Assembly: GCF_036321535.1 (NCBI RefSeq) | Contig: NC_087436.1 | Coordinates: 61,134,001-61,198,000 of the forward strand | Length of the DNA: 64,000 nt | DNA from: Camelus dromedarius | Taxonomy: Eukaryota | Reading direction: 5' to 3' | Part shown: positions 1 to 64,000 of the stretch, piece by piece | Layout: every line of letters begins with the position of its first letter | How positions within the stretch are numbered: position 1 is the first letter of the stretch | The notes under the pieces: model-generated | Seen by the model: only the letters and a program-made list of their open reading frames with translations | Databases searched by the model: none | Told to the model about the DNA's origin: nothing | Translations under genes and position numbers: made by a program

Positions 1-160
1 TAGTAGGTATTGGAGACTAGCCCTGAATAAGTCAGACAAAAATCCCAGCCTTCATGGATCTGACATGCCAGGCTTACACAGAACCAGTGACAAATGGATC
101 TGGCACTTGAAGCAGTCAACAATCAGAATAGAAAATTAACAAAGAAGATGACATGATAGA

Positions 161-696
161 TGCTTTGGTAATTTAAAAACATGGTCACAAATTTTTTGAC
201 ACTTCTCTTATAAAAGGTAGAGCCTGATTCTTCTCATTTTGAGAATGGGCTGGCTTTGGAGATTTGCTTCTAAGGTATAGAATATGGCAGAAGTGATGCT
301 ATGTAACTTCCCAGGCTAGGCCATTAAAAGTGATAAGGCTTCTGCCTTTCCTCTTGGCCCCCTGACATGCCATGTATAAAATCTAGCTATCTGAAGCTAC
401 TATGCTGGAAAGATCATGTAGTGAGATCAGGGAGAGAGAGAAAGAAGCCTGAGGAGCCCTTGCTATTTTGGCCTCCAGTTGAGTCTTTCCATCCCAGGTG
501 TCAGACATATAAATGAGTAGGCTGGCAAATAATCCCAGCCCTCAGACTTGGACTGTTTCAGCTGATAAGTGGAGAGTGACAAGCTGTCCCCACTGTACCC
601 TGCTCAAATTGCCCCTTTGTGAGCAGGATAGGTGGTGTTATTTTAAGCCACTAAGTTTTGGCGGTAATTTGTCATGCAGCCATAATAAGTAGAACA
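161..696 (+). mobile_element. MaLR LTR (MLT1-like)
   Basis: Typical MLT1 motifs gaatatggcagaagtgatg and ttttaagccactaagttttgg..taatttgt..tgcagc, ending in aaca. Confidence 0.75.
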
Positions 697-905
697 ATAC
701 CTCAAAAGAGAATGATACAAATATCAAAAGAAAATAGAGATCCATGACAGAACTGAAGAAACCTTTGAATATTTTGCAAAAATAGCCCTCTTTATGATCA
801 TTCTGTAAAAGTCAAATGAGAAGTGATGGATCTTAAGTTGAGTTGTCGTTCAGTTCTTTTTGGGAAAAATAAATGGAACCCCCCCATATTAAGACTTAAT
901 ATTTA

Positions 906-993
906 GGGGATTGGAGGAATAGCTTAGTGGTAGAGCACATGCTTAGCATGCACGAGGTCCTGGTTTCAATCCTCAGCATCTCCATTAAAAAAA
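906..993 (+). mobile_element. tRNA-Ala(AGC)-derived SINE, Vic-1-like (camelid)
   Basis: A box TAGCTTAGTGG (920-930), anticodon loop CTTAGCAT, B-box-like GTTTCAATCC, A tail. Imperfect TSD aagacttaatattta (891-905) / aagacaatgttta (994-1006). Confidence 0.85.
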
Positions 994-3429
994 AAGACAA
1001 TGTTTAAAGATGTTTAGAACCTACATTCTGTTAAATATAAGATATGATATAGATAGTCTCTTAATATATACTTTCATTTTTCTAAATAAAGTTTTAATCA
1101 AACCCTCCCGGCCCACCATGATTTACTCTTCAAATTTGTTCTCCATGGGAAGTGGAGTCATGTTAACTGACTTTTTCTCATTACCCTGTTTTCTTAGGAT
1201 GTCTTGTAGCAGTGACAGGAAAGGAAGTGGGATTGAGGAGGAGTTTGATTTATTATTATTGTTATTATGATTGTTATGATTGTGGCTTTCCTCTGGTGAG
1301 CTCTGGAGGAAGTATGGAGCACCTTTTTAACATCAGTCTGAAGTGTAAAAAGTGAATCAGTTAAGAGGAGAAAGAGTATATGTAGGGTCGTCATTGTATT
1401 TTAGGTGTTGTAGGGTGGTATGATGGTCTTACCAGAGATTCTATAAACCTAACCAGGTTTCTGTAACAAAGTCCCTGCAATTGATTACCAAGATCTTGCC
1501 TTAGATCAGCTAGAACAGCGCAATCCATAGTTCACTTGAACAAGCTTTCACTTTGAAAACCAAGACGCACAAATATCTTGAAGAAGGTGTTACACAGAAA
1601 ATAAGGGGTCAACCATTTAAGTTTCAGTACTGAACTGCTTAGAGTTTTTGTTTTGCAGTAGGATCCCTTAGGATGAACCTGGTATTTTTGTATTGATTGC
1701 CTTTCTCTCTAATGTAGTTAGGGAGAAAAGAGAATTTTTACAGAATGTGGAATTTAGCAGAGAGAGAATGTATGAGACTGTCTGCATTTCCTCGCCTCTA
1801 GGCATGGTTTGCTCCTTGAAGGTTAGAGCCAAGGGAATTCTTTATCTTCCAACATTTTCATTTAGGGCAATCAAACACCACAATTTGCAGTCTTCAGCTT
1901 TAGGGAATCTCAGACTTCAATAAAGAGAATGGTATTTTATTATCTCCTTGAGTTGTTTTCAGAACTTTCAAAAAAAATCACACAAACACTTCTACTGGAC
2001 TGGACGACTATAAGGGGGCAGAACAAACCACTTGAGTCTAGTTTCACTTAGGAATGTAATTTTCATTGTTCAAGACACTTGTATTAAGGATACTACTACA
2101 AGTAAGGTTTTGGATTTCTTAGAAACCTCTTCTGTAAGTAGCCAGCACTTCTGTTATATTGAGTGCACAGACTGAGGAAGTGGCAAGTCAAAGGGATTGT
2201 TCATGGTAGACAAATGGAGGGCTCCAGAACTTTGTTTTTCAATTAGCCAGCACAAACCTGATCTACCCTGTATGAGATTTTTTTTTTCCCCTTCAAAAAT
2301 AAATCTGCTTCTGAAGTCTTGCCAGGGTGAAATGAACATAGAGAGATTTGCTAATGCCCTTGAATGTGCTGTCAAAGGTTTCAGTCTCAGCCACGGCTTT
2401 CTGACTGCTACATGACCATACTCAAGCTTCTAAACCCGTTTCGTCTCAGTTTTTACATCTCTCAATTGAAGGTAAGTTGTAACTGTCTTGCAGCTAGGAT
2501 CTGAAGCTTACATGAGGTGGCTTGTATAGTGGCCTCAGACAGAACCTGGCATATAGTAGATGCTGCATGAGTATTAAGTAGCAGCTTGCATGCTCCTGTG
2601 AGCCTCACCTTTCTATCTTTTTCATCACATCAGGACGTGGTGAGGATCAAATGTGTGTGACAAGGAAAAATGCAAGGGACAAATATAAGGCAAGTGGCTA
2701 TTCACTTCCATGTAGGAAATAAGGGTGTCAGCAATAGATATGAATAGGGTGCCCTGAATGAGCAGTCTCTGAGATGAACAGAAACAGCTAAGGGGCTAGG
2801 TCACTGGAAGAGTCATTCATTAGGTATTAGTACCTGGGCTTAAGGACTAATGTTTCCACCACAAATGTAGGCCCTATTATCCTTATCCTTCAGGCAGAAG
2901 AAAAAAACACTGTCACTCCTCAGAAGTGGGCTTTCCATTCTGGCACCTGTGGCAAGTTGGTAGTCCTCCTCTCACCTGAACACTCGCCAGAGCGTTTGGG
3001 CTCTCATCCCTGATTTACCTAGATCAGTCTAGCCTTAAGCCTGTCAGTGAACCCCAAGATGGCCAACCCATCTTCTTTGCTCAGGGGCTGATAACAGAAG
3101 TGAGGGTAAGATGCTGAGCAGTGAATACTCCAGGGGACCTAGATGGAAAAATGCTGAGTCACAAACCAGGTGCAAAGGGTGGGTGCTGGTGTGCAATCAA
3201 AATAACTTCTTCACTTGGCAACATAGTTCTAAACAGGACCCCCTCACAACCCTTAAATGCTACTAAATTGAGTACTGTGGTGCAGTAGAGGATGGCTAAG
3301 AAGTAGGGAGTTAAAGGTCAACCAGTTGGAGGAAGAGAGAATTTAAGTCATTAAGATTAGGTTTGTGCCCAATCTTGGGGGTAATTTGCCTGTTGCATCT
3401 AATGGAAGAGACATGAAACTGTCTTAACT

Positions 3430-3610
3430 TTGGATTCTCTCTCTTGCTCCTCTTTCTCTGACTTTGTCTCTATCTTTAGCCTTCTGTCTCTTGTCTCTGA
3501 TTCTCAGTCTGTGTTTCCTCACCTGTCTGGTTGCCTGTGTCCCATCTCTTCGCTGCCTTTCTCTTTTTCTGTCCCTGAGTCTCTCTTTCTCTTTCTTTGT
3601 GTGTTTCTTT
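3430..3610. repeat. CT-rich low-complexity polypyrimidine tract
   Basis: Degenerate (CT)n/(CTGT)n sequence. Confidence 0.8.
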
Positions 3611-3744
3611 CAGAGAGAAAGGAAGTTTTCTTTTGCACTGTTTTTTATTAGATACAAAAAATAAGTGAATAAAAGCAGTTTATCTTTATTGCCTAAATGA
3701 GAGTTGTTGGATCCCGATCATCTCCTTCTCATGTTGACAGAGAG

Positions 3745-4234
3745 TGTTACTGACCCTTTTGAGTTGCACCCCAACAAGAGTCCTTCTGTCCAGTGTTGCT
3801 TGTGCCAGTAGAATGAGATGGAGTTTGGTTCAGAAGCAAAGGAAAGTTTTATTGTTTGATCAAAGAATGGAGAGGTGCGAGCTCATGCCCTAGAGCACAC
3901 ATGCTTTCCCTGAAAGGCTGTTTGTGGGGCTGCTTTATAGGGATCTCATCAGTCGGGGGAGAGGGAGGAGGAGGGGAAGGGGTGGAGTGCTCTTGAGGCT
4001 AGCGCAGCTGTGCTGCTCGAGCTTCAGATCACAGTGCCGGGCACAGTGCCTCTGCACACAGCCCTCTGAGCTGAGGTGTCAGGTGCAGAATCTGATGTGT
4101 CTGGTGCAAGGCTTCTGCACATGGCCCCCTATAGGCAAGTGAAGCTAGACTAAGCAGAAAAGAAGAGGTTAGGCCTTATTACCTAGATTCCATCTTATTT
4201 TTCCTGGAGACACTAGTGGGCTTTGCTGGTGACA
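3745..4234 (-). mobile_element. Solo ERV LTR (490 bp), probably class I
   Basis: Termini TGTTAC...GTGACA, perfect 4-bp TSD AGAG (3741-3744, 4235-4238), AATAAA on the minus strand (tttatt 3848-3853). Confidence 0.85.
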
Positions 4235-4724
4235 AGAGTACTCCATAATGTTCTAAGCACTCTTGTCTCAACTGGCCTTAAGCACTCTTCACGGAAACTA
4301 ATCCAGGAAGAATGCAGGGTGGGAATTATTATCCTCATGCTTTAAATAGGGAAATCTCAAAGAGGTTGGAAACTTGCCTGAGGTCAGCCAGGTAGTGGGC
4401 TGGTGGCAGAGTCGAGGCTGGAGCATATGCTTCTACCAGAGGTGTCTCTCTCTCCACCACAGGGGTGGAGTCTCAGGACCAAGATGTTCCAACCTAGCCT
4501 TGTATGGTAAGATCTGGAATATAAGATCTGGGTCCAGGTTTAGGGTCAGTACTAAGGGTGCTGTGTACTCTACCTTCCAGCCTTTTTAGCTAGGTAGAGT
4601 TGATGATAAAGAACACAGGGTGGGAGTGAAGAAGTAGAAAGTGCAAAATGGAAAAATGGAACTTATATCCTATGGGAATGTGTGAAGGGGTGTGTTTAAT
4701 TTCATGCAAGCTGTAATTACATTT

Positions 4725-4915
4725 CCTGGTTTCAAATCTCAACTGAGACCACTAACTGTGTGATCTTGGGCAAGTTACTTAACCCTTCTGAGCCTCCTTT
4801 TCTTTATTTGTAATATAAGGATAATTATGTTACTTACATAGTAAGGTTGCTTGTGAATATAAAATGAGACAGTCCACACCAAAATATAGTGAAGCAAGCA
4901 CTCAGTGAAGGATGA
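4725..4915 (+). mobile_element. MIR SINE
   Basis: Core tgtgtgatcttgggcaagttacttaaccc..ctgagcctc. Confidence 0.8.
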
Positions 4916-6139
4916 TGACACCAGCCCCAGTGTTTTGTTTTGTTTTGTTTTGAACATTAGCTGGGACTAATGTTAGCTGAGACTAACCCTACAAGCTGCC
5001 TCCTGAGTCACTATATTTATTGAGTGTTTATATCAGCTAGATATGATGCCAAGTTCTGTGGAAACAAAAGTAAACTATTTTCTGATCACAGAGCTATTAT
5101 TGCCTGTTGGGTGAGACATGCCATCATGTTCCTGGGCAATTTCAGTACAGTGTGATTGATGTACGTTGAGATGAGGTAAACACAGGGTGGAATGGGAATC
5201 CAGAATGAGGCAGCTAATCAAGGCTTCCCAAATCCAGACCCTGGTGCTACTCCTTTAATTTTCAGACCCTGGGCACACACTACACAAACTCTCCTCCTTA
5301 GCAGATTTAGTAGGTAAGAATCACTGATAAGAATGGGAAGTACGGATCACCCTATGGGTCAGAAGCCTTACCTTGTAGGACAGACACCTCCACTGGAACA
5401 CACAGGCCTTCCTGGAGTTTAGAGCATTAATAAAAATGGAGACTAACCCTTTCCAGTCGTTTTGTTTGATCTTTCGTGACTTCCTCTACACAACATGCGC
5501 TGTAGGTGGAGACGTTTTAGCAGCGGGGACAGCAAGCAGCACTCACAGCTCAGGAGGGCCTCCCATCAGCACAGTTAGCATTGGCAGGCATATTCACATT
5601 TTGTGAGTAGCTACAAAAGGTATTTGCAACAGGCCTGCATCTCCCAGCTTTATCTCCATATGGGTCTCTTCTCACAATAACGTTTATAGAAGAGAAATGG
5701 CAGGGCATAGAGAAAACAAAAGCTGTGGCCTGTTCTCCAAAGACTGGGAGGACGCAGTAGAACTGCAGTTCCAGTTCCTCATGGGTAGCATCAACAGTTG
5801 TGCTGGCTGCTTCCCACCCGGTAGACAGCAGAGGGCTTTGCTGTTTAGGACAGAAATGACAGGTGTTGGGGATGCAGCATGTTCTCCTCTGCATCTCGTC
5901 ATGGTCTGCAATACAGCATCGTGCTTCTATTTTAATGTTTTCTCTTTCTTGGGAACAGGGAAATTTTCTCCCAGATTAGACCAACAGTTTAAAAAGAAAT
6001 TATTATCAGTGAAACATAATGATGTGAATACCCCTCTGTGATAAGATGAGGCTTTGCCAGGAAATTCACTGCTGTTGCTGATTTCTTTTTCACCGTTATT
6101 GATCACCACATTGTTCAACACAGTCTCAAAACATCATTC

Positions 6140-6790
6140 TTAGGTAGGATAGCAAAGTGGTTAAAAATACACACTCTAGATACTCTGGTTCTGATATTTA
6201 CCGTGTAACACTGGCCCAGCCCTTTCCCTCTCTGCTTCACTTTCTTATCTGTAAAATGGGCATAATATACTCTCTGTAAGGCTGTTGTAAGGATAATTAT
6301 TGAAAGCGGTTCCTGGCTGACACAGTGAGTTCTATAGAAGAGTTTGCTATAAGTATTACTATAAGCATACAACCAAACTTTTCATGCTAGATATTCCTTG
6401 TGGTGAATTTAAATATATTTCATGTGGCAACCAGCATGTTAGTACTGGCTCTGGGTTCAGTTGAATGGCTCTGAACCTTGGTTCAGTACTTAATAAATGT
6501 GTGACCTTGGCCAAATTATTGACCTTTTTGTGCTTCAATTTTCTTATCTATAAAATGGAGACAAATAATGCTAATTCCTTCAAAGCATTGTGGTGAGGGC
6601 TAAATGAGATAATACATGAAAAATAAGTCATGTTACTTCTCTGTGCCTCAGTTCACTTAAATGCAGAATGGGGATTATCATGGAACCTAGCTTATGGGGC
6701 TGTTTTGAGAATTGAGGATTAGACATATATATGGTGCTTAGAACAGTGCTGTAGACATGGTAAGCACACGCTACTTATTAGCCATTGTTT
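6140..6790 (+). mobile_element. Cluster of three MIR fragments
   Basis: Cores near 6240 (cttatctgtaaaatggg), 6500-6560 (tgtgtgaccttggccaaatt) and 6635-6780 (ctctgtgcctcagtt..gtgcttagaacagtgc). Confidence 0.75.
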
Positions 6791-7572
6791 GTATTAAATG
6801 ACTACCACTTCCATCGAGTCATAATATTACTACTACCATTTATTTAATGTGCATTGTACTTAAGATTCTGATATAGTGACCGACATAGTCCAACTTGTCT
6901 CACTTTGTCTTTCCTTTGGAATTGGCAGTTTTCACCCTCCCCTCCCATTTTGGCCTGTTTATCCACTCTGATTTTTTATTGACTCAATTACCACTTCCCT
7001 GAGTACTGTCTACACACACCAAGTTAATGGCATGTTATTTGCTGAGTGAGGCGTTTTCCCCATCTTGCTTCGGTCTTGGAAGTCTCTCGAGCTCCCTCCT
7101 GACATAAAGAGCTCAGGTGTAATGTTATTAAAACTCCCACTGGGCTCCTGGTGTACCTCAGTTTTGTGACTATAACTGCTTTTAAGCAATTTCAGAATGT
7201 TATTAGCCTGAGGCCTTTGCTTAGGCAGGAAGAATTAGCATTAATTAATTAATGCTCCCAGTCTTGGACGGTTTGGAACCTTTGTATGTTTTACCTTTTG
7301 TAGTGAATGTCGGAACATACAAACTCTGACTTATATAATTAATTCCTCAGCTTCCTCAAATCCTTTCTGGAAATATAATATAAAAAGAATATAAATAGTG
7401 GAGTATAAAAAGTGGACATAGTAAGCACATGCTACTCATTAGCCATTGTTTTTACTAAATGACTACCACCCCCATCGAGTCATTATAATATTACTACTAC
7501 CATTTATTTAATGTGCATTGTACTTAAGATTCTGATATAGTGACCCACATAGTCCAACTTGTCTCACTTTGT
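6751..7572 (+). repeat. Direct repeat pair of ~160 bp (6751-6908 and 7412-7572)
   Basis: Manual alignment gives 9 substitutions and one 3-nt indel. Confidence 0.95.
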
Positions 7573-7769
7573 ATTTCTCTTAAATCTTCCCTGCATCATT
7601 CATTTCTTCATTCACAATTTGAAGCATTTATTTAGTGCCTACTATATGCTAGGCATGTGGGAGGGAAGTAGAGGTGAAAATGAGAAGGCCTAGAGGAAGA
7701 GAAAGGTGTCATAGGAATGCCCAGACCCATTTCTATAGTGTAAAAAAGAATGAATAAATGAATAAGAAT

Positions 7770-7995
7770 AATAATTAACCTTTACTGAGCTCCTAATATT
7801 GGCTGTGCATGCTTTACCTTATTTAGTCCTTGAGAACAATTATCATTATGCCCATTTTCTAGAGGTGGAAGATGAGGCTTAGAGAGATCAAGCAACTCTC
7901 TCAAGATCACACTGCTGGAAAGTGGCAGAACCATCATTGAAATCTGGGCCTGTTTAGCTCAGAGCCCATGATCTTAAACAGTACACTTTGCTGCC
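7770..7995 (-). mobile_element. MIR SINE
   Basis: Reverse core cccattttctagaggtggaagatgaggcttagagag..caagatcacac. Confidence 0.75.
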
Positions 7996-8327
7996 TCAAA
8001 GTCAATGAATGATCGCTATTCGCATCCCTAAGGGACAATGAGCTGCTGAGAGGTTGTGCTGGTTCCTGTATTTCCCTGCTGAGAGGACAGCCACATCAGA
8101 TGCAGAAGAACAAGCTCCTGCCACCTCTTCATTTACCTACCTGCCAAGGGAGGCTTGTGAGTAAAACAGCCTCATCTGATGCCTTTGCTGCTTGGGACTG
8201 GTGCTTCATGGCCCAACTATGCTACTTAAAACATAACGCTGATGGTGAGAATAATAACAGCCAGTAATTATGCAGTGCTAACTAGGTTCTATTCTAAATA
8301 TTAATTTATCTAATCATCACAGTAACA

Positions 8328-8744
8328 TGCTAGTCTTAGTTTGGTTTCCCCAGAAGCCTACACTGACACTAGTATTTTAGCATCAGTAGTTTATTTGGGA
8401 GGTGAAGAGACTCCATAGGGAAATGGGGAGGCAGCCAATAAAGGATGGGCAACCAGGGCTTAATGTCCCTGGGACTCTGTGAACTGGCAGGACTGTGTGC
8501 CTAGGAATTATCTCACCAGAGGGCAAAGGGGTGTGGTACTCACACACCAACTCGTGTGTGACTTGGACTGGTTCAGGACCTCTCCTGGGGCATATTAGTT
8601 CTTTGGAACTTCTTCCCTGGCGTAGCAGAGGCAGAATGACTTTGGCTGCCAGAGAAAGCCCTCAGGCAATTGAAGGTCTGGCTGCCAGCTCCACAGTGGC
8701 AAGGCCCAAGGGCATGTGGGGAGGGCATTGACAGCTCTGCTATA
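8328..8744 (-). mobile_element. ERVL-type LTR (LTR16-like)
   Basis: gtcttagtttggtttccccagaagc..agtagtttatttgggaggtga resembles the reverse LTR16 end. It interrupts a MIR. Confidence 0.6.
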
Positions 8745-8811
8745 GTCCCAACCCCGAGGAGCCCGAGGTACAGGAGATAAGTGACTTGCCCAGGGACACA
8801 CGGCTTAGTGG

Positions 8812-9305
8812 TGTTATGGGTTGAATTATGTCCCCACCTCTACCACCCCACTTCATATGATGGTTCCCTGCCCCTGTCTGCCCTCCCTCCCCACATCACC
8901 CCAATACCACAGAATGTGACCTTACTTGAAAATAGGGTCATTGCACATGTAATTAGTTAAGATGAGGTAATTAGAGTGGGCCTCAATCCAATATGACTGT
9001 TGTCCTTATGAAAAGGGAAATTTGGGCACAGACACTTACACAGTGTCTCACAGGGAGTGCCAGGTGAAGTTGAAGGCAGAGATCAGGGTGATGCTTCTAC
9101 AAGCCAAGGAATGCCAAAGATCACCAGTGAAACACTAGAAGCTAGGTAAGAGGCATGGAACAGATTCTCTCTCACAGCCCTCAGAAGGAGCCAGCCTTGC
9201 CCACAGCTTGCTCAGACATGCAGTCTGCAGAACTGTGAAACAAGCAATTTCTGTTATTTAAGCCACATTGGTACTTTGATAGGGCAGCTCTGGCAAAGTA
9301 ATATA
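8812..9305 (+). mobile_element. MaLR LTR (MLT1B/C-like)
   Basis: Starts tgttatgggttgaatt; contains gaatgtgaccttacttgaaaatagggtc and ctacaagccaaggaatgccaa. 5-bp TSD agtgg/aatgg. Confidence 0.85.
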
Positions 9306-9489
9306 AATGGCAACTGTTACTTGTTGGTTATTGTTTCTAGCCCCAGGAGCTGTGGGTGCACTGAACATGGTGTAGGGAGAGGGAGAAAAAGGATGGGAGC
9401 TAGCAGGCACTGTCAGAATGTTATAGTCTTTCTTGCTTCCTCCTTACTTGACTCCTCCCACTTCTCTTCCTTCTCACCACCAAACATAA

Positions 9490-9700
9490 TATTAAGTGTG
9501 TTGAGCTTTTTACATGCATTTCTCCATTTAATCTCCACACAGCCTGAACTAGAAGGTAATATAGGTATCTCTGTTTTATAGACAAGGCGACTGTGGATTC
9601 AGAAAGGTTAAGTAACTTGCCTAAGGACACAAAGTCAGTCAGTGTCAAGCCAGGATGCAAACTCAGCCAGTCTGACTCTTGCTGTGCCACCTCCACCATT
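9490..9700 (-). mobile_element. MIR SINE
   Basis: aggttaagtaacttgcctaaggacaca. Confidence 0.7.
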
Positions 9701-12700
9701 GCAGTAGCCAGACTGACTCATGTCCAAAGAACAGACATCTATTTTATAGCCATCTTAGGAACCAAACAAAGATGTTGCCGGGGAGACCACAGGGAGGGAA
9801 AGAGTCTCTCAGAGAGAAGCACTAAGCAACAGAATATTAAGTGGCATTAGAGCACAAAGTCCTGAATGGATTATGTAAATACTATCTTCCATTTTGAGTA
9901 CTTAAAGTTCTTCTCCTTTTTAATATTTGTAAAGATCTGTGGAGAGGAGATGTTTTCCTCCTATCCCAGAGGTGATCTGTGAACACTCTCAGTATGGAGT
10001 TAGAGTAACTTAAGGATATGATTCTGCAGAACTGCACTTGTTCGCTGCCCCTGCCTGCCCTCCCTCCCTACTTCAGTGTCAATACTGCAAGAAATTTGGT
10101 TCTTCTGCTTTGTCATTTTTATTTTCATCCAGAAAAATGTTCTGCCATATGTCTTTTGTTCTTTTTCTGAGGCAGCTGAGAAGTTATAATTTACTGGCAT
10201 GTAGAGAAAAGTGGATTTTTTCATTGCAATTCCATTTCTCCCCTCCTTTGGGATTCTTGGGAAAACCTGATTAAAATGTCAGCCAGAAGAATGGTTAGTG
10301 ATTCTTTAAAAGGACTGATTAAACCAGGATGACCCATAGCACTAACAGGAGAAGAAAACCCTGTGGGGATCTGAGCATGTAACTTTTTAGTTATTTGAGT
10401 ATAGCAAAAAAAAAAACAAAACAAAACAAAAAAAAAACAAACCTCAGAAAGAAATAAGAAGCTTTGATAGACAGGAAGGGTGATAATAAAATTATTATTA
10501 ACAATGGTAATAATAAATTCCACTTGAGCAATTTCTGTCCTAGGCCCTGTACTATGTCCTTGTCTGTATTATCTCTAACATCTAAGCTCTTGGAGGTCGG
10601 TAGGATTGCCCCTGTTATCTGTAGAGTATAAGTCATGTGCCTGTGGTCATACAGCCAGAGCCTGTCTCCTGGGGACTGAAGTTCATACTGAGGGAGAGTC
10701 TAAAGACCCTTAATAGGAGGAGATTGTCACTCCAGGATGAGGCTGCACCACATTTGGAGAATTGATTTCTTCTACCTGGGATTTAAGCACTAACTCTTTC
10801 TGTGCTTTTCTGGTACTCAGCCGTTTTGCCCTGATCTTATACCTGCTTTCAAAATTTCTTGCTAATTTTTTCCTGTTTGAAAACTTCCCCTTTGTTAGAG
10901 GATTAAATGAGTTAATGAAACAGTAACTGGCAAAAGCTGTTAGCTGTTACTGTTATCTTTAACTGTTACTTTGATTTTATTTTGTGTTTTTATACCTTGA
11001 TGCCAATAAAGGCAACTTTCATTTATTAAAAAAAAATTCTCCCTTTGGAAAAAAGCAAATCACAAATACATACATAGAACCATGTGGTTCAGTAGAAGAG
11101 GAAGAATTTTTTTGACTTGACTACAATATTCTAATTTTGTGTTTTCTGAGAATTGGATTCTACATGTTGAGCAATCCAAAGAGGGAACATCAAAGTGGGA
11201 CCAAAACCTGTGGCCTGATACCCACTGAGGTTATTTGTGGCTCCCGCTGTATCCTATGGCTGCACTGTGGAATGGAGGCCAGCAAAGGGACAGGACCATT
11301 GTCCAATTGATTTTGGCCAGACTTATTGAGAGCCTGGCCCCAGTAACTTCTCTCTTTCTTTCTTCTGTCATTCAAGGCCCAGTCTAGTTAAACCACACAG
11401 AATATCCTCCTGTGCTAAATCTGTTCATTGTTTTCACGGCATGAAGCACTGTATTATGCTACTCTTTAATTATTTTATTTTATAGTAATAGTTTTGTCTG
11501 CACAATGGATTGTGAGCTCCATGTAGGTTCGAAGAGATCTCTCTTTACTGTGCCTGCCTTCCCTCATTCCTCCCAGCCCCTATTCTTCATCTCTGTGCTG
11601 ATGACAATGCTAGGGATATAGAAAGTGCTTAGAATCTACTATTAAATGACTGTTAACCATTTTTGTTTTAGAGTGTCAATGTCTATAGTAAAGCATGTGT
11701 CCTGTAGAGTGAAGAGGTGCTCCATTATCAGGGTGTGAGTCGGTGTGGGGAATGTGAAAGAGAAAATGTCAGGAAGAGCAGTGACCCTATAGACCACTGT
11801 TAAGCCCAGTGTTGGGAGATTCCCTTAAAAAAATCCCTTGAGGTATCCCTGCACTGACAGGGAGTAACAAACAGTGGTGATTATTGGCACCTGTTCTTAG
11901 TTGTGGTACGTCTACTGGCTCCTTCCCAAAATAGACTACATAGTGGCAACAGGGAGAATGTGTATTACCTCAAAATTTTTTGTTTGGAAATGATGAATTT
12001 CTATAAAAGGAGTGGGACAGATCTGTTCCTCCATCTAGGATGAAATAAAATGTTGTAATTGGATATCCCCATGGGTCCCCAATCTCTCTGCCAAGGAAAG
12101 CCATAAACAGGGATGAAACACCTCCTGTGCCCTGAAGAATTTCCAGGTCACCTTCAGAATTTCCTCCTTATGGAGCAGAGGACCACTCTTGTTGCCATCA
12201 TTCAGTTACCTGTAGGACTCTTGGACTGTTCACACAACTGAAGAATTACATCTTCTAGCAGAGGGTAGAGTTGGTGCAGGAAATATCAGGATCTTACTTT
12301 AGCCCACACTTAATAATAGAATCTAAAGCATGAATCTCTGTCTCTTGGATCCTGCAATTTTCTTATCTTTGTGAAAAATATAATCAAACTATTTTCTTCC
12401 CTGGAGGACAGTGACATCACTAATTTGTTTGGACCCTAGAACATGCATTCTCTGTTTTTTGGTCTTTCTACACATGCTTTCAACCTTCTTATCATACATA
12501 AATCAAGAGACTCTATAGAAGAAATTCAACTATCAGTCATTTCTTCCTCTTTTTAATCCTCCCATGTTTTTGTTTTAAAATCTACCCCAAAGGGAAGAAT
12601 TGAACTAATTTTAAGCAGACTTTTTAATGCAAAAATATACACAAGGGGAACAAAAGGGAAGAATTTAAATTACGTGAGGTGATGAATTTAATACAGTTAT

Positions 12701-13116
12701 TTGATAACACTAGCTTGTCCTGAAATTTCCCATTTGCAGTTAGATGTATGCTGCTTTTTTGTATTCAGGAGAAAATGTTATAAAATAGACTCATGGGGTC
12801 TAAAAGATTTGCATTAAAAATGAAACAAAACAAAACACCCAAACTACTGTTGCTTAATTCACTAGGCATATGGGATTGAAGATATAACCCTGGTTTCTTA
12901 AGCAACTTTGTGGTGAATCACAGAACTGTGTATTTCAGGATTGGCAGGAGCTTGTATTACTATCTAGTCCAATCACATACCCAGTGCTTGAACCTCTTCT
13001 TTGATGTCTCTACCGAAATGTCACTCAGCCTCTGCTGGAATACTTCCAAGGGTAGGCAGCTCATTACCTCCAGGGGTACTTCACTTCATATATGAAAAGA
13101 TCTGTAGGCAGTTTTT

Positions 13117-13696
13117 AAATTTTTTTGATTGAAGTATAGTTAATTTATAATGTTGTGTTAGTTTCTGGTATACAGCAAAATGATTCAGCTATACATATAT
13201 ATTCTTTTCCATTACAGTTTATTGCAAGATATTGAATATAATACCCTGTGCTATACAGTAGGACCTTGTTGTTTATCTGGTTTATATATAGTAGTTTGTG
13301 TCTGCTAATCGCAGACTCCTAATTTATCCTTCCCCCCTTTCCTCTTTGGTAACCATAGGTTTGTTTTATATGTCTGTGAGTGTATTTCTGTTGTGTAAAC
13401 AAGTTCATTTGTATTGTATTTTAGATTCTACATGTAAGTGACATCATATGATATTTGTCTTTCTGTCTTTGACTTAGTTCACTTAGTATGATAATCTCTA
13501 GGCCATCCATGTTGCTGCAAATGGCATTATTTCATTCTTTTTTGTGGCTAGGTAGTATTCCATTTTGTATGTAATACATTTTCCTTATCCATTCATCTAT
13601 CAATGGAAATTTAGATTGCTTCCATGTCTTGGCTGTTCTAAATAGTGCTTCTATTAGGGATGCATGTCAATTTTGGAATTAGAGCTTTCTCTGATA
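13117..13696 (-). mobile_element. 5'-truncated L1 (3'UTR plus end of ORF2)
   Basis: Homologous to 41400-41990. TSD taggcagttttt (13105-13116) / taggaagttttt (13697-13708). Confidence 0.9.
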
Positions 13697-13724
13697 TAGG
13701 AAGTTTTTTATATTGAACAAAAAT

Positions 13725-14390
13725 CAATTCAAATATATTTATTGAGTGCACACCATGTTCCAGATAATAGATACTGTTTAAGTCCTGAGAGTAGTGAACA
13801 AAACAGACAGAAATCCCTGTGCTCTTGAAGTTTGCTTTCTTCAGGAGGGTAAGAGCAAATGGGAGGGTAAGAGCAAATCAAGCACGTAAAATGAAGAGCA
13901 TGATAGGAGATAAATAAGAAAGGAAGAAAGAGAGTGCCGGGGTGGGCACTTGCAATTTTAACTAGGGTGGTAAGGAAAGACTTCACTGACAAGTGACTTT
14001 CAAGTGACGTTCTGAATGAGCCCTGTGAGTATCTGAGGGAAGAACGTTCCAGGCAGTAGAAACAGTAAGTACAAAGACCTGAAGTAGAAGTGTGCTTAAT
14101 GTGTTCATGGTGAGCAAGAGACCAGTGTGGTTGAAGCGGGGAATACAGAGGGGAGAGTGGTGGAATATGAGATTAGAAAGGGAATGGGAGTCAGCATGTG
14201 TGGCCTTGTGGGCCATTATAAGGGCACTAGATTTTACTCTAAATATAATGGGGAGTTTTTGGAGGGGGTTGATCTAGGGACTCGTATGATCATATCTTAT
14301 GTTTTAAGAGATTTGCTCTGCAAATAGATTGTGCAGAGAAAAGGGTGGGCTCAAGAAGAGAAGTGTTTGGGTTCTGGATATATTTTGAAT
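13725..14390 (-). mobile_element. L2 LINE 3' fragment
   Basis: Reverse L2 end (aaatatatttattgagtgc..gtgaacaaaacagacagaaatccctg) and gaagaacgttccaggcag. Confidence 0.8.
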
Positions 14391-16831
14391 GGTGCTCTTT
14401 CAGAGTTTCCCCTGCCAATCCTAGCATTATCCCCTGGTACTTACTTAACACCTGTCATCCTCTTTCATATATTTAGACTAGACTAAAATAGGAGAAATCT
14501 TCCCTTTGACACTCACCTTTGCTCCCATAGGCAAACATTCTAATATGTGTGATGCATCTCCTCTTTATATGAGTTCTTGTAAATCAGGCATTATTCTTTT
14601 ATTATAGATTTTTAATTTAAATAGATGGCATTGTTCTACAGATCATATTTTGTTTCTTCCTGTATTTTAAAGCTGTATCTGTATTGCTGAATGTACCAAG
14701 AGTCTACTGCTTCTGACTGAAGCGAGACCATTTTTCAGATGAGACCACTGAACTGTGAAAAGACTATGTTAATAGCACGTTTCCCTGAGTTTTCTCCTCT
14801 TCAGTCCAAACCTGCCCACTTTTTCCAGCTGTCCCCAGATAACATGGGTTTGAGCCTTCTCTTGGGCTGGCTACTTTCCTCTGAGGCTTCCATGGTTTAT
14901 CTCTGCTTACAGACCTGGGCTTCTGAGAGCAGCATCTATGCCTGGAAACTCTTTGTTATTTGTCAGGTGTGGAAACAAGGTTTAGTAGCTAAGAAATGGC
15001 TGTAAGGACTTTGGGGCTAAGAAAGTAGAAGCCACGGGACAAAGTGAGCCCTCAGATTCCACATGCATCCAGGGCAGATCTTTGCCTCAATTTTCATGGG
15101 TACTACAGAGTAGTGGTTAAGAACTTGGGCTCTTGGATCTCATACATGTAGGTTTGCCTTTTAGTTCTTTTTCCAGTGTGACTTTGGATTGATCGCTTGG
15201 CCATTCTGAGCTGCACTTTCCCCATATGTAAAATCATGATAATCGCAGCACTAATTTTAAAAAAATGTTATTAGTATTACATGCAGTACTCTATGTATAC
15301 CTTTTGACATAAAGCCTGACACAGAGTGGGTCCTTGGTAAATATTGGCTATAATTTTAAGCATTAATTTATATAAACTCAGATTATCACAAAAAAAGAAA
15401 TACAGCTGTGTTTTTGCATCACAAAAAAATTAAAAGATTCCCTTTAATAGTAATTTCTCTAGTGCACTTGCTGTGTGCTTTAAATGACCAAAATTGGGTT
15501 TACATGCTGCTTTTCAGCAGTATAGACTGTATAAAGGATGGTTTACCGGTATGATGACAGTGAGGGAGATGTACCACATGACAATAAGAACTGTATTGAA
15601 AGCTTTCTGTCTATATGCAGACATGCCAACCTTATTGTGGGTTCTTTCTTTCTGTCTCTCGCTCTCAGATTCTTTACAATTGTAGTCCTTTTTTTTTAAT
15701 CTTGAAGGTAACACTGTATTTTCAGAAGTGATGTACTCTGTTTTCCCAGTGAAAACCTAGTAATGAGGACTTGAAGAGACTAAAAGATTTTAGTGTCACT
15801 GAAATCACAAGATTGGAAGGTAACCCCGAGGCCATCAGATACTCCTTTCTCTTTCCACAGATGAGGACACTGAGGCTTACAGAGGTAGGGTGACTTGATC
15901 AAGTTCACTCAGCTTATAAATGGCACAACAGATTTCCTGTCCAGTGTTCTTCTACTCATGGTTCCTAGGAAAGGTTGGATGTAAATCACCCACTTTGAGG
16001 GTTATTTTGTCTTAAAAACTCCAAGAATGGAATTTGTATCTTCCCATGGTAATCTATCCCAGTGAGAAAGTTTTTCCTTAAATACAGTCCAGCTGCCTCT
16101 TGGAACTATTTAAATACTCAAACGCAGCCCTGTCATGGAATTATACCGTAACATTTGGATATGATCAAGAGGAAAAACACAATGTAGGCTATATACATTT
16201 AGTCTACTTTTCCCTCCTTTTGCTTCCAACTCAAACTTCTTAAAGGTTCCTCCTTACTTTCTCCCCTCCTCTATTTAATGTCTCTCCCACTGGAATGTGA
16301 GCAACATGAAGACCAGGGTCTTTATCTGCTTCATTCCTTGTTGTATGAACAGTGCCTGGTGCAAAATAAGTACTAAGTGTATGTTGTCTGGAGGACTAGT
16401 AATCTTATTGAGTACCTGCTATGTGCCAGATACTCTTCTTGGTACACTGGATGCATAGCGTCCCTTAGTACCAATAGTAGGGAAAAGGAGAGAGAAAACA
16501 CATCTCTCTCTGATAGAGAAGCAAGGTTTAGACTCATCTTACCTGTCCCTGGAAACTCAGAGGGAATCTTTTGACTAAAGAGTAAGCAGCTTTTCTCCTT
16601 GACTCTCACATCATAACAACATGTCACTCCGTGCCTTACCTGTGCCTCACCACAGGTCACACGTGTGTGCACATGCACACACACTTGTGGGTCAGTTTGA
16701 TGTGATTTATGTAGCACCTAAATTCTCATCTGTCTCCCTAATACATATTTCTCACACCCGTGCATGGTACCTAAAATCCCCACTATCAATGATTCTCTGG
16801 GTTAGGGAACATCTAAAATAGACCTATTTTA

Positions 16832-16934
16832 TTTTATTTTATTTATTTTTTGCATATACATACATATATTCGTTTTCATATTCTTTTCCATTAAAAGTCA
16901 CTATTAAGATATTGAACACAATTCCCTGTGCTAT
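16832..16934 (-). mobile_element. ~100-bp L1 3'UTR insertion
   Basis: ttttcatattcttttccatta..gatattgaacacaattccctgtgctat. 15-bp TSD aatagacctatttta (16817-16831) / aatagacccatttta (16935-16949). Confidence 0.85.
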
Positions 16935-18714
16935 AATAGACCCATTTTAAATGATAAAAATTTTATCTAGAGACACCAAACATTAACCGTTAGCAACACC
17001 AGTACCTATAAGTGAATTTCTTTTTCAGGTTAGTTATTGAGGAGAGCAGAACCTGTGAGAAATGAGCATAAATAGTTACATTCTGTGAGGAAAGAGAGAT
17101 ACGAGGGGACTGGGCATGTTCTGGAACACTGCTACTCAAAGTGTAGTCTGGGGACTGCTCTTGGTCCACCATGAGATGAGTAGCTTGCAGGGTCACTAAG
17201 CACCCTTATTAAGTTGGCTGATTTTTTTTTGGTATCAAGACTTTGTCACTGGAGGAAGCAGCATATTAATTTACATTTGAGTGCAAACTCCTTATTTCAT
17301 CAGTCTACTAACAAGCAACTGATATATTAAGTAGCACTGATCTAGAAGATGGGCCACTGTCTCGGTAGGTAGCCCTAGTGAAACATTGTGAGAAAATCCA
17401 AGGGCTTTCAGGGGCGATGTGAGGACTCTGTCCCCTGGAGGTGGGCGGCAAGGATAGAAAAGATCAGTTTTGCTTATTACTTCACAGCTTTACCTAAGGA
17501 TCAGGCTTGACTTAAATGTTTTTGTTTTTTGTTTTTTTCTGCATCAGCATCTTGGAAAACATGTGCGAGGGGGACACTCAACACATTTTGTTAAGCATCA
17601 GTGTGGTGCAGTGGAAATAACAAAGAGTCAAATAGATAAAAGTTGAAGTCCATGGTTTTCCACTTACATCAGCTTGGTTACTGTGGGCAAATTTCTTAAC
17701 TTTTCTGTTTCCTCATAAGAATTGAAATGACAGGAGGCATCACATAAGTTTTATTATAAGCATCCCTAAAAGCAGACTTTCAGGCACATGAATGCTTTTT
17801 TGAATAAATGGACTGAGTGATATTTCCCATGCTATATCTCATTTACTCATCTCAATAACTCTACAGTGTAGGAACTATTATAAGCCCATTTTATAGATGA
17901 GGAAACAGAGGCTTAAAACTCAAAGCCTAAGAAAAGGTAAACAATTTGCTTAAAGTCTAAGCTGGAGCCAGGATGACTCATAGCTCAAAAGAATGGCTAT
18001 AAAGCAGCACACACAGTTTTCCTGAAGGCATCTTTGTTATATCTAATACTAATCACTTGACTGTGTGGGCGCTGACTTGATAAGGGAACATGAACTGAAT
18101 CATTAAGCCTCCAAGTTATTGTCTTCACTTTACAGACCACAAAAATGACTTGGTTGAGGAAATTCCACCAAATATTTTAATGTTTTAAAATTTAAAAAGT
18201 GAGATCTTTCTAAATGGTTTTGCAAAGGTCAATAGGATTAGTATACCCTTTGAACATGGTTATTTTATATAAAATCAGGTAGCATGGAGGAAACTTCACA
18301 GACAACTCACATAATAGAAATGTAACATATTTGCCCTTTTTCTTTTCCTTGGTGGCAAATGTGTGATTACTTGAAGCAAATTGGTAGAATAAATGGTTCC
18401 ACCTAGAAGTTATTCTCTGGAAATGGGTGGATTATCTGTAAATGTTATTTTACATTCTCAAATTCATCAAAAATCATCAACTCCAAGTACCTTGAAAAGA
18501 ACGAGCAGATAATGGGCAGCTAAAATTGATGGATTGGAAGCCTGAAGAAAATGTGTGCTCTTGGGGACATTTGCAATTGCCTCCTAAGTTCTATATGATT
18601 TAAACAAACTACTTCTAACTCACTTTATAGGTCAAACTTCATTTTTAGCCTCCTGTGAAATGAAAATTAACCTTGAGGTAAATTCATAGAATTTCCTAAG
18701 TAAAAATGAGAGTC

Positions 18715-19018
18715 CTAACAGACATTAATAAGTGTTCTTAGGAAAAAAGGTTATGTAGTTAAAAAGTTCTGAAGCCACTGGGTTCAGCAGAGGTTCATAG
18801 ATTTCTTTAGTGCAGGACTTCTCAGAGCCTCTAAGTACTCATGTGGACTTTGAGCATCCCAGAGGGCAGTAAACAGCATGAACTTATTGACCATGCAAAC
18901 CACAACCCACACCACTCCTGCTGCCTTGCCCCCATGAAACTACATAATTTTTTTCCCTGAATACTTCTTAATGTCTAGTGGGGTTAGTGTCCCCAGGAAC
19001 ACACTTTGAGAAATACTG
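18715..19018. mobile_element. Probable hAT-type DNA transposon relic
   Basis: Ends in ggaacacactttgagaaatactg, typical of MER/Charlie termini. Confidence 0.45.
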
Positions 19019-19569
19019 ATTTTTTTCTAACCCCTGCCATTTTATAGTTTAGGAAAATCGAGTTTCACGGAGTTATGTACCTTATAGTCAATATTGTAGT
19101 TTTCTGTCTGCTTATGAGATGTGACTATAAAGTAATATGATTATAATTTTATGATCATAGAACTATGGCTTGGAGATGGGTGTTATCTTTCAAAATGGAA
19201 CCCTTGAATGTGTTCACATTGAATGTCTCAATGATGGTACCTTCATTCAAAACAGTTTCAGAGCTTCTCTTTTGGTTATTGCTACACTCACATTACTAGA
19301 CCTGCTTATAATACAGTCAGCCTCAGGACTGCAGACCAAGAACTAACTGGTATCTTCATGGTAGAAAAAGCACTGGTTTAGGGCATCAGCAAAACTTGAG
19401 TTCTTTGAGTCTCCACTTGACCATTAACAAATTAAATGACTATTTGTAAAACTCTCAGAGCCTAGTTTCTTCATCTGTTAATAAACTGGTCACTAGAATA
19501 GCTATCTCGTGGGGACTTTGTTTGCATTAAATAATGCCTGCAGGCATCCTTTACAGGAAAGATATTGAT

Positions 19570-19790
19570 TGTGTAGTTAGAAGTTGATTGTTTGAGTTAG
19601 ATTTTCAGCTCTACTGTTTACTAGCTTTTTGACCTTGGGAAAATTATTTTACTCCATTGCCTCACTTTTAAAGTGGCAATGTAAGAATTTCTACCTTATA
19701 GGGTAGTGTGGACTAATAAAATAATATACGCACAGTGCTTAGCACAGTGCCTGACATGTAGTAAATGTCCTATAAATGCTAGAGGCTGTT
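19570..19790 (+). mobile_element. MIR SINE
   Basis: gaccttgggaaaatt..gtgcttagcacagtgcctgacatgtagtaaatg. Confidence 0.75.
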
Positions 19791-19967
19791 ATTCTGACCT
19801 TGAAGAATTACATAGACTTGAAAATTTTTCCTTTTCAAGGGAATTCTTGATTTTGTTAGGAATGAATAGGTAGGAAAGCAAGGTAAGGAAAAGATGGAGG
19901 ACAAGATTTGAGAATGATTGCTTGGATAAAAAAAATACATGTTATGTTGACTAGCCTTGGCTCAGTT

Positions 19968-20512
19968 TGTATATTAGTTATCTATTGCTGTGTAATAATA
20001 TTACCACAGTCTTGGCAGCTTAAAACAACACACATTTATTATCTCAGTTTCTGTGGGTCAGGAGTGTGGGCATGGCTAAGTTGGGTCCTCTGTAATGTTG
20101 CAAACTATTAGCCAGGGCTGGGATCTCATCTGAATGCTTGACTGGAAAGGGTTTACTTCGAAGCTCACGTGGTGATTGGCAGCATTCAGTTCCTTCCAGG
20201 CTGTTGACCCAGGGCTTTAATTTCTGGTTGTCTGTCAGCTCTAGGCTACCTTCAGCTCCTTGTAATACGGACTTTCTCAATGTGATGACTTGCTTCCTTA
20301 AAGCCAGCAAGGGAAAATGTGGTGCTAGCAAGACAGGTTACAATCTTAGGTAATATAATTGTGTACATGTAGTTATGTATATCCCACTATGTTTGCTGTA
20401 TTCTATTGCTAGGAACAAGTCACAGACTCTGCCCACACTTGAGGGGAGGGGATCACACAAGAGCATGAGTACTAGGAGTCAGAGGTCATGGGGACACCCT
20501 AGAGTCTGCCTG
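19968..20512 (-). mobile_element. MaLR LTR (MLT1-like)
   Basis: tgtatattagttatctattgctgtgtaa..gcttaaaacaacacacatttattatctcagtttctgtgggtcaggag. Confidence 0.8.
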
Positions 20513-22259
20513 GGCAGATTGTTTCCAAAAATCAACCCAACTTAAAAGGATGAAGATCTTAAAAAAAAAAAGAGTGAAAATCTTGACAGAAAGTACCCCT
20601 GAAACCAATTTTTAAGATGACATTTTGGGGACCAAAGCAGTATGGTTGGAATATGTATAGTTTCCCAAGATGATCATTTTGAAAGGACAATACCTGTTTC
20701 AATCAGAATTTATATCTGGTCATGCTGTTAGAAGTCGATCATATTATTTCATGGTCAGATTTCATTGACTCTAAAACTAAGAGGATTTTCCTTATAATCT
20801 ACATTCTATTTTATATAAACCTTTGGCATTCTACCTTGCATGGACTTTCCTCTAAAGACCTGTCCAGGCTGATCGATAGGCTGACTGAAGGTACTTTATT
20901 ATGCAGCAAATCTTAGATATGAGCTCTCATTACCTGCAGAAATCTGAAAACATAAATCTACGTTTATAGAAGTTTCCTTGATTTTTTGTGTTCAAGGCTC
21001 TGAATTTACCACATAACAGCACAAGTAGTTGTTTCTCTTTGGTTGTATATGCCGTGGGAGTTTGTGTTCAATAGCTTCAATCACCAGGAGTTTGGTATTG
21101 AACCTCAGGACATGGGAGAAGTGTTGTGTAGGACTATGTCATGCTCACCTATGTGATAATCACCGTAAGAAGAATAACACGCACATATAGGTATCATAAA
21201 GAAACTGAAACTTGATAAATACCTTTGTGAAAACAGCCTTGGGGCAAAAGGTCATCTTAACTTTTGGGTATAAGGAAGCTATAAAATCAACAAATCATAG
21301 GGTATAAAAATCTCTTAATTTAGTTTGATGAAGACAGATTTTAGGTTGTGCTTCAACAAGAGAATATGAGGTTACAGCAAACCACTTGAAAAATGGAAGT
21401 GAGCAGGAAGGGCCTTTCTTAGTTTCAGCTTCATAGACATCACAGTGAGACAACAATGAATGCATTTAGATGCTGCGATTGCTCCCTGGAAGAAAATCTT
21501 CTGTGGAGATTTTTCAAAACTCTGATCCATTGCCCAGAATTTTCTAGTCATGTTATTGATTCATTATTTTCACTTCATTTGAAACATTATTCATTTACAA
21601 CTTTTGTTTGTGGTTGAGTTCTACTGAGAATAAAATCTGCAAAATGTTTCTACTTGATCTTCATTTTTCTTTGAATGTTCTTGATAGTACCAATAGAACC
21701 GGGAGTGTTATTATCACAGGCAAGTATAGCTTGTATGTATTAAAATCTGATATACTCATCATTTGGGTCAGGATAGTGCATGCTGGTTGTATAAGTAAAT
21801 TCAAGGTTTCTTATAAATATTGTTGTTTTGGTAAATAAATATTCTTAGGCTCATACTTTAAAAATCACATTTCGAGAATAAATCACCTTAAGACCCCAAA
21901 AGAGAAAAACTCTAACCACGTCTATGACAACAGCATTAAACAACGAAAGATCTCATCCTCATGTTAGATTTTAGTCCAAGGTCCGCCCTATATGTGACAA
22001 TGGGCAGTTTGCTTAACCCCAGACTTAGATATTATATAAAAGGCTTTTGAGATCTAGAATCCCATAACTCCTAGAGAGACAGAGAGGCAGCAATCTTTTA
22101 CAAACAGAGTGTCACATTTCTAACCTCTGATTTTCTAATATTTTCAAGGTATAGCCGAGGTCACTTTGTGCTGACTCCTATGAGCAGGGGTGAGAGAGGA
22201 AGTGCAGGGATAATAAAAGGATGAATAGCGAGTCCCAAACTGTCAAAGGGCAAGTGTTA

Positions 22260-22700
22260 TTGATCAATTCAGCCACATGTATTAAGCATTTTCAAATACA
22301 AAGCATAGTGCTAGATATTGCAGAGGGTGCAAAGAAGATTAAGACATAGTCATATACTTAAAATGCTTACAAGATAGAAGAAAAATAAATGTTGATAAGT
22401 AAAATAAGCAAAGACAAGGCAGGATATAAAGTATTTTCACAAGAAAGACTCAGACCAGGTATTATTGAAATTTACATGGACTGATCGTGTCTAGTTTGGA
22501 GGGGTTGGGCCCAAAAAAGCTTTCATTGAAAGATGACATTTGAGATGGACATTAAAGGATGGAGAGGAGTTTGCCTGATAAAAATGGAGGGAAGGAAGTG
22601 CTGGGTAGAGGGAGGTGCATAAGCTATGGCTCAGAGATGGGGAAACATGGGCTTTGGGAGTAAAACTGAATAGTCCATTTGATTGGACAGTAGACGGTTG
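22260..22700 (-). mobile_element. Degraded L2 fragment
   Basis: gatgacatttgagatggacattaaaggatggagaggagtttgcc. Confidence 0.55.
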
Positions 22701-23911
22701 TGTTGAAAGAGCAGGCAATGGCTTCATGTCTTTAAGCAATAACAGAATTATGAAAGCCCAAATGGGTTACACGATTGAGCATTCTGGCTTATGCAGCATG
22801 CTGGCCTTCTGAGACAAATTCATTTTTATCTTTATGCCAATAGAATGCATTTTAAGGGTACAGCTGTCATTCCAACAATATACCATCTTTTGTACTGACC
22901 CAGTGTAGTTACACAACTTTTATCTATGTAATGCAATGCTTTCTAACAGCATTAGAGAAATAGCTAACATCTTCATTATTTAAGAACATCAAGCGCCATC
23001 CAACATTCATTTTGTCAGGAGCATAAAAAAATCTTCAAGGCTTCTATGTGGAGAAAACCACTCTGTTTAGTGTATCCTCTTGAACATGAAAATGGTCTGG
23101 TTCTTGAAGGGACAATTTCCAAACCTGGCTAAAAAATGTTATGCCTCTTTTATTTTTGTCACCTGGTAGCTATCACCTTCATATTGCTTTTGGGCATAAC
23201 TATTTTTTTAAATATTTGTCTTGCTTTCTTTGGGGCATTTAAAATTTACTTATTTATTTTTTAGTATTACTGAATTCCATGCTGGCTTCCTGTGTTATCA
23301 AAGATTGTGTAAAGGCATGTAAGGAATAGCTACTCTTGTGCATTTTGCCTTCTCTTTGTCAATTGCGGGCACAGCTCTCATGGATTATTTAAACTCCTGT
23401 CCTGGAGTGAGCCCAGGAGTGCTTCAAGTATTCATAAAGAAGTCTCTTGAAGCTTCCCTAAAGGAATCACACTCTCAGTGGTAGTGAGTGAAGTGAAGTG
23501 GCAGCAGCAGTTGTAGGACTGAAATAAACATTGGGCCAAAATCCTGAACTGAGATTTTGGCATTTCCATAATCTGTATGTGTTGGTATCTAATGGCAAAG
23601 CACTATTTATACATGGAAGAGGCTGGTTAACAAGGGAGCAAAGCAAAAGTAACAATGGCTTTAGCAGTAAAAACACTTTTCAGGTGTTTAGGTGCCAGGA
23701 ACTATATAATTCTGAAAAATCCTATGTTATGATTCTTGTTTCCATTTTTCAGATGAGGAAACTAAAGCACTGAGAGATTAAGTTACTGATTCAGAAATCA
23801 CACAGTGTAAGTGGTGGAGCTGAAATAGGCAACAGTTTTTTCTAAGTGCAGGGGATTCAGCTTTGTCAGTATAGCTGGGGATGGAAAGCATGGGGGATTT
23901 GTGTTCTCAGA

Positions 23912-24319
23912 TGTGGTGGATGGTCTAGGACCCTGCCTAGATCTCCTTGTGGAACTGAGGCACCCATTCCCTCAGCTCCTGGGAGTGTTGGCAGTTGATG
24001 ACTCTTGACTGAGTTCTTCTTTGCCATTGCCCTCAGCAGGAGAGAGCCATTTCACCTAGGTCATACATACCCTTTCCTTGGGAAAGCCAGAATCTAAGGG
24101 TGTGTCTATGGGGAGAGTGGGATATGGAGGCCTGGACTCCTTGCCTTAAGGCAGGACAACTCCCCAAGGCCATCAGCTCCAGAGACCTAAATGGGATTTT
24201 GGGTTCAGCTTCCCAGTCATACTTCCTTCTCACCTACATAAATGTTGAGACTGAGAGCTCCCTATAATAATCTCTTGCACACACATCTCAAACTCAGAAT
24301 CTGTTCTTGAACTAAGACA
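23912..24319 (+). mobile_element. ERVL-type LTR (LTR16-like)
   Basis: tgtggtgg..cacccattccctcagctcctgggagtgttggc..ctcagaatctg..ctaagaca. Confidence 0.65.
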
Positions 24320-24879
24320 TTAGTGTGGGGGAAGGAACTTCCTGGGCTTCAGAGCCTGGAGACTTGGATTTCCCTCTGTGTTCCAACACATCCTCCCTAA
24401 CTGTAAGTTCTTGGGTATGCTATAATACTATCCTGAGCTAGTTTCATCATCTGTTCAATGGAAATGATAATCCTGGGTGATTGTTAGGATTAAGTAAAAT
24501 AAGTGTATAAAATATATTGCATGATGTTTAGCTCATGGCTGGTCCCCCGTTAACATTGTTCGGGCACTAATAAGTGGCTGGCCCTGCAGTCTCAGCAGGA
24601 GGTGGCTAGGAAAGAGAGAAGCCAAGAGGTTTTCTGGTGAAGGTCAGTTGGGTAGGTGCTAGAAGGCCTGTGGCCTAAGCAGTGCTCACCATCCTCTTTA
24701 GTGTGAAAATCACAGTCATGACTGCAAGTCCCAGCAGCTTTGCTTAATGGCCTGGCTTCCTGGGAGTTTTCTAAGCGTGGTTTGTGCAGTCATTCCCATA
24801 AGTTTATATTATGTATACATATAAAAAATTTTTTAACCATTTTAAAATTTATTTATGTATTTGTTTTACAATATCATAT

Positions 24880-27800
24880 TTTTAAATTGAAGTATAGTTG
24901 ATGGACAATATTATATGTTACAGGTATACAATATAGCGATACACAAATTTTTAAAGTTTATATTCCATTTATAGTTATTATAAAATATTGGCTATATTCC
25001 CAGTGTTGTACAATACATCCTTGTAGTTTATTTTATACCTGATAGTTTGTACCTCTTAATCCTCCACCACCATCATGCTCCTCCCTTCCCCTCTCTCCCT
25101 TGGTGACCACTAGTTCTTTCTCTACATCTGTGAGTCTGTTTCTTTTCTGTTATGTTCACTAGTTTGTTTTATTTTTTTAGATTCTACATGTAAGTGATAT
25201 ATTACAGTATTTGTCTTTCTCTTTCTCTGTCTGACTTATTTCACTTAGCATAATGCCATCCAAGTCCATCCATGCTGTACAAAAGAAACTAATGCAACAT
25301 TTTAAGTCAACTGTACTCTTCAGTTAAAAAGCAAACAAGCAACCAACCCACCTATTTAAAATATGGGCAAAAGAACTGAACAGACATTTTTCCAAAAGAG
25401 GAAATGCAGATGGCCAACAGGAACATGAAAAGTTGCTCAGCATCACTAATATCAAGGAAATGCAAATCAGAATCACAATGAGATATCACCTACCTGTCAG
25501 AATGGCCATCATCAAAAAGAACACAAATAACAAATGTTGGCAAGGATCTGGAGAAAAGGGAACCTTTGTACACTGTTGGTGGGAATGTAAATTGGTGCAG
25601 CCACTACAGAAAACAATATGGTTTCTCAAAAACCTAGAAATAGAACCACCATATGGCCCAGCAGTTCCACTCCTGGGCATATACCTTAGAAAAACAAAAA
25701 CATTAATTCAAAAAGATACATATACCCCACTATTAACAGCAACATTATTTATAATTGCCAAGATATGGAAGCATCCTAAGTGCACATCAGTGTATCAGAT
25801 TTCTGGTTAAGATGGCAGAGTAGTAGACCCCCAGCTCACCTTTCTTCGTGACTACAACAAAACTACAACTGACTGCTAAACAACCATCAAAAAAAAAAAA
25901 AAAAAAGATCCTTTTTGCTAGGTTCCAGTCTTCTTAACTGGAAATGTAAAGAGGGAACCATAGTAGGATGGTAGAAAGGGTGTGCTCATGATATAATTGG
26001 GCCCCATACCCGCTGGGTGGGCAGCCCACAAGCTGAAGAATAATTAAGTTGTGGAGGCCCTCCCACAGGTGTGAGAGTACTAAGCCCCATGTTAGTCTCC
26101 CCACCCCTGGATTCTGGCACCGGGAGGAGGAGACCCCAGGACATCTGGTTTTGAAGGCCAGTAGGGCTTAACTCCAGGAGCCCCCATGGAGCTGGGGGAA
26201 ACAGAGACTTCATTCTCTTGGGAAGTGTACACAGAATCTTGAGTGCCCCAGGTCCAAGGGCAGAGGCAGTGATTTCATAGGAACCTGGGCCAGACCTGCC
26301 TGCTAGTTTTGGAGGGTTTCCTGGGGAGGTAGGGGACAGCTGCAGCTCACCCAGCAGACATAAAAGCTGGTGGCGGACATTCTGGGAGTGTTTATCTACA
26401 TGAGCTTTCTTGGAGGCTGACATCTCGATTGGATCATTAGCACCAAGACGTAGCCCCACCCAGCAGCCTGTAGGCTTAAGGGCTGGGAAACCTCAGGCCA
26501 AACAACATACTGTGTTCCCATCCATCAGCAGACTTCCTGAGTCACAAATGCCTCTAGACACAGCCCTACCCATCAGAAGTCCAGGACCAAGCTTCACCCA
26601 GCAGTGGGCAGGCACTGGCTCCTCCTGCTGGGAAACCTGCATAAGCCTCTAGTCCTGCCTCATCCACCATGGGGCAGATACCAGAAATAAGAAAACAACA
26701 ATCCCAAAGCCTGTGGAAGGAATCACAAACACAGGTCAGACTCTACCCTGGGACCAGCTGGACTCTGGCCCTTGGGTGACAAGAGGAATGTACTGCTAGG
26801 ACTCATAGGATGTCTCCCACAGAGGACCATCTGTCCAAGGTTGAGAAATGTAACTAACCTACCTAAAAATACAAATAGAAAGATAGACAATATGAGGCGG
26901 CAGAGGAGTATCTTCGAGGCCAATGCACAAGATAAAATCCCAGAAGAAGAAGTAAGTGATGAGGACACAGGCAGTTTATCTAAGAATGAGTTTAAAGTAA
27001 TGATGGCAAAGATGTTCTCAAGAGAACTCAAGAGGAGCATAGATGCACTGAGTGAAGTTTTTAGGAAAGAGTTGGAAAATATAAAGAATACCCAAACAGA
27101 ATTGAAGAATAAAATCACTGAAATGAATAACACACTAAAAGGAACCAAGGATAGACTAAATGAGGCAGAAGAATGGATCAGTGAGCTAGAAGACAGATTA
27201 ATTGAAATCACTATTGCAGAACAGAAAAAAGAAAAAATGAAAAGAAATGAGGATAGTTTAAGAAAACTCTGGGACAACATGAAGTGCACTAATATTCACA
27301 TTATAGGGGGTCCCAGAAAGAGAAGAGAGAGAGAAAGGACCCGAGAAAATTTTTGAAGAGATAACCAAAAACTTCCCCAACTTTTGGAAAGGAAACAATC
27401 ACCCAAGTCCAAGATGCACAGAGAGTTCCACACAGGATCAACCCAAAGACGAACACACCAAGGCACATAGTCATCAAATTGACAACAATTAAGGATGAGG
27501 AGAAAATATTAAAATTAGCAAGAGAAAAGCAACAAATAACATACAAGGGAACTCCCATAAAGTTATCAGCTGATTTTTCAGCAGAAACTGTGCAGGCCAG
27601 AAGGTAGTGGCATGATATATTTAAAGTGATGAAAGGGGAAAACTTACAACCAAGAATACTCTATCTAGCAAGGCTCTTGTTCACATTTGATGGAGAAATC
27701 AGAAGCTTCACAGATAAACAGAAGCTAAAAGATTTCAGCACCACCAAACCAGCTTTACAACAAATGTTAAAGGACCTTCTCTAGTCATCAAACCGTAAGA

Positions 27801-28332
27801 AAAGAGAACAAAAAGAAGAAAGAGAGAAAAAAGACCTACAAAAGATCACTTTGGTTGTTCTTCTGTGGTTTTTTATAAATTTTGAAATTGTTTGTTCTAT
27901 TTCTGTGAGGAATATTGTGAGTATTTTGACAGGGGTTGCATTGGATCTGTAGATTGCTTTGGATAGTGTGTCCATTTTGATAATGTTGATTCTTCCAATC
28001 CAGGAGCACAAGATAGCTTTCCATTTCTTTGTATTATCTTCAATTTCCTTCATCAGTGTTTTAGAGTTTTCAGAGTATAGATAACCTCCTTGGTTAAGTT
28101 TATTTCTAGATATTTTGTTGTTTTTGATGCAAAGGAAATGTTTATGCCAGTTATAAAATTCTGGTTTTTGAAGTGGAGAAAAAACAACAACAGTGAATGA
28201 AGGGCTGCAAATGGCAAAATGTCCTTCTTTTTATGGGTGAGTTGTATTCCATTGCATATGTATGCTACATCTTTTCTATCCATTCATCTATTGATGTGCA
28301 CTTAGGATGCTTCCATATCTTGGCAATTATAA
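24880..28332. mobile_element. Rearranged L1 mosaic with fragments on both strands
   Basis: 3' end (-) 24880-25278; 3'-terminal stub (+) ~25284-25330; ORF2 C-terminus (+) ~25335-25789; 5'UTR+ORF1 (+) ~25800-27840; ORF2 middle (-) ~27842-28130; filler; ORF2 end (-) 28203-28332. Confidence 0.9.
26892..27784 (+). pseudogene. Disrupted L1 ORF1
   Basis: MRRQRSIFE..RLNEAEEWISELEDR..LWDNMKCTNIHIIG. Frameshifts after ~27305 and a TAG at the ARREW motif; ends ..LKDLL*. Confidence 0.88.
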
Positions 28333-28399
28333 TTATAATTATATATATTTTTAATAGGTAAATCTTTCATTTGATTTTCCTGCATATGCGTATGGATAT

Positions 28400-28468
28400 G
28401 GAGTAGGGAGAAGGGGGAAGGAGAGAGAGAGGGAGGGAGGGAGAGAGTGAGCGGGAGGGAGGGAGGGA
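28400..28468 (+). repeat. Polypurine (GGGA/GA)n tract with G4/triplex potential
   Basis: gggagggagggagagag..gggagggagggaggga. Confidence 0.75.
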
Positions 28469-29385
28469 CTCCAATCTAGGTTCATGACTTTCAAACCCTT
28501 AGGCCATGACCCTAAGTAAGAAGTACATTTTACCTTACCATGTAGTACACACATGCATATACACAATCAAAATGTTAAAGTTTCAGGAACTAATATGTGC
28601 TTTTACTATGTGCAATGCACTGTGATCTCTTCTTTAATGTCCTCTTCATTCTGATGCATTCCCTTTCCAAGGAAAGACAATCCGAATGTCTCTGGAGGCT
28701 CATTCTCTTTCTTTTCAGCTTAGCAGAGAGCTGGCTCAGTAGTTCTGAATCACTCTTAGGAAGAACAGGGCTGAGCTCTGGAGTAGCTGGATAGCTCCCT
28801 ATCACTCCTGGAGGCAGGAAGCTTCCCTTGCAGTTACAGGTTGCCTCTATCAATAGAAGTATGTGGTTCCCTCGCTACTGATTTCCTTGCTGTATGCATC
28901 CTGTCTGGTCAACTCATTAGGATAATGAGAGCTTGATGCTCGTATGCACACTTTGCTTTTTCTGTACTTATCAATCTTCTTCCTACAAATCCTACTTTGT
29001 ATTTACTTTGTGGGGTGCTAGGGATATGTGTTAATGACTATACATCCCTAACTCCCAGAAAACTGAGAAACACCAGAACTAGTAGGAGTGGGTGTTTTGA
29101 AAAAACTCAGCGGTATCTCTGGCTTGTGCCTCTCCACTGCCAGTGATGACAAGCCTTGTTGTAGAGCAATAAAACACTGTTTGAAGTAGGAAGGAGACTT
29201 CTTTCTGCAACCAGGTTATTTTGGCCAGAGAATGTACATATAGTGTGGAATGGGAAAAACTATGAGGGCCAGATGTTTGTGGGGATAGTCAAAGTTCATA
29301 AGCAAAACTGGGGTTTTAGAAAAAAGTTCTCCATTTTATTCTGCCACTGTAAATGCTTTGGGAAGGTACCTTGAAAATATATATG

Positions 29386-29598
29386 TCAACCTGGCATCGC
29401 AACATTGTAGGCTAGATAATTCTTTGTTGTGGGGCCTGCCCTGTGCATCATAGGATGTTTAATAGCATCCCTGGCCTCTAGCCACCACATACCAGTTGCC
29501 CCTACTCCTGCCCCCAAGTTGTGACAATCAAAACTATGTCTCCAGACATTGCCACATGTTTCCTTGGGGGCCAAAATCATCCTCAATTGAGAATCACT
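29386..29598 (+). mobile_element. MER20 (hAT-Charlie) DNA transposon
   Basis: gataattctttgttgtgggg..ccctgtgcatcataggatgttt..agcatccctggcctcta..gtgacaatcaaaa..tgtctccagacattgcc..ttgagaatcact. Confidence 0.88.
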
Positions 29599-31694
29599 TC
29601 TTTAGATGAACCCTAAACATTGTTAATGTTTTCCAGTATCCACGTCATGTTATTTTTTATGTCTGAAAGAGTTAAAACACTTCTACTCTGAACAAAATAA
29701 TGTCAAACATTTAATAGTTTTCCTACTTATTATTGATATATGAGGATATTATATTTTTATATGTAGATAGTCAACATTTTTACAGTGGCTATTGAAAATG
29801 CTGTAGACTGCTACTAAGTATAGTAGTAGTTACAACTATTCCTCCCCTTTCTTTGATTTATAGTGTCACCCAGGAGAATACTATTAGAAAGACTTACTAG
29901 GTAATGAAAAATGGAGGTTCTACTAGATATTGATTAAAGTAAGAGCAATGCTTTAGCAGTAAGTCCCATGGTTAACTCCACAACTTATTATAAATAAGCG
30001 TCAATAAAATGTATTAAGACTGGTGTTTCCAAGGTAAATGTTAATAATTTCAGAAATGAAATACAGAATAGTTCACATGGTATCATTCAGGCCACACTGT
30101 CAGTTTAGTGTCAGCTTGCCCCATTGCTTATCTTATTCTTAGCTCACTTTCCTTTTCTTCCTCTCAAACAGTGTGTACTAGGAAATGGAACATACTTGAA
30201 CCTAAACAAAACATAAGGAAGGAAAGGGAAGCAACAAGGAAAATAGTAATAATCACACCACACATTCCAAAGCTTTTGGATTCTCTGGTCTTTTGAATAA
30301 TCCTTCCTATGGTGCTTCTCTTCTAGCAGAGCGATTGCAAGCTGACTGGGGAAGGGCATTTGCCAGCCTTGGGAGAAACCCAGGATCACTCAGAATGAAA
30401 CTCAGAAAGAACAGAATGTCTTTTGTATCCAAGAAACAAACAGTAGTTAGCCTCACAGCATTTAATATACATAGTGAGGTGAAGGTTACCAGAGAAAGCT
30501 GAGAAAATACTGTAGGACTTGCCTGTGAAACCTCAATTATCAATGCTGTTTGGCTTACAGAAAAAAGAGCTAATTGTTTTTAAGCAGAACTATTTCTTTC
30601 ATTGTTCCTTCCTCATTGTCCATTTGTACTCATTTTTTGCTGCCCCTTTGCTCTATGAAACATATATATGCATGTGTGTGTACATGCATATATAGGTACA
30701 TACACACAGACATATGCACACACAATGACATTTCTGCTGGACCTGCATTTCCTTTCCTGAAAGCTATGGACATGGAAAGGGAACTCAGCCATTACACATG
30801 TTCTCTCAGCATGCGGTGAACTCTATCTTACCAAATAGCTCTTGGCCTGCATTTTGCTCACTTTTGGTATCTCTGTTACAAAAGTGAGCAGGAATTTGAA
30901 AATTCATTTCAAAATAATTTTTTAAAAAGAAGGCTTTCTATAGGAGTCACTTTTTTTCATTTTAAGAAAATTTTATACTTATTCTAGGAAAATTTGGATT
31001 TAAACAAAAGAGTGAAAAGGGAAAATGAGAAAATGGAAAAGGGGAGCACAGAAGAGAGACAGAGACAGAGAGACAGAGATACCTATATATATTCCTACCA
31101 CCCAAAGGTGGCCATCAGTAGGCTTCTGATCTACATTATTAGGACCCAGTACAATGTGTTGCAGTTGATAGCTTGTAAGGTCCATGAATAAGGAAGAAGG
31201 CCAGCCTGTATTTATTGCTGTTCCCTTGATATTTCTAGCAGAGCCTAGCACAAAGTAAGACCTCTGTAAATACTTGTTGAATATTAATAATTTTTACTTT
31301 ACTTTTATGTTACTCAAGATATGTTGGTGAATGAAGAGAACTCACTAGCAGAAACTGAAAACACGTGGGATCCTAGAATGCTGCAAGCCAGTCATTTTGG
31401 CTAAACTTCTCATTTTATAGACGAGGGACATCAAGTTCAGGATACTTTAGGAACTTGCCTAAAGTCTGTAAGTGGCAGAGACAGGAGACAGCTCAGTCCT
31501 GTACTTTCATAATCAGTCTTTTATAATCTAAGATCCTTTCAATTGAGGTTGCTTAGAAAAGTGCAGCATTATTTGTTTATTTAAAATCAGTCTTTTCAGC
31601 TTAACTTTTCAGACAAGTTTGAACATTATCTTTGAATATCTCTTTATCCTTGACAGTGCATCCTATTCACTTCCGTGGACTTAAAAAAATTTAC

Positions 31695-31802
31695 ATGATC
31701 AGGCCCCTTCCCAGATTCAAAATGTCTAGGACTTAGGCATCAATATTTTAAAATAATCTCCACAGGTGATCCTGACATTCAGTGATGTTGGGAACAATTG
31801 CT
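31695..31802. mobile_element. MER5-like fragment
   Basis: tattttaaaataatctccacaggtgatcctga..gttgggaacaattg. Confidence 0.5.
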
Positions 31803-32059
31803 CTGGATAGTATAGTTTTGTTCTTTGACAATATTTTTAGAGTTCATTTCCCACAAAGCTGAATTTGAGGCTCTTATTCCTTATGAAAGTGTCACGTCAT
31901 TATAAATATTCCTATGATTTTCTGCCAGTCTGGTAAATTATTAGTATTTAAATTTTCAGTTTATAAATGGAAACTTATATTGGTTTTTTTTGGGAAGTTA
32001 ACAAGTGTTGACTTCAAGTATCTGTTTCATTTTCCTCCTTTTTAAAATCAAAGTAGAAA

Positions 32060-32335
32060 TTTCTGTTGTTATACGTGGCTGCTCAGCAAGAGACCACAGT
32101 TCCAGCCTTTTTTTGCAGCTAGGTTTGGCCATGTGACTTAGTCTGGCCGATCGGACGTGAGAGGAAGTATTATGTATAAATTTGGGTCATACCTTTAGAA
32201 GGGAAGAAGTTTGTCCTACCCTTTCTTTCTTCCTATACCAACTCTGATACAGACTAATATGTGACAGAGAAAGAAATCTCTGTCTTGTTTAAGCCACTGT
32301 ATTTTTGTCCTTTGTTACAGCAGCTCAGCTAGTGC
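32060..32335 (+). mobile_element. Old MaLR LTR (MLT1-like), internally deleted
   Basis: gcagctaggtttggccatgtgact..cttgtttaagccactgtatttt..ttgttacagcagc. Confidence 0.65.
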
Positions 32336-33736
32336 AACAAGGCTGATAAAATCTAAATTATGGGTGATAAAAATCTAAATTATAACACTAGGCTTTGTGG
32401 ATCTCATTTCCTTTGTTTACTATCCATGACACAGCACAGCTTTCCACAGTGAGGTCCTTGTGGGCTGGGATCAAGTCTTACTCATTCTTTCTAATTCTGA
32501 AAGTCTGGCAGTGCTAGGTACACCTGTTTACTCAATAGCTGTATGTTGATGAATGCCAGTCTGCTTACACTCCAAAATAGAAAAAAGGGGATAGACAATT
32601 TCATTTCTTTTTGCCAATGGCAAAAAGTGGTAAGATCACAGAGGCACATAGTAACTGAGACTGACACTTGTTCATGAAAATCCATATTCCCTACTTCTGG
32701 AACACACATTTGGCTTACATCTCTCATCTTTCCCAGGAGTTAGATGTGGTAACATGACTGAATTCTTGATAATTCTGTTAGCAAATTCTATCTTTGAATC
32801 TCCTCATCTGCCATCACATTGTTTGCAACTCTAACTTCTGTTCGTGTTTTCTGTTTCCCTACTCATACTAACTTTCCTTGGAGTCTAACAACATCTTTGT
32901 TCTCAAAATCTACCTGATGCTTCCTCTGAATTGAGAAACACTTTTCCCTTGCTTCCTCTCAGACTATCACAATATTCCAACCATGTCCAACATTCGTCTT
33001 GCAGGTTGTATTTAAAAGGAACTATTGATTCAGAAAAGTAAGGTTGCACTAAGTGCTTGCTTTCTGCTTCAAAGTAATTTTTTAATTGTTCCTTCTTTCA
33101 GTATTGTTTTTTTTTTATATATTTCTCATTTCTAGTCTTTCTTGGGCTGCATGCCACATTTCTGGCCTCGGGAAAAGTATGCCTGAAAGAGCATAGAAAC
33201 ATCTATTATAACATTCCATTTCTTTCTGACAGCATAATGCCAGCTGCAATCTTTGTTTCTCTGTTTGTTTTTCAGTTGTCCTTAGAGTAGGAGCATTTCT
33301 ATGTTTCTCACTTGGGTGTCCTCTTCCATTGTCAGGGGCTAATTATAGCATGTGTCAGTGGAACTGAAACTAAAATATGTAACAAGTCAGTGAATGCTCA
33401 TTAATGGAATGGCAAGTGCAAAACTTGAAGCATGGACATCATTTTGAGAGCTTACTCTTTTGCAAAATAATAGAGTGATGGTGTGAGAAGGTACTCATGT
33501 TAATGTCCAAAGTTTAGTTTTGAATGTTAAGTGCTCATCAAGGTAGTCTTCAGAATACATTTTACTTGCACACAGTGTAACTTTGTCAGGGTGTGGATTT
33601 ACTTCGACTTGTTACTAATAGAAGACACCTCAGCTCTGTAGTGTGACCTATCTCAATCTAGCTATTTACGTTTCCAGTTAACTCCCAGTATATTCCTGCA
33701 TGCTTCTCTATCTACCTTTGCCTGAATACACTACCT

Positions 33737-34173
33737 ATGTTAGGGTAACACAAGCTCTTGTAACAAGTTGACCCTAAATGCATAATGGGTTCGAACACAG
33801 TAGAAGTTTATTTATTTCTCACTCACTGAAAAGTCCAAGGTTGGTGCTGCTGGTGGGCAAGAGGGCTCTCCTCCTTAAAGCCATTCATTGATTTGAACTG
33901 ATGGAGGCTCTGCTGTTTTGATCACACAGCTTCCAGAGTTGCCCTTGTCATCTTTTTTCCAGCCAGCCAGAAAGATAAAAAGGATTAAGGAGTTCACATG
34001 GGAGGTTTCTGTGGTCCAGGCCTGTCAGTCATCACTTCTGTTCATGTTCTGTTGGGTAGAATTGTTAATCATGTGGCCTCACTGACCTACAAAGGTTTTG
34101 GGAAATATAATGTGGCCACGCCCAGGAGGAAGAGGAAATGGATGTTTGTGAACAGCTGGTAGTCTCTGCCACA
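33737..34173 (-). mobile_element. Old MaLR LTR (MLT1-like)
   Basis: aacacagtagaagtttattt..tctcactcac..cccaggaggaagaggaaatgga..gtctctgccaca. Confidence 0.65.
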
Positions 34174-34369
34174 CACCCTTCTATGACTCTTTTCTTCTGC
34201 TTAAACAGCTTCTTTGCCTATCAAAAACCTTACTTAGTTTTCAAGATTTAGCCCAGAAGCAACTTACCTGTCCCAGATCCCTAGTTGCAGTGACTTGTTC
34301 TTTCTCTGTCTTCTATTTTGAATCTCTATTAGAGCCCCTATTTAATTCTACCTTGTGTTCTTTTTTAAA

Positions 34370-37300
34370 AAAAATTTTTTTAAATGAACAGTTTACAACA
34401 AAAGTAGGAGAGAGATAACAGAGATTTCTTATATATCCCTTGCCCCCACAGATGCATAGCCTCCCCCTTTATCAACATCACTCACCAGAATGGTGCATAT
34501 TTTACCAAGGATGAACCTCCATTGACAAATTATAATCATCCGAAGTCCATTGTTTATCTTAGGGTTCACTCTTGGTATTGTGCATTTCATGGATTTGGGT
34601 AAATGTGTAACAGATATCCATCATTTTAACATCATGCAGAATAATTTCACTGCCTTATAAGTCCTTTGTGGTCCACCTATTCATCCCTCCTGCACCATCC
34701 CATCCCTGGCAACGACTAATCTTTTATTGTCACCATAGTGTTGCCTTTTCCAGGATGCCACATTGTTGGAATCATGCAATGTGTAGCCTTTTCTAATTGG
34801 CTTCTTGATAATACACATTTTAAGTTTATTCTATGCCTTTTCATGGCTTGGTAACTCTTACTTTTAGTGCTGAGTAATATTCCATTGTCTGGATATACCA
34901 CAGTTTATTTATCTATTCACCTATTGAAGGCCATATTGGTTGCTTCCAAGTTTTGACAATTATGAATAAAGGTGCTATAAATGTCTGTGTGCAGATTTTT
35001 ATGTGGACATAAGTTTTCACCTCCTTTGGGTAAATACCAAGAAGTAAAATTGATGGATCATATGGTCAGAATATGTTTATATTTTAATTTTTTATTTTAA
35101 TAAACTTTTAATTTTAGAATAGTTACAGATTTACAGAAAAGTTACAGAGGTATAGAGCACTCCAGCCTGTTTTATACTCAGTTTCCCCATGGGGTTTTTT
35201 TTTTTTTTTGGTAGTAGTATGTTTAATTTTGTAAGAAACTGCCAAAACTGTCTTCCAAAGTGGCTGTGCCATTTTGTATTCCCACCTGCACTGAATCAGA
35301 GCTCCTGTTGCTCCTTATCCTCACCAGCATTTGGTGTTGTCAGTGTTCTGGATTTTGGTCATTTTAATAGATGTATCATTGTATCTCATTATAGTTTTAA
35401 TTTGTATTTCACTAATGAGAAATGATGTGGAACATCTTTTCATATACTTATTTACCATCTGTGTATCTTCTTTGGTGATGTATCCGTTAAGGTCTTCTGC
35501 GCATTTTAAAAATCAAGATGTTTGTTTTCTTATTGTTGAGTTTTAAGAGTTCTTTGTGTGTACATATATTTTTATTGAAGTATAGTCAGTTTACAGTGTA
35601 TCAATTTCTGGTGTACAGCATAGCATTTCAGTCATACATATATACACATATATTCACTTTCATGTTCTTTTTCATTATAGGTTACTGCAAGATGTTGAAT
35701 ATAGTTCCCTGTGCTATACAGAAGAAATTTTTGTTTATCTATTTTATATATAGTAGTTAATATTTGCAAATCTCCAATGTCTAATTTATCACTACCCACT
35801 CCTTTCCCCCTGGTGACCAAAAGATTGTTTACCATGTCTGTGAGTCTGTTTCTGTTTTGTAGATGAGTTCATTAGTGTCTTCTTTTTTGCTTTGTGTGTG
35901 TGTATGTTTTGTTAAAATATAGTGTCAATATTGTGTCAGTTAATGGTGTACAGCGTAGTAGTTTAGTCATACTATATATACATATATTTGTTTTCATATT
36001 CTTTTTCATTATAGGTTACTATAAGATACTGAATGTAGTTCTCTGTGTTATACACTATAAACTTGTTGTTTATCTATTTTATATATAGTAGTTAGTATCT
36101 ACAACTCTCAAATTCCCAATTTATCCCTTCCCACCCTCTTCCCTTACTGGTAACCCTAAGTTTGTTTTTTTAGATTCCACATATGAGTGATGTCATATGG
36201 TATTTTTCTCTCTCTTTCTGGCTTACTTCACTTAGAATGATGATCTCCAGGTCCATCCATGTTGATACAGGTCGCATTATTTTATTATTTTTATGGCTGA
36301 GTAGTATTCCATTGTATAAATATACCACAGCTTCTTTATCCAGTCGTATGTTGATGGACATTTAGGTTGCTTCCTTGTCTTGGCTATTGTTTATAGTGCT
36401 TCTATGCACATTGATGTGCATGTATGTTTTCAAATTAGAGTTCCCTTTGAATATATGTCTAGGTGTAGGGTTGCTATATCATATGGTAAGTCTATTTTTA
36501 GTTTTTTGAGGAATCTCCATACTATTTTCCATAACAGGTGCACTAAACTGCATTTCCACCAACAGTGTAGGAGGGTTCCCCTCTCTCCACACCCTCTCTA
36601 GCATTTGTTGTTTGTGAACTTTTTAATGATGGCTGTTCTGACTGGTGTGAGGTAATATCTCATTGTAGTTTTGCACTTCTCTGATAATTAGCAATGTTGA
36701 GCATTTTTTCATGTGCCTGTTGGCCATTTGTATGTCTTCGTTGGAGAATTGCTTGTTTAGGTCTTCTGCCCATTTTTGGATTGGGTTTTTGTTGTTGTTG
36801 TTAAGTTGTAAGAGCTGTTTATATATTCTGGAAATTAAACTTTTGTCTGTTGCATCTTTTGTAGATATTTTCTCCCATTCCATAGGTTGTTGTATGGTTT
36901 TGTTTATGGTTTCCTTTGCTGTGCAAAAGTTTGTAAGTTTAATTAGGTCCCCTTTGTTTTTTTTGTTTGTTTGTTTGTTTTTTGCTTTTGTTTCTATTGC
37001 CTGGGTAGACTGCCCTAGGAGAACATTGCTAAGATTTATGTCAGAGAATGTTTTGCCTATGTGTCCTTCTAGGAGGTTTTAGTGTCTTGTCTTACATTAA
37101 AGTCTTTAAGCCATTTTGAGTTTATCTTTGTGTATGCTATGAGGGAGCATTCTAACTTCATTGATTTACATGATGCTGTCCAGTTTTCTCAACAACACTT
37201 GCTGAAGGGGCTGTCTTTTCTCCATTGTATATTCTTGCCTCCTTTGTCAAACATTAATTGACCGTAAGTCTGTAGGTTTATTTCTAGGTCTTTATTCTTT

Positions 37301-38295
37301 GTATGTTTTGAATAACAGTCCTTTATTAGTGTCTTTTGTAAATATTTTCTCTCACTCTGTGACTTGTCTTCTCATTCTTTCTCTCTCTCCCTTTTGATCA
37401 TTCAGTATTTATTACCTAAGTTGGATATAAAAATGAACAAAATTTAGTGCAAAATATACATAAATTCCATCCCCAACATAATACAAAAAGTTTTTCCTTT
37501 GTATAATATACCTGGACCCTACTGTGCCCTATAAGACCTTATGTGGATTGGTCATGACAATTTCTCTGACTCATGCATTGCTTTCTTTCCCCCATTGTAT
37601 CCAGCTACTGGTTCTCTGCTTGTCCTTTAGGTCCACCAGGCTCATTCACTTTTAGGGCTTCTACACTTCCACTTTCCCTAGGAACTTTTTGGTTTCATTC
37701 TTTTGGTATTGTCTTTTGCAGAGTAGAAGTCTTAATTTTAATGAAGTCCAACTCATCAATTATTTCCTTCATGGACTGGGCCTTTGGTGTTTTATCTGAA
37801 AAGACGTCTCCATACACAAGGTCATCTAGGTTTTTTCCTGTACTATCTTCTAGGAGCTTTATAGTTTATTGTTTTACATTTAGGTCTGTGTTTAATTTTT
37901 GTGACGAATGTAAGGTCTGTGTCTAGATTCTTCTTTTTTTTTTTTAGCATGTGGATTTCCAGTTGTTTCACCACCATTTGTTGAAGATACTACCTTTGTT
38001 TCATTGAATTGCCTCTTCTCCTCTGCCAGAGATCAGGTGACTATATTTATGGGAGGATGTCTATTGCTGGGCACTCTATTCTCTTCCATTGATCCATCTG
38101 TCTATTTTTTTGCCAATAGCACACTGTCTTGATTACTGTAGCTTTATAATAAAGCTACTAATGTTAGGTAGTATCGCTTCTCCAACTTTGTTCTTCATCT
38201 TCAATATTGTGTAGCTACTCTGGATCTTTTGCTTTTCTATACAAATTTTAGAATCAATTTGTTGATTCTAAGTAACTTTCTAGGATTTTGATTAG
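34370..38295 (-). mobile_element. Old L1 (L1MC-like) hosting several nested insertions
   Basis: Collinear host pieces 34370-35079, 35209-35560, ~37296-37380 and 37695-38295, with an L1MC-type 3'UTR (cccttgcccccacagatgcatagcctccc). Confidence 0.8.
35565..37295 (-). mobile_element. Younger 5'-truncated L1 with a second L1 3'UTR copy nested at ~35905-36165
   Basis: Strong homology to 41400-42810; ORF2 C-terminal fragments ([21 protein letters not shown]); two 3'UTR copies. Confidence 0.88.
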
Positions 38296-39159
38296 TGGTT
38301 AGTTTTTAATATGTTGGTCTCACTCACCTGACTGGCAAGCTCCTTTAACAGGCTTGGAGTCACACACGCCTAGATTTAAATCAGCTTTGCTACTTTTTAG
38401 CTGTGATATCTTAAGTCACTTCCTCTCTTCTCCTCATTTTCTCATCTTAAAAACAGTGGTAATACTGCTAATGTTGTATTAAGGTTAGCTGAGATAACAT
38501 ACTTAAAATTTCCCATCAGGACCTTGTATATAATAGATGCACAATAAATATTAAAGCTGCTGCCTTTTGTTTCTTCCACAGTGATATTCCTTTAGTCAAT
38601 TTAAAAAAAGGTAGCTGAATTGAAGTGTAAGTCTTCACAGCATTACAGTAATAGAAGTTCAGGCTAATGGTGTGAATTCCTGGTATACATGCATGGGCAA
38701 TGGAGCCAGTACAGAAGGAGACCATTCAGAATAGCATCAATTTGTTGTCTGTATAGGTGGTCCCTAAGCTCTAGAGGACTCATCACCTGCTTAATGAGTT
38801 GTGTTAACGCTAGCCATGCTTGCAGCTGCCTCAGACAACCTCCGAGAGTTGCATCATACCACCAAGCAATGGCTGCTTTATCACAGATAAGGCCAGAGGC
38901 AGCATGCAGGGCTTAGGGCAGGGCTGTCCCTACCTGACCCACTTAACCCTCCCCCAAGGACTCCTGGGGCACTGGAATGAGAAGAGAGGGGCTACGGGGA
39001 AATTAGGTATCAAGAGAATGGCCTAAAAAGGCCTAAAAAGGAAACCAAGGAATGTAGACTTCTCACTTGATCACTCTTCTTGCATCTTCAGTTCTCCCCC
39101 AGTGGAATATTACCACTGTCAAACTGGAGTAGGGAACAAGCCTGGCCTTAGGGGCTGTG

Positions 39160-39380
39160 TGGCATAATGGTTAAGAGCAAGGCCTCAGAGCCAGAGCATT
39201 CTCAATACTTGCTTGTTGTGTGACCGCAAGTCACCAAATCTCTGTGTTACCTCAGTTTGCTCATGTGTAAGGTGGGCTTAATTACTTCATAGGGCTGTTT
39301 TTGAATTGTCTTGAGTTAATATATATAAAAGGCTTAGAATAGTGACAGTGGTAATTTCTGTGTTAAGTGTTTGTTAAATG
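39160..39380 (+). mobile_element. MIR SINE
   Basis: ggcataatggttaagagc..cctcagtttgctcatgtgtaa. Confidence 0.7.
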
Positions 39381-39990
39381 AGTATTCATATATGTACAGA
39401 GCTGGAAAACCATTTCCCTACCTTCCTCACCGTGATCCACAGCAGTATTTATTATACTTACTGAAGATGAGGAGCCTCCAAACCCTTCACCATTTACCAC
39501 AGTTGGGTTCAGACTGATTTGGTAGGTTAAATGTGCTTATGCATGTGCAAACTGAAGCCACATCTCCAGAGAGGTATTGTGGGGATGGGGTAGAATGTCG
39601 AGAGAGACTACCACAAAGAAGGCCTGAGTCTGGCTTGTCTAGGAAGACAGATTTATGAGGTTTAGAAAGGAGTAGCTTCTAGGTACAGGGTGGTGGCTGG
39701 CAGTCAAACCTGCCTGACTATTGTGACAGTGTCTTCTTGCCTTGGGGAGAAGCAAACTGTCTGTCATCTGAGAGACATATCACCCCTTTGTGGAGCGTAA
39801 TGCAGAGAGAAAGAGGTCCTTTCTTTATCACAGGGAACTGTGGAACACTCAAGGGCATTGAGGTCTGAGGAACTGGTATCTGGGGTGACCAGCAGACATG
39901 CGGATCTGAGCAGACGAGGAAGAAGATCATGCTAAGCAGTTCAGGCCTTCCGGGCCAAGTGAGGTGCTAGTGGCAGCCAGGGTGACTTCT

Positions 39991-40356
39991 TGTCACAGGT
40001 TGGGTTCTCTGGAAGCAGATGCTGAGGTAGAGTTTGGTATGCAGGATATTTATTAGGAATCGGCACCTGTGGAGGGAAAGGGCAGGAAGGGGGATGGGGC
40101 AGATAGGGAGGTTAAGCTGATGCAGGCTGGACGAAGCCTCAGTCAGCCCCATTGGGAGCCCTGGGTTGCACGTAGCCTGTCAGAATGGTGTAGCCTTTAC
40201 ATCCCTCCTCCGTTGGCCATGGGTTGTGGGTTGCCCTGTGTGCCTTTGGGTGACATGGCTGTTTGCAGCGAGGCCAAAGGAACTGATTACTGGGACAAGC
40301 CCACCCCTGAATGGGGATCTGGATGGCACATCTCCATGTCCATAAGAGTTCATACA
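39991..40356 (-). mobile_element. ERVL-type LTR (LTR16-like)
   Basis: tgtcacaggttgggttctctggaagcagatgctgag..atatttattagg. Confidence 0.65.
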
Positions 40357-41706
40357 ATCAGAGGAGGGGATTCTGGAGGCGAGGGTGGGAGCTTTGCCAG
40401 GGACTGGTGTTTCTATATTAGCAAGTAGGGCTTTGGAGCTGATAAAATGTGTACAAATAATATTAATGTGACATTGCTCATACCCATGACTTGGGGGGAT
40501 CTGGAACATTCATGTTATATACATTGATTGCATACTTTTATAATAAAAATCCTAGAAGTAATGGAAAAAATGACCTAAAATTCCGCCACCCCCTCTGTTC
40601 ACCTGTTCCCTTTTGTTCTTTCTCAGATATGTCTGTAAGTTTTATAGAATCCAATTTGATCTTGTTTTTATGCTAATTTGAGGATTTAGATCTAAAAGTC
40701 TAGACACCGTGTGGGAAAAGTGATCTGGCTAGTAAATGAAAGAGGTGTAACCTGAACAGCGTGAGCTAGGTGATGTGTAGCATACATCACTGCTCAGCCC
40801 AGCCGTCAGGCAAAGAATCAGCTGGAGGAAATAAATATTCTTATAGCTCTGATTACAAGCTCCACCCCACTTTTTAGAGAGATTAATCTTTATGATTAAA
40901 TGGTAGTGTTGGTATTGAGAGGAATGTTCTTAATATCTTATACCAGCCTTTTTCTTCTGAGTCATCAGTACAATTTCCCTGAGCTTGTTAGTTTTTGCAT
41001 GTTGGCTTCATAACAGGCAGTTGCATTTTGGGTTGATTATTTGCATTTTAAAAAATAGGCTGCTCACACTGCATTAAATTTTTATAGCTACTGTGTTCAT
41101 TGATCTTATGACTCTTTTAGCAGTTACTATTCCAGCTGTATATTTTAATTACACTTGAACAATCAGCCTTTCTTAGTCCTTGAGTAATGTGCTGAGTTTA
41201 ATTTGTCCTGTTGTCAAATTCCAACTTAAATTATTTCATTAGTGTTGGCAGTCCTGTATTACACACACTTCCTCGTCTTTTTAAATCAATTTCTTGGGGT
41301 TTTAATTATGTAGAATAGTCAATAAAAGTTGATGCCAACAAAAGAACTATCAAGGCAAATGATCACAAAGAATATATGCCCATGAGATATATTTTTTTAA
41401 CATTTTTTATTGATTTATAATCATTTTACAATGTTGTGTCAAATTCCAGTGTTCAGCACAATTTTTCAGTTATTCATGGACATATACACACTCATTGTCA
41501 CATTTTTTTCTCTGTGAGTTATCCTAACATTTTGTATATATTTCCCTGTGCTATACAGTGTAGTCTATTCTACAATTTTGAAATCCCAGTCTATCCCTTC
41601 CCACCCTCCACCCCCCTGGTAACCACAAGTCTGTATTCTCTGTCTGTGAGTCTATTTCTGTCCTTTATTTACGCTTTGTTTTTGTTTGTTTGTTTGTTTT
41701 TGTTTT

Positions 41707-44700
41707 TTAGATTCCACATATGAGCGATCTCATATGGTATTTTTCTTTCTCTTTCTGGCTTACTTCACTTAGAATGACATTCTCCAGGAGCATCCATGTT
41801 GCTGCAAATGGCATTATGTTGTCGGTTTTTATGGCTGAGTAGTATTCCATTGTATAAATATACCACCTCTTCTTTATCCAGTCACCTGTTGATGGACATT
41901 TAGGCTGTTTCCATGTTTTGGCTATTGTAAATAGTGCTGCTATGAACATTGGGGTGCAGGTGTCATCCTGAAGTAGATTTCCTTCTGGATACAAGCCCAG
42001 GAGTGGGATTCCTGGGTCATATGGTAAGTCTATTCCTAGTCTTTTGAGGAATCTCCACACTGTTTTCCATAGTGGCTGCACCAAACTGCATTCCCACCAG
42101 CAGTGTAGGAGGGTTCCCCTTTCTCCACAGCCTCTCCAGCATTTATCATTTGTGGATTTCTGAATGACGGCCATTCTGACTGGTGTGAGGTGATACCTCA
42201 TTGTAGTTTTGATTGCATTTCTCTGATAATTAGTGATACTGAGCATTTTTTCATGTGCTTTTTGATCATTTGTATGTCTTCCTTGGAGAATTGCTTGTTT
42301 AGGTCTTCTGCCCATTTTTGGATTGGGTTGTTTATTTTTTTCTTATTGAGTCGTATGAGCTGCTTACATATTCTGGAGATCAAGCCCTTGTCGGTTTCAC
42401 TTGCAAAAATTTTCTCCCATTCCGTAGGTTTTCTTCTTGTTTTATTTCTGGTTTCCTTTGCTGTGCAGAAGCTAGTAAGTTTCATTAGGTCCCATTTGTT
42501 TATTCTTGCTTTTATTTCTTCTAGGAGAAAATTTTTAAAATGTATGTCAGATAATGTTTTGCCTATGTTTTCCTCTAGGAGGTTTATTGTATCTTGTCTT
42601 ATGTTTAAGTCTTTAATCCATTTTGAGTTGATTTTTGTATATGGTGTAAGGGAGTGTTCTAGCTTCATTGTTTTACATGCTGCTGTCCAGTTTTCCCAAT
42701 ACCATTTGCTGAAGAGACTGTCTTTATTCCAATGTATATTCTTGCCTCCTTTGTCAAAGATGAGTTGACAAAAAGTTTGTGGGTTCATTTCTGGCCTCTC
42801 TATTCTGTTCCATTGGTCTATATGTCTGTTTTGGTACCAATACCATGCTGTCTTGATGACTGTAGCTCTATAGTATTGTCTGAAGTCTGGGAGAGTTATT
42901 CCTCCAGCCTCTTTCTTTCTCTTCAGTAATGCTTTGGGAATTCTAGGTCTTTGATGGTTCCATATGAATTTTATTATGATTTGTTCTAGTTCTGTGAAAT
43001 ATGTCCTGGGTAATTGGATAGGGATTGCATTAAATCTGTAGATTGCCTTGGGCAGTGTGACCATTTTAACAATATTGATTCTTCCTATCCAAGAGCATGG
43101 AATATCTTTCCATTTTTTAAAGTCTTCTTTAATTTCCTTCATCATTGGTTTATAGTTTTCTGTGTATAATTCTTTCACCTCCTTGGTTAGATTTATTCCC
43201 AGATATTTTATTACTTTGGGTGCTATTTTAAAGGGGATTGTTTCTTTACTTTCTTCTTCTGTTGATTTATCGTTAGTGTAAAGAAATGCAACTGATTTTT
43301 GAACGTTAATTTTGTAACCTGCTACCTTGCTGAATTCTTCAATCAGCTCTAGTAGCTTTTGTGTGGACCTTTTAGGGTTTTCTATATATAGTAACATGTC
43401 ATCAGCATATAATGACACTTTTACCTCTTCTTTTCCAATTTGGATCCCTTTTATTTCTTTCTCTTGCCTGACTGCTGTGGCTAGGACTTCCAGGACTACG
43501 TTGAATAGGAGTGGTGATAGTGGGCATCCTTGTCTTGTCCCAGATTTTAGTGGGAAGCTTTTGAGTTTTTCACCGTTGAGTACTGTGCTGGCTGTAGGTT
43601 TGTCATGTATAGCTTTTATTATGTTGAGATATGTTCCCTCTATACCCACTTTGGCGAGCGTTTTTATCATAAATGGGTGTTGAATTTTATCAAATGCTTT
43701 TTCTGCATCGATTGAGATGATCATGTGGTTTTTGTCCTTTCTCTTGTTGATGTGATGTATTACACTGATTGATTTGCGTATGTTGAACCAGCCTTGTGTC
43801 CCTGGGATGAACCCCACTTGGTCATGATGTATAATCTTTTTTATGTGTTGTTGGATTCTGTTTGCTAAAATTTTGGTGAGGATTTTGGCGTCTATGTTCG
43901 TCAGTGATATTGGCCTATAATTCTCTTTTTTGGTAGTGTCTTTGCCTGGTTTTGGTATCAGGGTGATGGTGGCTTCATAGAATGAGTTTGGGAGTATTCC
44001 CTCCTTTTCAATCGTCTGGAAGAGTTTGAGAAGGACTGGTATGAGTCCTTCTTTGTATGTTTGGTAGAATTCCCCGGTGAAGCCGTCCGGTCCTGGACTT
44101 TTGTTTGTAGGGAGGTTTTTAATTGCTATTTCTATTTCCTTTCTAGTGATCGGATTGTTCAAGTGTTCAGATTCTTCTTGATTCAGTTTTGGTGGACAGT
44201 ATGTTTCCAGAAACTCGTCCATCTCCTCTAGGTTATCCAGTTTGGTTCCATATAGTTTTTCATAATATTCTCGTATGATATTCTGTATTTCTATTTTGTT
44301 TGTTGTAATTTCTCCATTTTCCTTTCTTATTTTGCTAATTTGTGCTCTCTCTTTTTTCTTCTTTGTGAGTTTGGCCAGAGGTTTGTCGATTTTATTTACT
44401 TTTTCAAAAAACCAGCTTTTGGTTTGGTTGATTTTTTCTATGGTCTTGTTAATCTCTATTGTATTTAATTCCTCTCTGATCTTTATTATTTCCTTCCTTC
44501 TGCTGCTTTTTGGGGCTTTTTGTTCTTCTTTTTCTAATTCATTCAGGTGGTGGGTTAAATTGTTTATTTGAGATTGTTCTTCTTTTTTGAGGAAGGCCTG
44601 TATCGCTATAAACTTCCCTCTTAGCACTGCCTTTGCTGTGTCCCATAGGTTTTGAGTGGTTGTGCTTTCATTATCATTTGTCTCAAGGTATTTTTTAATT

Positions 44701-45499
44701 TCAGCTTTGATTTCCTCATTGATCCATTGTTTTTTCAATAACATATTGTTTAATCTCCATGCTTTCCTTTTTTTCTCCTTTGTTTCTCTGTTGTTGATTT
44801 CCAGTTTCATGGCATTGTGGTCAGTAAAGATGCTTGAGATAATTTCTATCTTCTTAAAATTGTTGAGGTTTCTTTTGTGCCCAAGTACATGATCGATCCT
44901 GGAAAATGTTCCATGTGCACTTGAAAAGAATGTATATCCTATTTTTTGGGGGTGTAATGCTCTGAAAATATCCACCAGATCTAGTTTTTCTATTGTAGTA
45001 TTTAATTTCTCTGTTGCCTTGTTTATTTTCTGTCTGGAAGATCTGTCTAGTGATGTTAATGCAGTGTTAAAATCTCCAACTATGATTGTATTCCCATCAA
45101 TATCCCCCTTTATCTCTGTTAGTAATGCTTGTATGTACTTAGGTGCTCCTATATTGGGTGCATATATATTAACGAGTGTAATATCCTCATCTTGTATCAC
45201 TCCTTTAATCATTATAAAATGTCCTTCTTTATCTTTATGGCCTTTGTTTTAAAGTCTATTTTGTCTGAAATCAGTACTGCAACACCTGCTTTTTTGGCTT
45301 TTCCACTTGCATGGAATATCCTTTTCCATCCTTTCACTCTTAATCTATATGTGTCCTTCTCCCTAAAGTGGGTCTCTTGTATGCAGCATATTGAAGGTTC
45401 TTGCTTTATTATCCAGTCTGCCACTCTGTGTCTTTTGACTGGAGCATTTAGACCATTAACATTTACAGTAATTAATGATAGATGTGTGTTTATTGCCAT
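41707..45499 (-). pseudogene. L1 ORF2p (APE endonuclease, reverse transcriptase, C-terminal cysteine-rich domain) with 2 frameshifts
   Basis: Three ORF-track pieces: 45212-45499 (MAINTHLSLITVNVNGLN..CCIQETH), 42198-45212 (1004 aa; [36 protein letters not shown]) and 41707-42315 ([18 protein letters not shown]). Frameshifts near 45235 and 42213. Confidence 0.97.
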
Positions 45500-45904
45500 T
45501 TTGAACTTATCTTTGCAGTTGAATTGGTATATCCTCTTTGTTCCTTTCTTCTTCCTTTTGTGGTTTGGTAATTTTCCTTTGTATTATCATGGATTTTATT
45601 TAATTTTTGTGACTCCTTTGTAAATTTTTGGCTTGTGGTTACCCTTTTTTGTAAATCTATCAACCCATTAATATAACTGTTTTTATTAAACTGATAGTAA
45701 CATGATCTCAAACCCATCCTACTGTTAAAAAAATTTAAAAAAGAAAGAAAAAAAATACTCTATATTTCCCTGCCTCCCTCTCCCACTCTCAGTGATTTGT
45801 ATGTCTTCTTTTATAATTTCATGTTTACTTTTTTTGTAATTCATGAGTTACCACCTTTCCAGTTGTGTGTTTCTCATTTCTGTAGCATACTGCTGCTTTT
45901 CTAT

Positions 45905-46806
45905 TTAGAATAGCCCTTTCAATATTTCTTTTAGCATGGGTTTAGTGTTGCTAAACTCCTGCAGCTTTTTTTTTTGTCTGTGAAACTCTTTATTTCTCCT
46001 TCTATCCTCAAGGATAGCCTTGCTGGATAAAGGATCCTAGGCTGCATCTTTTTTTCATTCAGGGCTTTGAATATATCTTGCCACTCCCTTCTGGCCTGTA
46101 GTGTTTGTGTAGAGAAATCAGCTGAGAGCCTTATGGGGGGTTCCCTTGTAACTTACTCTTTGCTTTTCTCTTGCTGCCTTTAGAATCATTTCTTTATCCT
46201 TGACTCTGGCCATCTTGATTATGGTATGTCTTGGGGTGGGTCTATTTGGGTTCTTCCTGTTTGGGACCCTCTGAGCTTCCTGTACTTGGATATCTGATTC
46301 CTTCTTTAAGTTTGGGAAGTTTTCAGTCATGATTTCTTCAAAAACCTTTTCAATCCCCTTTGATCTTTCTTCTCCTTCTGGGACCCCTATTATGCGAAGA
46401 TTGGGACGCTTTATATTATCCCATAGGTCCCTTATGCTATTTTCATTATTTTTTATTTGCTTATCTTGTAGTTCTTCTGAATGGGTGCTTTCTATTGCCC
46501 TGTCTTCTAGATCACTAATTCGTTCCTCTGCATTATCTAGTCGGCTTTGCCCAGCTATTAGATCATTCCTCATCTCTGTCAATGAGTTTACCTATTCTAC
46601 TTGGCTCTTCTTTATAGCTTCAATTTCATTTTTGACATATTTTATATCTCTAAACACTATCTCTTTTAATTCCTTCAGCAATTCGATCACTCCTTTTTTG
46701 AAATCTTGATCTAGTAGGCTATCGATGTCTATTTCGTTGATCTTTCAGGGGATTTCTCTTGTTCTTTTAATTGCGAAAGGTTTTTCTGCTTCTTCATCTT
46801 GCTCAT
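45905..46806 (-). pseudogene. L1 ORF1p (coiled coil, RRM, CTD), disrupted
   Basis: ATG at 46806 (MSKMKKQKN), middle part with NLRIIGVPEGEE, TPRH and LKAAREK, end ARREW..YPARL..LKGLF* with stop at 45905-45907. Lesions: frameshift near 46743, in-frame TAG at 46592-46594, extra base in the G6 run 46135-46140, out-of-frame T10 run 45966-45975. Confidence 0.93.
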
Positions 46807-48467
46807 ACCTCTTTGGCACTGTGGTTTATGGAGTATCAGTTGTTTATTTTGGTCCTTAAGGATTTTATCTATCTGATGCCTATTTAGGAATAGAACTTAG
46901 GAAAAAAAATAAGAGAGAGAGAGAAAGAATTTTAAAAGAAGGGAGAAAGAGGGTTTGAAAACTGTATAATGAATAATAGAAGAGGGAGTTGAAGCAGAGT
47001 ATTAATCGGGTTGAGACGTCCTTTTAAAACCTTTACAAAAAAAGGGGGGGGGAGGTGAATAGATATATTTGAAACCTGTGTCTAATCAATAGCAGGACAT
47101 CAAAACCCAAGAGAAATAGAAATGAATTAAGAAGTAAAAATTAAGAGAGTAATAGAAAATAGAACAGGTAAAAACAGGTTTAAAAAAAAGGGGGGGGGGT
47201 TGTCGGTGTTCTCCTGGAGTCTGTGTGCTTTTACTGTGAAGTCTTTCTGTCTTCGTCCTGTTTTGGAAGCTCAGCTTGCTGTTTTCAGAGGCCCTCCGTT
47301 GGCGCCCTCTTCTGTGCTGCTCCCAGCACCTGTCGGCAAGCAGATCGCGCCTCCTCCTAACACTGGGTCAGGTGCAGCTCTCCTCTGCTGTGGGTGGGCG
47401 GGTCGCTGCCCCTACGGATGCCGCAGTCAGATGTTGCAGACTGGCCGGGTAGGAGGGCGGGTCGTGCCCCCTCCCAGCACCTCGGTCAGGGGCTGTGTTC
47501 CTGCCCGAAAGGCGGGTGGCCGCTCTCGCTCTACCTGCGCTGACGGTAGTTCCGCTCTCTGTGCGGCTGCGCGCTCCGCGCTGGTCGGCGCTCCTCCGTT
47601 GGGCTCGGGGAAGACCGAGGGACAGCCCTGTCCCTGCTCCGAGCCAGAACCCAGCTCCTTGTTTGTCTTTGTGGAGCAAGTTCTCTGAGGGACCAGGATG
47701 GAAGGATCCTATCTGCCCCGGGCTGCAGGCCAGTCTCAGTCTGGCCTTTGAGGCTGCTAAGCCCTTCGGTGCGGATGCAGGTTTCGCCCCCGCCCCCGCC
47801 TGGGTGCTAAGCGCGGAGGATATGGCGGCTGTGCCTGAGCCCCGCCTCTCTTCCCCCGAAAACTTTCCGCAGGTTTTCAGAGATGGGGGTGTGCACCCTT
47901 CCCCCGAGAGCACATCAACCTTGCTGTTTTATGGAGGGCCCAGGTTGTTCTGCCCTGTGCACCCTCAGCCACGGCGCGCAGCCCCTTGCGTTCCCCCGGG
48001 GCTGCCTCCGTGCAGCCACTTCCGTCCTCCGCCCGGCTTGTGCAGCCTGGCCCTGCCTGCCACTGCCGGCCCGCGTCTCAGGCTGGGTGTCGGAGGGACG
48101 CTCTGTGCCCGTTTAACTTAGTTCTGTTAGTCAAGGGCTGCTCTGTACAGATCCGAGCCTCAGAGGCTCCCCCTCTGTCCCGCTGGCCTCTCAGTTGGAG
48201 AGGGGAGACCCAGCCAGCGAGCGCCAGTCCTCCTTTGCTGCTCCCTCCCTGCGGGACCCGTCCCGCGCTGCTTTGCCTTTTGTTCTTACTTTTTTCCTTT
48301 TCTCCTACCAGATTTTTGGCGTCTTTATCTTTTGAAGAGGGCGATGTTCTGTCGGAGTTCCACAGGTGCTCTGGTTGGCTGAGTGGGTCTGTAGATGTGG
48401 GTCTTGGTGTATTTGTGGGAGAGGGTGACCTGCGAGCGTCCTTCTACTCCGCCATCTTCTCCCTCCC
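46807..48467 (-). promoter_or_regulatory. L1 5'UTR / internal Pol II promoter, CpG-island-like, with YY1 site
   Basis: The only CpG-dense stretch in the window (~47300-48455). YY1 motif AAGATGGCGG at 48449-48458 (minus), about 10 nt from the L1 start as in other mammalian L1s. Confidence 0.85.
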
Positions 48468-50849
48468 GTAAACAACTCTTAAACTGTGCACTTATGAAGT
48501 CTGTCTCCCACTCGGCTCAGTCGAGATATATTTTATTAATGAACATCCATAGCATTTATAACAAAACATTAGTTGATTAATTCATACCATACCCCATAAG
48601 AATGGTGAGCAATTTTATTTTCATCTAGTTAATGACAAACTGTGGCAAAGAGAAACTATACAGACTATTGAAAGCTGCACAGCAAGCCAGAGGAAAATGA
48701 TTAGGAATTTCTGGATCATGGAAACATTAAAATAAATGATTTATTTGAAGATAGTAATAATATATTAGACTCTGATCAAAACATTGACTTCTGATGACTG
48801 TTTATTTTATTTTCATACCTAAGAGATTATAGAAGGAAAGGACATAAGCTTCTAGTTCAGAGGTTTTAAATTGCCTGACTATAGGCTACATGTGACTCAC
48901 AGACCTGTCTCTTGGAGTCTACAGAATTTTTTTAAAATTTGGATTTGGATGTCTTTAAAAAAGGTGTGAGCTCTCCAGCTTGCCACCTCTGTCTTGTAGT
49001 CTTGTTTTGGCCTGCTTTATACATATTTAAGTTACCTTCCTGATTCTGTGAGGCATTTGAGTTTGCTACTCCTGATTCTAGTACAGTGTCCTCACTTTCA
49101 GCTAGAAAACTAAGACCCAGAGGGCTTGAAGTTTTAAAGCACCCGTAAGATTACTAGAAGAGCTCAGCCTAGAACCGTTAGTTTCATGGCGCCACTCCAA
49201 TATTTTTTCCATTACATTGAGCAGCCTGTTTAAATTTTCTTCTGAGAATTAAAGCAAGACAAGTATTTCATTACATCTTTTTGGATTATGGTAATAAGGC
49301 CTTAAAGCTATAATACAGATCCATGGAGGACATCATAAGTTTCCTAATGCTTAAAAAGTATGTTATTTTGATGTGGCATAGAGAATGTTAGCTGCAAGTC
49401 AAAAGATACAGTTTCAGTCTCAGTCTCAGCTGTGTCACTAACTAGAGGCTATTTGACTTCATGGGCTTTGGTTTCCTCAGGGTATTGTACTAGATGAGCT
49501 CTAAGTCCCCTTCTAGCCCTAAGATCTTACGATTTTTTCATGAACTCCAGTAAAAGAATATACAGGAGTAGAAAGATAAGCAATTTGATTAAAATGTCAC
49601 TGTTCTAGGCAATCAGTTGCCTTCGGGAAGCATTGTGACGTTGAGCTTTGATGTCCTCACCCACATTTTCAGTTGGAGAGGAGATTCAGAAACATATAGT
49701 CTAGGGAGGTGGTTATTAGTAGGTTTGCACATTAACATTTAGAAGATCTCTGGAAGAAACTAAAGGGATAATTTCAGAGGTCTGGAGACTCTCTAATCCC
49801 GTTGAGGAGGGTATTGCTAAGCTACTGACTATCATGTCTGCTAGACCAAGAGCTCCTCCAGCACAAGGACTCTCTTTCATTCATCTTTGTTTTCCGTGGG
49901 CTTAGTATGTTGTCTGGTTCATAGTAGGTGCTCAATAGATACTGACTAAATTTCAACATTCAGAGGAGGACCAAGGAGTCCTAGTATTGGGAGGGATCTT
50001 AGAAATCAAATCCAGTTTCACTTGCCAGTGCAGAAATCCTCTCTGATATCCTAGGAGGCTGCTCACTAGGCTGCACTAGTTCACCCAGTCATTTAGTCCA
50101 TAAATATTTCTTGAGTGTCTCCTATCTACAGGAATGATTCTTGGGTACAATAGTGAATCAAAGAGGTACAGTCCCTGTACCAGGAAGTCTCCCATTTCAA
50201 GTGACTGGAATATACTATGCGTGACAGCTCTCCACTCCACCAATGACCAAGTCTCAGCTCCAACAACTTTCCTCTGGAAATGAAACTTCTTCTCTGATGA
50301 TAACAGCATCAGTTCTCCCTGATACTTTCTCCATGTGTCCAGCACATTGCTCTGGGACCTCCAGTATTCCTGAGGTCTGCATTTATGCCATCTCTGTCAC
50401 CCAGCCTTCACCTTGACCTCAATTTTAGACGTCATTTAACATTTCTTAAATCACCAGCATATGGGAACTTACCTGTGCCAATGGCCACATTCATCTTCGG
50501 AACAACTGGGCTCCTGCTTGGTCCTGGGAGTGGGAGCAGAAGAAGACACTCTGGTCATATTTTTCCTGGTTGGGCAGAAAAAGCTGCAGTGAGCTGTCAT
50601 GCTAGGAAACACTACCTTATATCCCAGCCTCCTGGAGAGTTTTCTTGCCTGATAGACAGAGGCCATTCAATCCTTTCTCCAAAGTCTCAGGAAATACCTT
50701 GTTGAAAACTTACTTTTTTTGAGTCAGTGTTAAGGAAAATTTGAAATGAGTGTGGATAGGGGAAAAGTATGGTTGAGGGGCAGGCTGGGCCTGAACACAA
50801 AGTCATGAAACATGTCCCATTTCAGGAACACAGTGTTCAGAATCTTCAG

Positions 50850-51450
50850 CTGCTACCTGCATCCTCCACAATTGATTGTTCAGTCAAATCTAAGCTCTTT
50901 AGCATGACATTTCCTGGCTTTCCATTGTTTGCTCATAGGCTACCTTTCGAATTTCATCTCCTACTAGTTGCTCTCATAGAGTCTTTGCTTTGGTTAAACA
51001 GAACCTCTCACTACTTACTTAATCATCCTTATATTTTCTTTCTCCTACACTTTGCTTAGGCTTTTCTCTCAGTTTAGAATCCCTCCTCTCTACTTAGAAG
51101 ACCCTTCCTTCTATCTCTGCACACCCAAAGCCTACCTATCATCTAAGGCCCATCTATGATGCTACCTCAGCATGAAGCATTCTGTGATTCATGATGGTTC
51201 TCCTTCTCCCATGACTTCCTCCCCTGCTGTGAGTACTTTCTCTGTATTTTGAGGTTCTACAGAGCCTGATCCCTGCTTTTCTTTCTACAAGTATCTGCTT
51301 TTAAATCGAATGTAATTATCATAGCCATTAAATGGCAATTATACCTGGTCAAGCTCCTTGGAAACAGTCCTTGTCTGATACCTTTGAATTTTCTACAGGC
51401 CAAGTTGAGTGTTTTGCACTCAACAAATATTGCATACATTGAATAAATTA
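50850..51450 (+). mobile_element. Degraded L2 fragment
   Basis: aaatctaagctctttagcatgacattt..aagctccttgga..gcactcaacaaatattg. Confidence 0.6.
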
Positions 51451-53904
51451 TTTTCAGAAAATGCCAAACAAACATAAATATCGAAACATAACTGTATAAG
51501 ATGAAGTGCCTATATAGGCCAGTCTCAAGTCTTTTAAAAATAAGACACCTGTCTGGAATTTCAAAAATACTTGAAAGAGCAATTTTAATCTTTAAAAAAG
51601 AATTCTCTCAAAAATACAACCAAAACAAATCAGCAAATAAAGAGCAAACACAAAACTGAACAAAAAGAATTTACTATTTTTTGCTTTTTGATATTTATAT
51701 ATATATATATTACCAGAAAAAGGATTTACTTTCATAACTTCTTAAAGTTATCTTTTCCCATCTTCCCCTTTAAAAATGTCTCAGAGGCTTTCACCCCTCA
51801 CCTCCACCCCACCAGCTTCCTTATTCTCACACCCTCAGCTTCAGGATGCCCTCTAGGCTCCCTAGCTTCTCACTGTTCCTGCCAATATAAATCCAGCCAG
51901 TCTCCCTGGGTTTGCCAGTTTTCCCCTCTCCTCACCCCTGGCAGGGTCACAAGGGTTCATGGGGCTGGGCAAGCCATGATTTCTCTGGGTGAATGTGAAT
52001 TGGAGAGTTTATGGGTACCTGTCTCCGTCACTTACAGAAGGTGTCATGGTACCTTTGCATTCACTGTCAAGATAGCCTCAAATTGGTGTTTTACTAAGGA
52101 TTTCTGAGACAAGAAACTGTCATCACTTCCTAATTGAAAAAGAACATGTGAGAAGGCACTATGGGGTTAGTGCCTGGCAACCTCTTTCTGCACTGGGCCT
52201 TTGGACCTAACAACCTCAAATCAAGGTAGGTACAACTGAGGACAGTTAGGTGAAAGTGGGTCTTGATGTTGGTTGGCGGCCATTAGCTCCCATGCTCCAA
52301 GTGAGAAAGTGAAGAGCCAGAGCCTCCTGGGCCATTTGTTGCCTATGATGGCAGGCCTCCCCCCCTCCCCTTGTATGAGGTGACAGTAAGCATTTTTCAG
52401 CTTGTGCTTTCAGAATGTAACTAGTGTAGTATTTTTTTATTCCAGTGGTGCTTGGCTTGCTTCATTTGCTTTTATGACAGTGCTTGGGTACGATTAAATG
52501 ACAATTTAATGTGTATAATAACTCATTTAAAATTTTAGCCAGGGCTTGAATGAAGGTGATGGGGTTTGAGCACATATTCAAGAAAGCTAGGGGCAACTTA
52601 GAACAATTTCTTATCTTGGCAAAAATCAGCTCCATTTTCTACATTCTTTCCTTTTTCCTTAGCATCTTTTTTTTTTTTTAAACATGTTTCTACTTGACTG
52701 TGTAAGAGATAATGCTCGGGAATCTGGGTTTAATTCCCATCCTGTGTACTCTGATTTCTTCCTGGGATTCATAAGCTATCTGAAAAATATCTTGAGTCAC
52801 TGCAACTCCTCTTAGCCTGAGGTTTTGTGAACTAAGAAGAGTATGGGGGATTCAGGAGGTTTGGGACATAGACAAAGGCTCCAGACTCTTTTTCTGTTCC
52901 TGTTAGAATATGAGGAGAATGTAATGTGTCATTTGTTTGCCTCATACGTGTCTTCTGAGGATGGTCAGATGATGTTTGATGACTTATTTTGCCACCATCC
53001 AATGTGCAGCTGGTGGAGGAGAGAGGTGGGACTAGGAGTCAAGTTTACCATCCTCTGTGGAAGATCCTGGCTAAACTCAGGGCCTTGGCTGAGAGGAACA
53101 AGCACCGGGACCCCAGATCGAATGGCTCATGCCTTTTTTGGCTGACCACTATGGTTGTGGCCCAGGAGGAGTAGAGAGCAAAAGGAATCTTAATCTAAAC
53201 CATTTTTCTAACTTTAAACGCTCCATGCAAATGGAAGTGCCCCCCCCCCCCAAAAAAAGAAAAGAAAAGAAAAATCCCTTCTGAATAGATTGGGGAGTCT
53301 CTTTTCTCTAGGGCCTAAGCTTTTAACAGTCTGCTGATGACCTGGTGTCTGCACTAAGTTCAACAAAAATATGGTGACCTGCCAGGGGCCAGAGACCACC
53401 AAGTTGCCTAAGGAGGAACGAACTGGCCTATGTCAGAAACAGAGTAGGTCAGAACCCTTGTACTGATCAGGTATTGGTTTGAGAATAAAAAGTTCTTTTG
53501 TTTGTTTGTTTTACTTTTTCACACTTTGTAATGGCAAATCACAGAGTATACCACACTTATAACAGTTTATACATAACTACTAGCAGGTCTCCTTAGGTCC
53601 AGAGCTCAGCTCACTAGGAACAGGGGACAGGACACCTGCCTCTTCAAGGAGGAGCACTGCTGCATGTTAGCACAGGTTGAAGCAAAACTGCAGAGATTTC
53701 AGAGCCATTGCCTTTCAATCTAGATGATTTCAATTTTGATTCCAGGAACTCTGAGTTTTCTGCCCCTAGGAGACATTTTTCAATGTCTTATCTTCTCTCC
53801 ATTGCTTTGTAACAGAGGGAGTCTAAAGTGTGCCAGGCTGGTATGGAAAGAAATGACCCAGATTCTAAAAATGTGGCCCATCATGGTGGGTTTTTATTTC
53901 TTTT

Positions 53905-54950
53905 TAAACTATTATATAGTTTTTAAAATTGTGATAAGAACATTTAACATGAGATCTACCCTCTTAAAATTTTAACTGTACAGTTCAGTATTATTAACTC
54001 TAGGCACTATGTTGCACAGCAGATCTCTAGAACATACTCATTTTGCATTCATCTTATTCACTATAAGTTAAAACATTACACCTGTTGAACAGCAACTTCC
54101 CATTTCTACTCTTCTACTCTTGTTTCCATGACTGGGACTATTGTAGGTACCTCATCTAAGTGTAATCATGTAGTATTTGTCCTGTAACTGGCTTATTTCC
54201 CTTAGCCAGTGTCCACCAGGTTCATCCATGTTGTGGCATATTGTTGGATTTCCTTCTTTTGAAAGGCTGAATAATAGTCCATTATATTTATAACCATATT
54301 TTCTTTATCCATTCCTCTGTTGAAAGGACATTTATTTTTCCTACAGAGGATGGTGAACTCAACTCCTATTCCCCCCTCTCTTCTACCCTTGGCTATTGTG
54401 AATAATGCTGCAGTGAACATGGGGGTGCAAATACATCTTCAGCATAGTGTTTCTGATATATTACCATAGGTATAAATGTTGGATCATATGGTAGTTCTTT
54501 TAAAATTTTTTTTGAGGAATCTCCATACTGTTTTCCACAGTGGCTATAACAATTTGCCATTTGCATCAGTAGTGCACAAGGATTCCCTTTTCTCTCCATC
54601 CTCACCAGTGGTTCTTATCTGTAGTCTTTTGATAAAAGCTATTCTAACTGGTAAGAGGTGGTGTCTCATAGTGGTTTTGATTTGCATTCCTCTAGTGATT
54701 AATGATGTTGAATACTTTTCATGTACTTGTTGGCAATTTGAATGTCTTTGGGAAAATGTCTATTCAGGTCTTCTGTCCATTTTTAATTGCATGATTTTCT
54801 TTTTTCCTGCTGTTATTACATAAGTTCTATATCTAGTTTGAATATTAATCTCTTGTCAGATATATGTTTGTGTATATTTCTCCCATTCCATAGGTTGCCT
54901 TTTCATTTTGTTCATTTTTTTTTGCTGTGCAGAAGCTTTTTAGTTTAATG
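53905..54950 (-). mobile_element. Old L1 3' fragment (L1MA-like)
   Basis: gataagaacatttaacatgagatctaccctcttaa 3'UTR; ORF2 remnants [11 protein letters not shown] and ELPYDP. Confidence 0.85.
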
Positions 54951-55735
54951 TTAATTATTACATATTAAAGTTGTGTTTTAATTCTTGATAGTCCTGGGAA
55001 AATAGCTTTTCATTTTCTTTTTACTTTCATAATTGACTCTTGGCTCTAGACCAATTAATAACTCCAATTTAATGATTTTAGCTTTAGTAATAGTCTGTGC
55101 TCTACTGCCAATCAGAAGATTCTTGAAAAAGGTGGAGGAAGTCATTTCTTTCCTCTTTTGGAGATGTCTGAGTAGGAGTGCAAGTGCCTTGGCACAGCTG
55201 ACCTTGAAGGATGCTGTTGAGCGAGCTCTTGAGAGAAGAGAAGACAATGAGGCTGAGTCTCCTTTTTGTAGAAGTCTTTCAGATCCAAATGGAAATGGGT
55301 GTCTTAATAACATGTGCCTTTTTTTGTTGTTGTTTTGTTTGTTTTGTTTTTTCCTACATGAGGAGGCTGTTAACTTACACAAAGCACAACAACCATATTT
55401 TGGAGTGTCAAGTTTTAGTCATTTTGTTTGCATCTCAATGGCCATTTTCAAAATAGGGGCATGGAGGGTGGTTTGAATATTCCAAGAATAACAGGGTAGC
55501 CAGAACAACTGTGGGTATGCCACTTTATAGGGCAATCAAGAAGAAGCTGAAATCACAACCTCTCATTTATCCACTAGTAATAATGCTGAGTGAATTACAG
55601 GGTGTTTTTCTGGCAGGAGCATTTGTTTCTATAGAACAGGACTAGATTTGAAAATGCATTTTGGGTTAGCAATCCCATTTCCCCCTGACTGACAGATAAG
55701 GGACCTGAATACCACTTTTGTGCTCACTGGCTAAG

Positions 55736-55739
55736 TTGT

Positions 55740-55770
<31 letters not shown>
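55736..55770. repeat. (TG)n microsatellite
   Basis: Directly visible, one interruption. Confidence 0.95.
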
Positions 55771-56500
55771 CACTCATGCATGCTGTAGGGACAGGGAGAG
55801 ATAGGATAGGGCCGTGCAGGAGGGATGTGAGAAATAGTTAAGAACATATGTGTACTCCAAGTCACCTGGCTTTTTTCCTGTGTCTTTTCCTTGATGCCAA
55901 ATCTGAGTAGTAAGACTGAGAAATGGGCACATGGTGGGAGAATGATGAAAAAGATGGGAGATGACAGGGGGAGCCATCTGCTCTCTGCCTTTATCACCAG
56001 TGCCTAATGCTTGACTCTGAATGCTAAATTTCAATTAAAAAAAATATTCAACTTAATTTTAATTTTTGTCCTCAAGGATTTAGTTAAATGCTGAACATTT
56101 AATCTAATTAAGATTACACTTAGCCCTGCTGTTTTCAGTCCTTGCTGAGAACTGTATTGAGTCATTTATTAACTCGATGACTTAAAACAGAATTTACAGG
56201 ACAACCATAAATCTAAGAGTGAGGAGGTGAGGCCCAGGTAAGAAAGGGAAAGAGAATTGGTTTATTTCACCTTGGGGCTAGGAGGCCCTGGGCAATGTGA
56301 CAGGGACCTCTAGACGAAGGGATGTTTTTGATGATAAGGTTGGAGACCACTGTTTGCAATCAGCATAAAATGGACAAATAGTTCATGAATTTTAGCAATA
56401 ATGTAAAAGCTATTCCTGGTTAAGGAGAGCTTGTCACTCAGGAGGATGTGTCCCTTTGGAACAGTGGAGGCCTCTGAAGAGGGAATATCTCTTTTACCAC

Positions 56501-56990
56501 TGTTATTGGAGGATAGGTTCTTGTCATGGGCAGGAAGGTATTCAAGAACGAGTCATAGTAAAGCGAAAGCAAGCTTATTCAGGGAGATACACACTCCATT
56601 GACAGAATGTGGGCCATCTCAGAAGGCAAGAGAGGCGCCCAGAGGTGTGTGGGTGGTTAGTTTTTATGGGCTATGTAATTGCATATGCTAACAAGTGGGA
56701 GGATTATTCTAACTGCTTTAGGAAAGGGGTACAGATTTTCAGAAATTGGGCCCAGCCCACTTTTTGACCTTTTATGGTCAGCCTGGGAACTGTCATGATG
56801 CCTGTGGGTATGTCATTTAGCATGCTGTTGTATTACAGTGAGCCTATAATGGTAAGATACTGCTTGCTAAACTTGACACCATACTGAAAGTTGAATCTTT
56901 CCCCATCTTGGTTCTAATCAGTTTATGGCCTGAGGACATTGCTGTGTCATCTTTTCATGGTTGTGCCCTGCCCTCTTTCCTCCTGTCTTA
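56501..56990 (-). mobile_element. Solo ERV LTR (copy 1 of a family pair)
   Basis: Starts TGTT, ends cctgtctta; flanks accac/actac; homologous to 62668-63195. Confidence 0.8.
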
Positions 56991-58914
56991 ACTACTTGCC
57001 CATGTAGCAAAGCATTACCTACTTACTGATGGCTGCCTCAGATGCCTAGTCTAGCCTTTTTTGGGATGTGTGTCCCAGGAAACCTCAGACATGAAAGTGA
57101 TATGAAGAGGTCCAGCTATTGGCATGTGAGATCTCTGATTCATATCAGGATAGTACTTCAGGTGAATTCTGTGGGTCTTATTTTCCTGATAATTCCTTTC
57201 TGAGCCTCTTACTTCTAATTAGAGGTGGTCTTATCTGTGTACCACACTCTTCCCTTTCTACTTCTGATACCTCCCTTTAATTTTGATGCTCTCCACTGTG
57301 GTGAAGGAATGAATAGCGAATGATCCCTTCTTTGAAATAGGTCTATGGCCCTGTCACTATCAGTATCTCTATGAAGGTGCAGCCATAGTGGCTTGTGTGG
57401 GTCACAGGGTGAGACATGATGCTAGATATGATAGCTCCTGAGTCCCTCAGTCAAACCCTCTCTGGTCCATGTAAATATTTGTTTATGGTAGTTAAAATGT
57501 CAACATATCTTTGTGTCCCATGTCCCCAGAAACAGGAGCTGAGGTACTAGATATTTATATATTAGTCTGCAGCACCAAACACAGTCCAGAGTGGAGGGAT
57601 GCCCAGGCTTAAATCACACTGTGTCTATTATGCTTTAGCCTGAGCTAATCAACCCCTTTGCCAGCAGAGTAGACTGGGTAGTTGTTTTCATCTTCACAGT
57701 GAGACGAGGGATTTACAAACCAGTCCCTAAGCTTGACAGATGCTCCCTAAATCCCCCCAGCAAAGATCTCAACTGGGTGTATGTGGGAAGACACTGGGTG
57801 GAGGGTGGCAGAAGGTGATTACATTCTGTGCTTGAGGATGGAGCCACTGTTTAGTTTGACAGAGATGAGTACAGACTGAAATCCAGCCTGTGCTTCAAGA
57901 CAGTTTCAGTTTTGAGGAAGGAGTGCGCTTTTTTTTTTTTTTTTTAAATTTGTAGAAAGACACTGCTTGCCAAACTCTTCACCGTCGGAAGAGTGACTCT
58001 CTTTTCTGCACAAAGATCCTATATATGCTATGACCCTTGTGCATACAGATGGTATGAGTCCCGTTGCATACTGCATAGCTGGCACAGGTGCTGAAGGAAA
58101 ATCTAATGGCAATCCATTTGGTCAAGTTATTACATTAGCATTAAAATCTAACACACTCAGATAATGAAGGGTCATAATTGTGTTATGGGAGGCCTACTGG
58201 AAGCAGGACAAATAGAGATAGGATAGGGGACTCTCCTTTACTTTCCTCTTTTGTATGCCGCTCTCATGATTGTCTAAGAAAGGGAGGGAAGCTGAGTTAC
58301 AAAGAAAAGCAGAGTAAATTTCAGGGAATTGATACACTTGTACAAAGAGAAATGCAATGTAAAATGTCCCCCAAATGTAAATGCAAAGTGTAGAGTTTGT
58401 CTTTGGGCTGTATTCAAGAAACAGGCTTAAATCCAATTGCTATAGCTACACAGAGACTCATCTGATCAGCAGGCCTTCCGTTCCACAGGGGCTGAAACTG
58501 TTTTGTTTTCAAAGGGGAAAACGTATCTCTGTTTGCCCTCCTTTGCTTTATAAAATTGAACTGCAGAGAACTCATGAATAATAGAAAGAACACTAAGGAC
58601 TGTGAAATTAACACTGGCATGAAACAGAATTTCTAAAAGGGGAAACTCTACTGGAGGAAGACTTGCTTCAACTTCCCCAGACAGCGATTTGAAAACTGGG
58701 ATATCTTAGCATTGGAGGGTGAAATAAGAGGTCCAGTTTGCTTCCTGCTTTCAGGAAGGTGACAATTCAAATCCTTTAGATCAGACAGATATTTCTTATT
58801 TCATGAAGATCTTAAAGGGTAAGAACTGTGGTGGCTTATGGCTTCAATGAGGACCATAGGTCTAATTGTGAGATTTGACCATGGGAACCACCATCTTATT
58901 CTTTAATAATGAAG

Positions 58915-59140
58915 ATAGGTAACTTATTGAGCACTTACTATGTGCCAGGCACTTTGCTTTACACATATTTTCCCACATAATTTCATAACTACCTATTAAG
59001 GTAGTTACAGTTATCTCCATTTTACGGATGCAGAAACTGAGGTGCAGAAGCATGAAGTCACACAGCTATTAGGAAATGAGACTATCTCTCAAACCAAGCC
59101 TGAATGACTCTGGAGCTTGCCTTTTAACCACTACAGCACC
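58915..59140 (-). mobile_element. MIR SINE
   Basis: ttattgagcacttactatgtgccaggcac..ccattttacggatgcagaaactgagg. Confidence 0.85.
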
Positions 59141-60599
59141 CTTTTATCTTTATGTGTCCTCTTAGCCCTTTGTCTGCAAAGCCCTTGTATAATTTGTTGG
59201 CTTATTGGCTCCCCTTCCTTCTTTTTTGTTCCCCACAAGGCAACACCCTGCCTTGTGTATCCCTCATCATCCAGATTTTCTTCAGCTTGTCTTGGTGTGT
59301 TATAGAATAGACTGGAGGAAGAGGAGCTATCCTACAAGAAATGTATTATTGAGACCAGAGAAATACTACTATGAGCTGCTTCTACCCCAGAGTCACCACA
59401 GCATAGGGGAAAGTGCTTAAAAACTGTAAAAGTACTGAATAAATGAAGAATTTGAGTTTTGGAAAAGACAGATCTGGATTTCATTCATTCATTCACTCGT
59501 TCATTCATTTGTGGATTGTTTATGGAACTCCTACTATGTGCTAAGAAATGTGTTAAATGCTAGGTTTGAATTCTGGTTTCACTGCTTATCGCTATGGACC
59601 TTGGGAAATTTATTCACTTTCTTTAATGAGAATAATAATAGTTGCCTCTGGGCTGTTCTAAGATTAGAAACTGGCATATAGTAAGAGCTCAATAAATTGT
59701 ATTAATTAAAGGCTAAAAAGGTGCTGTTGTTGGGCCAGTGCCCACTTATATTACTCTCCCTTAGGGCTCTGTTTGCCAAGGTTTCAGCTAGCTAGTGTGC
59801 ATCACCAGGGCCTGGGAAGTTAATGTGCTAAGTTAAACTATTAGCCTTTGCAAAGCCCTTTTAGCAAGATAATGACTTAGCCCAAACGGATACCTAATTC
59901 TGGGCACAATGACAGACTCAAATGGAGGTCATTTCAACAAGGGACTTACACGTCGAACCATCAGGTATTTATCTACCTGCCACTTTAGCAACTGCCTCCT
60001 GACTGATAACAAGCTTTCCTCCTGTATGATCAAAGGAATAGGTAGTTGCTTAAGAAATATGGATGAATTTGTTTTAAATAATGAGAGAATTCCTATTTGT
60101 CCTTCTAGGTGTTAGTATCTCACCTCTATTTAATGCATAGTCCACTGACGTTAGCATTTGAGGTTTTTCAGATGCCCTCAATGACACTACTTGGCTAATC
60201 TAATGTGATTCAGCTAATAGGTTTTCTATCAGTGTTTATGGACCATCTCATCCATCTACCCTTCTACTAAGAGAAGTGTGTGTATGCAGTAGATCTGAGC
60301 TATCCTTTTTCCCAAACCAGTTAATTCTGTTTGAAAATCAGTATGTAGAATTTGTGTTTCCATGGTGTATACTCAGGCAGAATGGAGGCTAATTTCTCTC
60401 TTTCCATTGAGTTCATAAAAGAGTAAAGAATGAGTCTTGAAACAATCCTGTTTTTAGAACAAGGTTTTTAAAATTAAAAAAAAAATCTGCTAAGCCTAAG
60501 TAATAGCAACTACTTGAAGATGATTTAAATTATTAGCAGAAAGTAGGAGTGTTCCCTCTCTCCCTGACTGAATAGTCTCCATTGGCTTGCATCACATTC

Positions 60600-61065
60600 T
60601 GAGTTTCAGCCAGACAGAGCCAGACTGTTTGCAAAGCCCAATCCTATCTGGCCTCTTATTCTCTCTGACTCCGTTTTCTGCCAGGCTCTCCTCACCCATT
60701 TCAGTCCAGCCACATTAGCTTTTCCACTGTTGCTGATCTTAGTCATGTTGAGAATGCTTCTGGAATAGGGTCGCCTCCTTCAGGTCTCTGCTTGTCTATC
60801 AGTAATGCTGTCTCTACTCTCCTGTTCTTTCTGCCCTTTACTGGCATTCCTTAACTCCTTTCTTGAGTTTATTTTAATTTTTAGCCTTTATGCCCATCTC
60901 ACATACTTACTTACTTTTTTGTTTGATTGTTTATTATGTTTCCTTCTAGCACAATGTAAGCTCCTTGAGTAAAAATTCTTCTCCGTCTTGTTCACTGATG
61001 AATCCCCAAGGGCCTGGAAAAGTGCCTGGCATTTAGTAGGCACTCAGTACATACTTGCTGAATTC
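60600..61065 (+). mobile_element. L2 3' fragment
   Basis: aatgtaagctccttgag..tcttgttcactgatgaatcccca..agtgcctggcatttagtaggcactcagta. Confidence 0.8.
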
Positions 61066-62667
61066 AAGTATGATTGTGGATGGATTATTTACTTTGTTAA
61101 CTTTCACTGTTGGTGTTTAGATAGAGCAACATCTTTCTGTTGTATAGGAACTTAGAAATTCTCAGACACTTTTCAATCTAGGCTGTTGAAAAGCCAGCAT
61201 TCAGAATATCCAGAGAGCAGCAAAAGTCTATCAGGATTCCAAATAACTCAAAATATGGGGGTTGTTGTGAAACCAACCGACAGCAGAAATCTACCTGCTA
61301 AAAGAAATCTGCATAATAATGAAAAGCACATTAAAGACCCAGATTACGGGACTAAAGAGGGCCCAGGAAGAGAAAGCAACTGGTTTGCAATTTTAGTTTC
61401 CTTCCTAAGTCACTTTCTGACCTATAGCCATTTTTCTAACCTCTGGGACTTTAAAATTTTTTTTCTAGGGGGAGATGACTTCCCCCCATTTTTTACTTTA
61501 TTATGTTGTATTCTTTTAGTCATTTACTTTGAGATCTTTAAGCTATGGCATGTTATTTGTAACAAGGTAAGGAAGACACATTGGCTCCTTTGAAAATTTC
61601 ATTGTTTTTTAATGAAGTGAAGTTGAGCCCTCTCCTCGGGCTTTCCTATAGCCATTGCTTGCTCCTGGTAAATATTCATAAATCTGCTATCATGGAAATG
61701 AAATAGAATGCCTCAAAATTACTTTGGGGGCATAAGGAAGGCCCTGAAGAGTGAACTGGGAGGATGCATTTCATTTTTAGATTTGTAATGAAGAAAGTAG
61801 GTTTTTTTTGGTTTGTTTTCTTTATTTTTAGTGGATGATGTGCCCTGGAGGAGAATTCCTAGGACCTGAGCAGATCATGTTCAAGGCAACACTTGTACAG
61901 TGAGGGCAGCAGGTTCTATCCGTATATGAGTGGTGGGCCTCTGAGAGGGCTGGTGGCAACTTCTTAGCATTCTCATCAGTGTAAAGGGACTCTTGGCACT
62001 GACTATGTTTTGGACTACACCTTCTTAAAACTCCTTGATGCTTTCTCATGCTCATTAGAGGATTTTCTTTAGGCTAATTCACATTCACTGAGTGTCTCAA
62101 TGGGAGAGGCACAGGTGTAAAATACCCAGGAAAGGGTAGCCCCATATATAAAGAGTTGATAAACTAGTAACTTCTGATGGCAGTCACACTGTTAGGGCAC
62201 CTTTAACTGTAGCGTGGAATCTTCCTCTCCTCTTCCCCTTTCATTACCTCCTCGGGAGCAAATCTAGGCTCTGGGGTCAAGGGCAGAATGATTTAATGAT
62301 TTTGGTGAACTGATAAAGGTGGTGTATTTAATCAGAGGCTGTTTGTAGAGAGAGAAGTCTGTTCTTGGAGTCACTTAAAGGAGAACTATAATCTAGAAAA
62401 TTAAGAGCATCAGCAACATTTGCAGTTGTGGAACATCAAGGTTAGGAGGAAAAAAATAAAAGCCCGAGAGGGCACTCTTGTCACTGGTTTCAAAGGAGCT
62501 AATTCTTAGGGTTATTAGCTGCCTCAATTTACAACGTTACATACCCTTGAACACCAAATGCTCATTATCAAAAATTAAGGAAGCGTGGAGCTAAGATTTG
62601 AATTATATTTTAGATAATAGATTTTGGAACATGCTTCATATTGTTAAGATTGACCTGACCTTACAAC

Positions 62668-63195
62668 TGTTGCTGGAGAATAGGTTCTTGCCTCACTTAG
62701 GAAAGAATTCAAGAGCAAGGCAGAGTAAAGTGAAACCAGTTTATTTAGAGAGATACACACTCCATAGGCAGAATACAGGCCATCTCAAAAGGCAAGAGGG
62801 AGAGAGACCGAGAGGTGGGGGGGTGTTTAGTTTAAAGTAAAAGTGGGTATACATTCCATAGATAAGAGTGCTGGTCATCTTAGAAGGCAAGAGAGAGAGT
62901 GACTCTGAGGTGTGTGGGTTGTTAGTTTTTATGGGCTTGGTAATTTCCTAGGCTAACGAGTGGGAGGATTATTCTTACTATTCTGGGGAAGGGGCAGAGA
63001 TTTCCAGGAATTGGGGCCCCGCCTATGTTTTGGACCTTTTATGGAACTGTCATGGTACCTTTGGGTATGCCATAAGGCTCAAGGTCTACTGGAAGTCGAA
63101 TCTTCTGACATCTTAGTTCTAACCAGTTTGTCCTGTCCTCAGTTGCTGTGTCATTCCGTGAGTGGTTGTGTCCTGCCCCCTATCATCCTATCTCG
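62668..63195 (-). mobile_element. Solo ERV LTR (copy 2) with internal tandem duplication
   Basis: Starts TGTTG, ends cctatctcg; flanked by caac on both sides; minus-strand AATAAA (tttatt near 62740). Confidence 0.8.
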
Positions 63196-64000
63196 CAACT
63201 AATAAAGGCTTCACATAGGTATGGAATCTCATTTATAATACCTTTTTTCCAGAAGTATGAGAAAAACAAGGAAAAGCTCCTTTGTTTTTATTTCTATCAT
63301 GGTGCCCAGAAGTAGGCAAAATTATTAGGTAGGTAAAATCTGGCTTTGGAATCTATACTCTTGACTCTCCTTGGGCTCTTTGTGTCTGAAGGTCTTAACC
63401 ATGGACTCTTATCTTAATCTTTCCTTAGGAAGGAAACAGAAGTATCCTCAGTTCATAGGAAGTCAGATAAAAATGTTCTAATGGTGGATTTTCAGGCTTC
63501 CACTGTCTGTATGGGAATTCTGAGAGATGGATATTTACTTAACTGAGTCCATGGTAAGGCTGGCTCATTGCAGTGACTCTGGCTGGTCTCCTTAACTCTG
63601 CTTTTTATTTATTCCAAGCCAGCCTACACATACGTGCTAGAAAAAAAAACCTCCTTCATTAAATGTGATTTTTGTCACAAGTCTCAAATCAAGAATGACT
63701 GCCTGTTATATACTGCCACCATCACAGATACATCTGTCTGGCTTCCATAATCTTTTACTGACCCTTGAATTCTCCTTCCTTCTGTTAACAAAATTTTGGT
63801 TCTTCCATTTTTAATCCTAACAAACACATTTCTCATGATCACCTTTCAAAACTTACTTCTTCAGCTGAACAAATTATTGTCATGTCCCAGACTTGCTAAA
63901 AAATGACTTCCGTGCCTCAGCCCTTGACATTTCACTTCCGAAATGTTTTTTTGTCCCCCATTCTACCATGTATCTTTGTCTAAAAGCCCACTTCCCAGCC

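Follow-up and report, generated by a model that had tools for sequence, protein, structure and literature searches.

The 64,000-nt stretch of the Camelus dromedarius genome that we analysed (hereafter the window) contains a full-length L1 of 7,072 nt on the minus strand (41396-48467), in which the 5′ UTR, ORF1, ORF2 and a polyadenylation signal follow one another in order, with both reading frames broken. The 5′ UTR (46807..48467, minus strand) is CpG-rich over 47250-48467, where the GC fraction is 0.63, 74 CpG dinucleotides are retained and the observed/expected ratio is 0.61. Near its outer end lies an intact core at 48449..48458 (minus strand) that we take to be YY1-like; the start of the element was placed 9 nt beyond it, at a putative position of 48467 that derives from the location of this core and not from a subfamily consensus. 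ORF1 (45905..46806, minus strand) matches the Pfam families Transposase_22 and Tnp_22_trimer, and reading frames together with tblastn indicate an in-frame stop at 46592-46594, a frameshift near 46137 and possibly further lesions. ORF2 (41707..45499, minus strand) encodes the endonuclease and reverse transcriptase (Pfam Exo_endo_phos and RVT_1) and is interrupted, according to tblastn, by frameshifts near 45235 and near 42210; its homologues are L1 ORF2 proteins, with identities of at most 78% among the 120 matches listed.

The 3′ UTR (41399..41706, minus strand) carries an AATAAA signal at 41406-41411, and the 3′ ends of three older L1s in the window align with it up to its terminus at 41399. 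Beyond the terminus, a residual A-tail is all that remains (41396..41398, minus strand), so that despite the presence of the AATAAA only 3 A lie outside the target-site duplication described below, and 7 A in all. The 3-nt tail contrasts with the 74 CpG still present in the 5′ UTR, a discrepancy for which ordinary tail shrinkage is the only explanation we can offer. The retained CpG suggest a fairly young copy, and the lesions and lost tail suggest one that is not fresh. None of its three frames has an entry in the protein collection, and no homologue among those listed exceeds 78% identity. A search for relatives of the L1 5′ end, probed with a stop-free frame of that end, confirmed 0 of 599 candidates from metagenome contigs and 0 of 302 from viral ones, collections in which mammalian DNA is not expected.

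No host gene was recognised in a scan of 140 open frames, taken from the 192 longest that lie outside the L1; three of these had matches, all within the older L1. This older L1, at 24879-28335, is rearranged: its minus-strand 3′ part is apparently split by about 2.9 kb comprising a plus-strand ORF2 piece, a 5′ UTR with ORF1, and an inverted ORF2 piece, and a 44-nt inverted duplication (25746-25789 and 28292-28335) is identical at 43 of 44 positions; the whole looks like a complex inversion or a twin-priming product. Fragments of older L1 ORF2 and 3′ UTR sequence on the minus strand are clustered at 34862-38210; among them, 36161-37298 shares 80% identity with the young L1, and 35552-35830 and 35890-36167 are repeats of one another at 79%. 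The only tRNA-like match in the whole window (913-984; Rfam RF00005, 37.3 bits) is followed by an A-run and is probably a short tRNA-derived SINE or a retrocopy. A 166-nt direct duplication (6751-6913 and 7412-7577, about 660 nt apart) is 92% identical, and a same-strand repeat is present in two copies (56494-56816 and 62661-63073) with an identity of about 77% across 174 and 236 nt.

One target-site duplication encloses the L1 and a 55-nt leader

An earlier note on this DNA had proposed that a 12-bp target-site duplication (TSD) begins at 48523, some way outside the L1, and an exact second copy of that word is indeed found on the other side of the element. Comparing 48400-48800 with 40000-41800, we identified a single 12-nt word as the longest shared sequence (the runner-up being 9 nt), with its 5′ copy at 48523..48534 and its exact 3′ copy at 41384..41395, both read on the minus strand; across both strands of the window (128 kb) this 12-mer occurs twice, at these two places only. 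On the strand that was cleaved, the flank of the 5′ copy reads TTTT/AT, an endonuclease site that accounts for 7 of the 102 sites in Table 1 of PMC4859970 (our hand count, in which two sites appear twice), so that the insertion has the TSD at an endonuclease-type site characteristic of L1. A 12-bp match would be expected by chance in 100 nt with a probability of 3.4e-5 under an order-2 Markov model, and 1.9e-4 empirically (25 non-self occurrences around 116 pseudo-junctions, 113,320 bases, self-matches removed); the 8 bases beyond the A-run, taken by themselves, give 2.6e-3. The duplication can also be read as 15-17 nt with one mismatch, which shifts its outer edge only and leaves the leader unchanged. 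The duplication is real, and this one exact repeat encloses 7,127 nt, consisting of the 7,072-nt L1 and a leader of 55 nt.

It could still be asked whether the boundaries are misread, whether the 12-mer is a coincidence or the 55 nt and the L1 arrived in separate events, in either order, or whether the assembly is in error. The A-tail is very short and is continuous with 4 A's among the 12 duplicated bases; several of the frameshifts fall within or close to homopolymers and could be errors in the sequence. Nevertheless, the chance of such a match is between 2e-4 and 3e-3 per 100 nt, and had the L1 landed inside the leader, part of the leader would recur near the 3′ end of the insertion, where no piece of it exceeding 8 nt is present. 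Nor does the leader resemble a vector or phage: it has no match in plasmids, and the 8 phage records with matches share pieces of 20-22 nt with it at E values of 0.3-4, which is the level of chance. We accordingly regard an error of this kind as very improbable. Words sampled from 47000-50500 (n=366) were present at 0.85-0.88 in 20 sequencing runs from two organisms, a measure that does not distinguish an occupied site from an empty one, and the exact junction pattern had 0 matches in metagenome contigs, a collection in which mammalian DNA is not expected.

The leader and its inner end

The leader is the minus-strand 55-mer at 48468-48522, beginning with G and running directly into the L1-like start at 48467, and the sequence that the earlier note had quoted for it was reproduced in full. 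It consists of non-L1 bases located 5′ of the putative L1 start and inside the duplication, an arrangement expected of a 5′ transduction. No second copy occurs within the window (best blastn E value 0.32). The leader is likewise not derived from its neighbourhood: alignment scores against six candidate template regions (among them the two strands of the L1 body, the flank on either side and the 5′ UTR of the older L1) all fell within the range of shuffled sequences, the lowest being reached by 20 of 200 shuffles, and its predicted RNA fold is no better than that of shuffles (z 0.14, or z -0.55 with 60 nt of L1 attached). A local template or fold-back was ruled out as the source by the shuffle-level scores within the window. 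A 13-nt match just before the older L1 5′ end (25774-25786) was also rejected, as it is ORF2 sequence with an E value of 3.9.

The first inserted base, G, is followed by a purine (48522..48522, minus strand) and is a candidate for a nucleotide copied from the RNA cap, as had been suggested earlier. The G is present and does not reflect homology to the target site, the base after the 3′ TSD copy being A; a cap origin is nevertheless weakly supported, because 20% of background 55-mers begin with G.

At the other end of the leader, the sequence TT|AAGA (48477..48482, minus strand; TCTT/AA on the other strand) constitutes an L1-endonuclease-type site whose cut would fall 13 nt before the L1 start, and the 13 nt at 48468..48480 (minus strand) could, given the position of this site, be the 5′ TSD of a parent L1. 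The 13-mer was not found behind the L1 tail. Among 21 cut positions checked, 5-25 nt before the L1 start, TCTT/AA at 13 nt is the best. How striking this is depends on how narrowly the site is defined: the TCTT/AA hexamer itself stands 7-20 nt upstream of 0.7% of background positions, either of the two commonest hexamers in the same interval 2,726 of 113,560 (2.4%), TT with an A-rich tetramer 4.6%, and the loose YYYY/RR form 30,308 of 113,560 (27%). A leading G and a top-two site occur together in 496 of 113,100 background 55-mers (0.44%). In Table 1 of PMC4859970, TCTT/AA accounts for 13 of 102 sites and is exceeded only by TTTT/AA, at 14 (hand count, two sites appearing twice), and TSDs of exactly 13 nt for 1 of 82, those of 12 and 14 nt numbering 6 and 14, respectively (hand count). 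Taking a 13-nt TSD at 1-7% of cases and a background rate of 4.66e-4, we computed by hand a likelihood ratio of about 3-19 in favour of the site. As the motif was chosen after inspection of the sequence, we treat this as moderate support. The proposal that the inner end represents the parent's endonuclease site and 5′ TSD thus gains from the presence of TCTT/AA and the 2.4% background of the top two hexamers, and loses from the 27% frequency of the loose form.

One alternative that bears on this site is that an unrelated nucleic acid was captured at the 5′ junction and the endonuclease-like sequence arose by chance, whether through a jump of the reverse transcriptase from the 5′ end of the L1 RNA to another RNA, through ligation or trans-splicing beforehand, or through repair filler from another locus. 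Capture has precedent: PMC13174262 catalogues chimeras of L1 and small RNAs, its examples involving tRNA halves, rRNA fragments and first exons as well, and including full-length L1 chimeras for which no source L1 was detected in the donor gene. The locus resembles the small-RNA/L1 chimeras described there (U6, U3, 5S, tRNA halves, 28S, Y and 7SL) in having a short foreign 5′ segment within one insertion, and the loose motif is common, with a background of 27%. Unlike those chimeras, however, the leader has no Rfam match, cmscan returning no family at E<=10, although its power for such short fragments is limited; over the 401 bases scanned the one match (E 3.3) lies inside the L1 and not in the leader. 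The L1 part is also complete here, whereas U6 chimeras often have a 5′-truncated L1 (PMC13174262). Against capture stand, in addition, the lack of a local template in the window and the need to accept the strong form of the inner site as a 2-5% coincidence. Taken jointly, these routes appear unlikely.

A second alternative concerns where the L1 truly starts. The leader might be common to a sub-lineage, either as an earlier transduction that was inherited with the start kept at the extended end or since the true subfamily 5′ end is simply longer. Recurrent use of one source is documented in humans, where long-read data placed 5′ transductions on 49 of 4,429 polymorphic L1 insertions and a single source L1 gave rise to 20 transductions, all of them 5′ (10.1101/2024.04.18.590093), and where 3 of 14 members of one L1-Ta family carry 5′ transductions, of 10, 18 and 539 nt (PMC6425141). 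At this locus, however, the YY1-like core lies 9 nt inside 48467, and the AT-rich inner end of the leader resembles target DNA and not a CpG-rich 5′ UTR. The sole comparison available within the window, an older L1 5′ end with its core at 25809, has at most 19 bases before the same core and these are unrelated to the leader, although it belongs to another subfamily. A shared leader is in our estimation quite unlikely.

The remaining 41 nt (48481..48521, minus strand) could not be placed, and may represent either the upstream flank of a parent L1 or a spliced exon. The latter would follow if an upstream promoter (of a gene, lncRNA or LTR) had produced a short first exon that was spliced to an acceptor immediately upstream of the parental element, with the parent TSD kept. 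The 5′ half of this segment is GC-rich and the 3′ half AT-rich, the first 24 nt of the leader having a GC content of 62% and the remainder 32%, and a CAG stands 3 nt before the endonuclease-type cut, both of which would suit a splice junction. A GC contrast as strong occurs in 441 of 10,284 background 55-mers (4.3%), however, and CAG is a common triplet. A first exon of less than 40 nt would moreover be unusually short. Splicing upstream of L1 does occur, as shown by the 539-nt human case, which is driven by a HERV-H LTR7Y and preceded by an untemplated G (PMC6425141), and by RAP1GDS1-L1PA2, which PMC13174262 reports along with 17 mRNA/lncRNA-L1 chimeras. As in these cases, a full-length L1 here carries 5′ sequence of other origin inside a single duplication, and a leading G is shared with the 539-nt case; the locus differs in that their leaders, 153 and 539 nt long, map to exons and are longer than the 55 nt here. 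A spliced origin seems improbable.

A probable 5′ transduction in a broken L1 copy

The explanation that best accommodates these observations is that the leader was acquired by collinear transcription from an upstream start at the parent L1, a reading to which we assign a probability of a little under 0.6; that some form of 5′ transduction took place is distinctly likely once the spliced variant and the larger part of the shared one are included. Under the collinear reading, RNA from a parent L1 elsewhere in the genome would have started about 54 nt upstream of that element, crossed 41 nt of parental flank and the parent's 13-nt 5′ TSD, and then entered the L1. The capped RNA would have been reverse-transcribed to its 5′ end, with the cap probably giving the first G, and a single event of target-primed reverse transcription would have inserted the 7,127-nt cDNA. 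The parent and its upstream start, like the assignments made for the 13-mer and the leading G, are what we infer here from the anatomy of the insertion.

In favour of collinear transduction we count the exact TSD around both parts, the full-length L1, TCTT/AA at 13 nt, the leading G and the lack of a local template. Counting against it are the A-tail of only 3 nt outside the duplication and the rarity of TSDs of exactly 13 nt (1 of 82). An intact YY1-like core, in addition, favours accurate initiation, which speaks against an upstream start; the known YY1 sites are unmutated in the human family described in PMC6425141, three members of which nevertheless have the transductions given above. The short promoter-directed cases in PMC6425141 and PMC9341517 are also only 4-18 nt long, compared with 54 nt here.

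These cases nonetheless provide the closest precedent. According to PMC4859970, 5′ transduction is a rare event among L1 insertions and an untemplated G is evidence that the RNA was capped, and in the macaque a 4-nt 5′ transduction with an untemplated G is reported for L1RS2 (PMC9341517). The camel locus is like the short human and macaque cases (PMC6425141, PMC9341517) in that its L1 is full length and is accompanied, inside the TSD, by additional bases of non-L1 origin, and like that of L1RS2 in its leading G. It is unlike them in the length of the leader (54 nt plus the G), in the broken state of the copy and the near loss of its A-tail, and in that those papers identify the donor. The earlier note's reading of the leader as a 5′ transduction is in sum partly supported: the position of the leader within the TSD, the endonuclease-like inner site and the published precedent all fit, while the frequency of the loose site form (27%) tempers the argument.

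As both reading frames are now broken, the leader most likely does nothing at this locus beyond serving as a barcode of its source. We consider the insertion likely to be a further example of a known, uncommon event. As a single broken copy it leaves views of L1 biology as they are, and its importance would grow only if the leader proved common to many copies. A narrow literature search, which is not proof of absence, found no published camel L1 insertion with a transduction and a target-site duplication, and in PMC8605555, a survey of camelid repeats, the one passage that mentions transduction deals with the 3′ type. If the collinear reading is correct, the 54 nt would identify the parental copy and the point at which its transcript began, adding modestly to what is known of L1 initiation beyond primates and mice. 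As a doubtful prospect, one may further postulate a source element or sub-lineage of camelid L1 whose transcripts habitually begin about 54 nt upstream, the captured flank thereby becoming a heritable 5′ end in daughter copies. Were the leader heritable in this way, it would represent an early step in the turnover of L1 promoter ends, seen in a non-model mammal and with a traceable pedigree of copies.
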